Shown here piece after piece: positions 1-53,808 of a stretch of DNA of 53,808 nucleotides. Below the pieces are notes generated by a model. It was not told the origin of the DNA. It saw nothing but the letters and a program-made list of their open reading frames with translations, and ran no database searches. This stretch comes from a virus. The translations under genes and the position numbers were made by a program. Every line of letters begins with the position of its first letter. Positions within the stretch are counted from its first letter, which is position 1. The stretch lies in the UHGV virus genome UHGV-0110229; one strand, written 5' to 3'.

Positions 1-1200
1 ATGCTTACAGATACCAAACTAAGAAACATCCACGGCAAGCCATACGACGGCCCGGAAGAAGTACCGGATGCGGGCGGATTGTCTGCCAGGATAAGCCCGC
101 GCGGAGTTATATCTTTCCAGTATCGCTACCGATTCAACGGCAAGCCTCGACGGATGAAGATCGGCACATACGGAGAAATAACACTTAAAGAAGCCCGCGC
201 GGCGGTGGCTGAACATAAGGAAGTGTTAAACTCAGGACGAGATCCATCAATCGTAAAAAGAATGCACTTTTCCCGCGTTACGACACGGGCAACGGTTGAG
301 GATATTGTCAGGGAGTACATGGAATCACCGCAGGCAAGAAACATGGTTAACTATAAGCAGGTTGAAGCGATGTTGAATAAGCACGTCATCAGGCCATACG
401 GTGTCTATATAGTCGATGATATGGACGCTATGATGTGGGAGGGTGTTTTTAGAAAGGTGGCTAATGGTGGTGCACCAGTTCAGGCGGGCATAGTTCTCAA
501 CAGAATGAAAGCGGTAATAAAATACGCCATGCGTCGCCGCCGCGTGGATCGTGACGACATATCGTTACTACGCGTGAAAGACGTTGGTAAAAACCCGGCG
601 CAAGGGAAGCGGGTTTTATCAATACAGGAGATTCGCCATCTAATCAGCCTTATAGACAGTTCAAAAATGGCGCGTCTAAATCAGATATTGATGAAACTGA
701 TTATATTCACCGGATGCAGGACAAGCGAGCTAACAAACGCAAGGCGAGAACATTTCGATCTTGATAACTGCGTGTGGACTGTGCCTGGTGCATTGAGTAA
801 GAACAGAAACGAGTTTAAACGCGGTTTATCCGACGTTAGCGTCGATTTATTGCGTGAGGCTATGGATCTGCATAGCTTTGATTTTGTCTTCGTTCCCGTT
901 CTTTCTGGAAGGGATGAGGCGGTGGACAGAAGCGTACCGAAAACAGCGGCAAGGGATTTAATGATGAGGATGGGCGGCGAGCCGTGGTCGTGTCACGATC
1001 TACGCCGCACCGTGAGGACAAACCTTTCAGCGCTTGGCGTTGCGCCTCACGTCGCTGAAAAGGTTTTGGGGCATAAGCTGGCGGGGATGTTGGCTATATA
1101 CGATCAGTATGACTATGTGAGGGAACAAATAGAGGCGATGAATAAGCTGGCTGATTATTACATGAAGCCCATTGATTTACAAAATGAAATAACATCCTGA
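1..1200 (+). CDS. int: Tyrosine recombinase / phage integrase (P4/CP4-57-like, arm-binding N-terminus)
   Basis: 399 aa ORF; catalytic-type motifs TGCRTSEL, HDLRRT, LGH and C-terminal Tyr (AIYDQY). ORF starts at window base 1, so the true 5' end and att site cannot be checked. Confidence 0.85.
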   Translation: MLTDTKLRNIHGKPYDGPEEVPDAGGLSARISPRGVISFQYRYRFNGKPRRMKIGTYGEITLKEARAAVAEHKEVLNSGRDPSIVKRMHFSRVTTRATVEDIVREYMESPQARNMVNYKQVEAMLNKHVIRPYGVYIVDDMDAMMWEGVFRKVANGGAPVQAGIVLNRMKAVIKYAMRRRRVDRDDISLLRVKDVGKNPAQGKRVLSIQEIRHLISLIDSSKMARLNQILMKLIIFTGCRTSELTNARREHFDLDNCVWTVPGALSKNRNEFKRGLSDVSVDLLREAMDLHSFDFVFVPVLSGRDEAVDRSVPKTAARDLMMRMGGEPWSCHDLRRTVRTNLSALGVAPHVAEKVLGHKLAGMLAIYDQYDYVREQIEAMNKLADYYMKPIDLQNEITS

Positions 1201-1376
1201 TAACGGTAAAGAGATCCGCCGCGCTTTAATGCTGGCATCCCCTTAACAGGTTCAGGGAAAGGAGTTCCCGCATCTTTCCATTTTTTAACGAGCTTAAAAA
1301 AGGCGGACTTACTAAGCCCGCCCAACATTTTTTGCACTTGCTCACGATTAATAAGTATTGTCCCGATCTTATCCAT
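1158..1376 (-). CDS. xis: Excisionase-like HTH DNA-binding protein (Xis/AlpA family)
   Basis: 72 aa; excisionase-like pattern (FPEPVKG..R..YRYQDV); convergent with int, 3' ends overlap by 43 nt. Confidence 0.5.
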   Translation of the reverse strand: MDKIGTILINREQVQKMLGGLSKSAFFKLVKKWKDAGTPFPEPVKGMPALKRGGSLYRYQDVISFCKSMGFM

Positions 1377-2038
1377 TATCTTTTCCCCGTGAATTCAACA
1401 TGTCCGATACATCCATCAATAATAGCTTGCGCCATATTGCGATAATCGCACGAAAAATCGTTGTCGTGGTTAAAGTCAATCTCTTTTGCCGCGTCTTCAC
1501 CCATGACATTGATAGCAAGTGCAAGCGCGATTTCAGATAGTGCCTTTTCTTTCGGGTCAATGTGAATGCGGTAAGAGTATTGTTTCCATGCGATTGCTGT
1601 TTCAATATCTGATACTAATTTACTGTGAGCGATAGCCCAATTATCACCGAGATATAAAAACTTGACGACATCAAGAACCGTTCCGCTGGTTACACCCATA
1701 CAATCAAGCCACACATTAACAGGAGGTTTATCACCTGCGGCCCATTCCGTTTTTTCTGGTTGTTTTTCGCAGTCATGCCGCTCATCTTCGATTAATTCAT
1801 CAATGATCTCACTTTCTTTATTCATGCCGTCATCATCCTTATTCGATAAATTAGCGTATTTATCAAATTTCCAGCTTGCAGCCATAACCGAATAAGTGCC
1901 GCCAGTGTCAGCGCGAACACCCAATAGATAGTATGATCCAAAATTATATTCTGTGCGGCATGTTGTTACCTCAAACGATGGGTAACATTCAGGGTTAGTG
2001 CGATGGCTAATCACGCCAATTGCTTTAAGTTTATTCAT
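1376..2038 (-). CDS. Hypothetical protein (distal gene of leftward early operon)
   Basis: 220 aa ORF, acidic central region; no family recognised. Confidence 0.4.
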   Translation of the reverse strand: MNKLKAIGVISHRTNPECYPSFEVTTCRTEYNFGSYYLLGVRADTGGTYSVMAASWKFDKYANLSNKDDDGMNKESEIIDELIEDERHDCEKQPEKTEWAAGDKPPVNVWLDCMGVTSGTVLDVVKFLYLGDNWAIAHSKLVSDIETAIAWKQYSYRIHIDPKEKALSEIALALAINVMGEDAAKEIDFNHDNDFSCDYRNMAQAIIDGCIGHVEFTGKR

Positions 2039-2052
2039 TTGCTTATCCTCAA

Positions 2053-2229
2053 TTACGCCACCGTTACATTGTCAACTTTGATAAAATATTCAGGATGGTT
2101 TTCTATTTCGTGCTTGAAGTGTGCGTGACACAATCGCCAATCACGCGCCTGGTTGTGAAAGTAATAAACATATTCGCCATCAATCTTATACAAAATTCCA
2201 GTAGGTTTAGCCATATAATAACGAGCCAT
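2053..2229 (-). CDS. Hypothetical small protein
   Basis: 58 aa from ATG at 2229..2227, overlapping the ninB stop (TAATG coupling); longer 76 aa version in the ORF track. Confidence 0.3.
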   Translation of the reverse strand: MARYYMAKPTGILYKIDGEYVYYFHNQARDWRLCHAHFKHEIENHPEYFIKVDNVTVA

Positions 2230-2660
2230 TATTGCCCCCAGCGTTTTATAAATTCCTCGTTTAACTTCGTATCGCCAGACCACTGAACACCGTGTTCAGC
2301 GCCGAACGAGTAGATCAGTTCGATTAATTCGCTAAATTCTGATTTACTCATCCGGCTGGTTGATGTTCCCAGCACAACAAAACCTGATTTATCCAGGTTA
2401 GGGACAACGCCATATTTCTTAAGCCCGGCAGTGAATACCGCCTTCCAGTCTTCCGGCGACAGCTTTTTGCCGTACCAATTAACCTGATCGCTAACGTCTG
2501 TCAGCAGCGCCCAAAGTAACGCGTTTTGACTCAGCGAGCGGGTTTTCTCCTGGATGGTAATGACCAGCGGGCTTTTGCTATCAGGCAGGATTTCCTTTAT
2601 CTGCCTGATAGCGTTTTCTTTTACGGCATCGTTGACTATTTCAAATCTTATTTGCCTCAT
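2229..2660 (-). CDS. ninB: NinB/Orf recombination mediator
   Basis: 143 aa; close match to lambda NinB as recalled (FEI..NAI..I.EILPD...P.VVTIQE..RSL.QN..LWA.L.DVS.QV.W.G..L..E.WK.VFTA.LK...VVPNL...GFVV.G.STSRM...EF.EL.ELI..FG.E.GV.WS). Confidence 0.8.
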   Translation of the reverse strand: MRQIRFEIVNDAVKENAIRQIKEILPDSKSPLVITIQEKTRSLSQNALLWALLTDVSDQVNWYGKKLSPEDWKAVFTAGLKKYGVVPNLDKSGFVVLGTSTSRMSKSEFSELIELIYSFGAEHGVQWSGDTKLNEEFIKRWGQ

Positions 2661-2854
2661 GATACACCGTTACTATTTTTCCACTGTGCCCGCGCATACA
2701 TGATCGCCCGCAAAGAAATTAGGCGCGAGCTTGTCATGAAAGCGCTTTTTAAGTACCTCATATCAACAACAACAGGCTTATCAGGATCGTCGCCGCGCAT
2801 GTATTCCGCAATTGTGCTTAAGTCTTCCACGGTCAAATCTAATTCCCTATTCAT
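2657..2854 (-). CDS. Hypothetical protein
   Basis: 65 aa ORF; 4-nt overlap with ninB start. Confidence 0.35.
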   Translation of the reverse strand: MNRELDLTVEDLSTIAEYMRGDDPDKPVVVDMRYLKSAFMTSSRLISLRAIMYARAQWKNSNGVS

Positions 2855-2863
2855 GGCCGCCCC

Positions 2864-3070
2864 TTACACAATCCGCATTGTGTTTCGTAACTCACCGCGC
2901 AGCGCCTGCAAAGCGTAACGAATAGGCACAAAAGCCCGGTTAAATTTTACATGCTTATACTTGCGCATTAATGGAGGCGTATAAACCATCGTGCCGCAAC
3001 GATCGCATGTGAATTTAAAGTGAGATTCGTCAATAAACGTTTCAACTGAATAAAAAATTACCCGTCTCAT
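2864..3070 (-). CDS. Hypothetical small protein
   Basis: 68 aa ORF in the operon. Confidence 0.3.
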   Translation of the reverse strand: MRRVIFYSVETFIDESHFKFTCDRCGTMVYTPPLMRKYKHVKFNRAFVPIRYALQALRGELRNTMRIV

Positions 3071-3624
3071 AATTCCAACCCCGTTTCTCCGTTAAGTTTT
3101 TCAATCTCAAATACTGGTTTATCAGGTAGCAGGTAGTTATTTTTCCGGTACTCGTTCAGGCGGCTGTCAAAGTCAAACGCCAAATCATTGGCGTGACCGA
3201 ATCGCCCAGGTTTAAACAGTGAGTAAAAATTAACCCCATGCCTATTTGGATCAACGCAAAGCGTTTCATCAATCACCATTAAACGCAGAGTACGAGAAAG
3301 ATAATTCCACGGTATACCCGTTTCAGCGCTAATGTCGCGCATACGCTTTTTAACGCTGTAGTCACCAAATAACGACGCGACACGCTCACGACGTTCAGCA
3401 TATAACTGTTTAATACGATAACCCAGCAGGCGGCGGCGGCGTCCAAAGCATGTATACACGCGCTCGACGATGCCGTTTTTTATTAAGTGTTTAATTGTCT
3501 CAGGCATGATTCCATACTTATCATACCCAGCCAATAACCCTGTTTTCTGGCGTAACTGGTGCATTGTTGCGATGCCATCAAGTTCAAGGATATTGATAAT
3601 TTTTGTTTCAATTTCAGCGCTCAT
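3067..3624 (-). CDS. Hypothetical protein
   Basis: 185 aa ORF tightly packed between helicase and nin-like genes. Confidence 0.4.
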   Translation of the reverse strand: MSAEIETKIINILELDGIATMHQLRQKTGLLAGYDKYGIMPETIKHLIKNGIVERVYTCFGRRRRLLGYRIKQLYAERRERVASLFGDYSVKKRMRDISAETGIPWNYLSRTLRLMVIDETLCVDPNRHGVNFYSLFKPGRFGHANDLAFDFDSRLNEYRKNNYLLPDKPVFEIEKLNGETGLEL

Positions 3625-3700
3625 TTTTAGCCTCGTTTAAAACGCGATAACAGCCACCAGAAAGCGGTAAACTTTCCGGTAAGCCGTTTGCTCAGATTAA

Positions 3701-5116
3701 TTAAAAAGATGTGTTATTCTGATTGTTTCGTTGGTTAAAACGGCTTGTGCGATGATTCATTGACTGAATACACGCGGCGGCGGCGCGAGCCTGGTCGCAT
3801 GGCAAGATATTACCGTTGTCATCAAACCGCTGGTAAACAGTTCCAGACTTACCATGACGGTTTTTTGACACAATGATTTCCATATATTCGCGGGCAACAG
3901 ACTGTTCATCGTAATATCCATCTCGGTAAACCATGATTATCCTGTCGGCATCTTGCTCAAGGTTGCCAGAATCACGAAGATCAGAATTGTTAGGGCGCTT
4001 GTTCGGTCGTTCCTCAACGCGGCGTGACAGTTGCGCCAGCGCCAACACTGGTACACGCAATTCTTTCGCCATCATCTTCAACGACCACGACAATTGCCCT
4101 ACAGCGAGATCGTGACGTTCGGCCTTAGCCAGCTTCATTAACCCGATGTAGTCAATCATTACCATGCCCAAATTTGGGTGATCCTGTTTCATGCGTTCCG
4201 TTGTTGCGCGTATTTCCTCAACCGTTAACTGCGACGCGTCAACGATCCACACATCAAGGTTAGCAAGTGCGCTCATGCCCTGGCCGACATGCGCCCACCC
4301 CTCATCATCAAGTTTTACCGGATTGCGCAGGCAGTCGGTTGATAAATTACCAGCGCCAGCGATGGCGCGTTCAGTCATCTGATCGAGTGACATTTCAAGC
4401 GTGAAGAACAAAACGCCAACCCGCTGATCTTTACTGCCAGGGTAAGGGCGTTCAGCGGCAGCGCGGGCAATTGCAAGCGCCAACGCAGATTTACCAGACC
4501 CAGGACGTCCAGCTAAAAGCACCAAATCAGTAGCGTTAATGCCGCCCAACATCTCATCGAGTGGATCTATCCCTGTTTTGATGTTGTCAGAATTAACACC
4601 GCATTCCATGCGCTTGCTTAAAACGTCCGTATATTCCTGTACCGCATCACGCAACAGAACAGGAATGATCTTATCTTTCGTTACCTTTAATTTTGAATAC
4701 CGGGAATCAAAATCTTTCATCGTCTCTTTGACGACCTCAAGCGTCCCCGTCTCCAGTTTGTAGCGCATATCGTCGATGAGTTCCAACATCTGCCGCCGCT
4801 GGTGCTCTTCACGTAGTAGCTGTGCGTATCCCTTAAGGTTGGCAGCAGAAGGGCACGAACGCGCCGTTTGCATTAGGGGCACGAAATTTTCATTGCCAAT
4901 CTCATCGCCAACAAGCAATGCGTCTATCAGATTCCTGTTTCTGGCTTGCGCCCGGATAACTTCAAACGCACGTTTATAAAGCGGGATCGTGAACACTTCA
5001 GGATCAAGCGTGGCGAGAACATCTTGCGCGTTAGGAGTAAGGCCACCCAACAACAGCCCGCCGATAACTGACGCCTCACGTTCCTGCCGTAGTGAGTTTA
5101 TTTGCTCAGTTACCAT
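3701..5116 (-). CDS. Replicative DNA helicase, DnaB family
   Basis: 471 aa; Walker A GRPGSGKSALALAIA; DnaB-like motifs (IDYIGLM, LAQLSR, NRHG). Confidence 0.85.
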   Translation of the reverse strand: MVTEQINSLRQEREASVIGGLLLGGLTPNAQDVLATLDPEVFTIPLYKRAFEVIRAQARNRNLIDALLVGDEIGNENFVPLMQTARSCPSAANLKGYAQLLREEHQRRQMLELIDDMRYKLETGTLEVVKETMKDFDSRYSKLKVTKDKIIPVLLRDAVQEYTDVLSKRMECGVNSDNIKTGIDPLDEMLGGINATDLVLLAGRPGSGKSALALAIARAAAERPYPGSKDQRVGVLFFTLEMSLDQMTERAIAGAGNLSTDCLRNPVKLDDEGWAHVGQGMSALANLDVWIVDASQLTVEEIRATTERMKQDHPNLGMVMIDYIGLMKLAKAERHDLAVGQLSWSLKMMAKELRVPVLALAQLSRRVEERPNKRPNNSDLRDSGNLEQDADRIIMVYRDGYYDEQSVAREYMEIIVSKNRHGKSGTVYQRFDDNGNILPCDQARAAAACIQSMNHRTSRFNQRNNQNNTSF

Positions 5117-5134
5117 TATGTTATTTCCTCCGGT

Positions 5135-6253
5135 TTACAAAATGGAAAATTCAGGGTAATAAACAAAGCGCCCGATCTCACCATGATCCGGGCTGTAGAT
5201 GATAACCGCCGCCAGGCGACGCGACCGCCATCCGCCATTAGTCGAATAAGCATCCTTACCGGCTAACGTGCCGTGGTGCTCAACAATTCCGAGCGACGTT
5301 TCAACGACTGATTGATGGTGCAGATGTCCAGTGTGCGCGTAAACAGCAACCGACTTCCCGAAATCCTCGCGCCAGTCAGAGACGCAAGCAGCCAATAAAT
5401 TTTCAGGCTTTTTGATAGTGTGCCCGTGGTGGTAAGCGAGAAATGTTTTACCGTACTGCGTGTGGTGAACGATAGCAGGTGACACATCAACCGTCACACG
5501 CGGTTCATCTTCGTAAAAAGCCGCCAGCGCCGCACGTAACCAGATCATCCCTGACTGATCGTGATTGCCTGATAACACCTGGATTTCAATATCCTTATGA
5601 TTTAACAACATCTTACCTACAGCACGCCGGACAGACCTGATCGCTACATAGACAAGTTTTGCATAACGACTATCTTGATCAAGAATGTGCCCGCTTGTTG
5701 GCGTAACCGGGACCATTCCATCAGAATGAAGCAGGTCGCCACCTAGAAGCAAAACGGCTTTTTCAGACATCGGCGCGGCGCCCACAGCGTAGTCAAAGAA
5801 GTCATTCAACACGCGCTCAGCGATCCCGGTGTCGTAGCTCTCGCCGCATTCTGCTTTGTGAGCAAGTGCGCCGATATGCAGATCAAATACCGGATAAAGG
5901 GCCAGGCTTTTTTGGAAATCAATTTCCGGCACTGGCACGGCCTCCGCGCGTGGTATTTCTTCCGTGAATGCGTCGCGGGCCGATTCCATTAGCTGTTCCA
6001 TTTCATCGCGGTCACGGGCTGTTTTAATCCAGCGCATGATCACATTGCCGTTCTTATCGACTAGCAACGACTCGCCATTGACGCCAAAACCAGGCGCGCG
6101 GCGTGTTGACAATAAACCGCGTTTCGCCAGTTTTGCCCCCAGGCGCTCTACGTTGCGTTTTGACATGCCGTACTTTTCAGCGATCTGCTTGTACGTTAAA
6201 CCGTTGTTATATTCAGCGATCAATTGCTCATCGCTTATCTTTCTTTGTGACAT
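5135..6253 (-). CDS. HTH domain fused to calcineurin-like (Mre11/SbcD-type) metallophosphoesterase
   Basis: 372 aa; N-terminal HTH (LTYKQIAEKYGMSKRNVERL); phosphoesterase motifs DLHIG, GGDLLHSD, SGNHD, YHHGH, HTGHLHH. Confidence 0.6.
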   Translation of the reverse strand: MSQRKISDEQLIAEYNNGLTYKQIAEKYGMSKRNVERLGAKLAKRGLLSTRRAPGFGVNGESLLVDKNGNVIMRWIKTARDRDEMEQLMESARDAFTEEIPRAEAVPVPEIDFQKSLALYPVFDLHIGALAHKAECGESYDTGIAERVLNDFFDYAVGAAPMSEKAVLLLGGDLLHSDGMVPVTPTSGHILDQDSRYAKLVYVAIRSVRRAVGKMLLNHKDIEIQVLSGNHDQSGMIWLRAALAAFYEDEPRVTVDVSPAIVHHTQYGKTFLAYHHGHTIKKPENLLAACVSDWREDFGKSVAVYAHTGHLHHQSVVETSLGIVEHHGTLAGKDAYSTNGGWRSRRLAAVIIYSPDHGEIGRFVYYPEFSIL

Positions 6254-6287
6254 AGTGTCATTTCCTCACGAATAACAAATTGTATAC

Positions 6288-7028
6288 TTAGTTACAAGTT
6301 AAAAGCTCAGTGATCCATACTTGTCCTTTAGCAGTGAATACAGCCTGCTCATATCCATCGTGAGTTACCCTCATTTCACCGTAGCCCTCATCAATAAACC
6401 ACTGACTGAATACACGGCGGCGACAGCGAAGATCGTAAACACCAACCGCCGAAAGTTTTCTGTTTAATTTTACGGCTGACATTCCCAGCGGTTTAGCTAC
6501 CTCTGAAGCCGTTCGGTGCATATCGTTTTTGACTATCGCGTCACATACAGCCGCTTTCGGAGCCAGCACCTTGTTTTCAAGCGTAAGCCGTTCATTTTCT
6601 TTCTTAACTAACAATTTTTGCTCAACCTCATCCGCCCATGCGCGGGCTGCCGCAACCGGATCAGTGAAATCCGGCAAAGCTAGTTTGTGTTGCGCCTCCT
6701 CCAACTCTTTAACGCGTTTAATTACCTTCATGCGTTGCTTAACGTCATAGCCAGTGATCAAGCACATTGTTAGCTCTTTATTTAGCAAAACCTCATCAAT
6801 GACGTTGCGACCTTTGTACTGCTTGTACTTAAACAAAAACCCTATAAATTCAAAATCCTGCATTTTTGCAGGATAAAAATCATGTTCAGTAAACCCTAAA
6901 TCTAGCAGCATGTTTTTAATATCACGCACAACCACAGAAGAATGATCCTTGTCTGTTGCTTCTGCTATTTCACGCGATGAAATCATTAATACTTCGCTAT
7001 CGACATCAAAAACCATCAATTCAGACAT
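6288..7028 (-). CDS. Rha-family regulator with KilA-C (antirepressor-type) C-terminal domain
   Basis: Start taken at MSELMVFDV (GGAGAAAA RBS upstream); N-terminus Rha-like, C-terminus KilA-C-like; ORF track gives a longer 6288..7088 version. Confidence 0.55.
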   Translation of the reverse strand: MSELMVFDVDSEVLMISSREIAEATDKDHSSVVVRDIKNMLLDLGFTEHDFYPAKMQDFEFIGFLFKYKQYKGRNVIDEVLLNKELTMCLITGYDVKQRMKVIKRVKELEEAQHKLALPDFTDPVAAARAWADEVEQKLLVKKENERLTLENKVLAPKAAVCDAIVKNDMHRTASEVAKPLGMSAVKLNRKLSAVGVYDLRCRRRVFSQWFIDEGYGEMRVTHDGYEQAVFTAKGQVWITELLTCN

Positions 7029-7160
7029 TGTATTTTCTCCGTAAAACGCGCTACAACGCAAAAATCCCACCGCGTAACCCGTTTGCACAGGTTGCAGTGT
7101 CTTATTGCGTTATAGACGCTCTCAGGTGGCTAATTTTTGATTTACAGGATGGTATGAAGG

Positions 7161-7262
7161 TTATAGATTGACCAGAAGGAACAAACCGCCGAACAAAGCG
7201 ACGTTAACGGCGATTGCAGCAGCGATGGCAAAAGCCAGGGCAAAAACGTGTTTACCGTCCAT
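7161..7262 (-). CDS. Possible small hydrophobic peptide (33 aa, single TM)
   Basis: MDGKHVFALAFAIAAAIAVNVALFGGLFLLVNL with GAGAGG RBS; sits in the gap between the replication initiator and Rha genes. Confidence 0.25.
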   Translation of the reverse strand: MDGKHVFALAFAIAAAIAVNVALFGGLFLLVNL

Positions 7263-7395
7263 TTTGAAATCCTCTCTAAAACGCTCTCTAACGAGATAAA
7301 TAGCTAAAGGTATGCAAGTGTAGCACTCAATGCTTTTTAGCTCGCTGGTGAGCTTGTTTTGCGGGTAATTTTGTGTTTTTGCGTATCGTGTTTGG

Positions 7396-8454
7396 TCAAA
7401 GAGCGCCACATCGTGTATCACGTAGCGTTTTTGGTTTAAGCAGGAAATCAAGTGTCGCAGTGAAGCCATCGCCGAAGTAAAAATCTGAAGCATTGTTTTT
7501 GAACGTTTCAAAGTAGGCGACAAAGCCGTTAATGCTTTTGTCTTTCAGGTAGTCAGTGAACGCATAAATCTTGCGTTCAAGATCCCGATCCAGTTCGGCA
7601 GGTGGCAACATGCCATCAAACGTGCTGTTAAATGCCTCCACTACGTCGGCAGCGTTTGCAGTGGCTGACAGTTTGCGCCATTTTTCAGCATCAGCCAGAT
7701 ACCCATCAAATTTAGTCACCCGGCAAATGTTTATAGGCTTAGGTGTTCCACCACGGCTACGCCATTGCGTTAAAGCCCACTCAATCACTAATGTGATCTC
7801 ATCCTCCGTATACGCTTTACGTGTTTTTGTTTCTGTCAGTAGTTCTACGAATGGCTTAGCATCACGACACTTGCATCCTGCCTTGTCGTTGTAGAAGGCC
7901 AGACAACGCAACGCCGCTTCGTTTACGCCATCCTGACTGACCGTTTTTTGTTCATTTTCGACAATACACGAAGTGTATATATCTTTTTCTCTTTCTTCTT
8001 CTTCTTCTAATTCTAATTCATGACCCTTTCCTGACCCTGTCATGACCCTATCATGACCTTTTTGTGTTTGATTGATTAGCTTTTCTAATTTTAATTGCTC
8101 CTTAGCTGTGTTTATTGCTGCCCTGTATGCGCTTTTAGAAGTCATTGATTGGTCAAGCCTTTTCAATAACTTTAAACAAGTTATGTGGCCCTGAGAACAT
8201 TCGAATAAACCAATTTCGATAAAGTATTTCATCATTTCTTCTATGCGCTTTTCAGTAGATCCTACGTTTCGCGCAATGATTCTTGCATCGTGTCGAAGGT
8301 CAAAATTAAGGTTGTGCTGATCTACGTCGTAAGTTATCAGTTCGAGGCAATACCAATAAAGACCGTAACCTTCCAGGCCATAATCTAATAAAACGTTTTG
8401 AAGTTTTTCATCGCGGTTCGCATCGCTATCATGCTTAAACCACTTCATAATCAT
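7396..8454 (-). CDS. Putative replication initiation protein (phage O/DnaD-like)
   Basis: 352 aa; N-terminus MKWFKHDSD..YGLEGYGLYWY resembles phage replisome-organiser N-terminal domains; acidic linker; sits upstream of the helicase. Confidence 0.5.
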   Translation of the reverse strand: MIMKWFKHDSDANRDEKLQNVLLDYGLEGYGLYWYCLELITYDVDQHNLNFDLRHDARIIARNVGSTEKRIEEMMKYFIEIGLFECSQGHITCLKLLKRLDQSMTSKSAYRAAINTAKEQLKLEKLINQTQKGHDRVMTGSGKGHELELEEEEEREKDIYTSCIVENEQKTVSQDGVNEAALRCLAFYNDKAGCKCRDAKPFVELLTETKTRKAYTEDEITLVIEWALTQWRSRGGTPKPINICRVTKFDGYLADAEKWRKLSATANAADVVEAFNSTFDGMLPPAELDRDLERKIYAFTDYLKDKSINGFVAYFETFKNNASDFYFGDGFTATLDFLLKPKTLRDTRCGAL

Positions 8455-8705
8455 TCCTCCGGCAACATAACTACATAGACACCACTAAACGCATCAATAC
8501 GGCAAACAAACCCTTTGCTAATTAATGCGGCGAAGGCATCATGTACCGTATGAACAGGAAGTTCACACATTTTTGCTACTTCTTCGCGTGATACGCTTGT
8601 CCGCCCCTGGCTATCCGCCGTCTCAGCAAGGGCGATCAAAACTAGTTTTTGAATCGGGCTGTTAAGTTTTACGTTCCATGCTTTGCTAATTATGTTCATG
8701 CTCAT
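8451..8705 (-). CDS. HTH DNA-binding protein, first gene of leftward early operon (Cro/cII-position)
   Basis: 84 aa from ATG at 8705..8703 with AGGAG RBS; HTH-like segment REEVAKMCELPVHTVHDAFAAL; divergent from cI. Confidence 0.45.
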   Translation of the reverse strand: MSMNIISKAWNVKLNSPIQKLVLIALAETADSQGRTSVSREEVAKMCELPVHTVHDAFAALISKGFVCRIDAFSGVYVVMLPEE

Positions 8706-8814
8706 CGTGTTTTCTCCTATGGTTAGAGTGAACGCGCTGGCGGGCATCCAATTAGCATTAGATAGCAGTGACTGACCGCTCAACAGATCCCGCCGTTGCG
8801 TGATATTTGTTTTT

Positions 8815-8846
8815 CGCTTCGCAGCGACACCGGATTTTTAAAGAGC
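8815..8846 (-). promoter_or_regulatory. nut-like site (boxA + boxB-type hairpin) for the leftward operon
   Basis: On the minus strand: AGCTCTTTAAAAATCCGG followed by hairpin CGCT-GCGA-AGCG; shares the 17-mer GCTCTTTAAAAATCCGG with the site at 17292. Confidence 0.5.
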
Positions 8847-8887
8847 TTTTAAGGTATGTTCCTTTTGTGCTTTCCATTATCTTTTTT

Positions 8888-8903
8888 CTTGCATCCTTGC
8901 AAG
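8888..8903. promoter_or_regulatory. Candidate operator palindrome in the cI/cro-side intergenic region
   Basis: CTTGCA-TCCT-TGCAAG perfect 6-bp inverted repeat; further TGCAAG/CTTGCA half-sites at 8921 and 8976. Confidence 0.35.
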
Positions 8904-9011
8904 TATGGACTTACCTTGTCTGCAAGTTTACAGAATGGCGTTAACAGGTCAAGGATTGAAAAATACATTTTGTGACTTGCATCAAACTTTTTTAGCTTAT
9001 AGGGTAGCGAC

Positions 9012-9659
9012 ATGAAAACAAAATGGTATGACTTGGCAAAACAACTCATGCGGGCGCAGGGCATGAGTCAGGATTCACTGGCTGATCTCATGGGGATAAC
9101 AAAAGGCGGCTTGTCGCACTGGCTGAACGGTCGCCGTGAGCCAAATCTTGAAGATATTGCGCGGATCATGCGGGCGCTTGGGCGTCGGCAATTCACTGTC
9201 ACACATGATGGGATGGTCATCGATGATTCTGTTTCTAACACGTTACCGGGAGCGCCACCGCGTGATTTAGGCAGTTACCCGGTTGTTGACTGGAAGGACG
9301 CAGTAAACAATATGGAAGATGCAAGGCGATCAACATTACCACACGTTACAACTAGCGTTATTTGTTCTGATGATAGTTATTGGCTGGTAGCTAAAGGCGA
9401 ATCAATGAACGCTCCGCAAGGATTGAGTATACCAGCGGGGACGATGATACTTGTCGATCCGCACGCGCCAGCTATTGACGGCAAACTAGTTATAGCCCAA
9501 CTGGAGGAAGGGCAAACTCCTACGTTTAAACAGCTTGTTATTGATGGAGGTCAAAGGCTTTTACGTTCACTCAATCCGCTGTATCCACCGATCCCTATGA
9601 ATCCAGAATCTAAAATCATAGGTGTGGTAGTGGATGCGAAGATCGTAAACCTGCCATAA
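9012..9659 (+). CDS. cI: CI-type prophage repressor (HTH + S24 LexA-like autopeptidase)
   Basis: 215 aa; N-terminal HTH (QDSLADLMGITKGGLSHWLNG); C-terminal S24 motifs (AKGESM Ser, later Lys). Confidence 0.85.
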   Translation: MKTKWYDLAKQLMRAQGMSQDSLADLMGITKGGLSHWLNGRREPNLEDIARIMRALGRRQFTVTHDGMVIDDSVSNTLPGAPPRDLGSYPVVDWKDAVNNMEDARRSTLPHVTTSVICSDDSYWLVAKGESMNAPQGLSIPAGTMILVDPHAPAIDGKLVIAQLEEGQTPTFKQLVIDGGQRLLRSLNPLYPPIPMNPESKIIGVVVDAKIVNLP

Positions 9660-9664
9660 ACACT

Positions 9665-9689
9665 AGCCGCCGAATGGCGGCTTTTCTTT
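9665..9689 (+). terminator. Rho-independent terminator after cI
   Basis: AGCCGCC-GAAT-GGCGGCT stem-loop followed by TTTTCTTTG. Confidence 0.6.
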
Positions 9690-9781
9690 GCTAAAAAACA
9701 CCAAAACGTAAACAGAAAACCATGTTTATCATTTAAATATCAAGTGCTTATAAAATTTTATAAAAAAGTATACAAAATGTG

Positions 9782-9819
9782 TTGACTCGTGTTTTTACGG
9801 GGCGTATATTTCGAGTCAA
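9782..9819 (+). promoter_or_regulatory. Sigma70 promoter (PL-like) embedded in an operator palindrome
   Basis: TTGACT-17 nt-TATATT; flanked by perfect inverted repeat TTGACTCG (9782-9789) / CGAGTCAA (9812-9819); AT-rich upstream. Confidence 0.6.
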
Positions 9820-9852
9820 AAGGAGGAAGCAAGGCAGGGAAAGAAGGTTACT

Positions 9853-9890
9853 TGCTCTTTAATAATCTGGTCAGCCGCTGGAAGTGCGGC
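9853..9890 (+). promoter_or_regulatory. nutL-like site (boxA + boxB hairpin)
   Basis: TGCTCTTTAATAA matches boxA (rrn-type TGCTCTTTAACAA); then hairpin GCCGC-TGGAAGT-GCGGC; lies between promoter and the N-like gene. Confidence 0.6.
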
Positions 9891-9946
9891 AATTAACGAA
9901 GATGATTTTTTATTAAGTATCATCAAGGATATAAGGAGATCAGATC

Positions 9947-10237
9947 ATGACAGTTACAATCATGTATGGCAAATGTGACAGTAAACTGAATGCCAGGGAA
10001 CGCAGAAGAATAAAAAGAGAAAACGAAAGAAAATCATCACCTGCAATTAATAAAACAGACAATGTGGATAAAGCTATTCGCTTTGCAAACGAGGAAAGAT
10101 GCAAACCAAATAGCATTAAAGAACGTCGCAAAGGAGCAGTAAAATGGTATACGGAAAATGAAAGCGGCAACTACTACCACGCAACGCAACCACGCCATTT
10201 AGGGGAAAAACCACTTGATAAAGTCCGTTACCATTAA
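9947..10237 (+). CDS. N-type transcription antiterminator (P22 gp24-like, N-terminal arginine-rich motif)
   Basis: 96 aa; N-terminus MTVTIMYGKCDSKLNARERRRIKRE resembles P22 N as recalled (MTVITYGKS..NAKTRRHERRRK); AGGAG RBS; first gene after promoter and nut. Confidence 0.7.
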   Translation: MTVTIMYGKCDSKLNARERRRIKRENERKSSPAINKTDNVDKAIRFANEERCKPNSIKERRKGAVKWYTENESGNYYHATQPRHLGEKPLDKVRYH

Positions 10238-10267
10238 TACAAAATGTAAACAGCCGGAGGTGACGTT

Positions 10268-10390
10268 ATGGTTATTCAGGCGCTCCAATTCAAACTGGCG
10301 GTAGCGGAAATGCTTCATGATGCCGAAATGTGGAGCGCCGCGAATAAAGCCTTATATATAGTGTTAACAGCGAAGGAGATTAAAGAGTGA
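10268..10390 (+). CDS. Small ORF upstream of erf (positional analogue of P22 arf)
   Basis: 40 aa, GGAGG RBS, stop overlaps the erf GTG start (GTGA). Confidence 0.3.
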   Translation: MVIQALQFKLAVAEMLHDAEMWSAANKALYIVLTAKEIKE

Positions 10391-11028
10391 AAACAGAGTT
10401 ACACAAAAAACTGTGGACGATTCAGCAAACGCTGAACGCGCCGAAAAATCAGCGTAATAATTTCGGTGGATACAATTACAGGTCGGCGGAGGATATTTTA
10501 GAAGCGGTCAAACCACTGCTTCAAAGTATTACGCTGACTGTAAGCGATGAAATTGTCCTGATCGGCAATCGCTATTATGTGAAAGCCACTGCGACACTAA
10601 GCGACGGTGAGGATGAAATAGCGGTAACGGCTTACGCCAGGGAGGAAGAAAGCAAGAAGGGAATGGACGCAAGCCAGTTAACTGGCGCGACATCAAGTTA
10701 CGCGCGTAAATACGCTTTGAACGGGTTGTTCTGCATTGATGACGCAAAAGATCCTGATACTGATGCTTACGCGAAACAGACAAATCAACAGCCACGCCAG
10801 CAGAAAAACCCACCAAAACAACAACCACAGCAGCAGAAAGCGCCTCCAAATCCTGATGAGGTGTTAGCGCGTTTCTGTGATGCGGCAGCGAAAGCGCAGG
10901 ACGCTAACAAATTGCGCGAGATCTTCTGGAAGTGCTGGAAGCTACTGCCTAAAGATTCAGAGCAGCAACAGAAAGCCAAAGACGTTTATGACATTAGATT
11001 AAAAGAGCTTAACGGGGAGATCAGTTAA
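10387..11028 (+). CDS. erf: Erf-family single-strand annealing recombinase
   Basis: 213 aa, GTG start with AAGGAG RBS; strong resemblance to P22 Erf N-terminal domain as recalled; Q/P-rich linker. Confidence 0.8.
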   Translation: MKTELHKKLWTIQQTLNAPKNQRNNFGGYNYRSAEDILEAVKPLLQSITLTVSDEIVLIGNRYYVKATATLSDGEDEIAVTAYAREEESKKGMDASQLTGATSSYARKYALNGLFCIDDAKDPDTDAYAKQTNQQPRQQKNPPKQQPQQQKAPPNPDEVLARFCDAAAKAQDANKLREIFWKCWKLLPKDSEQQQKAKDVYDIRLKELNGEIS

Positions 11029-11444
11029 TGAGCTTAAATTTAATCACACTTGGCGGTAATATCGGGAATGATATGGAAATTCATTACACGCAAAACGGAA
11101 AGGCGATTGGTAGTTTTCCGTTAGCTGTAACGAATGGCTACGGCGATAATAAGCGGACAATGTGGGTCACTTGCCTGGTATTTGGCGAGCGTGCGGAAAA
11201 ATTAGCGCCACATATCCGCAAGGGTGGGAAAATAGTGGTAAGCGGTCGCCTGGATGTTCGGCAATATGACCGGAACGACGGCACGAAGGGGACGGCGGTA
11301 GAAGTGGCGGTTAACGAATTTGAATTCATGAACGTTAACCAACAAGGCCAGCAGCAAGGCCAGCAGCAGAAAGCGCCACCGCATCAAAATAATAACGTGA
11401 ATAATCCTCCGCCGATGGACTTCGACGATGATATTCCGTTCTGA
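11028..11444 (+). CDS. ssb: Single-stranded DNA-binding protein
   Basis: 138 aa; OB-fold-like N-terminus, Gln-rich linker, acidic C-terminal tail DFDDDIPF. Confidence 0.85.
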   Translation: MSLNLITLGGNIGNDMEIHYTQNGKAIGSFPLAVTNGYGDNKRTMWVTCLVFGERAEKLAPHIRKGGKIVVSGRLDVRQYDRNDGTKGTAVEVAVNEFEFMNVNQQGQQQGQQQKAPPHQNNNVNNPPPMDFDDDIPF

Positions 11445-11459
11445 TTCAATAGGTTAGCG

Positions 11460-11738
11460 ATGGGTGATTATTTAAAACCGCCACCGCCACCGCGAACAAA
11501 AGAGCAAGTTCTAAAAGAAGCCCGTGATCATATCGATCATGGGCTTTTTTTATGCGGAACGGCAGCGGAACGGATGGCAAAAAGATTTAGTGACCTGTAC
11601 GCAAAACAAATATGGTTCGACAACTGGCAGGCAAGTTTTTACCCACTGCAAAGAAAACCGGATATGCATTGGCCTGAATATGTCGATCCACGTATGCGCA
11701 AATATCGCGGGCGTATGGGTCAGGTTATTAACGATTAA
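11460..11738 (+). CDS. Hypothetical early protein
   Basis: 92 aa ORF after ssb; position where P22 carries anti-RecBCD genes, but no sequence evidence. Confidence 0.4.
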   Translation: MGDYLKPPPPPRTKEQVLKEARDHIDHGLFLCGTAAERMAKRFSDLYAKQIWFDNWQASFYPLQRKPDMHWPEYVDPRMRKYRGRMGQVIND

Positions 11739-11752
11739 TGAGGTATTAAATC

Positions 11753-11977
11753 ATGATCGAAGGTAAAGAAGTTGATAGGGAAATGCCTGACACAGCAGAT
11801 GACTACGTTACTTTTGATGGTGGCATGTATGAGTTCGATACGTCGGCTGGTTGGCATGATAAATGGCCTCTGCCTACTCGCAAGGAATTGAATGACCGTA
11901 AATCATTCGGCGAAGATGCCGAACGCCTGGCGAATAACAAATGGCTTGATAAATTCATTGCGGAGGGTGGCAAATGA
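11753..11977 (+). CDS. Hypothetical early protein
   Basis: 74 aa ORF. Confidence 0.4.
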   Translation: MIEGKEVDREMPDTADDYVTFDGGMYEFDTSAGWHDKWPLPTRKELNDRKSFGEDAERLANNKWLDKFIAEGGK

Positions 11978-12081
11978 AAAAGATTGCAATGTTAGCCGCA
12001 TTTGTTGCTGTGGCGGCTGTTTACCTTAGTGCGTCACTTTATATCACTGTGGCGATTGTTAAGCTGATTACTGACATGTGA
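11974..12081 (+). CDS. Small hydrophobic peptide (35 aa, single TM)
   Basis: MKKIAMLAAFVAVAAVYLSASLYITVAIVKLITDM; GGAGGG RBS; ATGA overlap with upstream gene. Confidence 0.35.
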   Translation: MKKIAMLAAFVAVAAVYLSASLYITVAIVKLITDM

Positions 12082-12088
12082 GGCTTAT

Positions 12089-12205
12089 ATGCGAGTCGAT
12101 AAAAATACTGTAAGGGCTGTTTTCTGCGTGGTCGCTTTCGTCTTCATGGTGGTAATAGCTGGCGCTACTGCGGCAATTATTAGCTATATCGGCGGGGTGA
12201 TGTGA
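12089..12205 (+). CDS. Small hydrophobic peptide (38 aa, single TM)
   Basis: MRVDKNTVRAVFCVVAFVFMVVIAGATAAIISYIGGVM; stop overlaps next start (TGATG). Confidence 0.35.
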   Translation: MRVDKNTVRAVFCVVAFVFMVVIAGATAAIISYIGGVM

Positions 12206-12477
12206 TGATTACTTGGAATGCAAAAGATGGCGATCTTGTTGTTTTACCTGAGTATCGTAGTGACCCTGGCCTGGTCGTGCTGAATAAGACATTTAATGAT
12301 CTTGAGCGCCCGATCCTGGTTAAATACCTGGACGGAACAATTATAGAGCCGCGTTTCTTTGACAAGATTGAACTGAAGGCCCGAAATGTTCGCGTTAAGC
12401 CGTTCCGGGCTTATGCTGAAAACCACTGGCGGAAATTATTCGCCGGACTGAATGGGATGTACGGCGTATGGCTATAA
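12205..12477 (+). CDS. Hypothetical early protein
   Basis: ORF (track 12202..12477); ATG at 12205. Confidence 0.35.
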   Translation: MITWNAKDGDLVVLPEYRSDPGLVVLNKTFNDLERPILVKYLDGTIIEPRFFDKIELKARNVRVKPFRAYAENHWRKLFAGLNGMYGVWL

Positions 12478-12659
12478 AATTAGTGAAAGTTAAAGATTTA
12501 AAAGGTGGTGAAAAGATCCGAACGTGGTATGGCTATAAATTTATTATAGCTGCCTTTTCTTTTGGGCCAGGTGGTCAGGTAACATTATTTGATGAGGAAG
12601 ATGACGAGGTTGGTAAATGGCATCTTGAGCAATACGTCGAGGTGTTAAATGAAAATTAA
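12468..12659 (+). CDS. Hypothetical early protein
   Basis: 63 aa ORF, coupled to neighbours. Confidence 0.3.
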   Translation: MAIKLVKVKDLKGGEKIRTWYGYKFIIAAFSFGPGGQVTLFDEEDDEVGKWHLEQYVEVLNEN

Positions 12660-12981
12660 ATTCCATAAAGGCTATGATTCAGCTACTAACAAGCTATCGC
12701 TATTTATTGAGTTCGAGCGCAGGATCGTGGTTGTTCCTTATTCTCGGCGCTTTAATGATGCGGCAGGGCGGAGACAGTTCGCGTTAGACATGTTGTTACG
12801 TGGTTGCGGCCTTATGCGCCCGCTATCTGATTTAAAACGGATAATGCCTGGATCGTTCGGTCAGATTGATGAAATAGAAATAAGCCAGGAAGAGCTAAAA
12901 CGGGAGCGTGATTTATTCCTTTCAAGTGAAGGAAACCCGTTCAATCCAGAAACTGAAATGAAATGGCATCACCCACTATAA
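12649..12981 (+). CDS. Hypothetical early protein
   Basis: 110 aa ORF. Confidence 0.35.
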   Translation: MKIKFHKGYDSATNKLSLFIEFERRIVVVPYSRRFNDAAGRRQFALDMLLRGCGLMRPLSDLKRIMPGSFGQIDEIEISQEELKRERDLFLSSEGNPFNPETEMKWHHPL

Positions 12982-12993
12982 AGGATAAATATC

Positions 12994-13614
12994 ATGAACG
13001 ACATCAAAACAGCTTATTCACTCGGCAGCGAAGGCATGTTAATCACTCGCTACACTGAAGACGCAAGTTTTCATGAAGTTGAAATTAAAGATTATCACGA
13101 AGTATTGAAAGATATGGAAGCTGGCAAGTATGACGCTGATTTGAATCTGGCGTTACAGATTGTTGATATTGTGATGGATGCGTCGATCCGCGATTATGTG
13201 TCTTTAAATGCTGAAGAAAAAACGGCCGTAGCTCGTTATGTCTTCTGCCTTACTTTCGTAAAACGAATGGAAGAAGAATTTGGACGAGTACCAGTGCCGG
13301 AAGAAATTGACCCGCTGGCGTTCGGAAGTGCTGTTATTTTCCCGTTAGATGAAAATCATATGGGTAGCGTTGCGCTGTATTCTATGCGCGGCGTAATGAA
13401 AGAAATATTCGAGGCTAAAGCGTTACAGAAGTGTATTGATGAAGGGCACAAAGAGGAAGACGTAAAGGCGATCATGCCATTGTTTTACGGCGAAATGGTT
13501 GGAAATAATATGCGTGCAAATGATTTAGGTGTACAGGCGGCTATAGCTGTGCTTAATGATGTACGGAAAAACGTGCAGCCAATGCCTGAACCTGAAAAGC
13601 GCGTACTTCATTAA
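12994..13614 (+). CDS. Hypothetical early protein
   Basis: 206 aa ORF, acidic. Confidence 0.45.
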   Translation: MNDIKTAYSLGSEGMLITRYTEDASFHEVEIKDYHEVLKDMEAGKYDADLNLALQIVDIVMDASIRDYVSLNAEEKTAVARYVFCLTFVKRMEEEFGRVPVPEEIDPLAFGSAVIFPLDENHMGSVALYSMRGVMKEIFEAKALQKCIDEGHKEEDVKAIMPLFYGEMVGNNMRANDLGVQAAIAVLNDVRKNVQPMPEPEKRVLH

Positions 13615-13713
13615 CGTTGTGGTTGCGATCGCATAAATATACGTTTTGTGTTGCGATCGCAAATCCGTTTTGTGAACTGAAATCAAAAGGTTTACGGCGC
13701 GGAGGAAAACAAG

Positions 13714-13932
13714 ATGGCCCGCGAATTAATGCTTTATTGTGTTGAGGGTGGAGTAGGTCACGATGCCTACGTCGCCGGGAAAGGCTATCCAGCCGATGAA
13801 GTGCTTTCTAATATGCACTTCCGGGAAAATGAAAGCCGGGTGTCTGTGTGGAAACGGTGCATTGATGGTATTGAAGTTGTAAGTATCGAACGGTATTTAG
13901 GCACATTTGATTACGGTGTTATTGAGGCTTAA
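13714..13932 (+). CDS. Hypothetical protein
   Basis: 72 aa ORF. Confidence 0.35.
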   Translation: MARELMLYCVEGGVGHDAYVAGKGYPADEVLSNMHFRENESRVSVWKRCIDGIEVVSIERYLGTFDYGVIEA

Positions 13933-14030
13933 TTATGGACGACACATTGTTTTATATGTGCTGTTGCTGGGGTTTTATTGCCTTATGCCTGTTTATCAGG
14001 TGGTTTATTGAATACCATATGAGGTGATTT

Positions 14031-14222
14031 ATGAAGTGCGTTGCATACTATAGGCTACCTGATAACGCTAAATTAGCTGGGATCGGTTATGCTGGCTGTT
14101 ATTACTATAACGCGGTCGGTGATATTTACAGAGTTAACATTATTGATGGTGTGCAGCATTTTCGCCTAATGACTTGCACATTAAAAGAGCTAAAACAGGC
14201 GGTAAATATGTATGAAGTTTAA
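14031..14222 (+). CDS. Hypothetical protein
   Basis: 63 aa ORF. Confidence 0.3.
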   Translation: MKCVAYYRLPDNAKLAGIGYAGCYYYNAVGDIYRVNIIDGVQHFRLMTCTLKELKQAVNMYEV

Positions 14223-14415
14223 ACAGTATAAAGAATGGAAGATTCCAGAATCAGCAACAAAGGCAGCGCCCGGAAACTTTTCGGGCGTTTATTTTTATAT
14301 GGAAGGGAAATGGTATTTCGGCAGCAGGCCGGATCACTATTATCAAGAAATATGCAAGCCTCATGTGTGGGATATTAAGGAACGCGTGCAAGGTGGTGTA
14401 ATAGACGAGGTTTAA
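14212..14415 (+). CDS. Hypothetical protein
   Basis: 67 aa ORF. Confidence 0.3.
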   Translation: MKFKQYKEWKIPESATKAAPGNFSGVYFYMEGKWYFGSRPDHYYQEICKPHVWDIKERVQGGVIDEV

Positions 14416-14416
14416 A

Positions 14417-14653
14417 ATGGTTAAGAGCTTTTTTAACTGGTTGGGGGCGTGGCTTTTGGCTACGCTTTTTGTTTTTTTGGTGTTCAGCGGCGGCATCGTC
14501 ATATTTACGCTGGCTGTGATGTTTGTTACATGGTCAGTACCTGAGTTTAATGACTTGGGATCTATTCTTACCATAGCCCGCGCTTTATTGGCTGTTAGCT
14601 CATTTATTGGTTTTTGCTGGACTGTAGCGCCTGATTGGGGTGATGAATGGTGA
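14417..14653 (+). CDS. Small membrane protein (2 predicted TM helices)
   Basis: 78 aa, two hydrophobic stretches. Confidence 0.35.
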   Translation: MVKSFFNWLGAWLLATLFVFLVFSGGIVIFTLAVMFVTWSVPEFNDLGSILTIARALLAVSSFIGFCWTVAPDWGDEW

Positions 14654-14891
14654 TCCTATGGCTTTGTTTAATATGTCAGAGCCGCAATTTAACGCCGTTA
14701 AAGCTGCCGCCCGCGCCGCGCTTTCTGCCTGCAAAGCGGAGGTAGAGAAAAACGGATACAGCGATAAAGCTACGCGGCTGATATTAGAAAAGCATTATCG
14801 CAAAGTCGCCCCGCTAATCAGCATCGAGCGTTTTGTCTGGCTGGTGGGGTATTTAAACAACAGATGGGGAACTGATCAGGATTATTTCTAA
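14640..14891 (+). CDS. Hypothetical protein
   Basis: 83 aa ORF. Confidence 0.35.
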   Translation: MMNGDPMALFNMSEPQFNAVKAAARAALSACKAEVEKNGYSDKATRLILEKHYRKVAPLISIERFVWLVGYLNNRWGTDQDYF

Positions 14892-14900
14892 GGGGGCGTA

Positions 14901-15440
14901 ATGAAGAATGACTACGGCGGAAGCCATACGCCGAAGGAAATTAAAGACCTATGGCAGACGCCAAAACCAGTTTTTAGAGGAATGGATCGCGAGTTCGAAT
15001 TTGTCGCAGATGTGGCGGCAAACAAGGCAAATGCGCTAGTTCCGCGATATATAACCGAAGAAATGGACACATTGCATTATCCGTGGGGAGCGGTGGCAAT
15101 GCCTGGTGAGTATGTATGGCTTAATCCGCCATATTCTAATCCGGGGCCATTCGTTGATAAAGCTGCGCTTGAACACAGCAGAAACCATATCGGATGCGTA
15201 ATGCTGTTGCCCGCTGATATTTCTGTTAACTGGTTTATGAACGGCGTGGGGACGGCAAACGAATGCAGATTAATCACGCGCGGGCGGCTGGCTTTTATAA
15301 ATGCTGCGACTGGTAAGCCAGTGAGCGGAAACAATAAAGGCAGCTTGTTTTTGATCTGGCATCCACGGTGCAGACATGAATGTATTTTTACACACGTAAC
15401 GCGCAAAGATCTATATGCAAGAGGTGCAGATAATGACTAG
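14901..15440 (+). CDS. Phage Dam-type DNA N6-adenine methyltransferase
   Basis: 179 aa; amino-methylase motif NPPYS; size and layout typical of small phage Dam enzymes. Confidence 0.65.
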   Translation: MKNDYGGSHTPKEIKDLWQTPKPVFRGMDREFEFVADVAANKANALVPRYITEEMDTLHYPWGAVAMPGEYVWLNPPYSNPGPFVDKAALEHSRNHIGCVMLLPADISVNWFMNGVGTANECRLITRGRLAFINAATGKPVSGNNKGSLFLIWHPRCRHECIFTHVTRKDLYARGADND

Positions 15441-15930
15441 TGCAGCAGATTTATTACGACTTGCAGCGGAAACAATTGAGCAAAGAGGGAAACAAAACGG
15501 ATACGACAGAAAACAAGAAAAATCAGCGCCAAAAATAGCCACTATATACAACGCTAAGAAGGGCGCAAATTTAACCCCACTTGATGTATGGGATCTGTTG
15601 ATTTGTCTTAAGGAGGCGCGTTTAGAGGCAATTTTGGCTAATGGTTCTGACCCTACTGATACTTTGGTTGACTTAATCAGCTACAGCGCACTAAAAGCGG
15701 AGCAAATATTAAATGATCGGGAGAATGAGCAAAAGAAAAATCAGTTCACTGCCGCCAATATTAATGATGGAATAATAAATGACGCAGCAATAACAAGCTG
15801 TAAGGGGTTGCCACCTTCAATGCTTAATCCTCAATGTGGTTGTATTTCAACTCGGCTTGATTTGAATTTCAAAAGATCTGAGGCTATTCGCGATAAGAGG
15901 TATGACCCAAATGAAAAAGGTGACAATTGA
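15433..15930 (+). CDS. Hypothetical protein adjacent to methyltransferase
   Basis: 165 aa from ATG at 15433 (GAGGTG RBS), overlapping the methylase stop. Confidence 0.4.
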   Translation: MTSAADLLRLAAETIEQRGKQNGYDRKQEKSAPKIATIYNAKKGANLTPLDVWDLLICLKEARLEAILANGSDPTDTLVDLISYSALKAEQILNDRENEQKKNQFTAANINDGIINDAAITSCKGLPPSMLNPQCGCISTRLDLNFKRSEAIRDKRYDPNEKGDN

Positions 15931-16414
15931 CAGGTTATTGGCCTGCGTTTACGTCGCCGTTTTCGTGATCATCAACCTTATTGTTAACCATTGCGGTCCG
16001 TGGGTAATTCCTATCACCACGGTAGCCGTAGTGTGTGTCAATATGATGATCCGCGACTTTCTGTTATATGACGGCGGCCTGAAATGGTCGGCTACAACAT
16101 GCGCCGCCGCTGGCGCAATCACGGTGCTGATAAATTATGACGCAGGGATGGTGGCAATCGCGTCATTCGTCGCGGTTGTTTCTGGTGCGCTTATATCTGG
16201 CGGCGTTTACCGGGTTTTACCTGGTGATTTCGATTCGAAACGCTGGCCTGCAAATATAGCGTCAGCCATTGGCGATGCGTTGATTTTCCCTACGTTATCG
16301 TTTATGGCATTCATGCCGGAAATATCAGCAATGCAATTCATCTCAAAAATGGCAGCGGTAACGGTGATCACTATCATCATGCGCCGCTATTTCACGTTTG
16401 AGGGCAAAAAATGA
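15902..16414 (+). CDS. Integral membrane protein (4-5 predicted TM helices), function unknown
   Basis: 170 aa, strongly hydrophobic throughout; lies between two methyltransferase-like genes. Confidence 0.45.
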   Translation: MTQMKKVTIDRLLACVYVAVFVIINLIVNHCGPWVIPITTVAVVCVNMMIRDFLLYDGGLKWSATTCAAAGAITVLINYDAGMVAIASFVAVVSGALISGGVYRVLPGDFDSKRWPANIASAIGDALIFPTLSFMAFMPEISAMQFISKMAAVTVITIIMRRYFTFEGKK

Positions 16415-17193
16415 GCAAGGGTAAACACTGGTTAAATAATTGGCTTAGAAGTTGGGTTGTGTGGTCGCTGTACGACGGCAGCGGGTACGCCGTTAAAGAT
16501 TGGGCGGAAGCAGGATATAAGTGCTATTGCTTCAACTATGACGGCGCAAATCACGGCGATTATGAAGGCGTTAAAATCATTCATCCGAATATTGAATACG
16601 TTAACGTGTGGATTGACAGCCATTTCCTGGTAATGTTCTCCCCTGAATTGTCTGTTTATCCAGAGCCTGACATTATCTTGGGTTTTCCTCCATGCGACGA
16701 TCTCGCCGTGTCTGGCGCTCGCTGGTTCGCTGATAAACGGAAAAAAGATCCTGACTTCCAGGTGAAGGCGGCGAATAGCGCAAAACTGGTAGAAAAACTG
16801 GCGGATATGCACAACGTTCCGTGGATGGTGGAAAATCCGGTGGGAGCACTGTCAACGCTATGGCGCAAACCTGATTTTATCTTCAACCCGTGCGCTTACG
16901 GTGGCTACCTGCCTGAAGATGACAAACATCCTGCTTTCCCTGATGTTTACCCGCCGCGAGACGCGTACACGAAGAAAACTTGTATTTGGTGCGGCAACGG
17001 ATTTAAACAGCCGCTTTTTAGACCTGTAGATCTTAACTCTGGTGATAACCCTGGGTGGGCGAAAACCGGAGGAAGGACGAAACGAACAAAGATGATCCGC
17101 TCACTAACGCCGCGTGGCTTTGCCCGTGCTGTATTCCTGGCTAACGACCTGGCCATCAATCGTGCTACGCTCAACCGCGTTTTACCGGACTGA
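16411..17193 (+). CDS. DNA C5-cytosine methyltransferase-like protein with atypical PPCD motif
   Basis: 260 aa; motif I-like LYDGSG, motif IV-like GFPPCDD (Cys kept, Q replaced), motif VI-like VENPVG; short variable region. Confidence 0.45.
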   Translation: MSKGKHWLNNWLRSWVVWSLYDGSGYAVKDWAEAGYKCYCFNYDGANHGDYEGVKIIHPNIEYVNVWIDSHFLVMFSPELSVYPEPDIILGFPPCDDLAVSGARWFADKRKKDPDFQVKAANSAKLVEKLADMHNVPWMVENPVGALSTLWRKPDFIFNPCAYGGYLPEDDKHPAFPDVYPPRDAYTKKTCIWCGNGFKQPLFRPVDLNSGDNPGWAKTGGRTKRTKMIRSLTPRGFARAVFLANDLAINRATLNRVLPD

Positions 17194-17290
17194 AATTTAC
17201 AAAATGGCGTCATTGCGTGATGTGGATCACATAATGGCGCTTTTTACCTTGTTCTGACGTATCCATTTTGTATACTTCAAACAAGCAAAA

Positions 17291-17325
17291 TGCTCTTTAA
17301 AAATCCGGCAGCGCTGAAATGCGTA
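17291..17325 (+). promoter_or_regulatory. Internal nut-like site (boxA + weak hairpin) upstream of the ninF/ninG-like genes
   Basis: TGCTCTTTAAAAATCCGG then CGC-TGAAAT-GCG; the 17-mer GCTCTTTAAAAATCCGG is identical to the leftward nut-like site. Confidence 0.4.
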
Positions 17326-17352
17326 GAAATCACCTGAAAAGGAGAGAGCATT

Positions 17353-17529
17353 ATGCCTTTTGATAATTACCAATGGCATGACGACTATGAACGAGAAAGC
17401 GTCATGCGTGCAATGTGCAATGTATGCAGCACGAAGAAAGGAGACTGCAACGAGTGCAACGAATGTTTAGATCATTGGCTAAAGGCCGGACACGCCGAAA
17501 GGCTGAACGAAACAGAGAATCAAAAATAA
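17353..17529 (+). CDS. Small Cys-rich protein (NinF-position)
   Basis: 58 aa MPFDNYQWHDDYERESVMRAMCNVCSTKKGDCNECNECLDHW..; strong RBS GGAGAGAGCA; just upstream of ninG. Confidence 0.35.
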   Translation: MPFDNYQWHDDYERESVMRAMCNVCSTKKGDCNECNECLDHWLKAGHAERLNETENQK

Positions 17530-17543
17530 TCGGGGTGGTTTTT

Positions 17544-18149
17544 ATGCAAAACCCTAAAAAACCCATAAGACGCCGTTGCAAATGCTGCGGCGTTTTTTTT
17601 GAGCCTAAATATCACAATCAAACATGGTGCAGCGATGAATGTCTGGAAGAACTGAAATTTGATCAGCTATGTCGCGATCGTGAGAAGGCTATGAAGGCTA
17701 TGGAACGGAAGAAACGCCGTGATAGCCAGCGTGAGGAACGCAACCGGAAGCGGAAGCAGTTAAATCCGCGCAGCTACTGGATTAAACAGGCGCAAAACGT
17801 TTTTAACGCTTATATACGCGAGCGTGACGCGCTATTGCCGTGCATATCATGCGGGACTTACTACGGTGAGCAATGCGGGTGGGATGCAGGCCATTACAGG
17901 ACGGTAGCCGCCGCCGGACACCTTCGCTTTAACGATGATAATTGTCACAAGCAATGCAGGCACTGCAACCAGACACTAGACGGCAACATCGGAGGGTATC
18001 GCCCTGCGCTGATTCGAAAAATTGGCCTCGCCAGGGTAGTAGCTCTGGAGAACAACAACGAAACTCACAAATGGACGATAGAAGAATGCAAGGAAATCAT
18101 AAAAGTCTATCAGGCTAAATTAGACGCCTTAAGGAGAAAGGCAGCATGA
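17544..18149 (+). CDS. ninG: NinG/Rap-family recombination protein
   Basis: Start at MQNPKKP (17544); Cys-rich N-terminus (RRCKCCGVFFEP) and conserved HYRT..G..RFN..NCHKQCRHCN pattern typical of NinG. Confidence 0.7.
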   Translation: MQNPKKPIRRRCKCCGVFFEPKYHNQTWCSDECLEELKFDQLCRDREKAMKAMERKKRRDSQREERNRKRKQLNPRSYWIKQAQNVFNAYIRERDALLPCISCGTYYGEQCGWDAGHYRTVAAAGHLRFNDDNCHKQCRHCNQTLDGNIGGYRPALIRKIGLARVVALENNNETHKWTIEECKEIIKVYQAKLDALRRKAA

Positions 18150-18559
18150 ACGAATATACATTTAGCCTACCTTACCCGCCATCGAATAACCGCTATTACC
18201 GACATTCGCGCGGTTTTCACTATATAAGCAAAGTTGGGAAGGAATATCGGGAACAAGTAAGAGACATCATCGAGCTATTAAATTTAAACATTAACCTACC
18301 TTGCCGACTGGCAATCGCCATCTATGCCGCGCCGCCGGATAACCGGATCAGAGATCTGGATAATATCCCTAAATGCCTTTTTGATAGCCTTACCTATGCC
18401 GGATTTTGGAAGGATGACGGGCAAATTGACTCAATAAAAATTGTCCGCTGCCGGAAGGTAAAAGGCGGACGCTTGTTTATTAAGATCCGCGAACGCGGCG
18501 ACCTGCTACCGGATATTGACGAATACGCGACGAATACGTGGGGGTTACAATGGAGCTAA
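18146..18559 (+). CDS. rusA: RusA Holliday junction resolvase
   Basis: 137 aa; signature LPYPPSNNRYY and D-containing catalytic region. Confidence 0.85.
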   Translation: MNEYTFSLPYPPSNNRYYRHSRGFHYISKVGKEYREQVRDIIELLNLNINLPCRLAIAIYAAPPDNRIRDLDNIPKCLFDSLTYAGFWKDDGQIDSIKIVRCRKVKGGRLFIKIRERGDLLPDIDEYATNTWGLQWS

Positions 18560-18786
18560 TAAACATTGTTGTTAAATGTACTCAATCAAGCGTCGATTTT
18601 TTCACTGAAGGTAAAAAATATTCAGGTTTTATAAAGCATGGGTGCTTTGCTTTCATTCTACAAGACGATCTTGTATCTGATTTCGACGACGCCGACGCAT
18701 GGCGATTAGTCCAGTATTTCCCGTCAAAAAATGAGTATTTTTTGCAGGGTCATTTTAAAACTAGGTTTAAGGTGGTAGAGAAATGA
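18550..18786 (+). CDS. Hypothetical protein
   Basis: ATG at 18550 overlapping the rusA stop. Confidence 0.3.
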   Translation: MELINIVVKCTQSSVDFFTEGKKYSGFIKHGCFAFILQDDLVSDFDDADAWRLVQYFPSKNEYFLQGHFKTRFKVVEK

Positions 18787-18965
18787 AAAACGAAATTAAA
18801 GATCTGCAAATAGATATTCAGCGCGATGAGCATGATTTAGAAACGGTCCGACAAATCCAGGCTTTTCATATGCGCGAATTGCTTGCATTGAAAGAGCTTG
18901 AGAGAAAGTTAGTTCAGTCTATTTCTGATCGTAAACACCTTATTGCTCGTTACGGGGGCAAGTAA
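18783..18965 (+). CDS. Hypothetical protein
   Basis: 60 aa ORF. Confidence 0.3.
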   Translation: MKNEIKDLQIDIQRDEHDLETVRQIQAFHMRELLALKELERKLVQSISDRKHLIARYGGK

Positions 18966-19687
18966 TGAATCTGGAATCTATTCTCAAATTCCACTTCCCA
19001 AAATCACCGCGTTTATCAGATGAAAGCCGGGGCACGTCCCCGGATGCACTTAATACTACGGATGCACTAACAGCAGCAGGCATGGCGCAATCGCGCGTAG
19101 AGCTTGGTTATAGCGCTTTTTTAGGGAAGATGGAACTATCACAAGCCGAAAAACATAAGGCCGTAGTTTTGCTTACAGAGCGTTTAAGGACTATGGCAAA
19201 AGATTATGAATACGTTATGGAACTGGACGAGGCCAAACGCAATGATCTTATTATTCTTGTTGCCGTTTTCGCGTTTCGGGATTATTGCCAAAGCGCCGCG
19301 ACGGAAAAAACTTGCCCGGAGTGCGGCGGATATAAATTTACGTTTGACGACTACGGAGAAAAACACCTTTGCAAAAAATGCAAGGGGCATGGGACAGTTC
19401 GCAATCATTGTAAACAATGCAAGGGCCGTGGCGAAGTACCGGATAAAGCAGCCAGTGAAGCGGCGGAAATGCCAGTGTTCAAAACGTGCCAGCATTGCGG
19501 CGGGCGCGGGTACTCGCGTTTCCCTGTAGATCTTGTACGGCAGGCGGTTAATCAGCTTGTTTTTCCGGTAAGCCGATCAACATGGTGGAAAAAGTACCGG
19601 GCTTTCTATGAAGACGCCATTGCTGAATTGTTCAAAGAAGAGGCGCTGGCAGATAACGAAATTAAAAGAGTGACGCGGGGTGAATGA
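18965..19687 (+). CDS. DnaJ-type zinc-finger protein (4x CxxCxGxG); positional candidate for late antiterminator Q
   Basis: 240 aa; four motifs CPECGG, CKKCKGHG, CKQCKGRG, CQHCGGRG; located after ninG/rusA where Q sits in lambdoid phages; function not established. Confidence 0.4.
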   Translation: MNLESILKFHFPKSPRLSDESRGTSPDALNTTDALTAAGMAQSRVELGYSAFLGKMELSQAEKHKAVVLLTERLRTMAKDYEYVMELDEAKRNDLIILVAVFAFRDYCQSAATEKTCPECGGYKFTFDDYGEKHLCKKCKGHGTVRNHCKQCKGRGEVPDKAASEAAEMPVFKTCQHCGGRGYSRFPVDLVRQAVNQLVFPVSRSTWWKKYRAFYEDAIAELFKEEALADNEIKRVTRGE

Positions 19688-19890
19688 TGGATAAGCTGGA
19701 AATAAACGATCAGTTTGCTGTTATCTTGTTCGAAGATAAAACGGGCGGTGCATGGTGTAAGAAAGTCACTGGTGCGGAAGCACGATTAATATTGGGTATG
19801 GCAAGCGCGTTAAATGATGGTGAATTGCCAGCCGTACCAGTTGAGCCAGTACATATTTACGGACGGAATAAAGATAATGAAAATAATTAA
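19684..19890 (+). CDS. Hypothetical protein
   Basis: 68 aa ORF. Confidence 0.3.
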   Translation: MMDKLEINDQFAVILFEDKTGGAWCKKVTGAEARLILGMASALNDGELPAVPVEPVHIYGRNKDNENN

Positions 19891-20224
19891 TATTGGGTGG
19901 CTGTATTGCGAAAACTGCGACGACGATGGTATGGTCGTAAAAACTGAAAAAGGTTGCGGCTTCATGCTGTATCAAGGTGATAAATTCGTTTGTCCTCGCT
20001 GCGGCGGCGGTGGTGAGATAGAAATCGTTAATGATATTGCTACAGCACATAAGCCATCTCGCATTGTCCTTGATGAAAAAATAAAAATTCATCCTGATTT
20101 ATTACAGCAAATTATCGATCACGTATCGGCAGCCGCAATCTATAGCGATAACAATTATCAGCGTGAAATGAACGTCAAACGTGCTATTAAGCAGTATTTC
20201 GAGGTTGACGACAATGAAGCCTAA
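19877..20224 (+). CDS. Hypothetical zinc-ribbon protein
   Basis: ATG 19877; CENC..CPRCGG motifs. Confidence 0.35.
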   Translation: MKIINIGWLYCENCDDDGMVVKTEKGCGFMLYQGDKFVCPRCGGGGEIEIVNDIATAHKPSRIVLDEKIKIHPDLLQQIIDHVSAAAIYSDNNYQREMNVKRAIKQYFEVDDNEA

Positions 20225-20486
20225 ATTAAAGGAACATCTATTTGCAAAACTGGTTAACGAATTAACGGAAACGGCACACCATTACGCTGGAACACAACAG
20301 CTACGCGGACGGTTGTCTTCAGTTGTCAACCGTTACATTGATGCAGGATGTCACCGCAAAGGTGAAATGACTATGGACAAGGCCATCAAGCGCCGTTCGG
20401 CTGAATGGTCAGTGAGTAACACCGGATTAACCGGATACATTGAAGGCTATAACGACTGTTTACAGGATCATAGCAATGAAAAGTAA
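20214..20486 (+). CDS. Hypothetical protein
   Basis: ATG 20214 within track ORF 20181..20486. Confidence 0.3.
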   Translation: MKPKLKEHLFAKLVNELTETAHHYAGTQQLRGRLSSVVNRYIDAGCHRKGEMTMDKAIKRRSAEWSVSNTGLTGYIEGYNDCLQDHSNEK

Positions 20487-20694
20487 CCGCAAGCGCCTTG
20501 TAAGGGCATATGACAAAGCATTAAAGGCTTTTGATGATCTGCGAAGCAATAAGCGCCAGCGCCGCAAATGGGCGCGCATGCTTGTTCATGAATGGCATTA
20601 TCCTGATGCTGCCTTGATAGAAGGTGCACCGCCATTTACACAGGAACAAGCCGACGAAGTAGCTAACGATAACGTTTATTATATGATGTGGTGA
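20476..20694 (+). CDS. Hypothetical protein
   Basis: ATG 20476 within track ORF 20440..20694. Confidence 0.3.
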   Translation: MKSNRKRLVRAYDKALKAFDDLRSNKRQRRKWARMLVHEWHYPDAALIEGAPPFTQEQADEVANDNVYYMMW

Positions 20695-20698
20695 TAAT

Positions 20699-21064
20699 AT
20701 GCAAATAATCATTGATTATCTTTGTCATGCTGCAAATACGCTTTTTGGTTTTTATCAACAACCATTCCTCAAAGAATGGGACGAAATGCTGAATGACATC
20801 ATTGATAAAGGGTTAATAATGGAGGTTGACGATCTCACAATCAAATTTAATTACGATGGTAAAGAATATCTAATTTGGGTTGGTAATAGATGGTATTCAT
20901 ACGGTCATATTTATTCAATTGGTGGTAAGTTCATTAAAAGAAACCAGGAATTTAGGCCACGCTTCCGCACAATGCGCCGCCTGCATGACCTGCATATGAA
21001 GATATTTGAAGATCAGGAAGAGCGCGAACTATTCAAGATCTACGGGGATAAATCATGGAATTAA
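20699..21064 (+). CDS. Hypothetical protein
   Basis: 121 aa ORF. Confidence 0.35.
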   Translation: MQIIIDYLCHAANTLFGFYQQPFLKEWDEMLNDIIDKGLIMEVDDLTIKFNYDGKEYLIWVGNRWYSYGHIYSIGGKFIKRNQEFRPRFRTMRRLHDLHMKIFEDQEERELFKIYGDKSWN

Positions 21065-21285
21065 AAATCTGGCAGGCTATCGACGTAGTTGATAATGCGT
21101 TATCTATGTTCGCCACCGATGGGAAACGCGTAGCAATCACTACATGGACGCGCAACTATGATGATATTTCTTTTCGTCGCAGAACGGCGGAGTGGTTTTT
21201 CTCTGAAGGCGGCTACACGATGAACATCGCACAGCTTGCCAGAATGAAAGATGAAAAGCTGGTGGACAGCTACACAACTGCGTAA
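21055..21285 (+). CDS. Hypothetical protein
   Basis: 76 aa ORF. Confidence 0.3.
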   Translation: MELKIWQAIDVVDNALSMFATDGKRVAITTWTRNYDDISFRRRTAEWFFSEGGYTMNIAQLARMKDEKLVDSYTTA

Positions 21286-21295
21286 CGGGGTAAAT

Positions 21296-21529
21296 ATGCG
21301 TATCTATGAACACAAGCGGGATAAAACCCGCTTTTTTGTTCGTGCTGGCGTGGCGTACCAGTATCACGAATGCGGTTACATTGAGGCGCTTGCTTACGAT
21401 CTGGACTTCGAGCAAGAAAAGGAATGGTTCGATTTTAAAATTTACCGTAAGCGCAAACCAACTCGCGACGAGCGCCACGCTATCCGTGAATTTTTAATCA
21501 GCATTGAACGTTGGGAGACAGAAGAGTGA
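21296..21529 (+). CDS. Hypothetical protein
   Basis: ATG 21296 (MRIYEHK) within track ORF 21251..21529. Confidence 0.3.
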   Translation: MRIYEHKRDKTRFFVRAGVAYQYHECGYIEALAYDLDFEQEKEWFDFKIYRKRKPTRDERHAIREFLISIERWETEE

Positions 21530-21753
21530 AAGTTAAATTCTTGCACGATCACGGTTATCCGTCACTGAAACAGGTTGTTGGTAAGGTTGTTAACGTCGTC
21601 CATAGCGATGATGTCACTTGCATGATTAACGGTGCTGATTTAATCGCCGCTGGCGCTGATGATCATTACATCAATCCTGCCTGGTCGTATACGTTCAGCC
21701 TGGGTGACTTCGTTGGCGACAAGGGGCGCGGGCTGGAAGTAGTCGAGGGTTAA
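21526..21753 (+). CDS. Hypothetical protein
   Basis: GTG start overlapping previous stop, GGGAGA RBS. Confidence 0.3.
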   Translation: MKVKFLHDHGYPSLKQVVGKVVNVVHSDDVTCMINGADLIAAGADDHYINPAWSYTFSLGDFVGDKGRGLEVVEG

Positions 21754-21757
21754 CATC

Positions 21758-22006
21758 ATGGACGTTTACGAAGATCTATACCTCCAGACAAACACCCGCA
21801 CTTTTTATTTTCTGAAAAACGGCGTCGTATATCGCAGCGACGACGGGGTAATAATGAAGGAGTGGTTATTTAAGCGTAAAGACCTACTCGACGATCTGGT
21901 TTTTGCCGGGATATTTCGTAAACGTCCGGCTAACCTGGAAGAAGAAATGTTGATTGAGGTATATCAAAATGAAAATCAGGGTAAGTTATTTCCGGGCGAA
22001 AGATAA
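21758..22006 (+). CDS. Hypothetical protein
   Basis: 82 aa ORF. Confidence 0.3.
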   Translation: MDVYEDLYLQTNTRTFYFLKNGVVYRSDDGVIMKEWLFKRKDLLDDLVFAGIFRKRPANLEEEMLIEVYQNENQGKLFPGER

Positions 22007-22220
22007 GGCAACAGGAAAGCAGATGGCGATCCTGGTAAACGAGGCCAATTACATGTTTGTGCTTCAACCGTGGTGTATAGCTGACTATAACGATAATTAT
22101 CGCCGCCACAGCGCGCGTGGTGCTGTAGGGATGAAAGGCTGGCAGCCGCGCGACATGGAAAGCTATTGTGAATGGAAGCTGATAGCAAAATACACGGTCG
22201 ATTATAAAGGTGTGTTCTGA
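21969..22220 (+). CDS. Hypothetical protein
   Basis: ATG 21969 with GAGGT RBS; overlaps the previous ORF by 38 nt, so one of the two may be wrong. Confidence 0.3.
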   Translation: MKIRVSYFRAKDKATGKQMAILVNEANYMFVLQPWCIADYNDNYRRHSARGAVGMKGWQPRDMESYCEWKLIAKYTVDYKGVF

Positions 22221-22330
22221 TGGTATTGCTTTCACGCAATAAATATAAAACGTGATCTACCTCGCAAAATATACGAAATGGCATTGTTTCGGCAGTGCCA
22301 TTTTGTTATATATAAGCCACCGAAAGACGG

Positions 22331-22642
22331 ATGGGCAAAATCATGAAAAGCAATAAATTCATAGCGTGCTGTTTTGTTGAAGTACCTGAAGGTGATGTCT
22401 TCTGCAATTACGAATTTAAAGACAGTTGGGGAAAATCTCATGTTGTAGTTGGCAAGCGCGGGGACTGGTTATACATAACAGACGATGACATGATTTTTAC
22501 TGTAAGCCAGTTATTCAAAATTAAGTCAGAAAATAGTGAAGCACCACTTTGCAGAATGTTTAACATGCATTATCACTCACTATTATTGTTAAAACAAGAT
22601 GTTGTAAACAAAGCGCGTAGCTTACCTGGTGCCGAATTTTAA
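22331..22642 (+). CDS. Hypothetical protein (AT-rich cargo island)
   Basis: 103 aa ORF; preceded by an inverted repeat/hairpin at 22276-22303. Confidence 0.35.
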   Translation: MGKIMKSNKFIACCFVEVPEGDVFCNYEFKDSWGKSHVVVGKRGDWLYITDDDMIFTVSQLFKIKSENSEAPLCRMFNMHYHSLLLLKQDVVNKARSLPGAEF

Positions 22643-22665
22643 TTTCTTACGAAGGAGAATGACAA

Positions 22666-22866
22666 ATGTCTAAATTTATCAGCGTTAAAGTTTTTCGTGG
22701 CACTTTTCCAGAAGATGAAAAAAATGGACAATTCGCCGGACAACCTGGCGCATGTTTCCGTGTAGCAACTGACAACGAAGATTGCGTAAAATGCTACCAC
22801 GTATCTGAACCTCCTTTTGACGTGAAATATCTTGATAATGCAGATCACGTTAAATTTTTATCTTAG
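22666..22866 (+). CDS. Hypothetical protein
   Basis: 66 aa ORF with strong RBS GAAGGAGA. Confidence 0.35.
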   Translation: MSKFISVKVFRGTFPEDEKNGQFAGQPGACFRVATDNEDCVKCYHVSEPPFDVKYLDNADHVKFLS

Positions 22867-22965
22867 TATCATTGGAACTTAATCCATTCCCTGGTGATGA
22901 AGTGGAATTGATTGGCGCTGAACTGGTCGCTGAATACAAAATGACTGAAGGTGTAACAGGGGGAA

Positions 22966-23220
22966 TTGACATTGAGCGCATCAAGTAAGCTATACAAGAT
23001 CAGGTGTAAAGGCGAATATCCTGGCTTTACGACTGGTTGCGAATACCTGGGCCATATTGGGTACGGCCCTTTCGGCGAATTAGGGATGAATACGCTGGAC
23101 GACGATGGCGACAACAGGACGCTTGATCTTGATTCTGATGATTTCGAATACATCCCGCCAGTAACTTACCGCGTGGTTGATGAGTTCCTGGCTGAACATG
23201 AAGACGATGAGGATGATTAA
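22966..23220 (+). CDS. Hypothetical acidic protein (start uncertain, TTG only)
   Basis: 84 aa ORF without in-frame ATG near 5' end; an upstream TTG-start ORF 22872..22988 overlaps in another frame. Confidence 0.2.
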   Translation: MTLSASSKLYKIRCKGEYPGFTTGCEYLGHIGYGPFGELGMNTLDDDGDNRTLDLDSDDFEYIPPVTYRVVDEFLAEHEDDEDD

Positions 23221-23344
23221 ATGGAAGATTGGTATAAAAATTTGCTAATTATGTTTCTTTCTGAAAATTGGGCGCTATTTGAGCGTTTTTGCGAGGAACA
23301 TGGAGAAGACCCTAACGATATTTATCACGATCTTGGGGGTGAAG

Positions 23345-23545
23345 ATGATTGAATGCCTTATTATTGCGGTTATTATCATTTACCTGGCTGGCGTCATTTT
23401 AATGGGCGCTTTTCAGAAAGCTGTTGATAGTGACGGCATTATTTGGTTCGAGCTAGTCTTCTGGCCTTTCATTACGATATACGCATTCAGTGACGCTATG
23501 CGTATTAACATCATGCGAGCCATTAAGGAGCGCAAAAATGATTGA
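23345..23545 (+). CDS. Small membrane protein
   Basis: 66 aa MIECLIIAVIIIYLAGVILMGAF.., GGGGGTGA RBS. Confidence 0.35.
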   Translation: MIECLIIAVIIIYLAGVILMGAFQKAVDSDGIIWFELVFWPFITIYAFSDAMRINIMRAIKERKND

Positions 23546-23720
23546 AGATGGCGTGTACGCGGCAACAGTAGTTGAAAGGCTGTTTTACCGCGTAGAAGGC
23601 GATGATATTCGTATCCGCGTTGGCGGTGGCGAGTGGGTAGCGCCAATCATTAAGACGACGCGAGAAACAATTAAAATATTTCTTGATGCTGGCGAACTGG
23701 TGAAGGTTGGCGACCTATGA
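23538..23720 (+). CDS. Hypothetical small protein (MIEDGVY paralogue 1)
   Basis: 60 aa; AGGAG RBS. Confidence 0.3.
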   Translation: MIEDGVYAATVVERLFYRVEGDDIRIRVGGGEWVAPIIKTTRETIKIFLDAGELVKVGDL

Positions 23721-23893
23721 ATGAGATCGAAGATGGCATCTATTTGCATAAGGTATTCAACATCGCTTATTTGGTTAGAGGTGAAGCGGTGATGATAAGA
23801 CCTGATGACGTTCCGTATTGGGAATTAAGCGACATGGATCGGTGGCACATGCAAATGCTACTTGATAATGGACTGATATACAGAAAGCGGTAA
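23717..23893 (+). CDS. Hypothetical small protein (MNEIEDGIY paralogue 2)
   Basis: 58 aa; N-terminal similarity to the preceding ORF. Confidence 0.3.
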   Translation: MNEIEDGIYLHKVFNIAYLVRGEAVMIRPDDVPYWELSDMDRWHMQMLLDNGLIYRKR

Positions 23894-23958
23894 AGCCGTA
23901 TTTGTGGGTCGAAAACAAACAGATTAAAATATTACCTAACAATGCGAAAGTGTAACTA

Positions 23959-23980
23959 CCCGGCCCCGTGCCGGGTTTTT
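23959..23980 (+). terminator. Rho-independent terminator upstream of lysis cassette
   Basis: CCCGGC-CCCGT-GCCGGG followed by TTTTT. Confidence 0.6.
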
Positions 23981-24000
23981 GCTTTGTTGGAGGTAAATCT

Positions 24001-24201
24001 ATGTTCGACAGAATACGGGAGGCGTGTGCGTATGTGACCGGGGCCGTAACTGCTTTTTTCGGCGCGATAACCATCAATGACATTGCCGTCTTTGTGGGTA
24101 TCTTATCAACCATTGGCACATTTGCCGTTAATTATTACTTCAAATCACAGGAGAACAAGCGAGCGCAAGAGGAACACGACGCGCGAATGGGGAATAAGTA
24201 A
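24001..24201 (+). CDS. Class II holin (pinholin-like, two TMDs)
   Basis: 66 aa from ATG 24001 (GGAGGT RBS); two hydrophobic segments and charged C-terminus; resembles phage 21 S-type holin. Confidence 0.6.
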
Positions 24202-24202
24202 C

Positions 24203-24694
24203 ATGATTAGCCAATCGCTGAAAAACAAGATTGTTGCGGCGGCGGCTGGTGGGGCGATCGCTATTGCGGCGGTGATGATTAAGCCATTAGAGGGAGTTGA
24301 TTACAATCCTTATCGTGATGTTGTTGGTGTATGGACTGTTTGCCACGGTCATACGGGAAAAGACATCATGCTTGGCAAGACTTACACGCAATCAGAATGC
24401 GATGCTTTGTTAAATAAAGATCTACACAAGACCGCAAAAGCGATCGATCCATATATTAAAGTCGAAATATCAGATTTTACCCGCGCAGCACTTTATTCAT
24501 TCGCCTATAACGTAGGCGCTACCAATTTCAAAACATCAACCTTATTGAAGCTACTCAATGACGGCAAGAAATCAGAAGCGTGCGCACAGCTTAAACGCTG
24601 GGTATACGCTGGCGGTAAGAAGTGGCAAGGCCTGGTTAACCGCCGCGAGGTTGAATATGCCGTTTGCGAATGGGGTGAAACATGGACAAGGTGA
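24203..24694 (+). CDS. SAR endolysin (T4-lysozyme-type muramidase with N-terminal signal-arrest-release domain)
   Basis: Gly/Ala-rich weakly hydrophobic N-terminus ([17 protein letters not shown]) then E-8aa-D-5aa-T catalytic triad ([16 protein letters not shown]). Confidence 0.85.
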
Positions 24695-25152
24695 AGACGT
24701 TAATCATCGCCGTTGTTGTTTGTATTGTTGTTGGCCTTGTTGCCGCGCTCAGTCATTGCCAGTCAGTGATAAACACAATGCAAAGCGAGCTAACTACTAC
24801 GCAGGGCGCACTAAAAACAGCAAGTAACACTATTCAGCAGATGAAGGAGCGAAACGCCGAACTGTCAAAACTTGATAAGAGGTATCACGATGAGATTAAA
24901 GCTATCAGATCTGACATTGCCGATCTGCGCACTGGCATTGATAACGGTACTATCCGGTTGCGCGTCAACGCAATACCCGTGCGAGTGTCCGACTCCACCG
25001 GAACCGCCAGCCGCATTGATGGAGCCACCTGTAGACTCACTCCCGACGCTGAATCAGCTTATCTATCCCTCAGAGAACAACTAAAAACGAAAGACGCTCA
25101 GATCACTGGGTTACAGGACTACATCAAAACGCAGTGCTTACGCAAAGAATAA
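24682..25152 (+). CDS. Rz: Rz-like i-spanin
   Basis: 156 aa; N-terminal TM anchor, coiled-coil periplasmic domain; overlaps the endolysin 3' end. Confidence 0.6.
24890..25084 (+). CDS. Rz1: Rz1-like o-spanin lipoprotein embedded in Rz (+1 frame)
   Basis: [26 protein letters not shown].. with lipobox LSGC and Pro-rich mature region; AAGAGG RBS. Confidence 0.55.
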   Translation: MRLKLSDLTLPICALALITVLSGCASTQYPCECPTPPEPPAALMEPPVDSLPTLNQLIYPSENN

Positions 25153-25431
25153 CAGCGCGTGGACGTGTCGCCGTTTCCGCCAGCCAGCCATAACCGGGCC
25201 AATCCTTCCCGCGAGCGACGGCGGAAAAGTCAAAAACACGTAATACCTGGTCAACAGCCTCATTAACAGGTCCGGCGCTACCTGGGTAGAAGAAAGCGCC
25301 ATTCTCCAGTTTTATAAAATTCTGAAAACGGTACTCATGCAGCGCCGTTTTTAGTGTTTTATAGCTGTTTTCACTCCCTGCGGTGTCCGGTTTTGCGGGG
25401 GTTATATTTTTCAGGATAGAGGAATATTCTG

Positions 25432-26016
25432 ATGGCTAAGGCTAAAGGCATCAAGTTGCCTCAATTCAAAGTTCCGCTCTTTGAGCATACAACTGTTTTC
25501 TTCTGCCCGACCCGCGAGATGTTCTATGAGTTTTGCGAAAAGGCAGGGATCCCAATCGAACCTGATTTCGAACTGGCAGGGGGATTAACACTTACTTGCA
25601 CTGGAGAGAAAGGCGGTAACTTCTACGTGATCGCAGTATTCGACAATGAGTTAGGAACGCTGGTACACGAATGCGCCCACACCACATTTCACGTATTAAG
25701 TGATGTAGGTGTCGTGGCGACAACTGATCCAACTCATCCGGCAAACGAGACTTACGCTTACATGGTAGGCCGCATCTTTGATGCATTCTTCCCGATCCTG
25801 GCTGAATCAAACGAAGCACAGGTGGCAGCTATGCAGGCCGCTGAAGTCGTAGAGAAGGCATTAGACCAGGCAGAAAAGGCGACTGATGCAGCAGAACAGG
25901 CAGTTGAACAGGCAGAGGAGCCGAAAGAAGAGAAAAAACCAGCGAAGAAAGGCAAACGTAAGCCTAAAGCAAAAGAAGCGCTTGTACCGCGTGTAATGAG
26001 CTTTAAACGGGGGTGA
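25432..26016 (+). CDS. HExxH-motif protein (putative metallopeptidase-like) with K/E-rich low-complexity tail
   Basis: 194 aa; single HECAH motif; C-terminal EEPKEEKKPAKKGKRKPKAK. Confidence 0.45.
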   Translation: MAKAKGIKLPQFKVPLFEHTTVFFCPTREMFYEFCEKAGIPIEPDFELAGGLTLTCTGEKGGNFYVIAVFDNELGTLVHECAHTTFHVLSDVGVVATTDPTHPANETYAYMVGRIFDAFFPILAESNEAQVAAMQAAEVVEKALDQAEKATDAAEQAVEQAEEPKEEKKPAKKGKRKPKAKEALVPRVMSFKRG

Positions 26017-26018
26017 TT

Positions 26019-26087
26019 ATGGTTACTTTTCTGTTGGGTTTATTTATCGGAATGGCTGCCGCTGTAATATTACTGGTTGGTGAATAA
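26019..26087 (+). CDS. Mini membrane peptide P1 (22 aa)
   Basis: MVTFLLGLFIGMAAAVILLVGE; GGGGGTGA RBS; starts 3 nt after upstream stop. Confidence 0.3.
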   Translation: MVTFLLGLFIGMAAAVILLVGE

Positions 26088-26091
26088 TGTT

Positions 26092-26274
26092 ATGGATGAT
26101 TATATCATTGCCGGATTGATCGGCATTTCTGTATATCTGGTGGGTTTTATTGCAGTTGCACTAATAAACGCAAAGATCAAGCGCTGGCTGGAGGGCAAGA
26201 TGATTGACCCGCTCGTTATCCTTTCTTTATGCGTCGCTGTATGGCTGGCGATCATGATATTCATTGAAAGCTGA
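26092..26274 (+). CDS. Mini membrane protein P2 (60 aa, 2 TM)
   Basis: MDDYIIAGLIGISVYLVGFIAVALI..; first ATG within track ORF 26077..26274. Confidence 0.35.
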   Translation: MDDYIIAGLIGISVYLVGFIAVALINAKIKRWLEGKMIDPLVILSLCVAVWLAIMIFIES

Positions 26275-26285
26275 AGGTATTCACC

Positions 26286-26360
26286 ATGAATATTTACGAT
26301 CTCATCTGGTGGTCAGTGGTCGCCGTCATTATCTATTTCTGGTGGAAGAATGTTGTATAG
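26286..26360 (+). CDS. Mini membrane peptide P3 (24 aa)
   Basis: MNIYDLIWWSVVAVIIYFWWKNVV. Confidence 0.3.
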   Translation: MNIYDLIWWSVVAVIIYFWWKNVV

Positions 26361-26368
26361 GTGACGGC

Positions 26369-26467
26369 ATGGATATATTCGAATTACTGGCGATTATGTG
26401 CGGAATGATGCTAGGCGTTGTCGCCATAATCATAATCATCGGCCTTGTTATGGGTAGCATCAAATGA
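26369..26467 (+). CDS. Mini membrane peptide P4 (32 aa)
   Basis: MDIFELLAIMCGMMLGVVAIIIIIGLVMGSIK. Confidence 0.3.
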   Translation: MDIFELLAIMCGMMLGVVAIIIIIGLVMGSIK

Positions 26468-26544
26468 ACGCATACGAAATGCTATTGCTGGTGGCTGTTA
26501 TTACAGTTATTGCCGTTGATTTCTATCGAGGGTTTAAAAGATGA
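26464..26544 (+). CDS. Mini membrane peptide P5 (26 aa)
   Basis: MNAYEMLLLVAVITVIAVDFYRGFKR; ATGA overlap with P4. Confidence 0.3.
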   Translation: MNAYEMLLLVAVITVIAVDFYRGFKR

Positions 26545-26612
26545 GAGAAGCAGACTTCTTTTGCATGATTATAGTGATTGTCATCGTTGCGGTGCTTTTA
26601 AGTGTTAACTGA
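26541..26612 (+). CDS. Mini membrane peptide P6 (23 aa)
   Basis: MREADFFCMIIVIVIVAVLLSVN; ATGA overlap with P5. Confidence 0.3.
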   Translation: MREADFFCMIIVIVIVAVLLSVN

Positions 26613-26628
26613 ATCGCAGGAGTTAAAA

Positions 26629-26697
26629 ATGAAATGGCTTGATTTCTTTTTCCTGATTGTCGCAATTGTTCTAACCATGACCGCGCTGACTCAATAG
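26629..26697 (+). CDS. Mini membrane peptide P7 (22 aa)
   Basis: MKWLDFFFLIVAIVLTMTALTQ; AGGAG RBS. Confidence 0.3.
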   Translation: MKWLDFFFLIVAIVLTMTALTQ

Positions 26698-26765
26698 GTT
26701 GTGGCTTGGACGCGCATTTTATGCGCTTCCTAAATTCATCAAGTCAAATAAAGTGGATGGTAACG

Positions 26766-26852
26766 ATGAAAGAGCTATTCGACTTTCTGGAAACGGTAAC
26801 ATACTGCGCAACATTAATTGCGTGTTTATATATTCTGTGCAAATGGTTTTGA
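26766..26852 (+). CDS. Mini membrane peptide P8 (28 aa)
   Basis: MKELFDFLETVTYCATLIACLYILCKWF. Confidence 0.25.
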   Translation: MKELFDFLETVTYCATLIACLYILCKWF

Positions 26853-26862
26853 GAGGTGAAAT

Positions 26863-27348
26863 ATGGCCCGCACTAAAAAGGCAAAAGCTGACGATAAAAA
26901 GCCAGCAGCTAAAAAGGTGGGCCGTCCGCATGGTTATACCGAAGAAAAGGCATTAGAGATCTGTGAGCTGGTGGCGGACGGTCAAAGTATTAACAGGATT
27001 TCGAAGATGCCTGATATGCCTGCGCGTTCAACAATCCTTAAATGGTTCAGAGACGTGCCAGAGTTCTCGGACATGTACATACGCGCGAAAGAGATCGGTT
27101 TTGAGGTATTGGCTGATGAGATTATCGACATAGCTGACGCAGCGGAGAACACCGATAAAGACCAATGCCGCCGCCATCAATTGATGATTGAAACCCGTAA
27201 ATGGCTATTGGCAAAACTGCAACCGCGTAAGTATGGCGAACGCGTTACGCAGGAAATCGTAGGCAACAGGGAAGAAGCACCAGTACAGGTAGAAGTCACA
27301 AAAGAAGAGATCGCCCGCATCGTTCAGGAAGTAGAAGATGAGGTGTGA
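26863..27348 (+). CDS. Terminase small subunit
   Basis: 161 aa; basic N-terminus with HTH-like segment (GQSINRISKMPDMPARSTILKW); immediately upstream of TerL with ATGA overlap. Confidence 0.6.
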   Translation: MARTKKAKADDKKPAAKKVGRPHGYTEEKALEICELVADGQSINRISKMPDMPARSTILKWFRDVPEFSDMYIRAKEIGFEVLADEIIDIADAAENTDKDQCRRHQLMIETRKWLLAKLQPRKYGERVTQEIVGNREEAPVQVEVTKEEIARIVQEVEDEV

Positions 27349-28829
27349 TTATGCTGACAATCAAAGAACGAGTTATTCAGTCCAAATGTGAAAACGATGG
27401 CCTGTTTTTCAATCGCTACTTCTATAAGCAAGCGAACGGAACGAAGATGTTAATCTCAGGCCATCACTTAGCTATCCGCGACGCACTGCAACGCGTTGTC
27501 AATGGTGAGATAACCCGACTCATCATTAACATCCCTCCAGGGTACGGCAAAACCATGATCGCAACTATCAACATGATGGCGCGGTCACTCGCAATAAATC
27601 CCCGCACACGATTCCTTCATGTCTCCTATTCCAACAACCTGGCGTTACTCAATTCCTCGACCGTAAGAAACATGATCTGTACGCCTGAATATCAGGCAAT
27701 GTGGCCCATGAGGATCCGCAACGATGCAAACTCAAAATCAATGTGGTGGACTGAATACGGTGGCGGCGTGTATGCAACGTCATCGCTTGGCCAGGTTACA
27801 GGGTTCCGCGCGGGGTATATGGAACCAGGATTTAACGGCGCGTTAATCATCGACGACCCATTAAAACCCGCTGACGCTTATTCTGACGTGGTGAGAAAGC
27901 AGGTTAACACTAACTATAACGACACGCTTGCTTCACGTCTGGCAGTGCAAACAACGCCTGTTATCGTCATTATGCAGCGCATCCACTACGATGATTTGTC
28001 CGGCTACCTGCTACGCGGTGGAAGCGGTGAAAAGTGGTATCACCTTAACCTGCCAGTGAAGATCGACAACAGCGTTGACTACCGGGATTTGTATCCTGAA
28101 AACGAGTTCGCAATCCCTATTCCTCACAACCTGCCTGATGGCTGGCTGTGGCCTAAAAAGCACAATGACGCCCATGAAGCTGGACTGAAAGCACACAGGC
28201 GGTCATTTGAGGCCCAGTACATGCAGCGCCCGCGTAAATTCGACGAAGAGGGTGCATTGTGGACTGAAGCGATGATAACCGCAGCGCACCGTATGCAGAT
28301 AACGCAGGACAAGATCCGCACCGTGATAGCCATTGACCCGGCGACAACATCATCTGATGAGTCAGACGAAACGGGGATCGTGGCGTGTTCCGCTTATGGT
28401 GGCGGTAAGAATGCTCAGTATTCTGTTGATGGTGACTATTCGGGCCGCATGTCGCCTAACGACTGGGCGCAGGCATCAATGAACGCCTACAACATCCATG
28501 AAGCTGACGCGATAGTTATCGAAACCAACCAGGGCGGCGAAATGGCAGAGGCCACGCTACGCAATGCCGGATTCAAAGGCCGAATTGTTAAGGTGCACGC
28601 AAGCAAAGGTAAATTCGCCCGTGCCGAACCAATATCTGCACTGTATGCGCAAGGAAGGGTTGCACACACTGGCAGCCTGTACACGCTGGAAAATCAAATG
28701 ATGGAATACGTGCCAGCCACCGCCAAAAAATCCCCTGACCGTATGGATGCGATGGTATGGGGTATCACCGAATTAAGCCAGCCACAGGCAATGGGCCTCA
28801 TGTTACCGAAGCGCCTGCGCGGATTTTAA
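27345..28829 (+). CDS. Terminase large subunit (ATPase + nuclease)
   Basis: 494 aa; Walker A-like NIPPGYGKTM; Walker B-like ALIIDDP; acidic nuclease-type residues in the C-terminal half. Confidence 0.8.
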   Translation: MIMLTIKERVIQSKCENDGLFFNRYFYKQANGTKMLISGHHLAIRDALQRVVNGEITRLIINIPPGYGKTMIATINMMARSLAINPRTRFLHVSYSNNLALLNSSTVRNMICTPEYQAMWPMRIRNDANSKSMWWTEYGGGVYATSSLGQVTGFRAGYMEPGFNGALIIDDPLKPADAYSDVVRKQVNTNYNDTLASRLAVQTTPVIVIMQRIHYDDLSGYLLRGGSGEKWYHLNLPVKIDNSVDYRDLYPENEFAIPIPHNLPDGWLWPKKHNDAHEAGLKAHRRSFEAQYMQRPRKFDEEGALWTEAMITAAHRMQITQDKIRTVIAIDPATTSSDESDETGIVACSAYGGGKNAQYSVDGDYSGRMSPNDWAQASMNAYNIHEADAIVIETNQGGEMAEATLRNAGFKGRIVKVHASKGKFARAEPISALYAQGRVAHTGSLYTLENQMMEYVPATAKKSPDRMDAMVWGITELSQPQAMGLMLPKRLRGF

Positions 28830-28907
28830 AATCTGACTCACAATCCACCACAAGTTTTTCTATTTTTCGCGTAGCAACGCGTAAACATGTATTCAGGAGT
28901 AAACATT

Positions 28908-30278
28908 ATGCCATCCAATTTAGAATTGGCGGTTAATGCTGCCTTGTCACAACGTAAGGCGGCCTATGCCCGCTATGCAGCCGCCAACCCATTCACTATG
29001 GGGATAGATGCCAAACGCGATACTGCGTGGAGTGAATACGGATTCAAAGAAGAGATCACGTATGACGACCTGTACAAACTGTACAGACGCGGTGGTATTG
29101 CTCACGGTGCTATTGAGAAAATCATCACGACGTGCTGGCGCACCAAGCCAAAGATGATCGAAGGAACTGAAGACGAGAAAGCGAAAAAGGAAACACCGTG
29201 GGAAAGAGAAATCAAGAAGAAATTTAACAACAGATTTTGGCGCACTGTTGCTGAATGTGATCGCCGCCGCCTCATTGGTCGTTATGCTGGCCTGTTGATT
29301 CATGTAAGAGATAACCAGCCGTGGGATCAGCCAGTGACAAAAGGTGTAGGCATTGCCAAATTTACCCCGGTATGGGCTGGCGCTCTTACACCGAAGGAGT
29401 TCGAAGAAGACCCGAACAGTGAAAACTATGGCCTGCCAACGTGGTGGGAATACAAAGAACGCATTAACAGTAAGACCATTGCCAGAAGAATCCACCCTGA
29501 CCGCATATTCATCTTTGGCGACTATTCTGATGATGTCATCGCTTTCCTTGAACCGTCCTATAACGCCTTTGTGTCACTTGAGAAGGTGGAAGGGGGTAGC
29601 GGTGAATCATTCCTGAAAAACGCCGCCCGCCAGCTTGCTATCTCGTTCGATAAAGAGATTGACTTCCGTTCCCTTGCTGCAACATACGATTGCGACGTTA
29701 CAGAGTTACGCGAAAGATTTAATGAGGCTACTGCTGAAATGAATAAGGGTAATGACGTAATGATGGCGTTACAGGGTGCAACAGTAAGCCCGCTGGTTAC
29801 TGCTGTATCTGACCCGTCATCAACCTATGACGTAAACCTGCAAACCGCCGCCGCTGGTGTTGATATTCCAACCCGCATCCTGGTAGGGAACCAGCAGGGC
29901 GAACGCGCATCAACCGAAGACCTCCGCTACTTCAACAGCCGCTGTATGACCCGCAGGGAGGAAATTGGCGGTGAACTTGAAGATCTGTTCCGCAAGATGG
30001 CAGATCTCCGCCTTATCAGTATGCCAATTGACGTATCAGTGATATGGGACGACCTGAACGCCATGACCAAAGCGGAGCTACTGGAAGCCGCAGACAAGAT
30101 GGCGCAAATCAATCAGGCTTGTTTGGCTACTGGTGAAGAAATATTTAGCGGTGACGAGATCCGCGAGGCTGCCGGATACGATGGCCCTGCCAGTGTAGTT
30201 GAAACGGAAGAGGAAGACGATGATGAAGGTGAAGAAGATAATCAGGCGAATACCTCCAGCCGCGATAATGCCATCTAA
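28908..30278 (+). CDS. Portal protein
   Basis: About 456 aa from ATG 28908 (AGGAG RBS; alternative ATG 28887); position after TerL; acidic C-terminal tail. Confidence 0.6.
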   Translation: MPSNLELAVNAALSQRKAAYARYAAANPFTMGIDAKRDTAWSEYGFKEEITYDDLYKLYRRGGIAHGAIEKIITTCWRTKPKMIEGTEDEKAKKETPWEREIKKKFNNRFWRTVAECDRRRLIGRYAGLLIHVRDNQPWDQPVTKGVGIAKFTPVWAGALTPKEFEEDPNSENYGLPTWWEYKERINSKTIARRIHPDRIFIFGDYSDDVIAFLEPSYNAFVSLEKVEGGSGESFLKNAARQLAISFDKEIDFRSLAATYDCDVTELRERFNEATAEMNKGNDVMMALQGATVSPLVTAVSDPSSTYDVNLQTAAAGVDIPTRILVGNQQGERASTEDLRYFNSRCMTRREEIGGELEDLFRKMADLRLISMPIDVSVIWDDLNAMTKAELLEAADKMAQINQACLATGEEIFSGDEIREAAGYDGPASVVETEEEDDDEGEEDNQANTSSRDNAI

Positions 30279-31164
30279 CACCGAAGACCCGACCATGACA
30301 GGGAAGTTACGGTCTGGCGCTATCAAGCGTTTTAAAGCCTGCCTGAAGAAAGTTGCGGATCCGTATATTGCCATACTGGACAGAATGCAATATAGCCTGG
30401 CTGTTAATAAAAAATACACCTTCCAGATCTACATCGACGAATTACATGACTTGCTGGAAGACGCCAGCGATATGATTGATGAGATATTCGACCTGACTGA
30501 CCCGGAAAACTTCTGGTTCTGGCAGGAATACGTAAAGGTGGCATATCAGCGCGGCACTTCTCAGGAATATGCCAACCTCGCTAACCAGTCGGTCACATAT
30601 TCCAGGGCTTACCCTGAAGTGTCTGCAGTATTAACCAGCCAGACCTATCGCACCCGCCTTGCCCTGGTGCGTACCCGTGTATTTGAAGAGATGCGCGGGC
30701 TGACAGCACAGATCAAGAAGGATATGGCCCGCCGATTAACCGAAGGCATGGCCCGTGGCTTAAACCCACTCGAAATAGCGCGCACATTGCAGCAGGAAAC
30801 GCAATTGCCGCTATACAGGTGCAAACGTATTGCCCGTACTGAAATATGCACAGCGTTGCGCACAGCGCGTATGGATGAGGCTGAGGCAGCATCGGAAGAG
30901 CTTAACTTGCGCACTATGCAGATGCACATTTCGGCATTATCACCGACTACCAGGCTATCACACGCACAGCGGCACGGGAAAACGTACACCATAGACGAGC
31001 AGCGCGAATGGTGGAGTAAATCCCCCAATTCAATTAACTGCAAATGTAGCACAATTACCGTGCTGGTGGATGAATCTGGTAACATATTAAACAAAAGAAT
31101 CATTGAGCGAGCGCAAGAAAATTACAAAGTTGCGCACGCTAAATATGGCGAAGATTGGGAGTAA
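30220..31164 (+). CDS. Head morphogenesis protein (Mu F / SPP1 gp7-like minor head protein)
   Basis: Follows portal; conserved-looking central region; start uncertain (30220 or 30268). Confidence 0.5.
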   Translation: MMKVKKIIRRIPPAAIMPSNTEDPTMTGKLRSGAIKRFKACLKKVADPYIAILDRMQYSLAVNKKYTFQIYIDELHDLLEDASDMIDEIFDLTDPENFWFWQEYVKVAYQRGTSQEYANLANQSVTYSRAYPEVSAVLTSQTYRTRLALVRTRVFEEMRGLTAQIKKDMARRLTEGMARGLNPLEIARTLQQETQLPLYRCKRIARTEICTALRTARMDEAEAASEELNLRTMQMHISALSPTTRLSHAQRHGKTYTIDEQREWWSKSPNSINCKCSTITVLVDESGNILNKRIIERAQENYKVAHAKYGEDWE

Positions 31165-32441
31165 AAACCGTGAATAAAGAACTGATTCAGGTTAATACCA
31201 AATTAACCGCTAATACCATCCGCAGGGAAACATATAACGGGCGAGAACACATCGTGGTCCCGTCTTATACGTTGCCCTTCAATATCGTTATGAATCGGGA
31301 ATATTACCCGGAAGCCGAAATCATTGCTAATTATCAATCTCTGGAAGGTACGCTTGCACCGCTGGGCCATCCTACGGTTAACGGTGAATTTGTTTCCGCA
31401 TTTAGCCCTGAAGGTCTGAATATTGGCTTTTGTGGCGCATGGAACAGGAATGTTGAATTACGCGGCAACCGTGTTTATGTGGAAAAATGGGTGGATGTTG
31501 AAACAGCCAGCCATTCAGAACAGGGGCGCGAATTATTAAGCCGACTCGAAGCACTGGAAAAAGGCGAAAGCAAAGATCCGATCTGGTCATCTGTTGCCGT
31601 ATATCGTGAGCGTATGCCAGCAACCGAAGAGATGAAGGCACAGGGCGCTGACAGCGTTGTCAAAATCATGTCAATTGACCATGACGCCATCTTACTACAT
31701 GAACCGCCAGCCGCATCGCCAGAACAGGGCGTTGGCCTGATGGTTAACACTGACCAGGCGAAGCCGTTAATGGCGGTGGCAATGAAAGAAAACAGCTATC
31801 GCACGCTTGAAAGACAATTGGAAGAAGCGGCGCGTAAACTGTTCCCAGATGCAGATTATGTCTATGTCGTGGACTTCACTGATAAAGAAGTGACCATTGC
31901 CACTAATGCCGAAAGTGCTCAAGTTTGCACGTATGAAAAACAGGCTGATAAAATAATTCTCAATAATGGCGAGCTTGCAACCAACGAGGAAAGTAAATCC
32001 TGGTTCGCCCAGTTCGCTGAACACCTATCTAATCTTTTCTCCCTGAATGAAAAAATTAAGGCCAATAAATCGGAGGGTGAACCCATGCCTTTGACCAAAG
32101 AAGAACGCGCCGAACTGGTAAAAGAAATTAACGAAAGCATCACCGCAAATATGGCTAATGCAATCGCTGAAGCGCTTAAACCAGTACAGGCAAGCGTTGA
32201 AGAATTACAGACCAATCAGAAAGCGATTAAAGAAGAGATCGCAGCAAACGCAAATAAAGAAGAAGCAGAAAAACGCGCCGCAGTAGCAAAAGTACACGGC
32301 GAAATTGTTGCTAACGCATTAAGCGGTGAAGCGTTAGAAGCAATGTTTAAATCCCTGGGCAAAGCAGCACCAATGGCAGCAAACTCCGCCGCTGGTGGAA
32401 ATAAACCTGCCACCCCTGACATTAACAACTATTTCGCATAA
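31155..32441 (+). CDS. Putative scaffolding / prohead-associated protein
   Basis: 428 aa; position between head morphogenesis and capsid genes; Ala/Glu-rich coiled-coil C-terminus; start TTG 31155 or GTG 31170. Confidence 0.4.
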   Translation: MGVKTVNKELIQVNTKLTANTIRRETYNGREHIVVPSYTLPFNIVMNREYYPEAEIIANYQSLEGTLAPLGHPTVNGEFVSAFSPEGLNIGFCGAWNRNVELRGNRVYVEKWVDVETASHSEQGRELLSRLEALEKGESKDPIWSSVAVYRERMPATEEMKAQGADSVVKIMSIDHDAILLHEPPAASPEQGVGLMVNTDQAKPLMAVAMKENSYRTLERQLEEAARKLFPDADYVYVVDFTDKEVTIATNAESAQVCTYEKQADKIILNNGELATNEESKSWFAQFAEHLSNLFSLNEKIKANKSEGEPMPLTKEERAELVKEINESITANMANAIAEALKPVQASVEELQTNQKAIKEEIAANANKEEAEKRAAVAKVHGEIVANALSGEALEAMFKSLGKAAPMAANSAAGGNKPATPDINNYFA

Positions 32442-32451
32442 GAGGTGAATT

Positions 32452-32880
32452 ATGGCCCGTTTTCGTCGTGTAAATATTGACGGTAAATCCGTTACTGAAA
32501 CCGCAGTATCTGACGCAGCACTTAAGCCAGGTACTCCGGTAAAAATGGCGGCTGGTAAATTCGCTGCCGCAACTGATACCGAAGGCCGTATTTATGTTGT
32601 AAATCCGGCATACCATGAAGGTTTAGGCATTGAAGATGTGATCCCGGTTGGTCATTCCGTGGTTGCTGACTACGCAGAAGAAGGACGCGAATTTGCAATT
32701 CTTCTTCCTGAAGGTACTTACACCAAAGACGCAGGAATCACCATTGGCGAGTCTGGCTTCGCATTAGCAAAACCAGCGTCCAGCGAGCCATCACAAACCC
32801 CTGCTGATCCGGTTTTCGCTTTCTGCCAGGAAACTGTAACCCTTGAAGCGGCTGATTTTGTACGTGTCCGCGTTGCATAA
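32452..32880 (+). CDS. Putative head decoration / cement protein
   Basis: 142 aa ORF directly upstream of the major capsid gene. Confidence 0.35.
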   Translation: MARFRRVNIDGKSVTETAVSDAALKPGTPVKMAAGKFAAATDTEGRIYVVNPAYHEGLGIEDVIPVGHSVVADYAEEGREFAILLPEGTYTKDAGITIGESGFALAKPASSEPSQTPADPVFAFCQETVTLEAADFVRVRVA

Positions 32881-32899
32881 TAATAAGAGGTGAAAAACT

Positions 32900-33952
32900 A
32901 TGCTGTTTAATAAACACAACCTTGCTACCAACAGCCGCATTCGTGCTCAGTGGGATCACCTTTGGGCGCAGCGCAACATGTTCAATGATCGTGACGGCGC
33001 TCTTATTGCCGCAAATATGGCAAACATGACCGCTGACATCCTGGCATGTAATGCCGTTGGCGGCTTCGATCAGGAATTCTGGAAAGCTATCGATAACCAG
33101 ATTATCGAAATGAGCACCGAAGAGACTGGCATCGAAATTGTAAACGACCTGATGGCTGTTCAAACCGTATTACCAATCGGTAAAACCGAGAAAATGTACA
33201 GCGTATCCGGTGATATTAACGATGAAGTTGTCGTTAGTATTGATGGTCAGGCTCCGCATGGCTTCGATCACACTGAATACGGTAGCGATGGCGACCCGAT
33301 CCCGATGTTCACAGCTGGTTACGGTGTCAACTGGCGTCATTCCGAAGGTCTGAAAACTGCTGGTATTGACCTTGCACTGGATAGCCAGCGCCTGAAACTG
33401 CAAAAATTCAACAAAGCCCGCGTTGATTATTACCTTAACGGTAACGCAAAAATCAACGTCAACGGTAAACCTGGCCAGGGTATTAAAAATCACCGTAATA
33501 CCCAGCAACTGACCATGAGCACCGAAGACCTCACCACTGACGGATTTGACGATCTAATCAAATTCTTCACCACTGGTGCATTCGGTGTTATGGCCCGCAA
33601 CAACCGCGTTGATCAGTATGACATCATGTGGGTGTCCCCTGAAATTATGGCTAACATGGCGGCGCCGCACATTGCTAACGGTACTGTTGTTGGTACTGTA
33701 CTGAATATCGTTAAACCGTTCATTCCGGTTAAAGAAATCCGTCAGACCTTTGCTCTGAAAGGTAACGAGTTCATTGCTTACCAACGCCGTCGCAACGTCA
33801 TTACCCCGCTGGTTGGTATGACTACTGGTGTTGTCCCTCTGCCGCGCTTTATGCCGACTGATAACTACAACTTCAAAATCATGTCTGCCGAAGGTTTACA
33901 AATCACCTGCGACATGCTGGGCCGTTCCGGTGTCGTTTACGGTCACAAATAA
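32900..33952 (+). CDS. Major capsid protein
   Basis: 350 aa; position, size and strong downstream terminator typical of a major capsid gene. Confidence 0.6.
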   Translation: MLFNKHNLATNSRIRAQWDHLWAQRNMFNDRDGALIAANMANMTADILACNAVGGFDQEFWKAIDNQIIEMSTEETGIEIVNDLMAVQTVLPIGKTEKMYSVSGDINDEVVVSIDGQAPHGFDHTEYGSDGDPIPMFTAGYGVNWRHSEGLKTAGIDLALDSQRLKLQKFNKARVDYYLNGNAKINVNGKPGQGIKNHRNTQQLTMSTEDLTTDGFDDLIKFFTTGAFGVMARNNRVDQYDIMWVSPEIMANMAAPHIANGTVVGTVLNIVKPFIPVKEIRQTFALKGNEFIAYQRRRNVITPLVGMTTGVVPLPRFMPTDNYNFKIMSAEGLQITCDMLGRSGVVYGHK

Positions 33953-33971
33953 TTTTGTATTTCCTGTAACT

Positions 33972-33999
33972 CCCCGGCGCGATGCCGGGGATTTTTTTT
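33972..33999 (+). terminator. Rho-independent terminator after major capsid gene
   Basis: CCCCGGC-GCGAT-GCCGGGG followed by TTTTTTTT. Confidence 0.7.
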
Positions 34000-34017
34000 G
34001 TATGTGGAGCAAACAAA

Positions 34018-34404
34018 ATGGTCACTACAGAACAGGCGCGGGAATATCTTGAAAGCCAGGGTATTGACCTGCCAGACATTATCTTATCCTTGCTGGTGGA
34101 GCAGGCAAATAGCGTTAATGAATGCCTTGATGCCAACTATCCGGCCTCCACTGCAACATTAATCCAACTTTATCTGATTGGCCTGTTAGGACTCACTCAG
34201 GCTAACAAGTACGTTTCCTCGCAAACTGGTCCGAACGGTGCAGGCCAGTCATACCGCTATGTCGATTTTAATAAAAAATGGAAGGCAGCCTACTCGTTGC
34301 TTTACTCCCTTGATAAACATCACTGTACAGCCGAACTGATTCCACCAGATCCAGAAAACACCGCGCACGCAGGATTGTGGATAGGTAAAAGCGGGAGGAT
34401 GTAA
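34018..34404 (+). CDS. Putative head-tail connector / adaptor protein
   Basis: ATG 34018 with GGAG RBS after the terminator; track ORF start 33982 lies inside the hairpin. Confidence 0.4.
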   Translation: MVTTEQAREYLESQGIDLPDIILSLLVEQANSVNECLDANYPASTATLIQLYLIGLLGLTQANKYVSSQTGPNGAGQSYRYVDFNKKWKAAYSLLYSLDKHHCTAELIPPDPENTAHAGLWIGKSGRM

Positions 34405-34406
34405 CA

Positions 34407-34592
34407 ATGTGGAACGACCTGACATTACCGGATCCGCTATTGCCGAAACTGTTTACCCGCGTGTGGGTGAAAACTGACACCGGGCGACAGGTGGCGGCCT
34501 ACCTCAATGATGCTGGTGAATGGGTAATTCTTTGCCCGCGCGTGGCGAAAACCCATCCGAAAATCGTTAAATGGAGCTATGGCTATGAGTAA
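34407..34592 (+). CDS. Hypothetical structural-module protein
   Basis: 61 aa ORF. Confidence 0.3.
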   Translation: MWNDLTLPDPLLPKLFTRVWVKTDTGRQVAAYLNDAGEWVILCPRVAKTHPKIVKWSYGYE

Positions 34593-34953
34593 GATCGCGA
34601 GATTCAGTTACAAGGCATTAGCCACCATTTACCCCGTGACGCGTGACGACTGGATAAACTCCGATGTATACGGAACGCCATACCTGATTGATTGTGCATG
34701 GGAACGCACTGACGGAACAGCAACAGACGCAAACGGGAATGAGGTTAGCAACACGATAACCGTATATACCGAACTGCTTTACAAGATGCAGCCAGTTCAG
34801 CGCCCTGAAAAAGGGTGGATGATTGCCACTGGCGACACTACCGCTATCGCTGACCCGCTGGCGGCTGGGGCCAACTTTATAACCGGGATCGTTGAATGGG
34901 ACATGAGTATGTTTAACGACACTCCGGATTATAAGATCGTCACAGGAGGTTAA
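34579..34953 (+). CDS. Putative head closure / head-tail joining protein
   Basis: 124 aa ORF in connector region. Confidence 0.35.
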   Translation: MAMSKIARFSYKALATIYPVTRDDWINSDVYGTPYLIDCAWERTDGTATDANGNEVSNTITVYTELLYKMQPVQRPEKGWMIATGDTTAIADPLAAGANFITGIVEWDMSMFNDTPDYKIVTGG

Positions 34954-34955
34954 TC

Positions 34956-35429
34956 ATGCCACTGAAAGGCGTCAGGCGTGTCCGTATGAAAATGACGGAA
35001 GAGATCAGGAATATAGCAGACAAAAAGACTTACGAAGTGTTGTGGATAGTTGGCAACGTTGCATCCGGCCTTGCATCTGGAATGACGCCAGTTGATACGG
35101 GTTTTTTAATTAACAGCATGTATCAGACAGTTGAGAAAAACGGTAACGGTCTTTGTCTAAGGGTTGGATATACCGCCCGCTATGCTGAATGGGTGCATGA
35201 CATGCCAGGGACATTAATGGGGCAGCCTCGCGAGCATTTCGGTAAAACCAATAACCTTTCAGATTTTGGCCCAAAACAGGTAGTTGAGTTCGGCGGCGGT
35301 ACTGGGAAGGGTTATTATTGGGATCCGAACGCGGAACCGGAATTTTTGCGCAAGGCGTTCGAGGAACCAGATAATTTTAATGAGATCTGGAACACGATTA
35401 AACTTGGTTACTGGACGAAACAATCATGA
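34956..35429 (+). CDS. Putative tail-component (HK97 gp10-like) protein
   Basis: 157 aa ORF, position-based. Confidence 0.35.
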   Translation: MPLKGVRRVRMKMTEEIRNIADKKTYEVLWIVGNVASGLASGMTPVDTGFLINSMYQTVEKNGNGLCLRVGYTARYAEWVHDMPGTLMGQPREHFGKTNNLSDFGPKQVVEFGGGTGKGYYWDPNAEPEFLRKAFEEPDNFNEIWNTIKLGYWTKQS

Positions 35430-35812
35430 AACGCAGCGAAGTATACGACGAAATAAGGGATTGGATTAAATCCCACGGGTACGACGAAGGTTATATTTTG
35501 CAGGCCCGTTTCTGGAATGAGCGATCCAATTCTAATAACGACCGATATATTGTTATCCAGCAAAATGGCGGGGCGGCTGGTGAAGAAGCAGTAACCCGTG
35601 ACTACTTCCGCATCCTGGTTATTTCAGCGCGCAATGATGCAAATATCAGTGAAGTGGAAGATCTCGCCGACGCAATACGTCAAAGTATGATAACCGAATA
35701 CAAAACTGATAAAATTACACACATGAAGCCAGTTGGCGCTATTCCTGCAATGCAGACAAGAGAAGGGCGCTTTATTTTTACCGTAGCTTTTCAAACCATC
35801 ATATCTAGATAA
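35426..35812 (+). CDS. Putative tail completion / terminator protein
   Basis: 128 aa ORF immediately upstream of the major tail gene. Confidence 0.35.
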   Translation: MKRSEVYDEIRDWIKSHGYDEGYILQARFWNERSNSNNDRYIVIQQNGGAAGEEAVTRDYFRILVISARNDANISEVEDLADAIRQSMITEYKTDKITHMKPVGAIPAMQTREGRFIFTVAFQTIISR

Positions 35813-35825
35813 GAGGTAACTAAAC

Positions 35826-36302
35826 ATGTCTCAGACTTGTGATAAAGGTTCGTTCTTAGGCCGCGACGTTGCCGTATTTTACGCTATCGCTTGCCCTAAT
35901 GCGAAACCTAATGACGAAGCATATAAAGCGTTAGGCATGATGCGTGGTAAATCTCTTTCCGTAGAATGGGAAACCGCAGACGCCACCGCTGACAAATCAG
36001 CAGACTACACCAAAGAATCACTGGTAACTTACAAGTCCGTTTCCTTCTCAGGTGACGGCGTATCCCGCACAGAAGCGCTTCACAATCAGAAAGAGTTGAA
36101 ACGCCACGTTATTAACCCTGGTGAGGTAACTGGTTCTCAGCCAATCGTATGGTTAAAAATTGTTTCTCCGCTTGATGTGACTGAAGGCCCGTTTCTTTGC
36201 ACTTCCTTTAAAGAAGAAGATCCGCATGACGATGTGTCCACCTGGTCCATTGAATGCGAAAGCGCTGGCAAGGTTACAGTAGCTGACGTTCCGGCGGCGT
36301 AA
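35826..36302 (+). CDS. Major tail (tube) protein
   Basis: 158 aa; position before chaperone and tape measure; followed by terminator hairpin. Confidence 0.5.
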   Translation: MSQTCDKGSFLGRDVAVFYAIACPNAKPNDEAYKALGMMRGKSLSVEWETADATADKSADYTKESLVTYKSVSFSGDGVSRTEALHNQKELKRHVINPGEVTGSQPIVWLKIVSPLDVTEGPFLCTSFKEEDPHDDVSTWSIECESAGKVTVADVPAA

Positions 36303-36320
36303 CAACAAACACTGACATTG

Positions 36321-36346
36321 GGGGCCATTTGGCCCCTTTATTTTTA
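36321..36346 (+). terminator. Rho-independent terminator after major tail gene
   Basis: GGGGCC-ATTT-GGCCCC followed by TTTATTTTT. Confidence 0.6.
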
Positions 36347-36357
36347 AGGTGACAGCT

Positions 36358-37038
36358 ATGATTCATGTTCGAACAGGACAATTTGCGGCTGTGGTCGATG
36401 GCAGGCGGTATGTGTTTAATCCCTGCTTTGCTGCAATGGCTAAGATCGGCAGTGACAGGGAATTGGTCGAATACTTCGCAACTGTGCACGGTGGTAAATA
36501 TCCACAGCGTTTGCCAACGGATCCAGACCTCCGCAATCGCATTATGGCGCGTTGTTATGGTGAGTTAGTGCAAACGTCCATCCACGTCCTGAAATGTTGC
36601 TCAGAATGCGAAATAGGCCAGTTATTGGGCGAATGCAGCTTTACTCCTTCGGGTAAGTTGAGACTGAAACCTGGGTTGATGCCCACCAGCGACGTTATCA
36701 CGCTGGCGCAACACTGCATGTTCCACGGTTTAATTGGTGACGGTCCAGAGGAAGACACGGGCGAAAACCATGATGGCGAGTACAAGCCCACATTCGACAT
36801 CCTCGAATATGTTTACTCCGCCGTTGCTCACCTGGGATTGTCTGAATCTGAAGCATGGGGCATGACAATGACCGGATATAGGGCCGCTGTACGAGCTAAA
36901 ACGCCACCAGACGAAAGAAACGAGAAAGGTAAACCAAACGTTCATATAAATAAACGTGATTATGATGAGCAAATGGAGGCCGCTAAAAGGGTGCTGGAAT
37001 TGATGAAAAAACGCGAGCAAGAAAAAGCCCGGGGTTAG
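36358..37038 (+). CDS. Putative tail assembly chaperone (gpG-position)
   Basis: ATG 36358 with AAGGTGA RBS; sits between major tail and tape measure genes; no frameshift partner identified. Confidence 0.4.
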   Translation: MIHVRTGQFAAVVDGRRYVFNPCFAAMAKIGSDRELVEYFATVHGGKYPQRLPTDPDLRNRIMARCYGELVQTSIHVLKCCSECEIGQLLGECSFTPSGKLRLKPGLMPTSDVITLAQHCMFHGLIGDGPEEDTGENHDGEYKPTFDILEYVYSAVAHLGLSESEAWGMTMTGYRAAVRAKTPPDERNEKGKPNVHINKRDYDEQMEAAKRVLELMKKREQEKARG

Positions 37039-37044
37039 CCGGGC
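37021..37044 (-). terminator. Terminator for reverse-strand moron A
   Basis: GCCCGG-GGTTAG-CCGGGC hairpin with T-run on the minus strand (plus-strand GAAAAA). Confidence 0.45.
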
Positions 37045-37078
37045 GTTATATGTCGATGATGCTTTTTGATAGTGCCCA

Positions 37079-37495
37079 TTATCTGAACCTTACTATTTCA
37101 ATTCTGCCGTTGCCCAAGTCAATGATGGCATGATTTTTTATACCCGCGCCGCCTTCGTTAAATATTCTTTCAGCAAATGCGGCTTTATCAGCGTTACACT
37201 CATTGGCTATTCTGTTTCTTATTTCATCGTTGCCTTCGAATACGACGCCTACAGCAGCCTCCTTCACAAGCCCCCAGTTAAACCATCTTGCGTAAACTGG
37301 TTTACCTTCGAAATGCTTATCAATTGCTTCATAAAAAACCTTAATGGCGGCCGGTTCCTTCTTGAAAATTTTATGGTATTCGGCAACGTTGTTTGCTACT
37401 TCATTGCAGTTTATGTTTATTGCTTCGTTTGCATTGGCGTTGAATGCCATACCAACCATTACCGCCATCACCGCCGCTTTGATTAACCGTTTCAT
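37079..37495 (-). CDS. Secreted/periplasmic moron protein (signal peptide), function unknown
   Basis: 138 aa; N-terminal signal peptide MKRLIKAAVMAVMVGMAFNANA; opposite strand to the tail operon. Confidence 0.5.
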   Translation of the reverse strand: MKRLIKAAVMAVMVGMAFNANANEAININCNEVANNVAEYHKIFKKEPAAIKVFYEAIDKHFEGKPVYARWFNWGLVKEAAVGVVFEGNDEIRNRIANECNADKAAFAERIFNEGGAGIKNHAIIDLGNGRIEIVRFR

Positions 37496-37507
37496 AACCC
37501 ACCCCGC

Positions 37508-37594
37508 TTAGTTTTTATTTTTAAGTGCTTTCAGCATTTCTTCTATAAAGTCGGCATAGTGCTCATGCTCGTTGGGTCGGTAGTAGTTTTTCAT
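37508..37594 (-). CDS. Possible small hydrophilic ORF (28 aa) upstream of the secreted moron protein
   Basis: MKNYYRPNEHEHYADFIEEMLKALKNKN with AAGAGGAT RBS; 12 nt upstream of the moron gene. Confidence 0.25.
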   Translation of the reverse strand: MKNYYRPNEHEHYADFIEEMLKALKNKN

Positions 37595-37751
37595 TTTCTT
37601 ATCCTCTTTTGCTTCCTCCGGTTAATCCGGCCTTTTAAGTCCCTTCGCTCTATCCCTTTTCTTTATCTTCTTTATACAAAATGTACTCGTTGAAGTGAAG
37701 CCATTTTGTATAAAATAGAGACGTGGATCACATTTCGTATGAGGTTAAATC

Positions 37752-40091
37752 ATGGCTACCAGTTTAGGTACAATTTATTACGAAGTCGATGCAAAAACTG
37801 GTCAGCTTCTTGTCGCTCAACGACAGGCAGACCAGGCTTTTGACAGTATAGAACGCGGCGCAAAACGTGCTGACCGCCAGGTAAACACACTGAAGACATC
37901 AATCAAAGCACTGTCCAGGGTTATACATCTGCTACTTGCCGCAGAGGCTGTACGCCAGTTTATTGACATGGCGGAGCAAGCAAAAATGCTTCGCGTAAAA
38001 ATCAAAATGCTTACTGGTGATGCAGAGGTCGCAGGACGTGTTTTCGATGGCCTGAAAGAAATATCAAAAGAAACCGGGCAAAGCCTGAAGGATACTGGCG
38101 AACTATGGCAAGGCCTGGCTATCTCACTGAAGAACACGTCAGCTACGGATGGTCAATTGCTTAACCTGGTTGGCACGATTCAAAAGATGGGGGCGTTAGG
38201 CGGCGCGTCAGCGGAACAGATGTCTAATTCTATGCGCCAGTTCCGCCAGTCTATAGACGGTGGCGTTCTTCGTGCCGAAGAGTTTAACAGTCTGCTTGAA
38301 AACACGCCGACCATCGTACAGACAATGGCCCGCCATATGGGGTTGTCAATGGGTCAGTTCCGCGCCGAAATGCTGGACGGCAAGATCACGGCTGAAAGGA
38401 TGGTTAACGCGATCCAGGCAGCTACACAGGAAACAAACGAGAAGTTTGCACAGTTGCCTCGCACATCCGGCAAGGCTATCAATGAGCTTAAAGTAGAGGT
38501 GATGGGGCTTGTTGAGCAACTGGATGATCTTTTCGGTGTATCAGATGGCGTTGTGTCAGCTATCGACCTAATAACTGGCGGCGTTGAGGGATTAGGTAAA
38601 GGTGCAAAATTCGCCGCAACCTGTTTCAATACACTCAAAACCGCTGGCAGCGAGTTTATAGACATGTTTGACGACGTTGCTGTTAAAGCTGGTGAGGTGG
38701 CGGAAGAGATTATCAGGATGGTAACGCCAATAAAAGCGCTAATGGATGGCTACAAATGGATGAAGGAGATCATTGATAAACGCAAGGAAGAGCTAAACAG
38801 CAATAACGAGAAGAAATTCGGCCCCACCATTGGCAAATTCATGACGTTTAAGAATGACATCGAAAAAGCAACTGCCGCTTATGATGAGTTCATGCAGAAA
38901 CAGGGTGAGGCTAACGATGGCAAGATCACCGGATTCGATCAGCCAGTTGGTAAGCCGAAAAAACCGAAAAAACAAAAGAAATCTGAAGCTGATCGGCTTG
39001 GTGATGAAGGTATAAAAGTGTCCGACCAGTACAACAAGGACGCCGCCGCTATGCGTAAAGCACTGGAGAACGGCAAGGCCATTGATGCTGCATTCGCCCA
39101 GGGAAAAATAACCCTCCTTGAGTACAAGGCCGCGCAGAAAGGGATAGGTAAGGAACTGAAGGACGAATTGGCCCAAATCCCGGTGGAAGAATTGCAAGAC
39201 AAATGGGCGCACATAGTAAGCCCAATGGATCAACTTAAGGGCGAAATTGACCCCATCAAACAGGTGCAGAATGAGTGGGCCGTCAAAAAACAAATGCTGA
39301 TAGACCTGGGCGCTACAGAAGCGCAACAGAAACAGGCGCTTTTGGAATATGAGCAACAGATACGAGATCTGAAGTGGGAACAATGGCAGGCGCAAAGCGA
39401 CACGAATAGCCTAATCGGTGCTTGTGTTAGTGGCCTAAAAGGTGGCATGGGTAATGCGCTCACCGGCCTGTTAAACGGTACTCAATCATTAAGCGAGGTT
39501 TTCGCCAACCTGGGAAGCAGTATCCTCAATACCGTTGGCAACAAACTATCAGAGATTGCCGCTAACTGGATAGCAGATCAATTGATGATGGAAACGCAAA
39601 GCAAGGCTACCCAGGCAAGTACAACTGCTGGCGCTGTGGCGGCGCAAGGTCAGATTGCTGCGGCGGCGGCCCCGGCTGCGGCTGCAACGGCTGCGTCAAC
39701 TGGTGGTAGCTGGGCTGCGGCTGGTGCTGCGGCACTTTCTGCGATCATGTCGCTGGCAACATCAATTTTTGGCGGCGGGCGTTATAATGGTGGTTCTGTA
39801 AATGGTGGCAGCCTGTATCGCGTAGGGGAACACGGGATTCCTGAGTTATTCCAGACGAGCAACGGGCGTCAGTATATGATTCCTGGGGAAAATGGCAGGG
39901 TTATTCCTGGCCGCGATCTCTTCAATGGTGGCGGCATCAATATGCCTGTTAACATCACAGTACAGACCACAAACGGATTTAGCGACGAAGACGGTCGCAG
40001 ACTTGAACAGACGATGGAACGCGTAGCAATGAAAATGATGGCAAGGGAATCGCAACGACCGGGAGGAATGTTGCAACCGCGCCGCAAATAA
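37752..40091 (+). CDS. Tail tape measure protein
   Basis: 779 aa; long helical Q/A/K-rich protein with Gly/Ala-rich hydrophobic stretch near C-terminus; position in tail operon. Confidence 0.8.
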   Translation: MATSLGTIYYEVDAKTGQLLVAQRQADQAFDSIERGAKRADRQVNTLKTSIKALSRVIHLLLAAEAVRQFIDMAEQAKMLRVKIKMLTGDAEVAGRVFDGLKEISKETGQSLKDTGELWQGLAISLKNTSATDGQLLNLVGTIQKMGALGGASAEQMSNSMRQFRQSIDGGVLRAEEFNSLLENTPTIVQTMARHMGLSMGQFRAEMLDGKITAERMVNAIQAATQETNEKFAQLPRTSGKAINELKVEVMGLVEQLDDLFGVSDGVVSAIDLITGGVEGLGKGAKFAATCFNTLKTAGSEFIDMFDDVAVKAGEVAEEIIRMVTPIKALMDGYKWMKEIIDKRKEELNSNNEKKFGPTIGKFMTFKNDIEKATAAYDEFMQKQGEANDGKITGFDQPVGKPKKPKKQKKSEADRLGDEGIKVSDQYNKDAAAMRKALENGKAIDAAFAQGKITLLEYKAAQKGIGKELKDELAQIPVEELQDKWAHIVSPMDQLKGEIDPIKQVQNEWAVKKQMLIDLGATEAQQKQALLEYEQQIRDLKWEQWQAQSDTNSLIGACVSGLKGGMGNALTGLLNGTQSLSEVFANLGSSILNTVGNKLSEIAANWIADQLMMETQSKATQASTTAGAVAAQGQIAAAAAPAAAATAASTGGSWAAAGAAALSAIMSLATSIFGGGRYNGGSVNGGSLYRVGEHGIPELFQTSNGRQYMIPGENGRVIPGRDLFNGGGINMPVNITVQTTNGFSDEDGRRLEQTMERVAMKMMARESQRPGGMLQPRRK

Positions 40092-40097
40092 ACAAAA

Positions 40098-40125
40098 CCC
40101 CGGTACAATGCCGGGGTTATCTTTT
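40098..40125. terminator. Bidirectional rho-independent terminator
   Basis: CCCCGG-TACAATG-CCGGGG flanked by A-run upstream and TTATCTTTT downstream. Confidence 0.6.
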
Positions 40126-40300
40126 AGTTATTCTCAAAACTTGTATATCCTCTTTCAATTTTCCCTCCGTGTACACTTCTGGCAAATACCGCGTCAGTAT
40201 ACCTGAAAAATGGGCATGTATATGTATCCCCTTTACTATCCATATATTTTAGCACCCACGCCATACGTTTTACGTTGCTTTTATTTGCCGGGTTTTTCAT
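40124..40300 (-). CDS. Moron B gene 4, hypothetical (58 aa)
   Basis: MKNPANKSNVKRMAWVLKYMDSKGDTYTCPFF..; GGAGG RBS. Confidence 0.3.
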   Translation of the reverse strand: MKNPANKSNVKRMAWVLKYMDSKGDTYTCPFFRYTDAVFARSVHGGKIERGYTSFENN

Positions 40301-40318
40301 TTTATTTTCCTCCGCAAA

Positions 40319-40411
40319 TCACAATCTTCCGTTTCTTGCTACATAGCTGCGAGCAAACATCACCTGCCAGATGTTCCAGATCTCCCTCCAGGTGAATTTA
40401 TCGTCATCCAT
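40319..40411 (-). CDS. Moron B gene 3, hypothetical (30 aa)
   Basis: MDDDKFTWREIWNIWQVMFARSYVARNGRL; GAGGTGA RBS. Confidence 0.25.
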   Translation of the reverse strand: MDDDKFTWREIWNIWQVMFARSYVARNGRL

Positions 40412-40419
40412 ATTTCACC

Positions 40420-40674
40420 TCATTTATGTGCCCCTTTTACGCCACAGTGGCGGTTGTATTCCAGATGGTCAATAATTAACCACATCTTTAGATCTTCGCT
40501 GAATAACCGCCAATCGGGGTTGATGTCAAATTTATAACCGTAGCCATCGCGTAATTTTTTGGGGTTGGCCTCTTTTTTCAGGAAAGCATTTAATAAAGCC
40601 TTGCCTTTTTTGATGATCCGTTCCTGGGCGTTTTTCTGTGCTTTCAGGTTTTTGCCAATCATTACCAATTTCAT
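40420..40674 (-). CDS. Moron B gene 2, basic 84 aa protein
   Basis: Lys-rich; 20 nt downstream of gene 1. Confidence 0.4.
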   Translation of the reverse strand: MKLVMIGKNLKAQKNAQERIIKKGKALLNAFLKKEANPKKLRDGYGYKFDINPDWRLFSEDLKMWLIIDHLEYNRHCGVKGAHK

Positions 40675-40694
40675 AACTCACCCCACGCAATCAA

Positions 40695-40850
40695 TCAGTT
40701 GACCACTTTCAGGAAGAAATCACGGTATTCATCTTCTTTTGCATTCATCATAAATTGACCGTATTTGAATGCATCATCAAAACCCTTCACAATCGCAACT
40801 TCCACCTGTTCGAATGCTTTGTTTAGCATTACCACTACATAGCGTTCCAT
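40695..40850 (-). CDS. Moron B gene 1, acidic 51 aa protein
   Basis: MERYVVVMLNKAFEQVEVAIVKGFDDAFKYGQFMMNAKEDEYRDFFLKVVN; GGAGG RBS. Confidence 0.3.
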   Translation of the reverse strand: MERYVVVMLNKAFEQVEVAIVKGFDDAFKYGQFMMNAKEDEYRDFFLKVVN

Positions 40851-40891
40851 ATTGGCCTCCTTTGTTGGTGCTGCTTTCTCTTCTTGATTTC

Positions 40892-40920
40892 TATATACAT
40901 CTTGTCACGTCATGTGTGAA
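40892..40920 (-). promoter_or_regulatory. Sigma70-like promoter for moron B (reverse strand)
   Basis: On the minus strand TTCACA-17 nt-TATATA; a plus-strand TATAAT at 40939-40944 may drive gpM. Confidence 0.4.
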
Positions 40921-41019
40921 GCCGTTTTGTAAACTGGGTATAATTCTTGTGACAAAGTTCTCATTTTTCGCGTAGAAGCGCGTAAAGATGTATGCAATAT
41001 GTAACTTATAGGGGGAATC

Positions 41020-41373
41020 ATGCCGGAAGTTTTCAGATGGACGCCGCAAAGAAGCTACAGCGTGACCAGGGAACCAAATGTGTCAGTCGTTAAACTTGGT
41101 GATGGTTATGAGCAAAGGCAGGCAAAAGGTATCAACACATTACTTGATAGCTACACCCTGGTTTTTAAAGGCAGTAGCGCAGGATGCGGTGATAGCGGGA
41201 ACGTAGCGATCCAGGCGGAAGCATTCTTGAGGGCGCGCGGCGCTGTCGAGGCTTTCTACTGGACGCCGTCGATGGATAGGGTGCAAAGGCTTTTCGTTTG
41301 CCGTAGCTGGAGTATGACTAAGGACGGACCTGTGTACACGCTAAACGCAACGTTTGAACAAGTTGTTGGCTAA
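41020..41373 (+). CDS. M: Minor tail protein M
   Basis: 117 aa; resembles lambda gpM as recalled (FRW, GDGYEQR, ..FEQVV C-terminus). Confidence 0.75.
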   Translation: MPEVFRWTPQRSYSVTREPNVSVVKLGDGYEQRQAKGINTLLDSYTLVFKGSSAGCGDSGNVAIQAEAFLRARGAVEAFYWTPSMDRVQRLFVCRSWSMTKDGPVYTLNATFEQVVG

Positions 41374-41570
41374 TGGAGGTTGTTATGTACGGGACTTGTG
41401 TAGTTGACAAAACTGACGCTTTTACATTGTTTGACGACTATGAGATCAACGACCTTACTGTAAAGGCTGACAATGGCGATACCTGGTATCTTCATGATGT
41501 TGGTGACGGGTATGTGGGATGCAGATCCAGGGAAGGCAAGGAGGTTTTATTTTTGGTTGATGGCGTGTAA
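41373..41570 (+). CDS. Hypothetical small protein between gpM and moron C
   Basis: 65 aa ORF; ATGA overlap with M stop; followed by terminator. Confidence 0.35.
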   Translation: MEVVMYGTCVVDKTDAFTLFDDYEINDLTVKADNGDTWYLHDVGDGYVGCRSREGKEVLFLVDGV

Positions 41571-41576
41571 TAACAA

Positions 41577-41600
41577 CCCCGCTTCTCGCGGGGTTTTCTT
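41577..41600. terminator. Rho-independent terminator (shared by plus ORF and moron C)
   Basis: CCCCGC-TTCTC-GCGGGG followed by TTTTCTT. Confidence 0.6.
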
Positions 41601-41749
41601 GTCAGTAGTTAATGTAAATCAAACTCATTGGGTGAGCGTGCGCCATATTATTGGCTATCGCCGCCCAATCCCAATCAGCAGCGTGAACGCCAAATACTAT
41701 AAGTCCCATTATTATTAGCGCCAAAACTTCTATTTTCATAATCTGTCAC

Positions 41750-41998
41750 CTATAAGTTATCACGCAGATAATTAACGCCCTTATCAGTGACGAATGAATG
41801 GTTAACCTGGTTTTCATCCGTCATGATGATGAATAACTTTTCCTGTAGGTATTTCGCTTTTGGGTACAGTGTTAAACAGACTTGATACAGTATCCCGCGC
41901 TCAATCAGCAAATCAATAAATTCGTGTTCATGATAACCGATGAGGCGGGCGGCCTGTTTCAACGTGTACACATAATCGCCGTGATTGCGCCGCCCCAT
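41750..41998 (-). CDS. Moron C gene 3, 82 aa protein with possible HTH
   Basis: Segment TLKQAARLIGYHEHEFIDLLIERG resembles an HTH. Confidence 0.4.
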   Translation of the reverse strand: MGRRNHGDYVYTLKQAARLIGYHEHEFIDLLIERGILYQVCLTLYPKAKYLQEKLFIIMTDENQVNHSFVTDKGVNYLRDNL

Positions 41999-42007
41999 GT
42001 TGCCGCC

Positions 42008-42358
42008 TTATTTATCGAATGCGCCCAGGTTATCTATGCAGAAATCTTTTGCCGCTTTTTCGTATTCGCGTTTTGCTTGCGGATCGTCTGCCGGGAAACC
42101 TTTTGCGTGTATTTCACCAGGGCAAGACTGATCCATAGAGTCAGCAAGGTTAACATTGACATTGAAATTGACATCTTTCGGGTTCATCTCTTCCACCTTA
42201 TCCGGTACTTGTACTGGAACAACATAATAATAACGAGCATTAGACCAACAGCGCAGTAATTCACGACCTTCATCACACGCTGATTCATATGTATCAAATA
42301 GCCCCATGCGTTCCCATTCGTATTTATCAGTCCACACGTCTAATCTGTATTTTTCCAT
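42008..42358 (-). CDS. Moron C gene 2, 116 aa hypothetical protein
   Basis: ORF with Cys and aromatic residues; no family recognised. Confidence 0.4.
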   Translation of the reverse strand: MEKYRLDVWTDKYEWERMGLFDTYESACDEGRELLRCWSNARYYYVVPVQVPDKVEEMNPKDVNFNVNVNLADSMDQSCPGEIHAKGFPADDPQAKREYEKAAKDFCIDNLGAFDK

Positions 42359-42373
42359 TTTTTGTTATAACCC

Positions 42374-42559
42374 TCATTTGACAGGTTCGATCCTGTACCC
42401 CAAAACGCGTTCGTCTTCAGCGAGTAAGAGCGCGTCGGTAAGTGCCTCGCCTTCATCTTTATACAGGGCCACAGTCATTTTCCTGCCATCCGCAAGGAAC
42501 ACCGTCAACCTCCACACCTTGTCATCCATTTCACACCTCCGCGCCATTTTGTTAACCAT
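42374..42559 (-). CDS. Moron C gene 1, 61 aa hypothetical protein
   Basis: Start at MVNKMARR (ATG 42559..42557) downstream of promoter with AAGGAAG RBS; track ORF extends to 42616. Confidence 0.4.
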   Translation of the reverse strand: MVNKMARRCEMDDKVWRLTVFLADGRKMTVALYKDEGEALTDALLLAEDERVLGYRIEPVK

Positions 42560-42575
42560 GCTTCCTTTTGAGTAC

Positions 42576-42604
42576 AATATACATATTGTAAAAAACGCGA
42601 TCAA
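42576..42604 (-). promoter_or_regulatory. Sigma70-like promoter for moron C (reverse strand)
   Basis: Minus strand TTGATC-17 nt-TATATT; adjacent direct repeat TGATTTAG x2 at about 42616-42633. Confidence 0.45.
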
Positions 42605-42657
42605 CCGTTTTGGCATGATTTAGCGTGATTTAGATCACAAAATGACAAGGTGATAAA

Positions 42658-43362
42658 ATGCGCAGCATACCTACAGAAATGATTATTGATTCCGTGGATG
42701 CCGGAGTCGGCGCGGTCATTGACTTATTTGAACTGGACCTCACGCCCCTGGGTGGCGAGGTTATCCGCTTCCATTCCGGCGCGAATGGTTATTACGGCCC
42801 TGTTATCTGGAAGGGATTGGCTTACAACAGCTACCCAATCGAGGCTACCGGCTTCGAAATGAAAAACGAAGGCGTTTACTCACGCCCCCAAATGGTCGTA
42901 GCCAACATTGGCGGCCTAATCACTGGGATGAATAACGATTTTAACGACCTGCGAGGAATGAAGGTTACGCGCCGCCAGGTGGAAGTAAAATACCTGGATG
43001 CTGTTAACTTCCCCAATGGCAACCCGGATGCAGATCCGTCTATCGAGGCGGTATCTTTTTACGTCGTTGAGGCGATGAGCGAAGAAACAGCCGACCAGGT
43101 GCAATATGAACTGTCAACGCCAATTGATGCTGACAAGGCTGTTATCCCTGGGCGCACAATCCTCGCTGACGTTTGCCAGTGGCAATATCGCGGCGACGGT
43201 TGCAGATACAGTGGCGGCCCTGTAGCCACTGACAAAGACGAGCCAACCAGTGATCCGAAGCTGGATAAATGCAGCCACCGCCTGAGCGGTTGCCGTTTGC
43301 GATTCCCGCGCCCGAATCCGTTACCGATTTCATGTTTCCCCGGATCAAGTAAGGTCGGTTGA
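42658..43362 (+). CDS. L: Minor tail protein L
   Basis: 234 aa; strong resemblance to lambda gpL as recalled including the C-terminal Cys cluster. Confidence 0.8.
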   Translation: MRSIPTEMIIDSVDAGVGAVIDLFELDLTPLGGEVIRFHSGANGYYGPVIWKGLAYNSYPIEATGFEMKNEGVYSRPQMVVANIGGLITGMNNDFNDLRGMKVTRRQVEVKYLDAVNFPNGNPDADPSIEAVSFYVVEAMSEETADQVQYELSTPIDADKAVIPGRTILADVCQWQYRGDGCRYSGGPVATDKDEPTSDPKLDKCSHRLSGCRLRFPRPNPLPISCFPGSSKVG

Positions 43363-44096
43363 TTATGGCACTTGAAGATAAAATGATTCGCTATGCAGCG
43401 GCCCACCCTGACGAGGAAGTATGCGGGCTGGTGATAGATAATGATTATTTTTACCCGTGCTTAAACGTGTCTGAAACGCCTCACAACAGCTTTAAAATCT
43501 CGCCTGACGATTATATCAAAGCTGACGAATTAGGCGTTATAACAGCCGTTTTTCACTCCCATACTGACGATTCGTTGGTATTGTCAGCACTGGATCGGCA
43601 GCAACAGGTTATTTCCGGCCTGCCGTGGTATTTGTGTTCCGGTGGCAGGGTAAGAAAATTCCGCCCGGTTGCGCACCTGTTGGGCCGTAAATTTGAGCAC
43701 GGGAAAACGGATTGTTACTCGCTTTTTCGTGACGCCTATCACCTTTGCGGCGTGGATCTACCGGACTTTGAGCGCCACGATGGGTGGTGGCTGCGTGGGG
43801 AAAACCTGTACATAAAAAACCTGCCATTGAACGGGTTTTTCATGGTTGACGCGCAAAGTATTCAGCCTGGTGATGTGATTATTCGCCAGCCGTTTAAGGG
43901 TGCAGATCCATGCCACGCGATGATTTACCTGGGTGACAACACTGTTTTGCATCATGACAATGCCGGACTGTTAAGCCGCCGCGAGCAAATGCGGCCCGCG
44001 TATGTTCGACAGACTAATTCAATATGGAGATCTGACAAATGCTCAAATTTAGATTTACGGGCAATCTTCGAAGATATTACGGCAAGGTGTGTTTAA
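43359..44096 (+). CDS. K: Tail assembly protein K (MPN/JAB + NlpC/P60-like)
   Basis: 245 aa; HSH..D JAB-like motif (AVFHSHTDDS) and Cys/His peptidase-like C-terminal part. Confidence 0.8.
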   Translation: MIMALEDKMIRYAAAHPDEEVCGLVIDNDYFYPCLNVSETPHNSFKISPDDYIKADELGVITAVFHSHTDDSLVLSALDRQQQVISGLPWYLCSGGRVRKFRPVAHLLGRKFEHGKTDCYSLFRDAYHLCGVDLPDFERHDGWWLRGENLYIKNLPLNGFFMVDAQSIQPGDVIIRQPFKGADPCHAMIYLGDNTVLHHDNAGLLSRREQMRPAYVRQTNSIWRSDKCSNLDLRAIFEDITARCV

Positions 44097-44569
44097 ACGT
44101 TGATACGCCAGCGCAAGGACTTAGCATATTGACCGCGCAGGATCAGGAGTTCAAGAAGGCTTTTTTAAATACACCTTTGCGCTTACGAATTGCCGGAAAA
44201 GATTATGACGAAAAGACGGCCCCGGCAGCGGTTAATAGTAAATACCCTGACGGAACTACAGTGATTGTTGCGCCAGTGGTGGAAGGTGGTATTGCTGGGA
44301 TTGGCGTTGTAGGCTGGATTTTAATCGGTGTTTCTGTTGTTAGCGTTGCTTTCTCGATCTTTATGTCACGCAACATGAAGATAAAAACATCAGCAGAAAG
44401 CGCACAAGATAACACCATATCTAACAACACATACACCAGCATTGAGAACAAAGTAGGACAGGGTAGACCAGTGCCAATCCTGTTGGGTGAAATGAAAATA
44501 GGTTCAAATGTCGGGTCGTTAGGCATAGACACAAGCAACAACAGAGACGCCCTTGACGTTGTAAGTTAA
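44039..44569 (+). CDS. I: Tail assembly protein I
   Basis: 176 aa; lambda gpI-like layout with hydrophobic central segment; overlaps the K 3' end. Confidence 0.7.
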   Translation: MLKFRFTGNLRRYYGKVCLNVDTPAQGLSILTAQDQEFKKAFLNTPLRLRIAGKDYDEKTAPAAVNSKYPDGTTVIVAPVVEGGIAGIGVVGWILIGVSVVSVAFSIFMSRNMKIKTSAESAQDNTISNNTYTSIENKVGQGRPVPILLGEMKIGSNVGSLGIDTSNNRDALDVVS

Positions 44570-44582
44570 CAGGAGAAAAACC

Positions 44583-47500
44583 ATGAGTAGCGGCGGCGGC
44601 AAAGCCAAAACACCAACATTATTAAACGATAACCTGTTTCATAAACAGTTTTATCGTGTTTTGGACATTCTCAGCGAAGGCCCAATCTACGGCCCTGTAA
44701 ACCAGAAAGCGCCATTAAACAGCGTAATGCTTAATGACAGCCCAATCACTGACGCCAACGGCGGCACATCGGTCCCTGGCGTTAGCGTGGCGTGGCGTAA
44801 TGGTACGGCTGACCAGTCACCAATCAACGGCTTCAACGCCATTGAATCAACCGTTATTGTTAACGCAAAAGTGACTCACGATACGCCAATAATCAGGACT
44901 GTTTCAGATCCAAACGTTAACCGCGTAAGGCTGAATCTTGGCGTTGATTCTCTGGTTCAGTCAGATGATAAGGGCAATCAATACAATACATCTGTTGTGT
45001 TGATGGTTGATGTTAAGCCATCATCGTCAACAACGTGGTCACTGGTCAAAGATATTACCATTGGCCCTGGTAAACAAAGCGGCGAGTATATGGAAGCGCA
45101 CATCATCCAAGCGCCGGATGAAAAACCGTTTGATATTCGCGTTCGTCGCGTAACGCCAGACAGTAAAAGCGATCTACTTCGCAATGACACCAGGTGGAGC
45201 AGTTACAGCGAGATAATAGACGATAACTTGTCTTATCCCCATACCGCTGTAGCAGGCGCGGTAATTGACCACGATCAGTATACCGACACGCCGACACGCA
45301 CCTATCACATGCGCGGCCTGATTGTTGACGTGCCTGATAACTACGACCCGGAAACACGCACATACTCAGGTTTATGGCTTGGTGGCTTCAAAAAGGCATA
45401 CACCAACAACCCTGCATGGCTTTTCCGGTATCTGGTGAAAAATGAACGCTTCGGGCTTACCCGCCACGCCGGTTACATTGACGTTGATGATGGCGCATTA
45501 TATGTGCTTTCTCAATACTGCGACCAGTTGGTAAACGACGGTTACGGCGGCCTTGAACCACGCATGACGCTTAACGCTTACATCACTGAGCAAATTAGCG
45601 CCCGCGACTTGCTGGACAACATTGCAGGCATGTTCCGTGGTATCGCGTTATGGGACGGGCAGCGCCTTACGGTGATGATTGATGCACCGCAAGATCCAAT
45701 TGCCACCATCACGAATGCAAACGTCGTTGATGGCGCATTTACTCGTTCAAGTATCGCCCGCGCGGAATCTTACAACGCTGTGATTGTGTCATGGACTGAC
45801 CCGGAAAACGGTTGGGAACAATCAAAAGAATACGTAGCAGATGATGAACTGATCGCCCGCGATGGTTACAACGAAACCACTTTGGAGGCTTTTGGTTGCA
45901 CGTCACGCGGGCAGGCGTACCGCGCTGGCAAATGGCTGATAGAAACAGCAAAACGCGAACCCTCAAAATTCACGTTTAAAATGGCCCGTGACGCGATTCA
46001 CTTCACCCCAGGGGATATTATCGAGATACTCGACAATAACCGCGCTGGCGCTCGTTTAGGTGGTCGCATCGTGGCGAATAACGGGAAAGTGATAACCGTA
46101 GACAAGGTTGATTCTGACCTGGTGGCGGCTGGTGACACTATCAGCTTACTGGACAGCGACGGTAAGTTTAAAAAACATCAGATCACTGGGGTTAACGGAA
46201 ACAATATTACCCTTGCGGCAGCGCCCGCATGGATTCGTAACGGAACCGTATTTGCCGTTTCAACTGAATCCGCAAAACCTGTTCTGTGCCGAATTACCAG
46301 CGTAGCGGAAACCGAAAATAACAGCGTGTACACCATTGAGGCTGCACAGCACGATCCTCACAAACAGGCTGTAGTTGATGAAGGCGCAATCTTCGAGGTA
46401 AACAACGACACGCTTAATCACTTCCGCGTGCCGAACATTGAAAATCTGAAGGTGTTAAATGTTGGTTCTGAAACTGTTCAATGTCGCGCAACATGGGAAA
46501 CACAGACGACAACGCATCGCCTGACCTTTGAAATCCGCGTATATAACACCGAAGGCCGCATTGTGGCAACTTATGAAACCACGAATTACCGCTATGATTT
46601 TTATGGCCTCGACGCTGGCAGCTACACGCTTGGTATTCGCGGGCGTAATGACACTGGCATGAAGGGTGCGGAAAGTATTGTAGACCTGGTTATTGGTGCG
46701 CCAGCGGCCCCGATTGGAGTCAATTGGGTTCCAGGTGTCTTCCAGGCAACGGTATATCCGATCAGCAAAACAACCCTTACCACTGATACGGCATATGATT
46801 TCTACTACTCAGGTGAAAATCAGATCACAGATCCATCAAAAGTAACCACGCTGGCGCAATTCACCGGGCGCGGCTACCAATGGACTTTTGGCGGTATGAA
46901 TACGGGACACACTTATTACGTCTATGTGCGCACGCGTAATGCCTTTGGTGTGTCAGACTTCGTTGAGGCATCAGGTAAACCGACTGAAAACTTCGACGAA
47001 ATCAGCGACTACGTGATGAAGGATGTCATGGAGTCAGAACAATTCAAGGACATGATTGGCGACATTAAAGATCTTGGCGACCGTGCCGACCTTATCGAAA
47101 GCGCTACAAATGACCTTAAAAACGCTACTGACAACCTCAAAACTGCAACTGACACCCTGACAAACGTCACTGACGAATTGAGGACTGATACTGACAACCT
47201 GACAAACATCACTGAGGATTTAAGGACTGACACTGACAGCTTAATCACAGAAACAGGAGTCATAAAAGCTGACACGGACACACTGAAAAAAGAAACGGAA
47301 GATCTCTACAAAAAAGTTAAAGAGAACGCCGATGATATTGGTCAGCATGAGTCCAGAATCGACTTATTAGAAGTGTCAAGCGAAAAAGTTGACAGCGAAC
47401 TGGCGCAGGCAAAAGCAAGCCTGCAAAACGCTTCATTGGCGCTTATCAACAACTCGCTTGCACAGACAAACACGCGCGTAACCCTTACCGCCCAGTATAA

Positions 47501-50024
47501 GAAAGGCATGACGGAAACGAAAGCGGAAATTGACCGTATTGACAACGTTATCGCTGAAGAGAAAAAAGCGACAGCGGAATCACTGGAAACCATCACGGCA
47601 GAAATGAACACGATGGATTCCAACCTTAAAGGTCAGATTTCCAGCGTGGAACGTGCAGTGGCTGACGAGGCCAGCGCACGCGCCGAAGCTATTAACGGTG
47701 TGAACGCCTCAATAGACAATCTCGACAAGAAAACTGACGCCAGCGTTAAACGTCTGGACCAGGCAATCGCCGATGAATCGAGCGCGCGCACCCAGGCTGT
47801 CAGCGACGTTAACGCAAGCATTTCAGCACTTGACAAGAAAACTGACGCCAGCGTTAAACGCCTTGATCAAGCTATTGCAGACGAAACAAGCGCACGCGCC
47901 GAAGCTATCAATGGGGTAAATGCCTCAGTATCAGCACTTGATAAGAAAACCGATTCAAGCATAAGCCGCCTTGATAAAGCTATTGCCGACGAAACGAGCG
48001 CGAGAACCGAAGCCATCAATGGTGTGAAGGCATCAATCTCCACACTTGACGGCAAGGTAACAAGTAACGTTAATCGCCTTGATAAAGCTATTACAGACGA
48101 AACTAAGGCACGCACTGACGCTATCAGCAGCGTTAATGCAAGCATCAGCACGCTTGAAAGCAACACTGAATCAGAGGTGAACAGACTCGACCAGGCCATC
48201 GCTGACGAGGCCAGCGCACGCGCACAGGCCATCAGTGGCGTGAAGGCATCGATAGACACCCTTGATAAGAAAACAGACGCCAGCGTTTCCCGTCTTGATA
48301 AAGCGATAGCAGACGAAACTCAGGCAAGAAGCGCCGCAATAACAGATGTTAAGGCTGATTTGACAACGCTCGAAAACAGCACAAACGCCAGCGTCAAACG
48401 CCTTGACCAGGCGATTGCTGACGAATCAAGTGCCCGCGCTGAAGCAATATCAGGCATTAACGCAGAGATCGGCAGCATCGAAAACAACGTTGACAAAAAC
48501 AGCGATGATATAAATCAGACCAAAGCAAGCCTGCAAAACGCTTCATTGGCGCTTATCAACAACTCGCTTGCACAGACAAACACGCGCGTAACCCTTACCG
48601 CCCAGTATAAGAAAGGTCGCAAGGAAACAAACGCGCAGATTGATCGTATTGACAGTGTTATCGCTGAAGAGAAAAAGGCTACAGCCGAAGCAATTGGCGT
48701 GGTAAAAGCATCGATCACCGATCTTGACAAGAAAACAGACGCCAGCGTTTCCCGCCTTGACAGAGCGATTGCAGACGAAACAAGCGCACGCAGCGAGGCT
48801 ATCAGCGGCGTGAACGCATCAATTTCCACCATTGATAGTAATGTGAAAAGCAATATTACCAGGATGGATAAGGCTATCGCCGACGAAACAAAAGCACGCG
48901 CAGACGCAATAAGCGGCCTTAATGCATCGCTTACCAGTACGATCACCTCGAAAGTATCTGAGGTATCAACGGCACTGGCTACGCATGAGGAATCAAGCGC
49001 TGAAAAATTCAGCCAGATCTCAGCGTCATTCGAACTAGTAGACGCAAGTATCACTGAATGGTCGCAGGCGATGGCTACGGCTGACGAGGCGTTATCAACG
49101 AAAATCGATCAGCTAACAGTGACCGTTAACGGGAATAAGACGGCAATAGAAACGACATCTAAAGCATTGACCGACTTCAAGGGCAATGTTGATGCGTCGT
49201 ACTCTATCAAGCTGGCGACCGACAACAACGGAATGAAATACGCAACAGGTATGTCGCTTGGCCTCACTGGTGACGGCACTAACTTTCAGTCGCAGTGTAT
49301 TTTCCTTGTTGACCGTTTCGTGTTAATGACCGCAGCAAACGGCACATATACAACGCCTTTCTATGTCACCAATGGCGCAATGTATGTAAGAGAAGCGTTT
49401 ATTAAGGACGGAACTATCAACTCCGCCAAAATAGCTGATCGAATACAGTCAGTTAATTACAGCTGGGAAAACGGTACAGGATGGGCGATAGATAAAGCCG
49501 GTGACGCAGTATTTAACCAGGTAACCGTAAGGGGTACGGTATACGCTTATGCTGGTGTGTTTAACGGTACTGTTTACGCAACTGGCGGTAAATTTACTGG
49601 AGCAGTTGAAGCTACAAGTTTTGTTGGTGACGTGGCAAGTATGTCAGTGATAAACGAGGATGTATTTCCGTCAATGAGGGGAAATGGCAGCAGGCGCGTT
49701 TCGAAAACTTATCTTGATTCAAGTTCATCAAGTTTATCAAAAACAGTTTACGTTATGATTCCGTATGATTTGTCATACCATACATATAGTGAATCTTCTC
49801 GCATCAATGTAACTATAAATATAAGCGGACACACAAAAACAATTAATATAGAAAGGCCAGCATCAGGCCAAGCAATGTCATCTGTCGCGGTGCACTGTGT
49901 ATCTGGCCTCACATACCCAACAATTACAGTCGAGGTGACGGAAAACTTTACCAATACATCTAATGCAGCAATAAGAAAACCAGGTTTAATACTTATAACA
50001 AGAAGTTCAGGAACATGGATATAA
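44583..50024 (+). CDS. J: Tail tip central fiber / host specificity protein J, extended with coiled-coil repeat region and distinct C-terminal domain
   Basis: 1813 aa; N-terminal part lambda J-like; then about ten 36-aa tandem repeats and a separate C-terminal domain. Confidence 0.85.
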   Translation: MSSGGGKAKTPTLLNDNLFHKQFYRVLDILSEGPIYGPVNQKAPLNSVMLNDSPITDANGGTSVPGVSVAWRNGTADQSPINGFNAIESTVIVNAKVTHDTPIIRTVSDPNVNRVRLNLGVDSLVQSDDKGNQYNTSVVLMVDVKPSSSTTWSLVKDITIGPGKQSGEYMEAHIIQAPDEKPFDIRVRRVTPDSKSDLLRNDTRWSSYSEIIDDNLSYPHTAVAGAVIDHDQYTDTPTRTYHMRGLIVDVPDNYDPETRTYSGLWLGGFKKAYTNNPAWLFRYLVKNERFGLTRHAGYIDVDDGALYVLSQYCDQLVNDGYGGLEPRMTLNAYITEQISARDLLDNIAGMFRGIALWDGQRLTVMIDAPQDPIATITNANVVDGAFTRSSIARAESYNAVIVSWTDPENGWEQSKEYVADDELIARDGYNETTLEAFGCTSRGQAYRAGKWLIETAKREPSKFTFKMARDAIHFTPGDIIEILDNNRAGARLGGRIVANNGKVITVDKVDSDLVAAGDTISLLDSDGKFKKHQITGVNGNNITLAAAPAWIRNGTVFAVSTESAKPVLCRITSVAETENNSVYTIEAAQHDPHKQAVVDEGAIFEVNNDTLNHFRVPNIENLKVLNVGSETVQCRATWETQTTTHRLTFEIRVYNTEGRIVATYETTNYRYDFYGLDAGSYTLGIRGRNDTGMKGAESIVDLVIGAPAAPIGVNWVPGVFQATVYPISKTTLTTDTAYDFYYSGENQITDPSKVTTLAQFTGRGYQWTFGGMNTGHTYYVYVRTRNAFGVSDFVEASGKPTENFDEISDYVMKDVMESEQFKDMIGDIKDLGDRADLIESATNDLKNATDNLKTATDTLTNVTDELRTDTDNLTNITEDLRTDTDSLITETGVIKADTDTLKKETEDLYKKVKENADDIGQHESRIDLLEVSSEKVDSELAQAKASLQNASLALINNSLAQTNTRVTLTAQYKKGMTETKAEIDRIDNVIAEEKKATAESLETITAEMNTMDSNLKGQISSVERAVADEASARAEAINGVNASIDNLDKKTDASVKRLDQAIADESSARTQAVSDVNASISALDKKTDASVKRLDQAIADETSARAEAINGVNASVSALDKKTDSSISRLDKAIADETSARTEAINGVKASISTLDGKVTSNVNRLDKAITDETKARTDAISSVNASISTLESNTESEVNRLDQAIADEASARAQAISGVKASIDTLDKKTDASVSRLDKAIADETQARSAAITDVKADLTTLENSTNASVKRLDQAIADESSARAEAISGINAEIGSIENNVDKNSDDINQTKASLQNASLALINNSLAQTNTRVTLTAQYKKGRKETNAQIDRIDSVIAEEKKATAEAIGVVKASITDLDKKTDASVSRLDRAIADETSARSEAISGVNASISTIDSNVKSNITRMDKAIADETKARADAISGLNASLTSTITSKVSEVSTALATHEESSAEKFSQISASFELVDASITEWSQAMATADEALSTKIDQLTVTVNGNKTAIETTSKALTDFKGNVDASYSIKLATDNNGMKYATGMSLGLTGDGTNFQSQCIFLVDRFVLMTAANGTYTTPFYVTNGAMYVREAFIKDGTINSAKIADRIQSVNYSWENGTGWAIDKAGDAVFNQVTVRGTVYAYAGVFNGTVYATGGKFTGAVEATSFVGDVASMSVINEDVFPSMRGNGSRRVSKTYLDSSSSSLSKTVYVMIPYDLSYHTYSESSRINVTINISGHTKTINIERPASGQAMSSVAVHCVSGLTYPTITVEVTENFTNTSNAAIRKPGLILITRSSGTWI
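47690..48940 (+). repeat. In-frame tandem 108-bp (36-aa) coding repeats within J, plus a 95-bp perfect direct repeat
   Basis: Repeat unit VNASIxxLDKKTDASVxRLDxAIADExSARxEAIxG about 10 times; identical 95-bp segment at 47412-47506 and 48522-48616. Confidence 0.8.
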
Positions 50025-50031
50025 AAAACAA

Positions 50032-50056
50032 CCCCGCTTCGCGCGGGGTTTTCTTT
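50032..50056. terminator. Bidirectional rho-independent terminator after J and the lipoprotein gene
   Basis: CCCCGC-TTCGC-GCGGGG with A-run upstream and TTTTCTTTT downstream. Confidence 0.65.
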
Positions 50057-50304
50057 TAGTAGTTAGCTACACAGTTAGAAGGGCTACCGATGCGGCGCAT
50101 GTTGTGATCGAGTTCGTGACACCATTGACCAGTATATGGCAGTTTTTCAGTGTCATAGACTAGATGCCCGCCACCATCATAAACAACATCTTGCGGAATT
50201 ACTCCACTATTCGGCAGGTTATGCAATGCAGCCTCTTTGTCAACAGAGCAACCAGTAAGAGCAACAGCCGCAGCGAACAAAACCACTTTGAACACGTTTT
50301 TCAT
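50056..50304 (-). CDS. Small lipoprotein moron (candidate Cor/Llp-type superinfection exclusion protein)
   Basis: 82 aa; signal peptide with lipobox LTGC; opposite strand between J and stf. Confidence 0.5.
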   Translation of the reverse strand: MKNVFKVVLFAAAVALTGCSVDKEAALHNLPNSGVIPQDVVYDGGGHLVYDTEKLPYTGQWCHELDHNMRRIGSPSNCVANY

Positions 50305-50481
50305 TTTTGAACCCTCATTCTTGTTTGTTAATCCGGTTCACCCGGTGACTTAAATATCCGGCAAAACCACATTTCGTATATTGACACAGATCAACAAATA
50401 CATTTTGTGTAAGCAGAAAATGCAACACAGATCACAAAATGGTAGAATTATTCCGTTAATTAACAAAATGGAGTCATCGAG

Positions 50482-53400
50482 ATGATTTACACAACTGGAA
50501 CAATTGCCATCAGCGGCAATACTGTTACAGGCACGGGCACAAACTTTTCCGCGCCGCTTTCTCTTATTCGTGTAGGTTGCACGCTCATTGCTGTTGGCAA
50601 CCCTGTACAGATCTTTACCATCACGGAAATCAAAAGTGGTACTGAACTGTCAGTGACGCCAGCGGCTAACCCCGCCATCCCTGCCGGGACAAAATTTAGC
50701 ATCCTGCTATCTGACTCGATCTCAGTTGATGGGCTTGCTCAGGACGTGGCTGAAACCCTGCGTTACTACCAGAGCAAAGAAACAGAAATCGCCTCCGCTG
50801 TAGAGTGGTGGGAAGATTTCGGCGGCGAAGGTCAGTTGGATCAGCTTCTTACCAACATTCGCGCAGAAACAGCACAATCAACCGCCAACGCTCAAAAAAC
50901 AGAAACTGACAAAAACGCAGCAGAAGCGTCAAAAACAGCGGCTGCAAAATCTGCCACAGCAGCGAAAACATCAGAAACTAACGCTAAGGCAAGCGAGACG
51001 GCAGCGAAAACAAGCGAAACCAACGCCAAAACATCAGAGAACAGGGCGCAAGAATATCTGAATCAGATAATAAGGTCTAACAACGCATTGGTACAATGCA
51101 ATTGGCCTGTTACAACTGAAGCCTTTGCCCGTTATGTGAAGATCGCTAAACTAACCGATCCGGGTGCAGTAAGCTGCCATTTAACACTAATGATCGCCAA
51201 TGGCGGTAACTACGGTACAAGTTACGGGAATATTGACTTTGTAGAGATCTCCGCTCGCGGTCTTAGCGATGTGGAAAGCATAACCAGTGAAAATATAACT
51301 AAATTTTTAAGTGTTCGCCGCCTCGGATCGCCTAACCTTGCTAATGACAACCAAATGCGTTACGGCCTGGTTAAAGGTGACGGCTATATCGAGGTCTGGT
51401 GCTACCAGCGAGCTTTTATTAAAGAAACAAAGGTTGCGATACTGGCACAGACTGGCAGAACTGAATTATACATTCCTGAAGGGTATGTCGTTCAGGAAGC
51501 CGAACCCGCTGGATATGTTGAAAGCCCAGCAGCAAGGATTTACGATCAGGTAAACAAACCAAGCAAGGCAGACTTAGGCCTTTCTAATGCTATGCTTATA
51601 GGCGCTTTTGGTCTTGGCGGCAGCGGTCCGTCATCAAACGGCATGATGAGCAATACAGAGCTATTAAAAGCACTGCGTGCAAAAGGTAGTCATTTCTGGC
51701 GTGCTGATAAGCCTGACGGAAGCACAGCGACACATTACGCCCACGGTTCTGGTATATTCTCTCGGTGCGGTGATACATGGTCGGCGATCAACATAGAATA
51801 CGAAAATGCCAGAGTTAAGATTTTCGCTGGCAATGATAACAAACTTGAAACTGCAACTTATGCCGTAAATGAGCTATACGGAACCAAAAATAAGCCGTCG
51901 AAATCTGACGTTGGACTTGGCAACGTAACTAATGATGCGCAGGTGAAAAAATCCGGCGATATTATGTCTGGCGACCTGGCGGTCTATAAAGATACTCCGT
52001 CACTATTCCTTAGGGCAAAAGATGGAGCAGGTGCTGCCGCTGTGCGGTTTTTCACTGATCAAAACCTGGAGCGCGGCATAATCTATGCTATTCAAAACAC
52101 TGATACGCTTGGAGAAGTTCGCATTAGGGCTAAAAACGCAAAAGGTGAAACAAACGGTGATCTTGTTGTTCGCCACAACGGGGTGGTTGAGGTTCAGAAT
52201 CTCACAGCGGCTAAAAAAGTAAAAAGCGTAAACGCAGAGCTTGCAAACACATCAACTAACACGCTTGAGAACACGTTAAAAATCAGCGGTCAACAGCATA
52301 CTCCATTACTTTTAACGCGTACCGGTTATACTGAAAACCTATCCATTGGCTTTAAGGTTGACAACCTTGATCAAAAATATCTCGGAATCAATGGCAGTGG
52401 AGATCTAGCTTTTGGTAAAAATGCTGATCATAAACAAAACAGCAGAGTGATTACGCAAGCAATACTGGATAGCGGGGTGACGGTAGGCGGCAAAACAACA
52501 TTTTCTGACCTTGCCACATTTAACGCAGGTATGGCTGGAGCAATTGAGCCTGAAAGCATTTCTGAAGTGGCTGTTGATCTTAATAATCTGACCATAAAAG
52601 GCACAGATAAAGGTTCAGTTAAATACTATCACTGCAGAACTGCCGGAGGCGGTGCAAATATTACCAATAAGCCTGCTGGCATAGGTGGTAACTTTTTGCT
52701 TCGTGTAGAGTCAATTCGTAAGATCACGGATTCAGATTATACAAACTTGCAAACCCTTGTTGGCACAGACACAAAACAAATATACGTTCGCTATTGTGAA
52801 AATGGCAATTGGTCTGCATGGAGTCAGATTGTTGTTTCAGGAAGAAATCAGGATGTAACCGTCAGGTCGTTAACCTCGACGACTCCATCAAAATTAGGTG
52901 GCGGGCGTATTGATGTGCTTGGGAGTACGTCAGATTATAACAGCATGAATTGTACCGTGCGCGGTGTTGATAGCAGCGGAACTAATTCTGCGTGGTCAGT
53001 AGGCACATCAGTAGACACTGGCAAAATGTTGTTCCTGAAAAACCACAGAAGCAGCGCTCAAGTGCTGTTAAATGGCGATGACGGCGCGGTTCAACTACTA
53101 AGCGGTACTGTCAACGGTGCTACAGCACAGGCGCTAACCATCAACAAAGATGAGGTTAACTCAACTGCTGATTTAGTAATTAGAAAACAAACAGGGACTG
53201 GCAATCGTTTTGTTTTACAGAACGCAGGTAATGCAGAACTACCGTTTTCTGTCAGTGTGTGGGGTTCCAGTACTCGACAAAACGTTTTTGAGGTTGCCAC
53301 GTCTGCTGCGTATCTGTTTTATGCGCAAAAAACGTCAGCAGGCCAGTTGTTTGATGTAAATGGCGCTATTAATTGCACAACGCTGAATCAGTCATCAGAC

Positions 53401-53808
53401 CGCGACCTTAAAGACGATATTCTCGTTATCAGCGACGCGACGAAAGCAATCCGTAAAATGAACGGATACACCTACACGCTCAGGGAAAACGGGATGCCTT
53501 ATGCTGGCGTTATTGCACAGGAAGTAATGGAGGCGCTACCGGAAGCCGTAGGATCGTTTACTCGTTACGGTGAAGAATTGCAGGGTCCGACCATTGATGG
53601 CAACGAGCTACGCGAAGAAACGCGTTACCTCAATGTTGATTATGCGGCGGTGACTGGTTTACTTGTCCAGGTGGCACGCGAAACGGATAACCGCGTCACC
53701 AAACTGGAAGAGGAAAACGCCAGCCTGAAAGCTAACATTGCCGCAATGGATGAGCGTATCGCAAAACTTGAAGCGCTTGTCAGTCAGTTGACCGGAAGCG
53801 AAGAATAA
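50482..53808 (+). CDS. stf: Side tail fiber protein with C-terminal intramolecular chaperone (peptidase S74-like) domain
   Basis: 1108 aa; lambda Stf-like N-terminal region with KTSETNA repeats; C-terminal SDRDLKDDI Ser-Lys motif and coiled-coil end; stop at the last base of the window. Confidence 0.75.
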   Translation: MIYTTGTIAISGNTVTGTGTNFSAPLSLIRVGCTLIAVGNPVQIFTITEIKSGTELSVTPAANPAIPAGTKFSILLSDSISVDGLAQDVAETLRYYQSKETEIASAVEWWEDFGGEGQLDQLLTNIRAETAQSTANAQKTETDKNAAEASKTAAAKSATAAKTSETNAKASETAAKTSETNAKTSENRAQEYLNQIIRSNNALVQCNWPVTTEAFARYVKIAKLTDPGAVSCHLTLMIANGGNYGTSYGNIDFVEISARGLSDVESITSENITKFLSVRRLGSPNLANDNQMRYGLVKGDGYIEVWCYQRAFIKETKVAILAQTGRTELYIPEGYVVQEAEPAGYVESPAARIYDQVNKPSKADLGLSNAMLIGAFGLGGSGPSSNGMMSNTELLKALRAKGSHFWRADKPDGSTATHYAHGSGIFSRCGDTWSAINIEYENARVKIFAGNDNKLETATYAVNELYGTKNKPSKSDVGLGNVTNDAQVKKSGDIMSGDLAVYKDTPSLFLRAKDGAGAAAVRFFTDQNLERGIIYAIQNTDTLGEVRIRAKNAKGETNGDLVVRHNGVVEVQNLTAAKKVKSVNAELANTSTNTLENTLKISGQQHTPLLLTRTGYTENLSIGFKVDNLDQKYLGINGSGDLAFGKNADHKQNSRVITQAILDSGVTVGGKTTFSDLATFNAGMAGAIEPESISEVAVDLNNLTIKGTDKGSVKYYHCRTAGGGANITNKPAGIGGNFLLRVESIRKITDSDYTNLQTLVGTDTKQIYVRYCENGNWSAWSQIVVSGRNQDVTVRSLTSTTPSKLGGGRIDVLGSTSDYNSMNCTVRGVDSSGTNSAWSVGTSVDTGKMLFLKNHRSSAQVLLNGDDGAVQLLSGTVNGATAQALTINKDEVNSTADLVIRKQTGTGNRFVLQNAGNAELPFSVSVWGSSTRQNVFEVATSAAYLFYAQKTSAGQLFDVNGAINCTTLNQSSDRDLKDDILVISDATKAIRKMNGYTYTLRENGMPYAGVIAQEVMEALPEAVGSFTRYGEELQGPTIDGNELREETRYLNVDYAAVTGLLVQVARETDNRVTKLEEENASLKANIAAMDERIAKLEALVSQLTGSEE

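Follow-up and report, generated by a model that had tools for sequence, protein, structure and literature searches.

Exchangeable receptor-binding modules in the genes J and stf of an mEpimmI-group temperate coliphage

The viral genome UHGV-0110229 (53,808 nucleotides, here called the window) ends with the tail genes J, lpp and stf, which raises the question of which parts of these genes have been exchanged with other phages and what they might recognize on the host. The window has been assigned to the mEpimmI (mEp021-like) coliphage group, with the genome laid out in prophage order. It has about 90% nucleotide identity to mEp010 across 91% of the first 24 kb, and the order J, lpp, fibre gene is that of mEp554, mEp010 and MagusPhagus. 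In these three phages (PMC11893012), J is 73-79% identical overall to that of the window, the type C Lpp is 94-98% identical to the lpp product, and the fibre has the anchor type of Stf and an S74 region (~aa 1001-1100) identical by 90-96%, whereas its shaft and tip differ, as does its length (655-1160 aa vs 1108 aa). mEp010 and mEp554 also carry another allele of the receptor-binding end of J. This end of the window is quite probably the host-recognition end of a temperate coliphage of the group, with three exchangeable modules, J, lpp and Stf (Table 1). Modular exchange in the receptor-binding genes is judged here to be real, well explained and ordinary.

Table 1. Features of J, lpp and stf, in positions of the window
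Feature	Position	Strand	Basis
J, central tail-tip fibre protein, 1813 aa	44583..50024	+	ORF; Pfam, PDB and mEp554 matches
Array of eleven 108-nt (36-aa) repeats in the J insertion	47649..48928	+	Repeat analysis
J Phage_Tail_Tip domain, aa 1521-1658	49143..49556	+	PF09327, E 2.4e-39
AT-rich receptor-binding end of J, aa 1660-1813	49560..50021	+	GC, GC3, homology break
Terminator-like hairpin, bidirectional, between convergent J and lpp	50030..50050		Sequence
lpp, type C superinfection-exclusion lipoprotein, 82 aa, lipobox LTGC	50056..50304	-	Identity to Lpp010
Stf N-terminal anchor, aa 1-145, mEpimmI and Webervirus-depolymerase type	50482..50916	+	Fibre and PDB matches
Stf shaft, aa 146-815	50917..52926	+	T5 pb1, Ayreon and phrog matches
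Stf distal tip, aa 816-971	52927..53394	+	Identity profile per 50 aa
S74 intramolecular chaperone, aa 972-1108 (137 residues)	53395..53805	+	PF13884, AF2, Foldseek
Ser972 codon	53395-53397	+	Stf translation
Lys977 codon	53410-53412	+	Stf translation
Long C-terminal helix of Stf, ~aa 1054-1105	~53641-53796	+	AF2 model

Architecture of J and its exchanged end

J shares with lambda J (TipJ) both the Phage_Tail_Tip domain and the tip-complex domains of the N-terminal part. Five Pfam domains were detected (FNIII-A_GpJ, Phage-tail_3, Ig_J, Ig_J_second and Phage_Tail_Tip), lambda J in the PDB (8IYK) matches aa 1-851 with an E-value of 3.8e-182, and J of mEp554 is 79% identical. J is not a lambda equivalog, since its NCBIfam lambda_TipJ score of 718 bits lies under the cut-off of 1950. 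Between the conserved lambda-J-like N-terminal part and the distal domains, J has a helix-rich stretch of about 700 inserted residues (aa ~830-1500). This insertion holds the repeat array, gives weak SMC-like and coiled-coil matches at aa 827-1290 and probably makes the central fibre longer; repeats at positions 950-1475 have been noted in the description of the mEpimmI group (PMC11893012). The tail-tip domain is conserved in the group, being 75-100% identical to its counterparts in mEp010, mEp554 and MagusPhagus up to about aa 1620.

The end of J and the central part of stf had both appeared AT-richer by eye than the surrounding tail genes in an earlier note on this DNA, which proposed horizontally swapped receptor-binding domains. 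For J this impression is borne out by computation. The GC content of the last 325 bp (49700-50024) is 0.357, compared with 0.462 in the window and 0.488 in the rest of J, and a value as low is found in 0.54% of all windows of the same size. Past position 41010, the only stretch with GC below 0.38 is 49551-50040, which is thus the only one in any of the three tail genes. The central part of stf (52100-52900) has a GC content of 0.423, at the 14th percentile among windows of the same size and within normal variation. It does not line up with a homology break in the comparison with Ayreon, the phage whose fibre is closest. The GC argument for a swapped central module of stf is not supported by the statistics.

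Horizontal exchange need not lie behind the low GC at the end of J: a domain with many Ser, Thr, Ile and Asn residues might bring it about, as might AT-biased mutation in place when selection is diversifying. S, T, I, V and N are indeed abundant in the J end, and in all six phages compared its GC lies below that of the rest of J, whatever the GC of the genome. However, a GC of 0.456 is expected from the amino-acid composition and 0.381 is observed, with the shortfall at synonymous third positions (GC3 0.296 vs 0.50), which carry most of the drop. Moreover, nucleotide homology to all group relatives breaks off sharply at 49405-49644 and returns at 49992-50021, and the encoded protein is nearer to MagusPhagus (55% identity) and to Seuratvirus and Dhillonvirus phages (about 44%) than to mEp010 and mEp554 (15-18%), so that an origin without exchange is rather improbable. 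Composition and the homology break, together with the fact that the nearest relatives belong to other phage genera, support the reading of the J C-terminus as a swapped receptor-binding module, as had been proposed. The last 125-150 residues, with a divergent core at ~aa 1690-1813, would form the receptor-binding domain. Through recombination, this domain would have given way to an allele of a lower-GC pool to which Seuratvirus and Dhillonvirus phages also have access. The low GC marks a class of module and does not date a recent transfer. The allele is rare, with 25 matching representative clusters among 1.84 billion.

The lpp lipoprotein and the receptor of J

A terminator is annotated in mEp554 and mEp010 at the place of the hairpin between J and lpp. 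The lpp product, with a signal peptide and a lipobox, is 97.6% identical to Lpp of mEp010 (Lpp010) and matches phrog_12984 'lipoprotein' (E 1.6e-26). Lpp010 has been shown by experiment to exclude mEp010, mEp044, mEp554 and lambda (PMC11893012), and the lipoprotein encoded here probably likewise blocks infection of the lysogen by LamB-using phages. Since it is so close to Lpp010, which excludes LamB-using phages, we infer that the phage of the window itself uses LamB. On the basis of the association with lpp and of the roughly 44% identity noted above, the J end most likely binds this outer-membrane porin.

The BASEL Seuratvirus phages WildeMaa (Bas23), GottfriedDienst (Bas21) and SeppeHuegi (Bas24) all match the J end, at 43-45% identity, and all three are LamB-dependent (S5 table, PMC8594841). 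They have an lpp homologue at the same position after J, a reverse-strand lipoprotein gene whose product (in WildeMaa) is 55% identical to that of the window, and a lateral fibre that ends in an S74 domain and is 47% identical across aa 838-1089. They differ from the phage studied here in being virulent, in having a much shorter J without the long repeat insertion, and in a PF08400 fibre anchor unlike that of Stf. Against the LamB assignment, KurtStettler, another LamB-dependent BASEL Seuratvirus, is absent among the matches to the J end, and small changes have been reported to uncouple J from Lpp exclusion in mEp013 (PMC11893012). The reverse-strand gene after J in Maverick encodes a protein 68% identical to the lpp product. 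Among lambda J C-terminal chains in the PDB, none matched the last 154 aa of J; the sole weak match, 8JVM (E 0.0055), covers J aa 1516-1676, essentially the tail-tip domain and not the divergent binding core, and a lambda-type LamB-binding C-terminal domain was not found in J.

A receptor other than LamB (e.g. OmpC, OmpA or LptD) is somewhat unlikely. In that case the type C lpp would be left over from an earlier LamB-specific allele of J. This would fit with the position of the right-hand recombination boundary just within the 3' end of J, so that the J end changed while lpp stayed in a backbone of mEp010 type, with 92% identity in nucleotides. The limited identity to the J ends of the LamB-dependent Seuratvirus phages and the rarity of the allele also leave room for another receptor. 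Against this, the same type of J end is paired with an lpp homologue in WildeMaa, Maverick and MagusPhagus, as it is here, and the BASEL phages that carry it are LamB users in three of three cases. LamB is thus kept as the preferred receptor.

It is conceivable, though unlikely, that LamB adsorption and exclusion travel together in a portable cassette made up of the J end and lpp, which the temperate phages of the mEpimmI group exchange with the virulent phages of Seuratvirus and Dhillonvirus; here the J end alone would have been replaced and the type C lpp left unchanged. If the cassette exists, the phage could, like mEp013, keep LamB yet evade the exclusion protein of its own group; alternatively, it could have gained a new receptor while its lysogen is still protected from LamB-using rivals.

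Anchor, shaft and tip of Stf

Stf would be a trimeric side fibre docked to the tail through a group-specific N-terminal anchor. The earlier note had described this anchor as lambda-Stf-like, with KTSETNA repeats, which does not hold: PF08400 (phage_tail_N) was not found in Stf at E<=0.01 in the Pfam search, and aa 1-145 match mEpimmI fibres as well as two depolymerases of Klebsiella phages, DpK2 and Depo32, at their N-termini. The repeats themselves are present (KTSET or KTSEN at aa 162, 176 and 183), but they belong to an Ala/Thr/Lys/Glu-rich helical linker at the start of the shaft (aa ~150-190), common to many fibre types, and not to the anchor. That Stf is nevertheless a lambda-type side fibre, anchored through PF08400 and reliant on Tfa as a separate chaperone, is scarcely credible. 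KTSETNA-type repeats and the shaft are common to the lambdoid Stf of Ayreon, 640R1 and mEp460, whereas the domain test refutes this reading, as PF08400 is missing in Stf while it is detected in the fibres of Ayreon (E 5.4e-72) and WildeMaa (E 2.2e-22). Identity of aa 1-145 to lambdoid fibres is 10-26%, in contrast to about 92-98% over aa 1-100 to the fibres of MagusPhagus, mEp554 and mEp010, with lower values beyond. In the relatives and prophages looked at, stf has no tfa gene behind it. The stf stop codon closes the window; the genomes of mEp010 and mEp554 end after the fibre gene and a terminator, and in prophages stf is the last prophage gene, followed by the host genes ydaN and zntB. A separate fibre-assembly gene would thus be neither needed nor present.

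DpK2 of RAD2 (7LZJ) and Depo32 of GH-K3 (7VYV) match Stf aa 3-206 with E-values of about 4e-36, and Stf might on this basis be taken for a tailspike with polysaccharide depolymerase activity instead of a binding fibre. The match is, however, limited to the shared anchor and triple-helical KTSE-rich bundle. The bodies of the two depolymerases are beta-helix capsule depolymerases, whereas that of Stf is a fibre shaft with homology to fibre families and to the shaft of T5 pb1, which is not an enzyme, and domain and profile searches detected no beta-helix or lyase family in Stf. An enzymatic tailspike is accordingly very improbable, and Stf is treated as a binding fibre.

Stf aa 164-815 and aa 179-819 of pb1, the T5 L-shaped fibre (PDB 4UW7/4UW8; PMC4690869), are homologous shafts with 58% identity; pb1 resembles Stf in having no separate chaperone gene and differs in its N-terminal anchor. 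The Ayreon Stf is 73% identical over aa 146-1108, and the shaft matches phrog_24369 (E 2.8e-272). From 50917 on, nucleotide identity to related fibres is 76-80%, including 76% to the T5 pb1 gene over 50917-51977. Past pb1 aa 819 there is no significant alignment to Stf (18-32% identity per 50-aa bin), and the bullet-shaped polymannose-binding domain of pb1 (aa 970-1263) has no counterpart, so the ligand of Stf is possibly different. The tip is 84-100% identical to those of Ayreon and 640R1 and 64-82% to that of mEp460; in Ayreon and 640R1 the identity of 84-100% extends to the S74 domain, but all three of these side fibres have the lambda-type PF08400 anchor instead of the mEpimmI type. The distal tip, for which the structure model as a whole is poor (pLDDT 56), is probably the receptor-binding part of the mature fibre. 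Shaft and tip were probably imported from a pool of T5 pb1 and lambdoid (Ayreon-type) fibres. The KTSETNA-type linker and the chaperone domain, both conserved, flank the variable part and probably act as recombination sites.

The C-terminal chaperone of Stf

The earlier proposal that the C-terminal domain of Stf carries an SDxxxK Ser-Lys motif, a coiled-coil tail and similarity to S74 chaperones agrees with the searches. At aa 972-1023, PF13884 (profile positions 1-57) reaches 47.2 bits with an E-value of 2.8e-12, the gathering cut-off being 22. The match begins at S972, the position equivalent to Ser1264, where the match in T5 pb1 begins. The motif is SDRDLK (aa 972-977). S972 and K977 align with S1264 and K1269, the Ser-x4-Lys dyad of the pb1 chaperone, and are invariant among 23 homologues. 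The AF2 model (pLDDT 80.3) has a mixed alpha/beta part, a long beta-hairpin (strands 59-72 and 78-88 in model numbering) and a helix of about 50 residues (90-141). The nine best Foldseek matches in the PDB are to 7DC3, 3GUD and 3GW6 only (probability 0.98-1.00), followed by a 60-fold jump in E-value. TM-scores to the solved domains are modest (0.38-0.49), which is to be expected when an intertwined trimer is modelled as a monomer. These structures, the chaperones of endosialidase K1F and the GA-1 neck appendage (3GW6, 3GUD) and the ICA domain of MyRF (7DC3), share the fold with only 13-24% sequence identity and have unrelated upstream passenger domains. The profile search by sequence retrieved S16 gp37 and, weakly, MyRF, but not the T5 pb1 and endoNF chains. 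The Pfam and Foldseek results support the prediction that the C-terminus of Stf is an intramolecular chaperone of the S74 type, which has a Ser-Lys dyad and is a relative of the one in the L-shaped fibre of T5.

The C-terminal 137 residues would drive folding of the Stf trimer, and by analogy self-cleavage is predicted between Ser971 and Ser972, using Ser972 and Lys977; in T5 pb1, the S1264A mutation abolishes cleavage (PMC4690869). Removal of the chaperone would expose the binding tip. In pb1 the active site is completed by the upstream residues Arg1250 and Asp1239 from neighbouring chains. The stretch directly before S972 in Stf, where alignment to T5 is unreliable, has a conserved WG..R..VFEV motif and matches a T4 gp34 fibre motif. 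The S74 identity is already on record, as near-identical proteins are named "S74 family peptidase" by the NCBI genome annotation.

Genome context and the body of J

The window is a complete genome in prophage order and belongs to the mEpimmI (mEp021-like) coliphages, a temperate and non-lambdoid group described in 2025 (PMC11893012); across 91% of its first 24 kb it is about 90% identical to mEp010. At the tail end, the genes for the tail-tip protein (J), a lipoprotein (lpp) and the side fibre (stf) follow one another in an order common to the window, mEp554, mEp010 and MagusPhagus. A variable J C-terminus, repeats within J, use of either LamB or OmpA as the receptor, and several types of exclusion lipoprotein have been reported for this group, in whose records the fibre gene is mostly labelled 'hypothetical protein' and in whose description a self-cleaving chaperone is not mentioned (PMC11893012).

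Features of the tail end of the window
Feature	Position	Strand	Remarks
J	44583-50024		1813 aa
Second Ig domain of J	ends aa 811
Phage_Tail_Tip domain of J	aa 1521-1658
Eleven 108-nt (36-aa) repeats in J insertion	47649-48928
Duplicated 177-nt segment in J insertion	47406-47582 and 48516-48692		1110 nt apart, 90% identical
lpp	50056-50304	minus	82-aa lipoprotein, convergent with J
stf	50482-53808		1108 aa, large fibre gene; stop codon holds the last base of the window

J aligns with lambda J over residues 1-851 (8IYK, E 3.8e-182), and Pfam detects five J domains in the protein. A helix-rich insertion of ~700 aa (aa ~830-1500, window 47070-49080) separates the Ig domains from the tail-tip domain and contains the repeats and the duplication. 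J measures 1478-1828 aa among relatives, and these differing lengths suggest a central fibre of variable length.

The exchanged end of J

GC content falls to 0.357 in the last 325 bp of J, against 0.488 in the rest of the gene and 0.462 on average in the window, and 0.54% of windows of the same size are as AT-rich, which bears out the AT-rich J end reported in an earlier note from the sequence alone. The stretch 49551-50040 is the sole one below 0.38 GC beyond 41010, hence the sole one within J, lpp and stf. Other stretches below this value are located in the early/regulatory half of the genome (6691-10200 and 20571-22890, with a minimum of 0.323 near 20661). The deficit is carried by third codon positions (GC3 0.296 vs 0.50); for the last 125 codons, a GC of 0.456 is expected from the amino-acid sequence under the codon usage of J and stf, and 0.381 is observed. 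Nucleotide similarity to mEp554 and MagusPhagus is lost at ~49405 and that to mEp010 at 49644, and homology to the relatives returns at 49992-50021, shortly before J ends. The compositional break coincides with the homology break, and the swapped J end that the same note had proposed is supported. J ends are lower in GC than the remaining J in all six phages compared, which makes low GC a property of the circulating class of modules.

Past J aa ~1690, identity drops to 15-18% with mEp010 and mEp554; it is 55% with MagusPhagus and 42-45% with the J ends of Seuratvirus (CAjan, Seurat, WildeMaa and others) and Dhillonvirus (EP23, Maverick). A word-indexed search of 5.8 billion proteins returns two relatives of this J end (best 66% identical), 1.84 billion cluster representatives, searched exhaustively, yield 25 matches (best E 2e-12), and of 5426 complete E. 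coli genomes 3 contain the whole cassette, at ~90-91.5% identity. Judging from these collections, the allele is rare.

A mosaic side fibre with an S74 chaperone

By sequence comparison, Stf is a five-part mosaic. Residues 1-145 are ~92-98% identical to the fibres of the group across the first 100 residues and less so beyond. This anchor matches the N-termini of two Klebsiella siphovirus depolymerases, DpK2 (7LZJ), whose N-terminal domain includes a triple-helical bundle, and Depo32 (7VYV), with E ~4e-36; a depolymerase reading of Stf is rejected because the match is limited to the anchor. The KTSET/KTSEN motifs (aa 162, 176, 183) and SDRDLK (aa 972) quoted in the earlier note are present. The lambda-Stf-like anchor that it read from the former is mistaken: PF08400, the lambda-type anchor, is readily found in the Stf of the lambdoid phage Ayreon and in the WildeMaa fibre and is not found in the Stf of the window, and KTSETNA repeats are a linker common to many fibre types.

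From aa 146 on, Stf follows the line of the T5 L-shaped fibre (pb1) and lambdoid phages. Residues 151-400 are closest to pb1 (68-84%), residues 400-800 to Ayreon and the lambdoid phage 640R1, and with these two the tip (aa 801-950) shares 84-100% identity. The polymannose-binding domain of pb1 is without a counterpart in Stf. Against pb1, Ayreon and 640R1, the shaft-homologous fibres, aa 501-600 are the least conserved. Over the final 60 residues, the group's own fibres are once more the nearest (92-96%). The centre of stf (52100-52900), which had also been taken as AT-rich, has a GC of 0.423 (14th percentile), and comparison with Ayreon reveals no breakpoint there, so that this dip is discarded as the mark of a swapped module. 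Directly before the predicted cleavage site, aa ~925-970 (53255-53390; WGSSTRQNVFEV...FYAQ...VNGAIN) match a repeated motif of the T4 proximal long tail fibre gp34 (4UXE, 5NXF; E ~2e-9), and this segment looks like a conserved fibre element ahead of the chaperone.

The C-terminal domain of Stf is identified as an S74 chaperone by five concordant lines of sequence and model evidence. PF13884 matches with 47.2 bits (cut-off 22), and profile position 1 falls on S972 in Stf and on Ser1264 in T5 pb1, which acts together with Lys1269 and whose Ala mutant does not cleave (PMC4690869). S972 and K977 are invariant among 23 homologues. An AF2 model of aa 965-1108 (pLDDT 80.3) combines a small alpha/beta part with a long beta-hairpin and a ~50-residue helix, and all nine of its best Foldseek PDB matches fall on the chaperones of endoNF and the GA-1 neck appendage or on the MyRF ICA domain (probability 0.98-1.00), after which the E-value leaps from 0.009 to 0.55. 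The S74-type fibre of the earlier note is thus borne out. A model including the tip (aa 781-1108; pLDDT 56) is too poor for fold search. When PDB sequences are searched with a profile of the C-terminal alignment, neither T5 pb1 nor endoNF is retrieved; the matches are limited to fibre motifs of T4 gp34 and S16 gp37 and a weak one to MyRF, so that confirmation at the level of fold is drawn from the chaperone-only model. NCBIfam searches give no family for Stf or for Lpp; PGAP (NCBI) already annotates a prophage protein with 98% identity as 'pyocin knob domain-containing S74 family peptidase'. Cleavage would occur between Ser971 and Ser972, freeing 137 residues and unmasking the tip.

Lipoprotein, receptor and exchange of parts

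The lipoprotein of the window is 97.6% identical to Lpp010 of mEp010, which, when expressed, excludes mEp010, mEp044, mEp554 and even lambda, all of them users of LamB (PMC11893012); by homology to this tested protein, lpp is assigned as an exclusion lipoprotein gene. Bas21, Bas23 and Bas24, all three BASEL phages with the J-end type of the window, depend on LamB (S5 table, PMC8594841), and in these phages J is followed immediately by a gene on the reverse strand that encodes a protein 55% identical to this lipoprotein; the Maverick protein is 68% identical. Two independent associations, the LamB dependence of the J-end relatives and the likeness to Lpp010, therefore point to LamB, which the J of the window probably binds.

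Between the convergent J and lpp lies a hairpin (50030-50050), GC-rich and with runs of T on both strands, which is likely a bidirectional terminator. With a weak promoter-like site upstream (50331-50303, minus strand), lpp looks independently transcribed. Between lpp and stf, a 38-aa ORF with a TTG start (50350-50466, minus strand) is a hypothetical gene in mEp554, mEp010 and MagusPhagus; it has no family match, its intergenic surroundings are AT-rich (GC 0.356), and it may not be a real gene.

In a prophage of E. coli WCHEC025970 (1797-2944 of the compared locus), stf is 98% identical to that of the window, the J end is different, and a reverse-strand DUF6453 protein and a 70-aa protein take the position of lpp. 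This arrangement indicates that the J end and its downstream gene are exchanged as a unit, independently of stf. Breakpoints have been placed both for the J end and for the shaft and tip of the fibre. The variable part of the fibre lies between two conserved segments, the KTSETNA helical linker and the S74 chaperone domain, which probably serve as recombination sites for exchange of shaft and tip.

The finding is real, and the earlier note is right in its main ideas and wrong in the anchor assignment and the GC argument for stf. It is a clean, well-delimited case of host range built from interchangeable parts. No new biological question arises: the self-cleaving S74 fibre, the swapped J end and the receptor-blocking lipoprotein are each an established type of element. 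The practical value lies in annotation and engineering; the mapped junctions point to sites at which a fibre tip or J end could be swapped to retarget such phages.

In the relatives stf closes the gene order, with the genome end or the host junction next to it, and no tfa gene follows. The window stops exactly at the stf stop codon (53806-53808); the host genes ydaN and zntB lie at most ~400 bp beyond stf in related prophages, and in mEp010 a terminator is followed by the genome end, which indicates that the window is cut at the right-hand prophage end.

What the first reader, a model, noticed from the sequence alone, without database searches (positions are those of the whole stretch)
50025..50481. 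Lipoprotein moron between J and stf, candidate receptor-blocking exclusion protein
An 82 aa lipoprotein (lipobox LTGC) on the opposite strand sits exactly where lambdoid and T5-like phages carry Cor/Llp/Lom-type genes that inactivate the phage's own outer-membrane receptor. It is flanked by a bidirectional terminator and an upstream region that shares GTTAATCCGG, CACATTTCGTAT and ACAAAATG motifs with the upstream region of the secreted moron at 37079-37495, suggesting both envelope morons are co-regulated.
Basis: partly seen in the sequence, partly recalled or inferred. Interest (0 to 1): 0.6.

Follow-up and report, generated by a model that had tools for sequence, protein, structure and literature searches.

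The report
Known LamB-directed phage exclusion lipoprotein

Summary
The ORF at 50056-50304 (minus strand, 82 aa, lipobox LTG|C19) is real. So are the bidirectional terminator at 50030-50050 and the shared upstream words. The window is a phage of the mEpimmI group (mEp021/mEp010 relatives). Its lipoprotein is a "type-C Lpp", differing at two residues (A20S, S45G) from Lpp010. In Negrete-Mendez et al. 2025 (PMC11893012), plasmid-expressed Lpp010 excluded the LamB-dependent phages mEp010, mEp044, mEp554 and lambda. The family is narrow, has no Pfam model, and shows no detectable homology to Cor, T5 Llp, Rtp45 or Lom. It always sits just after J on the opposite strand, including in all four LamB-dependent BASEL Seuratvirus phages. 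The lipoprotein stays 92-97% identical between mEpimmI phages whose J tips are only 23-57% identical. That fits a protein aimed at the receptor, not at a particular phage tip. Binding to the periplasmic face of LamB is an inference by analogy (Llp-FhuA, Rtp45-LptDE), not shown. The co-regulation claim is weak. GTTAATCCGG is not conserved in relatives. CACATTTCGTAT and ACAAAATG belong to a window-wide motif also found at early promoters and at other junctions in the tail operon. Verdict: ordinary, already known; low interest.

The parts
49512..50024 (+). 3' end of J (last 170 aa): the variable receptor-binding tip. It is 94% identical to prophage NRZ96606, 54% to MagusPhagus, 41% to the LamB-dependent Seuratvirus WildeMaa and to HH3, and only 25% to mEp010.
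   Evidence: LamB dependence of Bas21-24 from BASEL S5 table (PMC8594841)
50027..50055 (.). Bidirectional intrinsic terminator (stem 50030-50050) that ends both J and the lipoprotein gene. It is also the left recombination junction with mEp010-type phages. A near-identical copy (28/29) lies at 41572-41600.
   Evidence: ARNold terminators annotated at the same place in mEp010 and mEp013
50056..50304 (-). Lipoprotein gene, 82 aa, a type-C Lpp. Signal peptide 50251-50304, lipidated Cys19 at 50248-50250, mature 64 aa at 50059-50250, with Ser at +2 and conserved Cys62 and Cys78.
   Evidence: PMC11893012 section 3.7
50305..50397 (-). Upstream region specific to the type-C cassette: 5' UTR and presumed promoter of the lipoprotein gene. 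It holds GAGGG (50312-50316), GTTAATCCGG (50327-50336) and CACATTTCGTAT (50368-50379). No convincing sigma-70 promoter was identified.
50398..50481 (+). Leader and promoter-like region of stf, nearly invariant across type-A, type-C and cor cassettes. It carries an extended -10-like TGGTAGAAT (50440-50448) and motif copies at 50399-50409, 50434-50441 and 50463-50470. It is the right boundary of the swappable cassette.
50482..53808 (+). Side (lateral) tail fibre gene, with a C-terminal S74 intramolecular chaperone domain.

Best explanation
The gene encodes a superinfection-exclusion lipoprotein of the mEpimmI type-C Lpp family (the Lpp010 family). The proposed pathway has five steps. (1) The 18-residue signal peptide directs Sec export. 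Cys19 is lipidated and the peptide is cut by signal peptidase II. Because residue +2 is Ser rather than Asp, Lol places the 64-residue mature protein in the inner leaflet of the outer membrane. This step is inferred from sequence rules. (2) Cys62 and Cys78, conserved across the family, probably form a disulfide (inferred). (3) The protein makes the cell refractory to phages that use the maltoporin LamB. This was shown for the 80/82-identical Lpp010 against mEp010, mEp044, mEp554 and lambda. (4) It most likely does so by binding LamB from the periplasmic side and making the porin unusable for irreversible binding or DNA ejection. This is inferred by analogy with T5 Llp on FhuA and Rtp45 on LptDE. 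(5) The gene is a self-contained unit on the opposite strand, with its own upstream region and a bidirectional terminator, so it can be expressed independently of the late operon, from the prophage and/or late in infection. Expression was not shown here. The gene belongs to a swappable host-recognition cassette: J tip, terminator, exclusion lipoprotein.
For: Identity: the protein is 80/82 identical to mEp010 gp116 (Lpp010); the differences are A20S and S45G. It matches PHROG 12984 'lipoprotein' at E 1.6e-26. Experiment on the homologue: plasmid-expressed Lpp010 excluded mEp010, mEp044, mEp554 and lambda, and those mEp phages fail on a lamB knockout (PMC11893012). Receptor link outside the group: homologues with mature proteins 61-64% identical lie in the same place (J stop, terminator, minus-strand ORF, lateral fibre) in 44 phage records. 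These include all four BASEL Seuratvirus phages whose terminal receptor is LamB (Bas21-24). Coupling to the receptor rather than to the tip: the mature lipoprotein is 92-97% identical among mEpimmI phages whose J tips are 23-57% identical. mEp010 and mEp013 tips are about 70% identical to the HK97 tip (HK97 uses LamB, PMC6832061). The window's tip is of the Seuratvirus type, 41% identical. Lambda, with an unrelated tip, is also excluded. Lipoprotein features: Cys19 is invariant in the 22 aligned sequences, Cys62 and Cys78 are invariant in those 22 and nearly invariant when two more distant sequences are added, and no member has Asp at +2. Cassette nature: otherwise closely related prophages carry a type-A lipoprotein plus DUF6453, or a true cor, in the same slot. 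Terminator. Precedent for periplasmic-face blocking: PMC12685063.
Against: Nobody has tested this exact allele. One of its two substitutions is at the +2 sorting position (Ala to Ser; both are predicted to give outer-membrane sorting). Lpp010 did not exclude the LamB-dependent mEp013, so exclusion depends on the incoming phage and is not a simple loss of LamB. No adsorption, binding or localisation data exist for the family. The window phage's own receptor is inferred only from 41-50% identity of its J end to LamB-dependent phages. AlphaFold2 models were of low confidence (pLDDT 55 and 51), so there is no structural support. No convincing sigma-70 promoter for the gene was found in 50305-50481.
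Confidence: 0.8

Rival explanations
1. The lipoprotein does exclude phages, but after adsorption. It would block DNA passage through the periplasm or inner membrane (as with P22 SieA or T4 Imm/Sp) without touching LamB.
For: The published assay is a spot test and does not separate adsorption from injection. mEp013 uses LamB yet escapes.
Against: Lambda and HK97 share LamB but differ in how dicBF, which inhibits inner-membrane receptor proteins, affects them. From my own knowledge, lambda uses ManYZ and HK97 uses PtsG at the inner membrane, so LamB is the obvious shared component. The family co-occurs with LamB-type J tips in three unrelated phage groups. The predicted sorting is to the outer membrane, since no member has Asp at +2. 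Known lipoproteins in this slot act on the receptor.
Confidence: 0.15
2. In this particular phage the lipoprotein is mismatched with the tail tip. The phage would use a receptor other than LamB, and the gene would protect the lysogen only against other, LamB-dependent phages, not against its own kind.
For: The window's J tip is only 25% identical to mEp010's and 41% to the nearest tips with an experimentally known receptor. The junction with mEp010-type DNA falls exactly at the J stop and terminator, so the tip and the lipoprotein have been recombined apart.
Against: Among the phage records inspected, the family lies immediately after a J tip of either the Seuratvirus type or the HK97 type, and both types are tied to LamB. 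Prophage NRZ96606 carries the same tip and lipoprotein pairing (94% and 95% identical). MagusPhagus pairs a related tip (54%) with the same lipoprotein (94%). Both pairings argue that the combination is maintained.
Confidence: 0.15
3. The main role is in lytic growth, as proposed for T5 Llp. By masking LamB on lysing cells and debris, the protein would stop progeny virions being wasted. Prophage-encoded immunity would be secondary.
For: The same gene is kept by strictly virulent Seuratvirus and Dhillonvirus phages, where each copy has a recognisable sigma-70-like promoter. This role is stated for superinfection-exclusion factors in PMC12685063.
Against: It does not exclude the best explanation; only the timing of expression differs. 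No expression data exist for either state.
Confidence: 0.3
4. The upstream words mark a regulator shared by the two envelope morons, so the two are co-regulated.
For: The shared 12-mer and 10-mer occur in the same order and are rare in shuffles (P about 0.001-0.005). Both loci carry inverted pairs of ACAAAATG. The ACAAAATG-type sites inspected at the stf and tape-measure junctions are invariant in the aligned relatives.
Against: GTTAATCCGG is not conserved at the lipoprotein locus in relatives. CACATTTCGTAT varies at the tape-measure locus. The ACAAAATG family has 18 exact copies against 5 expected, and they occur in many regulatory regions: 8966, 9772, 10239, 17199/17264, 22299 and 42545/42637. 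Degenerate copies are also readable at 40880-40940. At the lipoprotein locus most copies lie in the 84 nt that stay invariant upstream of stf whichever cassette is present.
Confidence: 0.2

Closest known systems
Lpp010 (gp116 of Escherichia phage mEp010), the type-C Lpp exclusion lipoprotein of mEpimmI phages (Negrete-Mendez et al. 2025, PMC11893012)
   Same: 80/82 residues are identical. Length, lipobox, position between J and the tail fibre gene on the opposite strand, terminator and upstream region are the same (about 92% DNA identity over 50021-50787). The phage group is the same.
   Different: It carries A20S (the +2 residue of the mature protein) and S45G. It is paired with a J tip of a different class, 25% identical to mEp010's.
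Unnamed lipoprotein ORFs after J in LamB-dependent Seuratvirus (Bas21-24, CAjan, Seurat), Nonagvirus 9g and Dhillonvirus-like phages (HH3, EP23, PNS1)
   Same: They are homologous: the mature protein is 61-64% identical, with the invariant motifs PNSGV.P, DTEKLP.TGQWC and RIGSPSNC. The layout J / terminator / minus-strand ORF / lateral fibre is the same, and the J tip is related at 41%.
   Different: Those phages are virulent and unrelated in the rest of the genome. Their intergenic regions are shorter and have clearer sigma-70 promoters. Their lipoproteins have not been tested.
Cor (phi80, N15, T1, HK022; FhuA-directed exclusion lipoprotein)
   Same: It is a small lipoprotein of similar size in the same slot. 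A mEpimmI-type prophage in E. coli UMNK88 carries a true cor exactly there. The functional logic is the same.
   Different: There is no sequence relationship beyond the signal peptide: PHROG 1119 E 0.28 over residues 1-22, hhalign probability 10%. The receptor differs.
[quoted passage not shown]
   Same: Both are small periplasm-facing outer-membrane lipoproteins encoded next to the receptor-binding function. Both are proposed to alter the receptor so that the phage tip cannot bind (PMC12685063). They serve as the mechanistic model used here.
   Different: A profile of the family found no similar PDB chain at E up to 10. The target here would be a trimeric diffusion porin, not a TonB-dependent transporter or LptDE. 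No structure or binding data exist.
Lambda Lom
   Same: It occupies the same genomic slot between J and stf in lambda and is a prophage-expressed moron.
   Different: From my own knowledge, Lom is a roughly 200-aa outer-membrane beta-barrel of the Ail/Lom family. It lies on the same strand as J, is not a lipoprotein and is not an exclusion protein. The window protein matches no Pfam family.

Membership tests
mEpimmI type-C Lpp (Lpp010 family; PHROG 12984) | Sequence similarity to Lpp010 over the full length | tested here: met
   80/82 identical to mEp010 gp116; tblastn 97.6%; PHROG 12984 E 1.6e-26.
mEpimmI type-C Lpp (Lpp010 family; PHROG 12984) | Lipobox [LVI][ASTVI][GAS]C after a signal peptide | tested here: met
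   MKNVFKVVLFAAAVA-LTG-C19; this Cys is invariant in 22 family members.
mEpimmI type-C Lpp (Lpp010 family; PHROG 12984) | Located in the structural cluster between J and the tail fibre gene, on the opposite strand | tested here: met
mEpimmI type-C Lpp (Lpp010 family; PHROG 12984) | Expression excludes LamB-dependent phages | not testable with these tools
   Shown only for Lpp010 (PMC11893012).
mEpimmI type-C Lpp (Lpp010 family; PHROG 12984) | The carrier phage itself uses LamB | tested here: inconclusive
   Over the last 115 aa the J tip is 41% identical to LamB-dependent Bas23 and to HH3, and only 25% to mEp010. BLASTP gives about 28% to the HK97 tip.
Cor exclusion lipoproteins | Sequence similarity of the mature protein to Cor | tested here: not met
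   PHROG 1119 matches residues 1-22 only, E 0.28. There is no NCBIfam or Pfam hit. hhalign against UMNK88 Cor gives probability 10%, signal peptide only.
T5 Llp / Rtp45-type receptor-masking lipoproteins | Sequence or fold similarity to the solved proteins | tested here: not met
   A profile search of all PDB chains at E up to 10 returned only three unrelated weak hits. Fold could not be compared because the models had pLDDT 55 and 51.
T5 Llp / Rtp45-type receptor-masking lipoproteins | Binds the periplasmic side of the phage's outer-membrane receptor and prevents tip binding | not testable with these tools
   Inference only. Sequence features (lipobox, non-Asp +2) are compatible.
Moron (independent transcription unit inserted in a late operon) | Own terminator, own promoter, and presence or absence varying among close relatives | tested here: inconclusive
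   The terminator is met. Variable cassette content among relatives is met. No promoter was convincingly identified.
Lambda Lom / Ail family | Ail/Lom outer-membrane beta-barrel domain | tested here: not met
   No Pfam family at E up to 1 apart from a signal-peptide-level hit; the protein is only 82 aa.

The most novel reading that the evidence does not exclude
Two things remain open. First, this family may be the first exclusion lipoprotein that disables a general trimeric porin (LamB) from the periplasmic side, independently of the incoming phage's tip class. Its targeting of the receptor rather than the tip would explain why one near-identical lipoprotein serves J tips only 23-26% identical. 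Second, the 12-bp motif ATACAAAATGTR, which recurs as inverted pairs at the early promoters and at junctions between minus-strand inserts and late genes, may be the operator of a phage regulator that coordinates these inserts or restarts late transcription after their terminators.
Probability: 0.3. Interest if true: 0.5.

Novelty: already known. Interest (0 to 1): 0.2.

Why it matters
For annotation, RefSeq and GenBank call this gene 'hypothetical protein'. It can be named a LamB-associated superinfection-exclusion lipoprotein, and its presence predicts LamB as the receptor of the carrier phage. For biology, the mechanism by which a 64-residue lipoprotein disables a diffusion porin is unsolved, and so is the reason mEp013 escapes. 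The conservation pattern found here (lipoprotein conserved, J tip free to vary and recombine at the terminator) supports a receptor-side mechanism and gives a defined pair for structural work. None of this changes the basic picture published in 2025.

Tried and rejected
Several searches gave nothing for the lipoprotein.
- Pfam, NCBIfam and PADLOC returned no usable hit.
- A PDB profile search at E up to 10 gave only unrelated weak hits.
- An exhaustive HMM search of 1.84 billion representatives found only three real clusters and no remote relatives.
- Rfam on the whole window gave no family.

Structure prediction also failed. Two AlphaFold2 runs, on the full-length and the mature protein with 22-23 sequences, gave pLDDT 55 and 51. 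I therefore did not run fold searches, whose results would have been meaningless.

Promoter hunting for the lipoprotein gene was inconclusive. The only scanner hit overlaps the start codon. My own scan gave only weak candidates: TTGTTA-16-TACCAT and ATGACT-19-AATAAT inside the invariant stf leader.

The small ORFs annotated by PHANOTATE between the lipoprotein and stf genes in mEp010, mEp013 and MagusPhagus correspond here to 37-38-aa GTG/TTG ORFs with no support. I regard them as spurious.

I considered whether the ACAAAATG motif is the operator of the CI-like repressor. A repeat search of the immunity region did not show the usual operator triplets and did not settle the question.

Cor or type-A Lpp homology was rejected by hhalign.

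Full report
**Observation**

- Its N-terminus, MKNVFKVVLFAAAVA-LTG-C19, is a textbook lipoprotein signal peptide. A GAGGG ribosome-binding site lies 7 nt upstream of the ATG.
- It lies between the stop of a 1813-aa J-like tail tip gene (44583-50024) and the start of a 1108-aa side tail fibre gene (50482-53808). The fibre carries a C-terminal S74 chaperone domain.
- The hairpin at 50030-50050 is flanked by T-runs on both strands. It folds well in both directions: -15.4 kcal/mol (z -3.3) and -19.7 kcal/mol (z -5.1).
- The words shared with the region upstream of 37079-37495 are all real. In 2000 shuffles of the two regions, a shared 12-mer arose in 0.45% and two shared words of at least 10 nt in 0.1%.

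**What the window is**

DNA searches place the window in the mEpimmI group of temperate coliphages: mEp021, mEp010, mEp013, mEp044, mEp515, mEp554 and MagusPhagus. This group was described by Negrete-Mendez et al. 2025 (PMC11893012).
- That paper searched these genomes for lipobox genes and found four lipoprotein sequence types in the structural cluster.
- It cloned two of them. Type A (Lpp021) excluded the OmpA-dependent mEp021 and mEp515.
- Type C (Lpp010, gp116 of mEp010) excluded the LamB-dependent mEp010, mEp044 and mEp554 and, unexpectedly, lambda. It did not exclude the LamB-dependent mEp013.

**Identity of the gene**

The window protein differs from Lpp010 at two residues out of 82: A20S, the +2 residue of the mature lipoprotein, and S45G. 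It is therefore a type-C Lpp.
- It matches PHROG 12984 'lipoprotein' (E 1.6e-26). It has no Pfam, NCBIfam or PADLOC family.
- The Cor PHROG matches only the signal peptide (E 0.28).
- hhalign against a true Cor and against the type-A Lpp aligns only the signal peptide (probability 10% and 16%).
- A family profile finds no related PDB chain at E up to 10, so neither Llp nor Rtp45 is retrieved.
- An exhaustive profile search of 1.84 billion representative proteins finds only three genuine clusters. The family is narrow.
- It occurs in 44 phage records and in 13 of 5426 complete E. coli genomes, where it is annotated 'hypothetical protein'.

**Anatomy of the family**

The alignment of 22 members shows these features.
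- The lipidated Cys is invariant, and the +2 residue is never Asp.
- The motifs PNSGV.P, DTEKLP.TGQWC and RIGSPSNC are essentially invariant.
- Two further cysteines (62 and 78) are invariant in those 22 sequences and nearly invariant when two more distant ones are added. They are probably a disulfide pair.
- Variation is concentrated at residues 38-46.

From the established Lol sorting rule (Asp at +2 retains a lipoprotein in the inner membrane), the mature 64-residue protein should sit in the inner leaflet of the outer membrane, facing the periplasm. This is inference. AlphaFold2 gave only low-confidence models (pLDDT 55 and 51), so I made no fold comparison.

**Link to LamB**

Outside the mEpimmI group, homologues with 61-64% identical mature proteins lie in the same layout: J stop, terminator hairpin, minus-strand ORF, lateral tail fibre gene. 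They occur in Seuratvirus, Nonagvirus 9g, Dhillonvirus-like phages and phages of Salmonella, Cronobacter and Enterobacter.
- All four BASEL Seuratvirus isolates that carry the gene (GottfriedDienst, KurtStettler, WildeMaa, SeppeHuegi; Bas21-24) have LamB as their experimentally determined terminal receptor (S5 table of PMC8594841).
- The J tips attached to the family fall into two distantly related classes. mEp010 and mEp013 have a tip about 70% identical to that of HK97, which adsorbs to LamB (PMC6832061).
- The window, prophage NRZ96606 and MagusPhagus have a tip of the Seuratvirus class. The window's tip is 94%, 54% and 41% identical to those of NRZ96606, MagusPhagus and WildeMaa, and only 25% identical to that of mEp010.

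In every pair compared, the lipoprotein is more conserved than the tip. Lipoproteins 97% identical are attached to tips 23-26% identical. DNA similarity to mEp010 begins exactly at the J stop and terminator, at about 50021. Together with the exclusion of lambda, whose tip is unrelated, this argues that the lipoprotein is matched to the receptor and not to a particular phage tip.

**Mechanism**

What is shown, for the near-identical homologue only, is exclusion of LamB-dependent phages on plasmid expression. The rest is inferred.
- The protein is exported, lipidated and sorted to the outer membrane.
- It contacts LamB from the periplasmic side and makes the porin unusable for irreversible binding or DNA ejection.
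- This is how T5 Llp acts on FhuA and Rtp45 on LptDE, by conformational changes in extracellular loops (PMC12685063).

The escape of mEp013 shows that the block depends on the incoming tip. That fits a conformational change in LamB that some tips tolerate. It is also compatible with a block after adsorption, which I keep as the main rival (0.15). A second rival is that this phage's own tip uses another receptor, so the lipoprotein would protect only against foreign LamB phages (0.15). [quoted passage not shown]

**The slot is a swappable cassette**

The closest E. coli prophage over 44000-53808 is in strain WCHEC025970 (97% identity over the 90% that aligns). In place of this cassette it has a different J end, a DUF6453 gene and a type-A lipoprotein, like mEp021. 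The UMNK88 prophage has two extra plus-strand genes and a true cor in the same slot.

In an alignment of eight such loci, the 84 nt upstream of the stf start (50398-50481) are nearly invariant whatever the cassette. Sequence to the left of that is cassette-specific. The cassette therefore runs from the J tip to about 50397.

**The co-regulation claim**

- GTTAATCCGG is conserved at the tape-measure locus. At the lipoprotein locus, the four closest relatives read GTTCATCCGG, GCTCATCCGG or GCTCGTCCGG. It also occurs in coding sequence at 20422. I treat the exact match as fortuitous.
- CACATTTCGTAT is conserved at the lipoprotein locus but varies at the tape-measure locus (CACACTTT-TAC, CACATTTTGTAT). 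It is a one-mismatch variant of a motif, ATACAAAATGTR (reverse complement YACATTTTGTAT), that recurs across the window.
- That motif is strongly over-represented. Exact ACAAAATG occurs 18 times against 4.95 +/- 2.3 expected. TACAAAATGTA with at most one mismatch occurs 10 times against 1.7 expected.
- By my reading, 13 of the 18 exact copies lie in intergenic regions, often as inverted pairs. They include sites next to the -35 boxes of the early promoters (8966, 9772) and sites upstream of the tape measure gene, gene L and stf.

The words are therefore part of something real. It is not specific to the two 'envelope morons', however, and at this locus most copies belong to the invariant stf leader. 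What binds the motif, or whether it acts as an RNA hairpin, is unresolved. I could not identify a convincing promoter for the lipoprotein gene. The virulent-phage homologues have clearer promoters.

**Comparison with known systems and verdict**

This is a member of the Lpp010 (type-C) family, by near-identity and by every sequence and context feature I could test. It works like Cor, Llp and Rtp45 but is not homologous to them, and it has nothing in common with Lom beyond the genomic slot.

The mechanism at LamB, the mEp013 escape, the receptor of this particular phage and the meaning of the recurrent motif remain open. Interest is low (0.2).

Noticed in passing
window 8966, 9772, 10239, 17199/17264, 22299, 37676/37702, 42545/42637, 50401/50434/50463: A recurrent motif, ACAAAATG (12-mer ATACAAAATGTR), has 18 exact copies against about 5 expected. 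Copies are mostly intergenic and often form inverted pairs. They sit next to the -35 boxes of the early promoters and upstream of the late genes that follow minus-strand inserts. The copies inspected at the stf and tape-measure junctions are invariant in the aligned relatives. It is a candidate operator or RNA hairpin; the binding partner is unknown.
   Followed up: partly
window 41572-41600 and 50027-50055: The bidirectional terminator after J is duplicated (28/29 identical) after the small plus-strand gene that ends at 41570. A third terminator with the same AACCCCG...CGGGGTT stem lies at 40096-40118 after the tape measure gene. Each marks the junction between a late gene and a minus-strand insert.
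   Followed up: partly
window 37079-37594, 40124-40850, 41602-42529, 50056-50304 (all minus strand): The tail operon is interrupted four times by minus-strand gene clusters. Each has a bidirectional terminator at one end and a conserved intergenic region before the next late gene. mEp021 has the same arrangement, with different content in some slots, including a 'putative antirepressor'.
   Followed up: partly
window 37079-37495 (minus strand): This is a 138-aa protein with a cleavable Sec-type signal peptide (MKRLIKAAVMAVMVGMAFNANA|NE). It matches no family in Pfam, PHROGs, NCBIfam or PADLOC. It is conserved in mEp010, mEp021 and MagusPhagus. Its function is unknown.
   Followed up: partly
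window 37519-37594 (minus strand): An unannotated 25-codon ORF (MKNYYRPNEHEHYADFIEEMLKALKNKN) lies just upstream of the 138-aa gene. Against MagusPhagus it shows an in-frame 3-nt indel and substitutions that are scattered rather than clustered. That suggests a real small gene.
   Followed up: partly
window 41602-41739 (minus strand): A 45-aa ORF with a hydrophobic N-terminus (MKIEVLALIIMGLIVFGVHA...) lies immediately after the duplicated terminator. It may be a small membrane or secreted peptide. I did not examine it further.
   Followed up: no
window 50398-50481: The 84 nt upstream of stf are nearly invariant across phages carrying type-A, type-C or cor cassettes. They are at least as conserved as the flanking coding sequence. 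They contain an extended -10-like TGGTAGAAT, with a back-to-back AATAAT on the other strand, so divergent promoters are possible.
   Followed up: partly
window 47000-49000 (within J): The J gene contains a long array of imperfect repeats of about 35 aa (…LDKKTDASVKRLDQAIADE.SAR.EAI.GVNASI…). Their length varies between relatives, whose J proteins range from about 1680 to 1935 aa. This matches the 'repeats of different length' noted in PMC11893012.
   Followed up: no
L007 (E. coli WCHEC025970), L008 (UMNK88), L004 (mEp021): Near-identical prophages carry different exclusion cassettes in the J-stf slot: DUF6453 plus type-A lipoprotein (OmpA group), or two plus-strand genes plus cor. This locus may therefore predict the receptor across the mEpimmI group.
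   Followed up: partly
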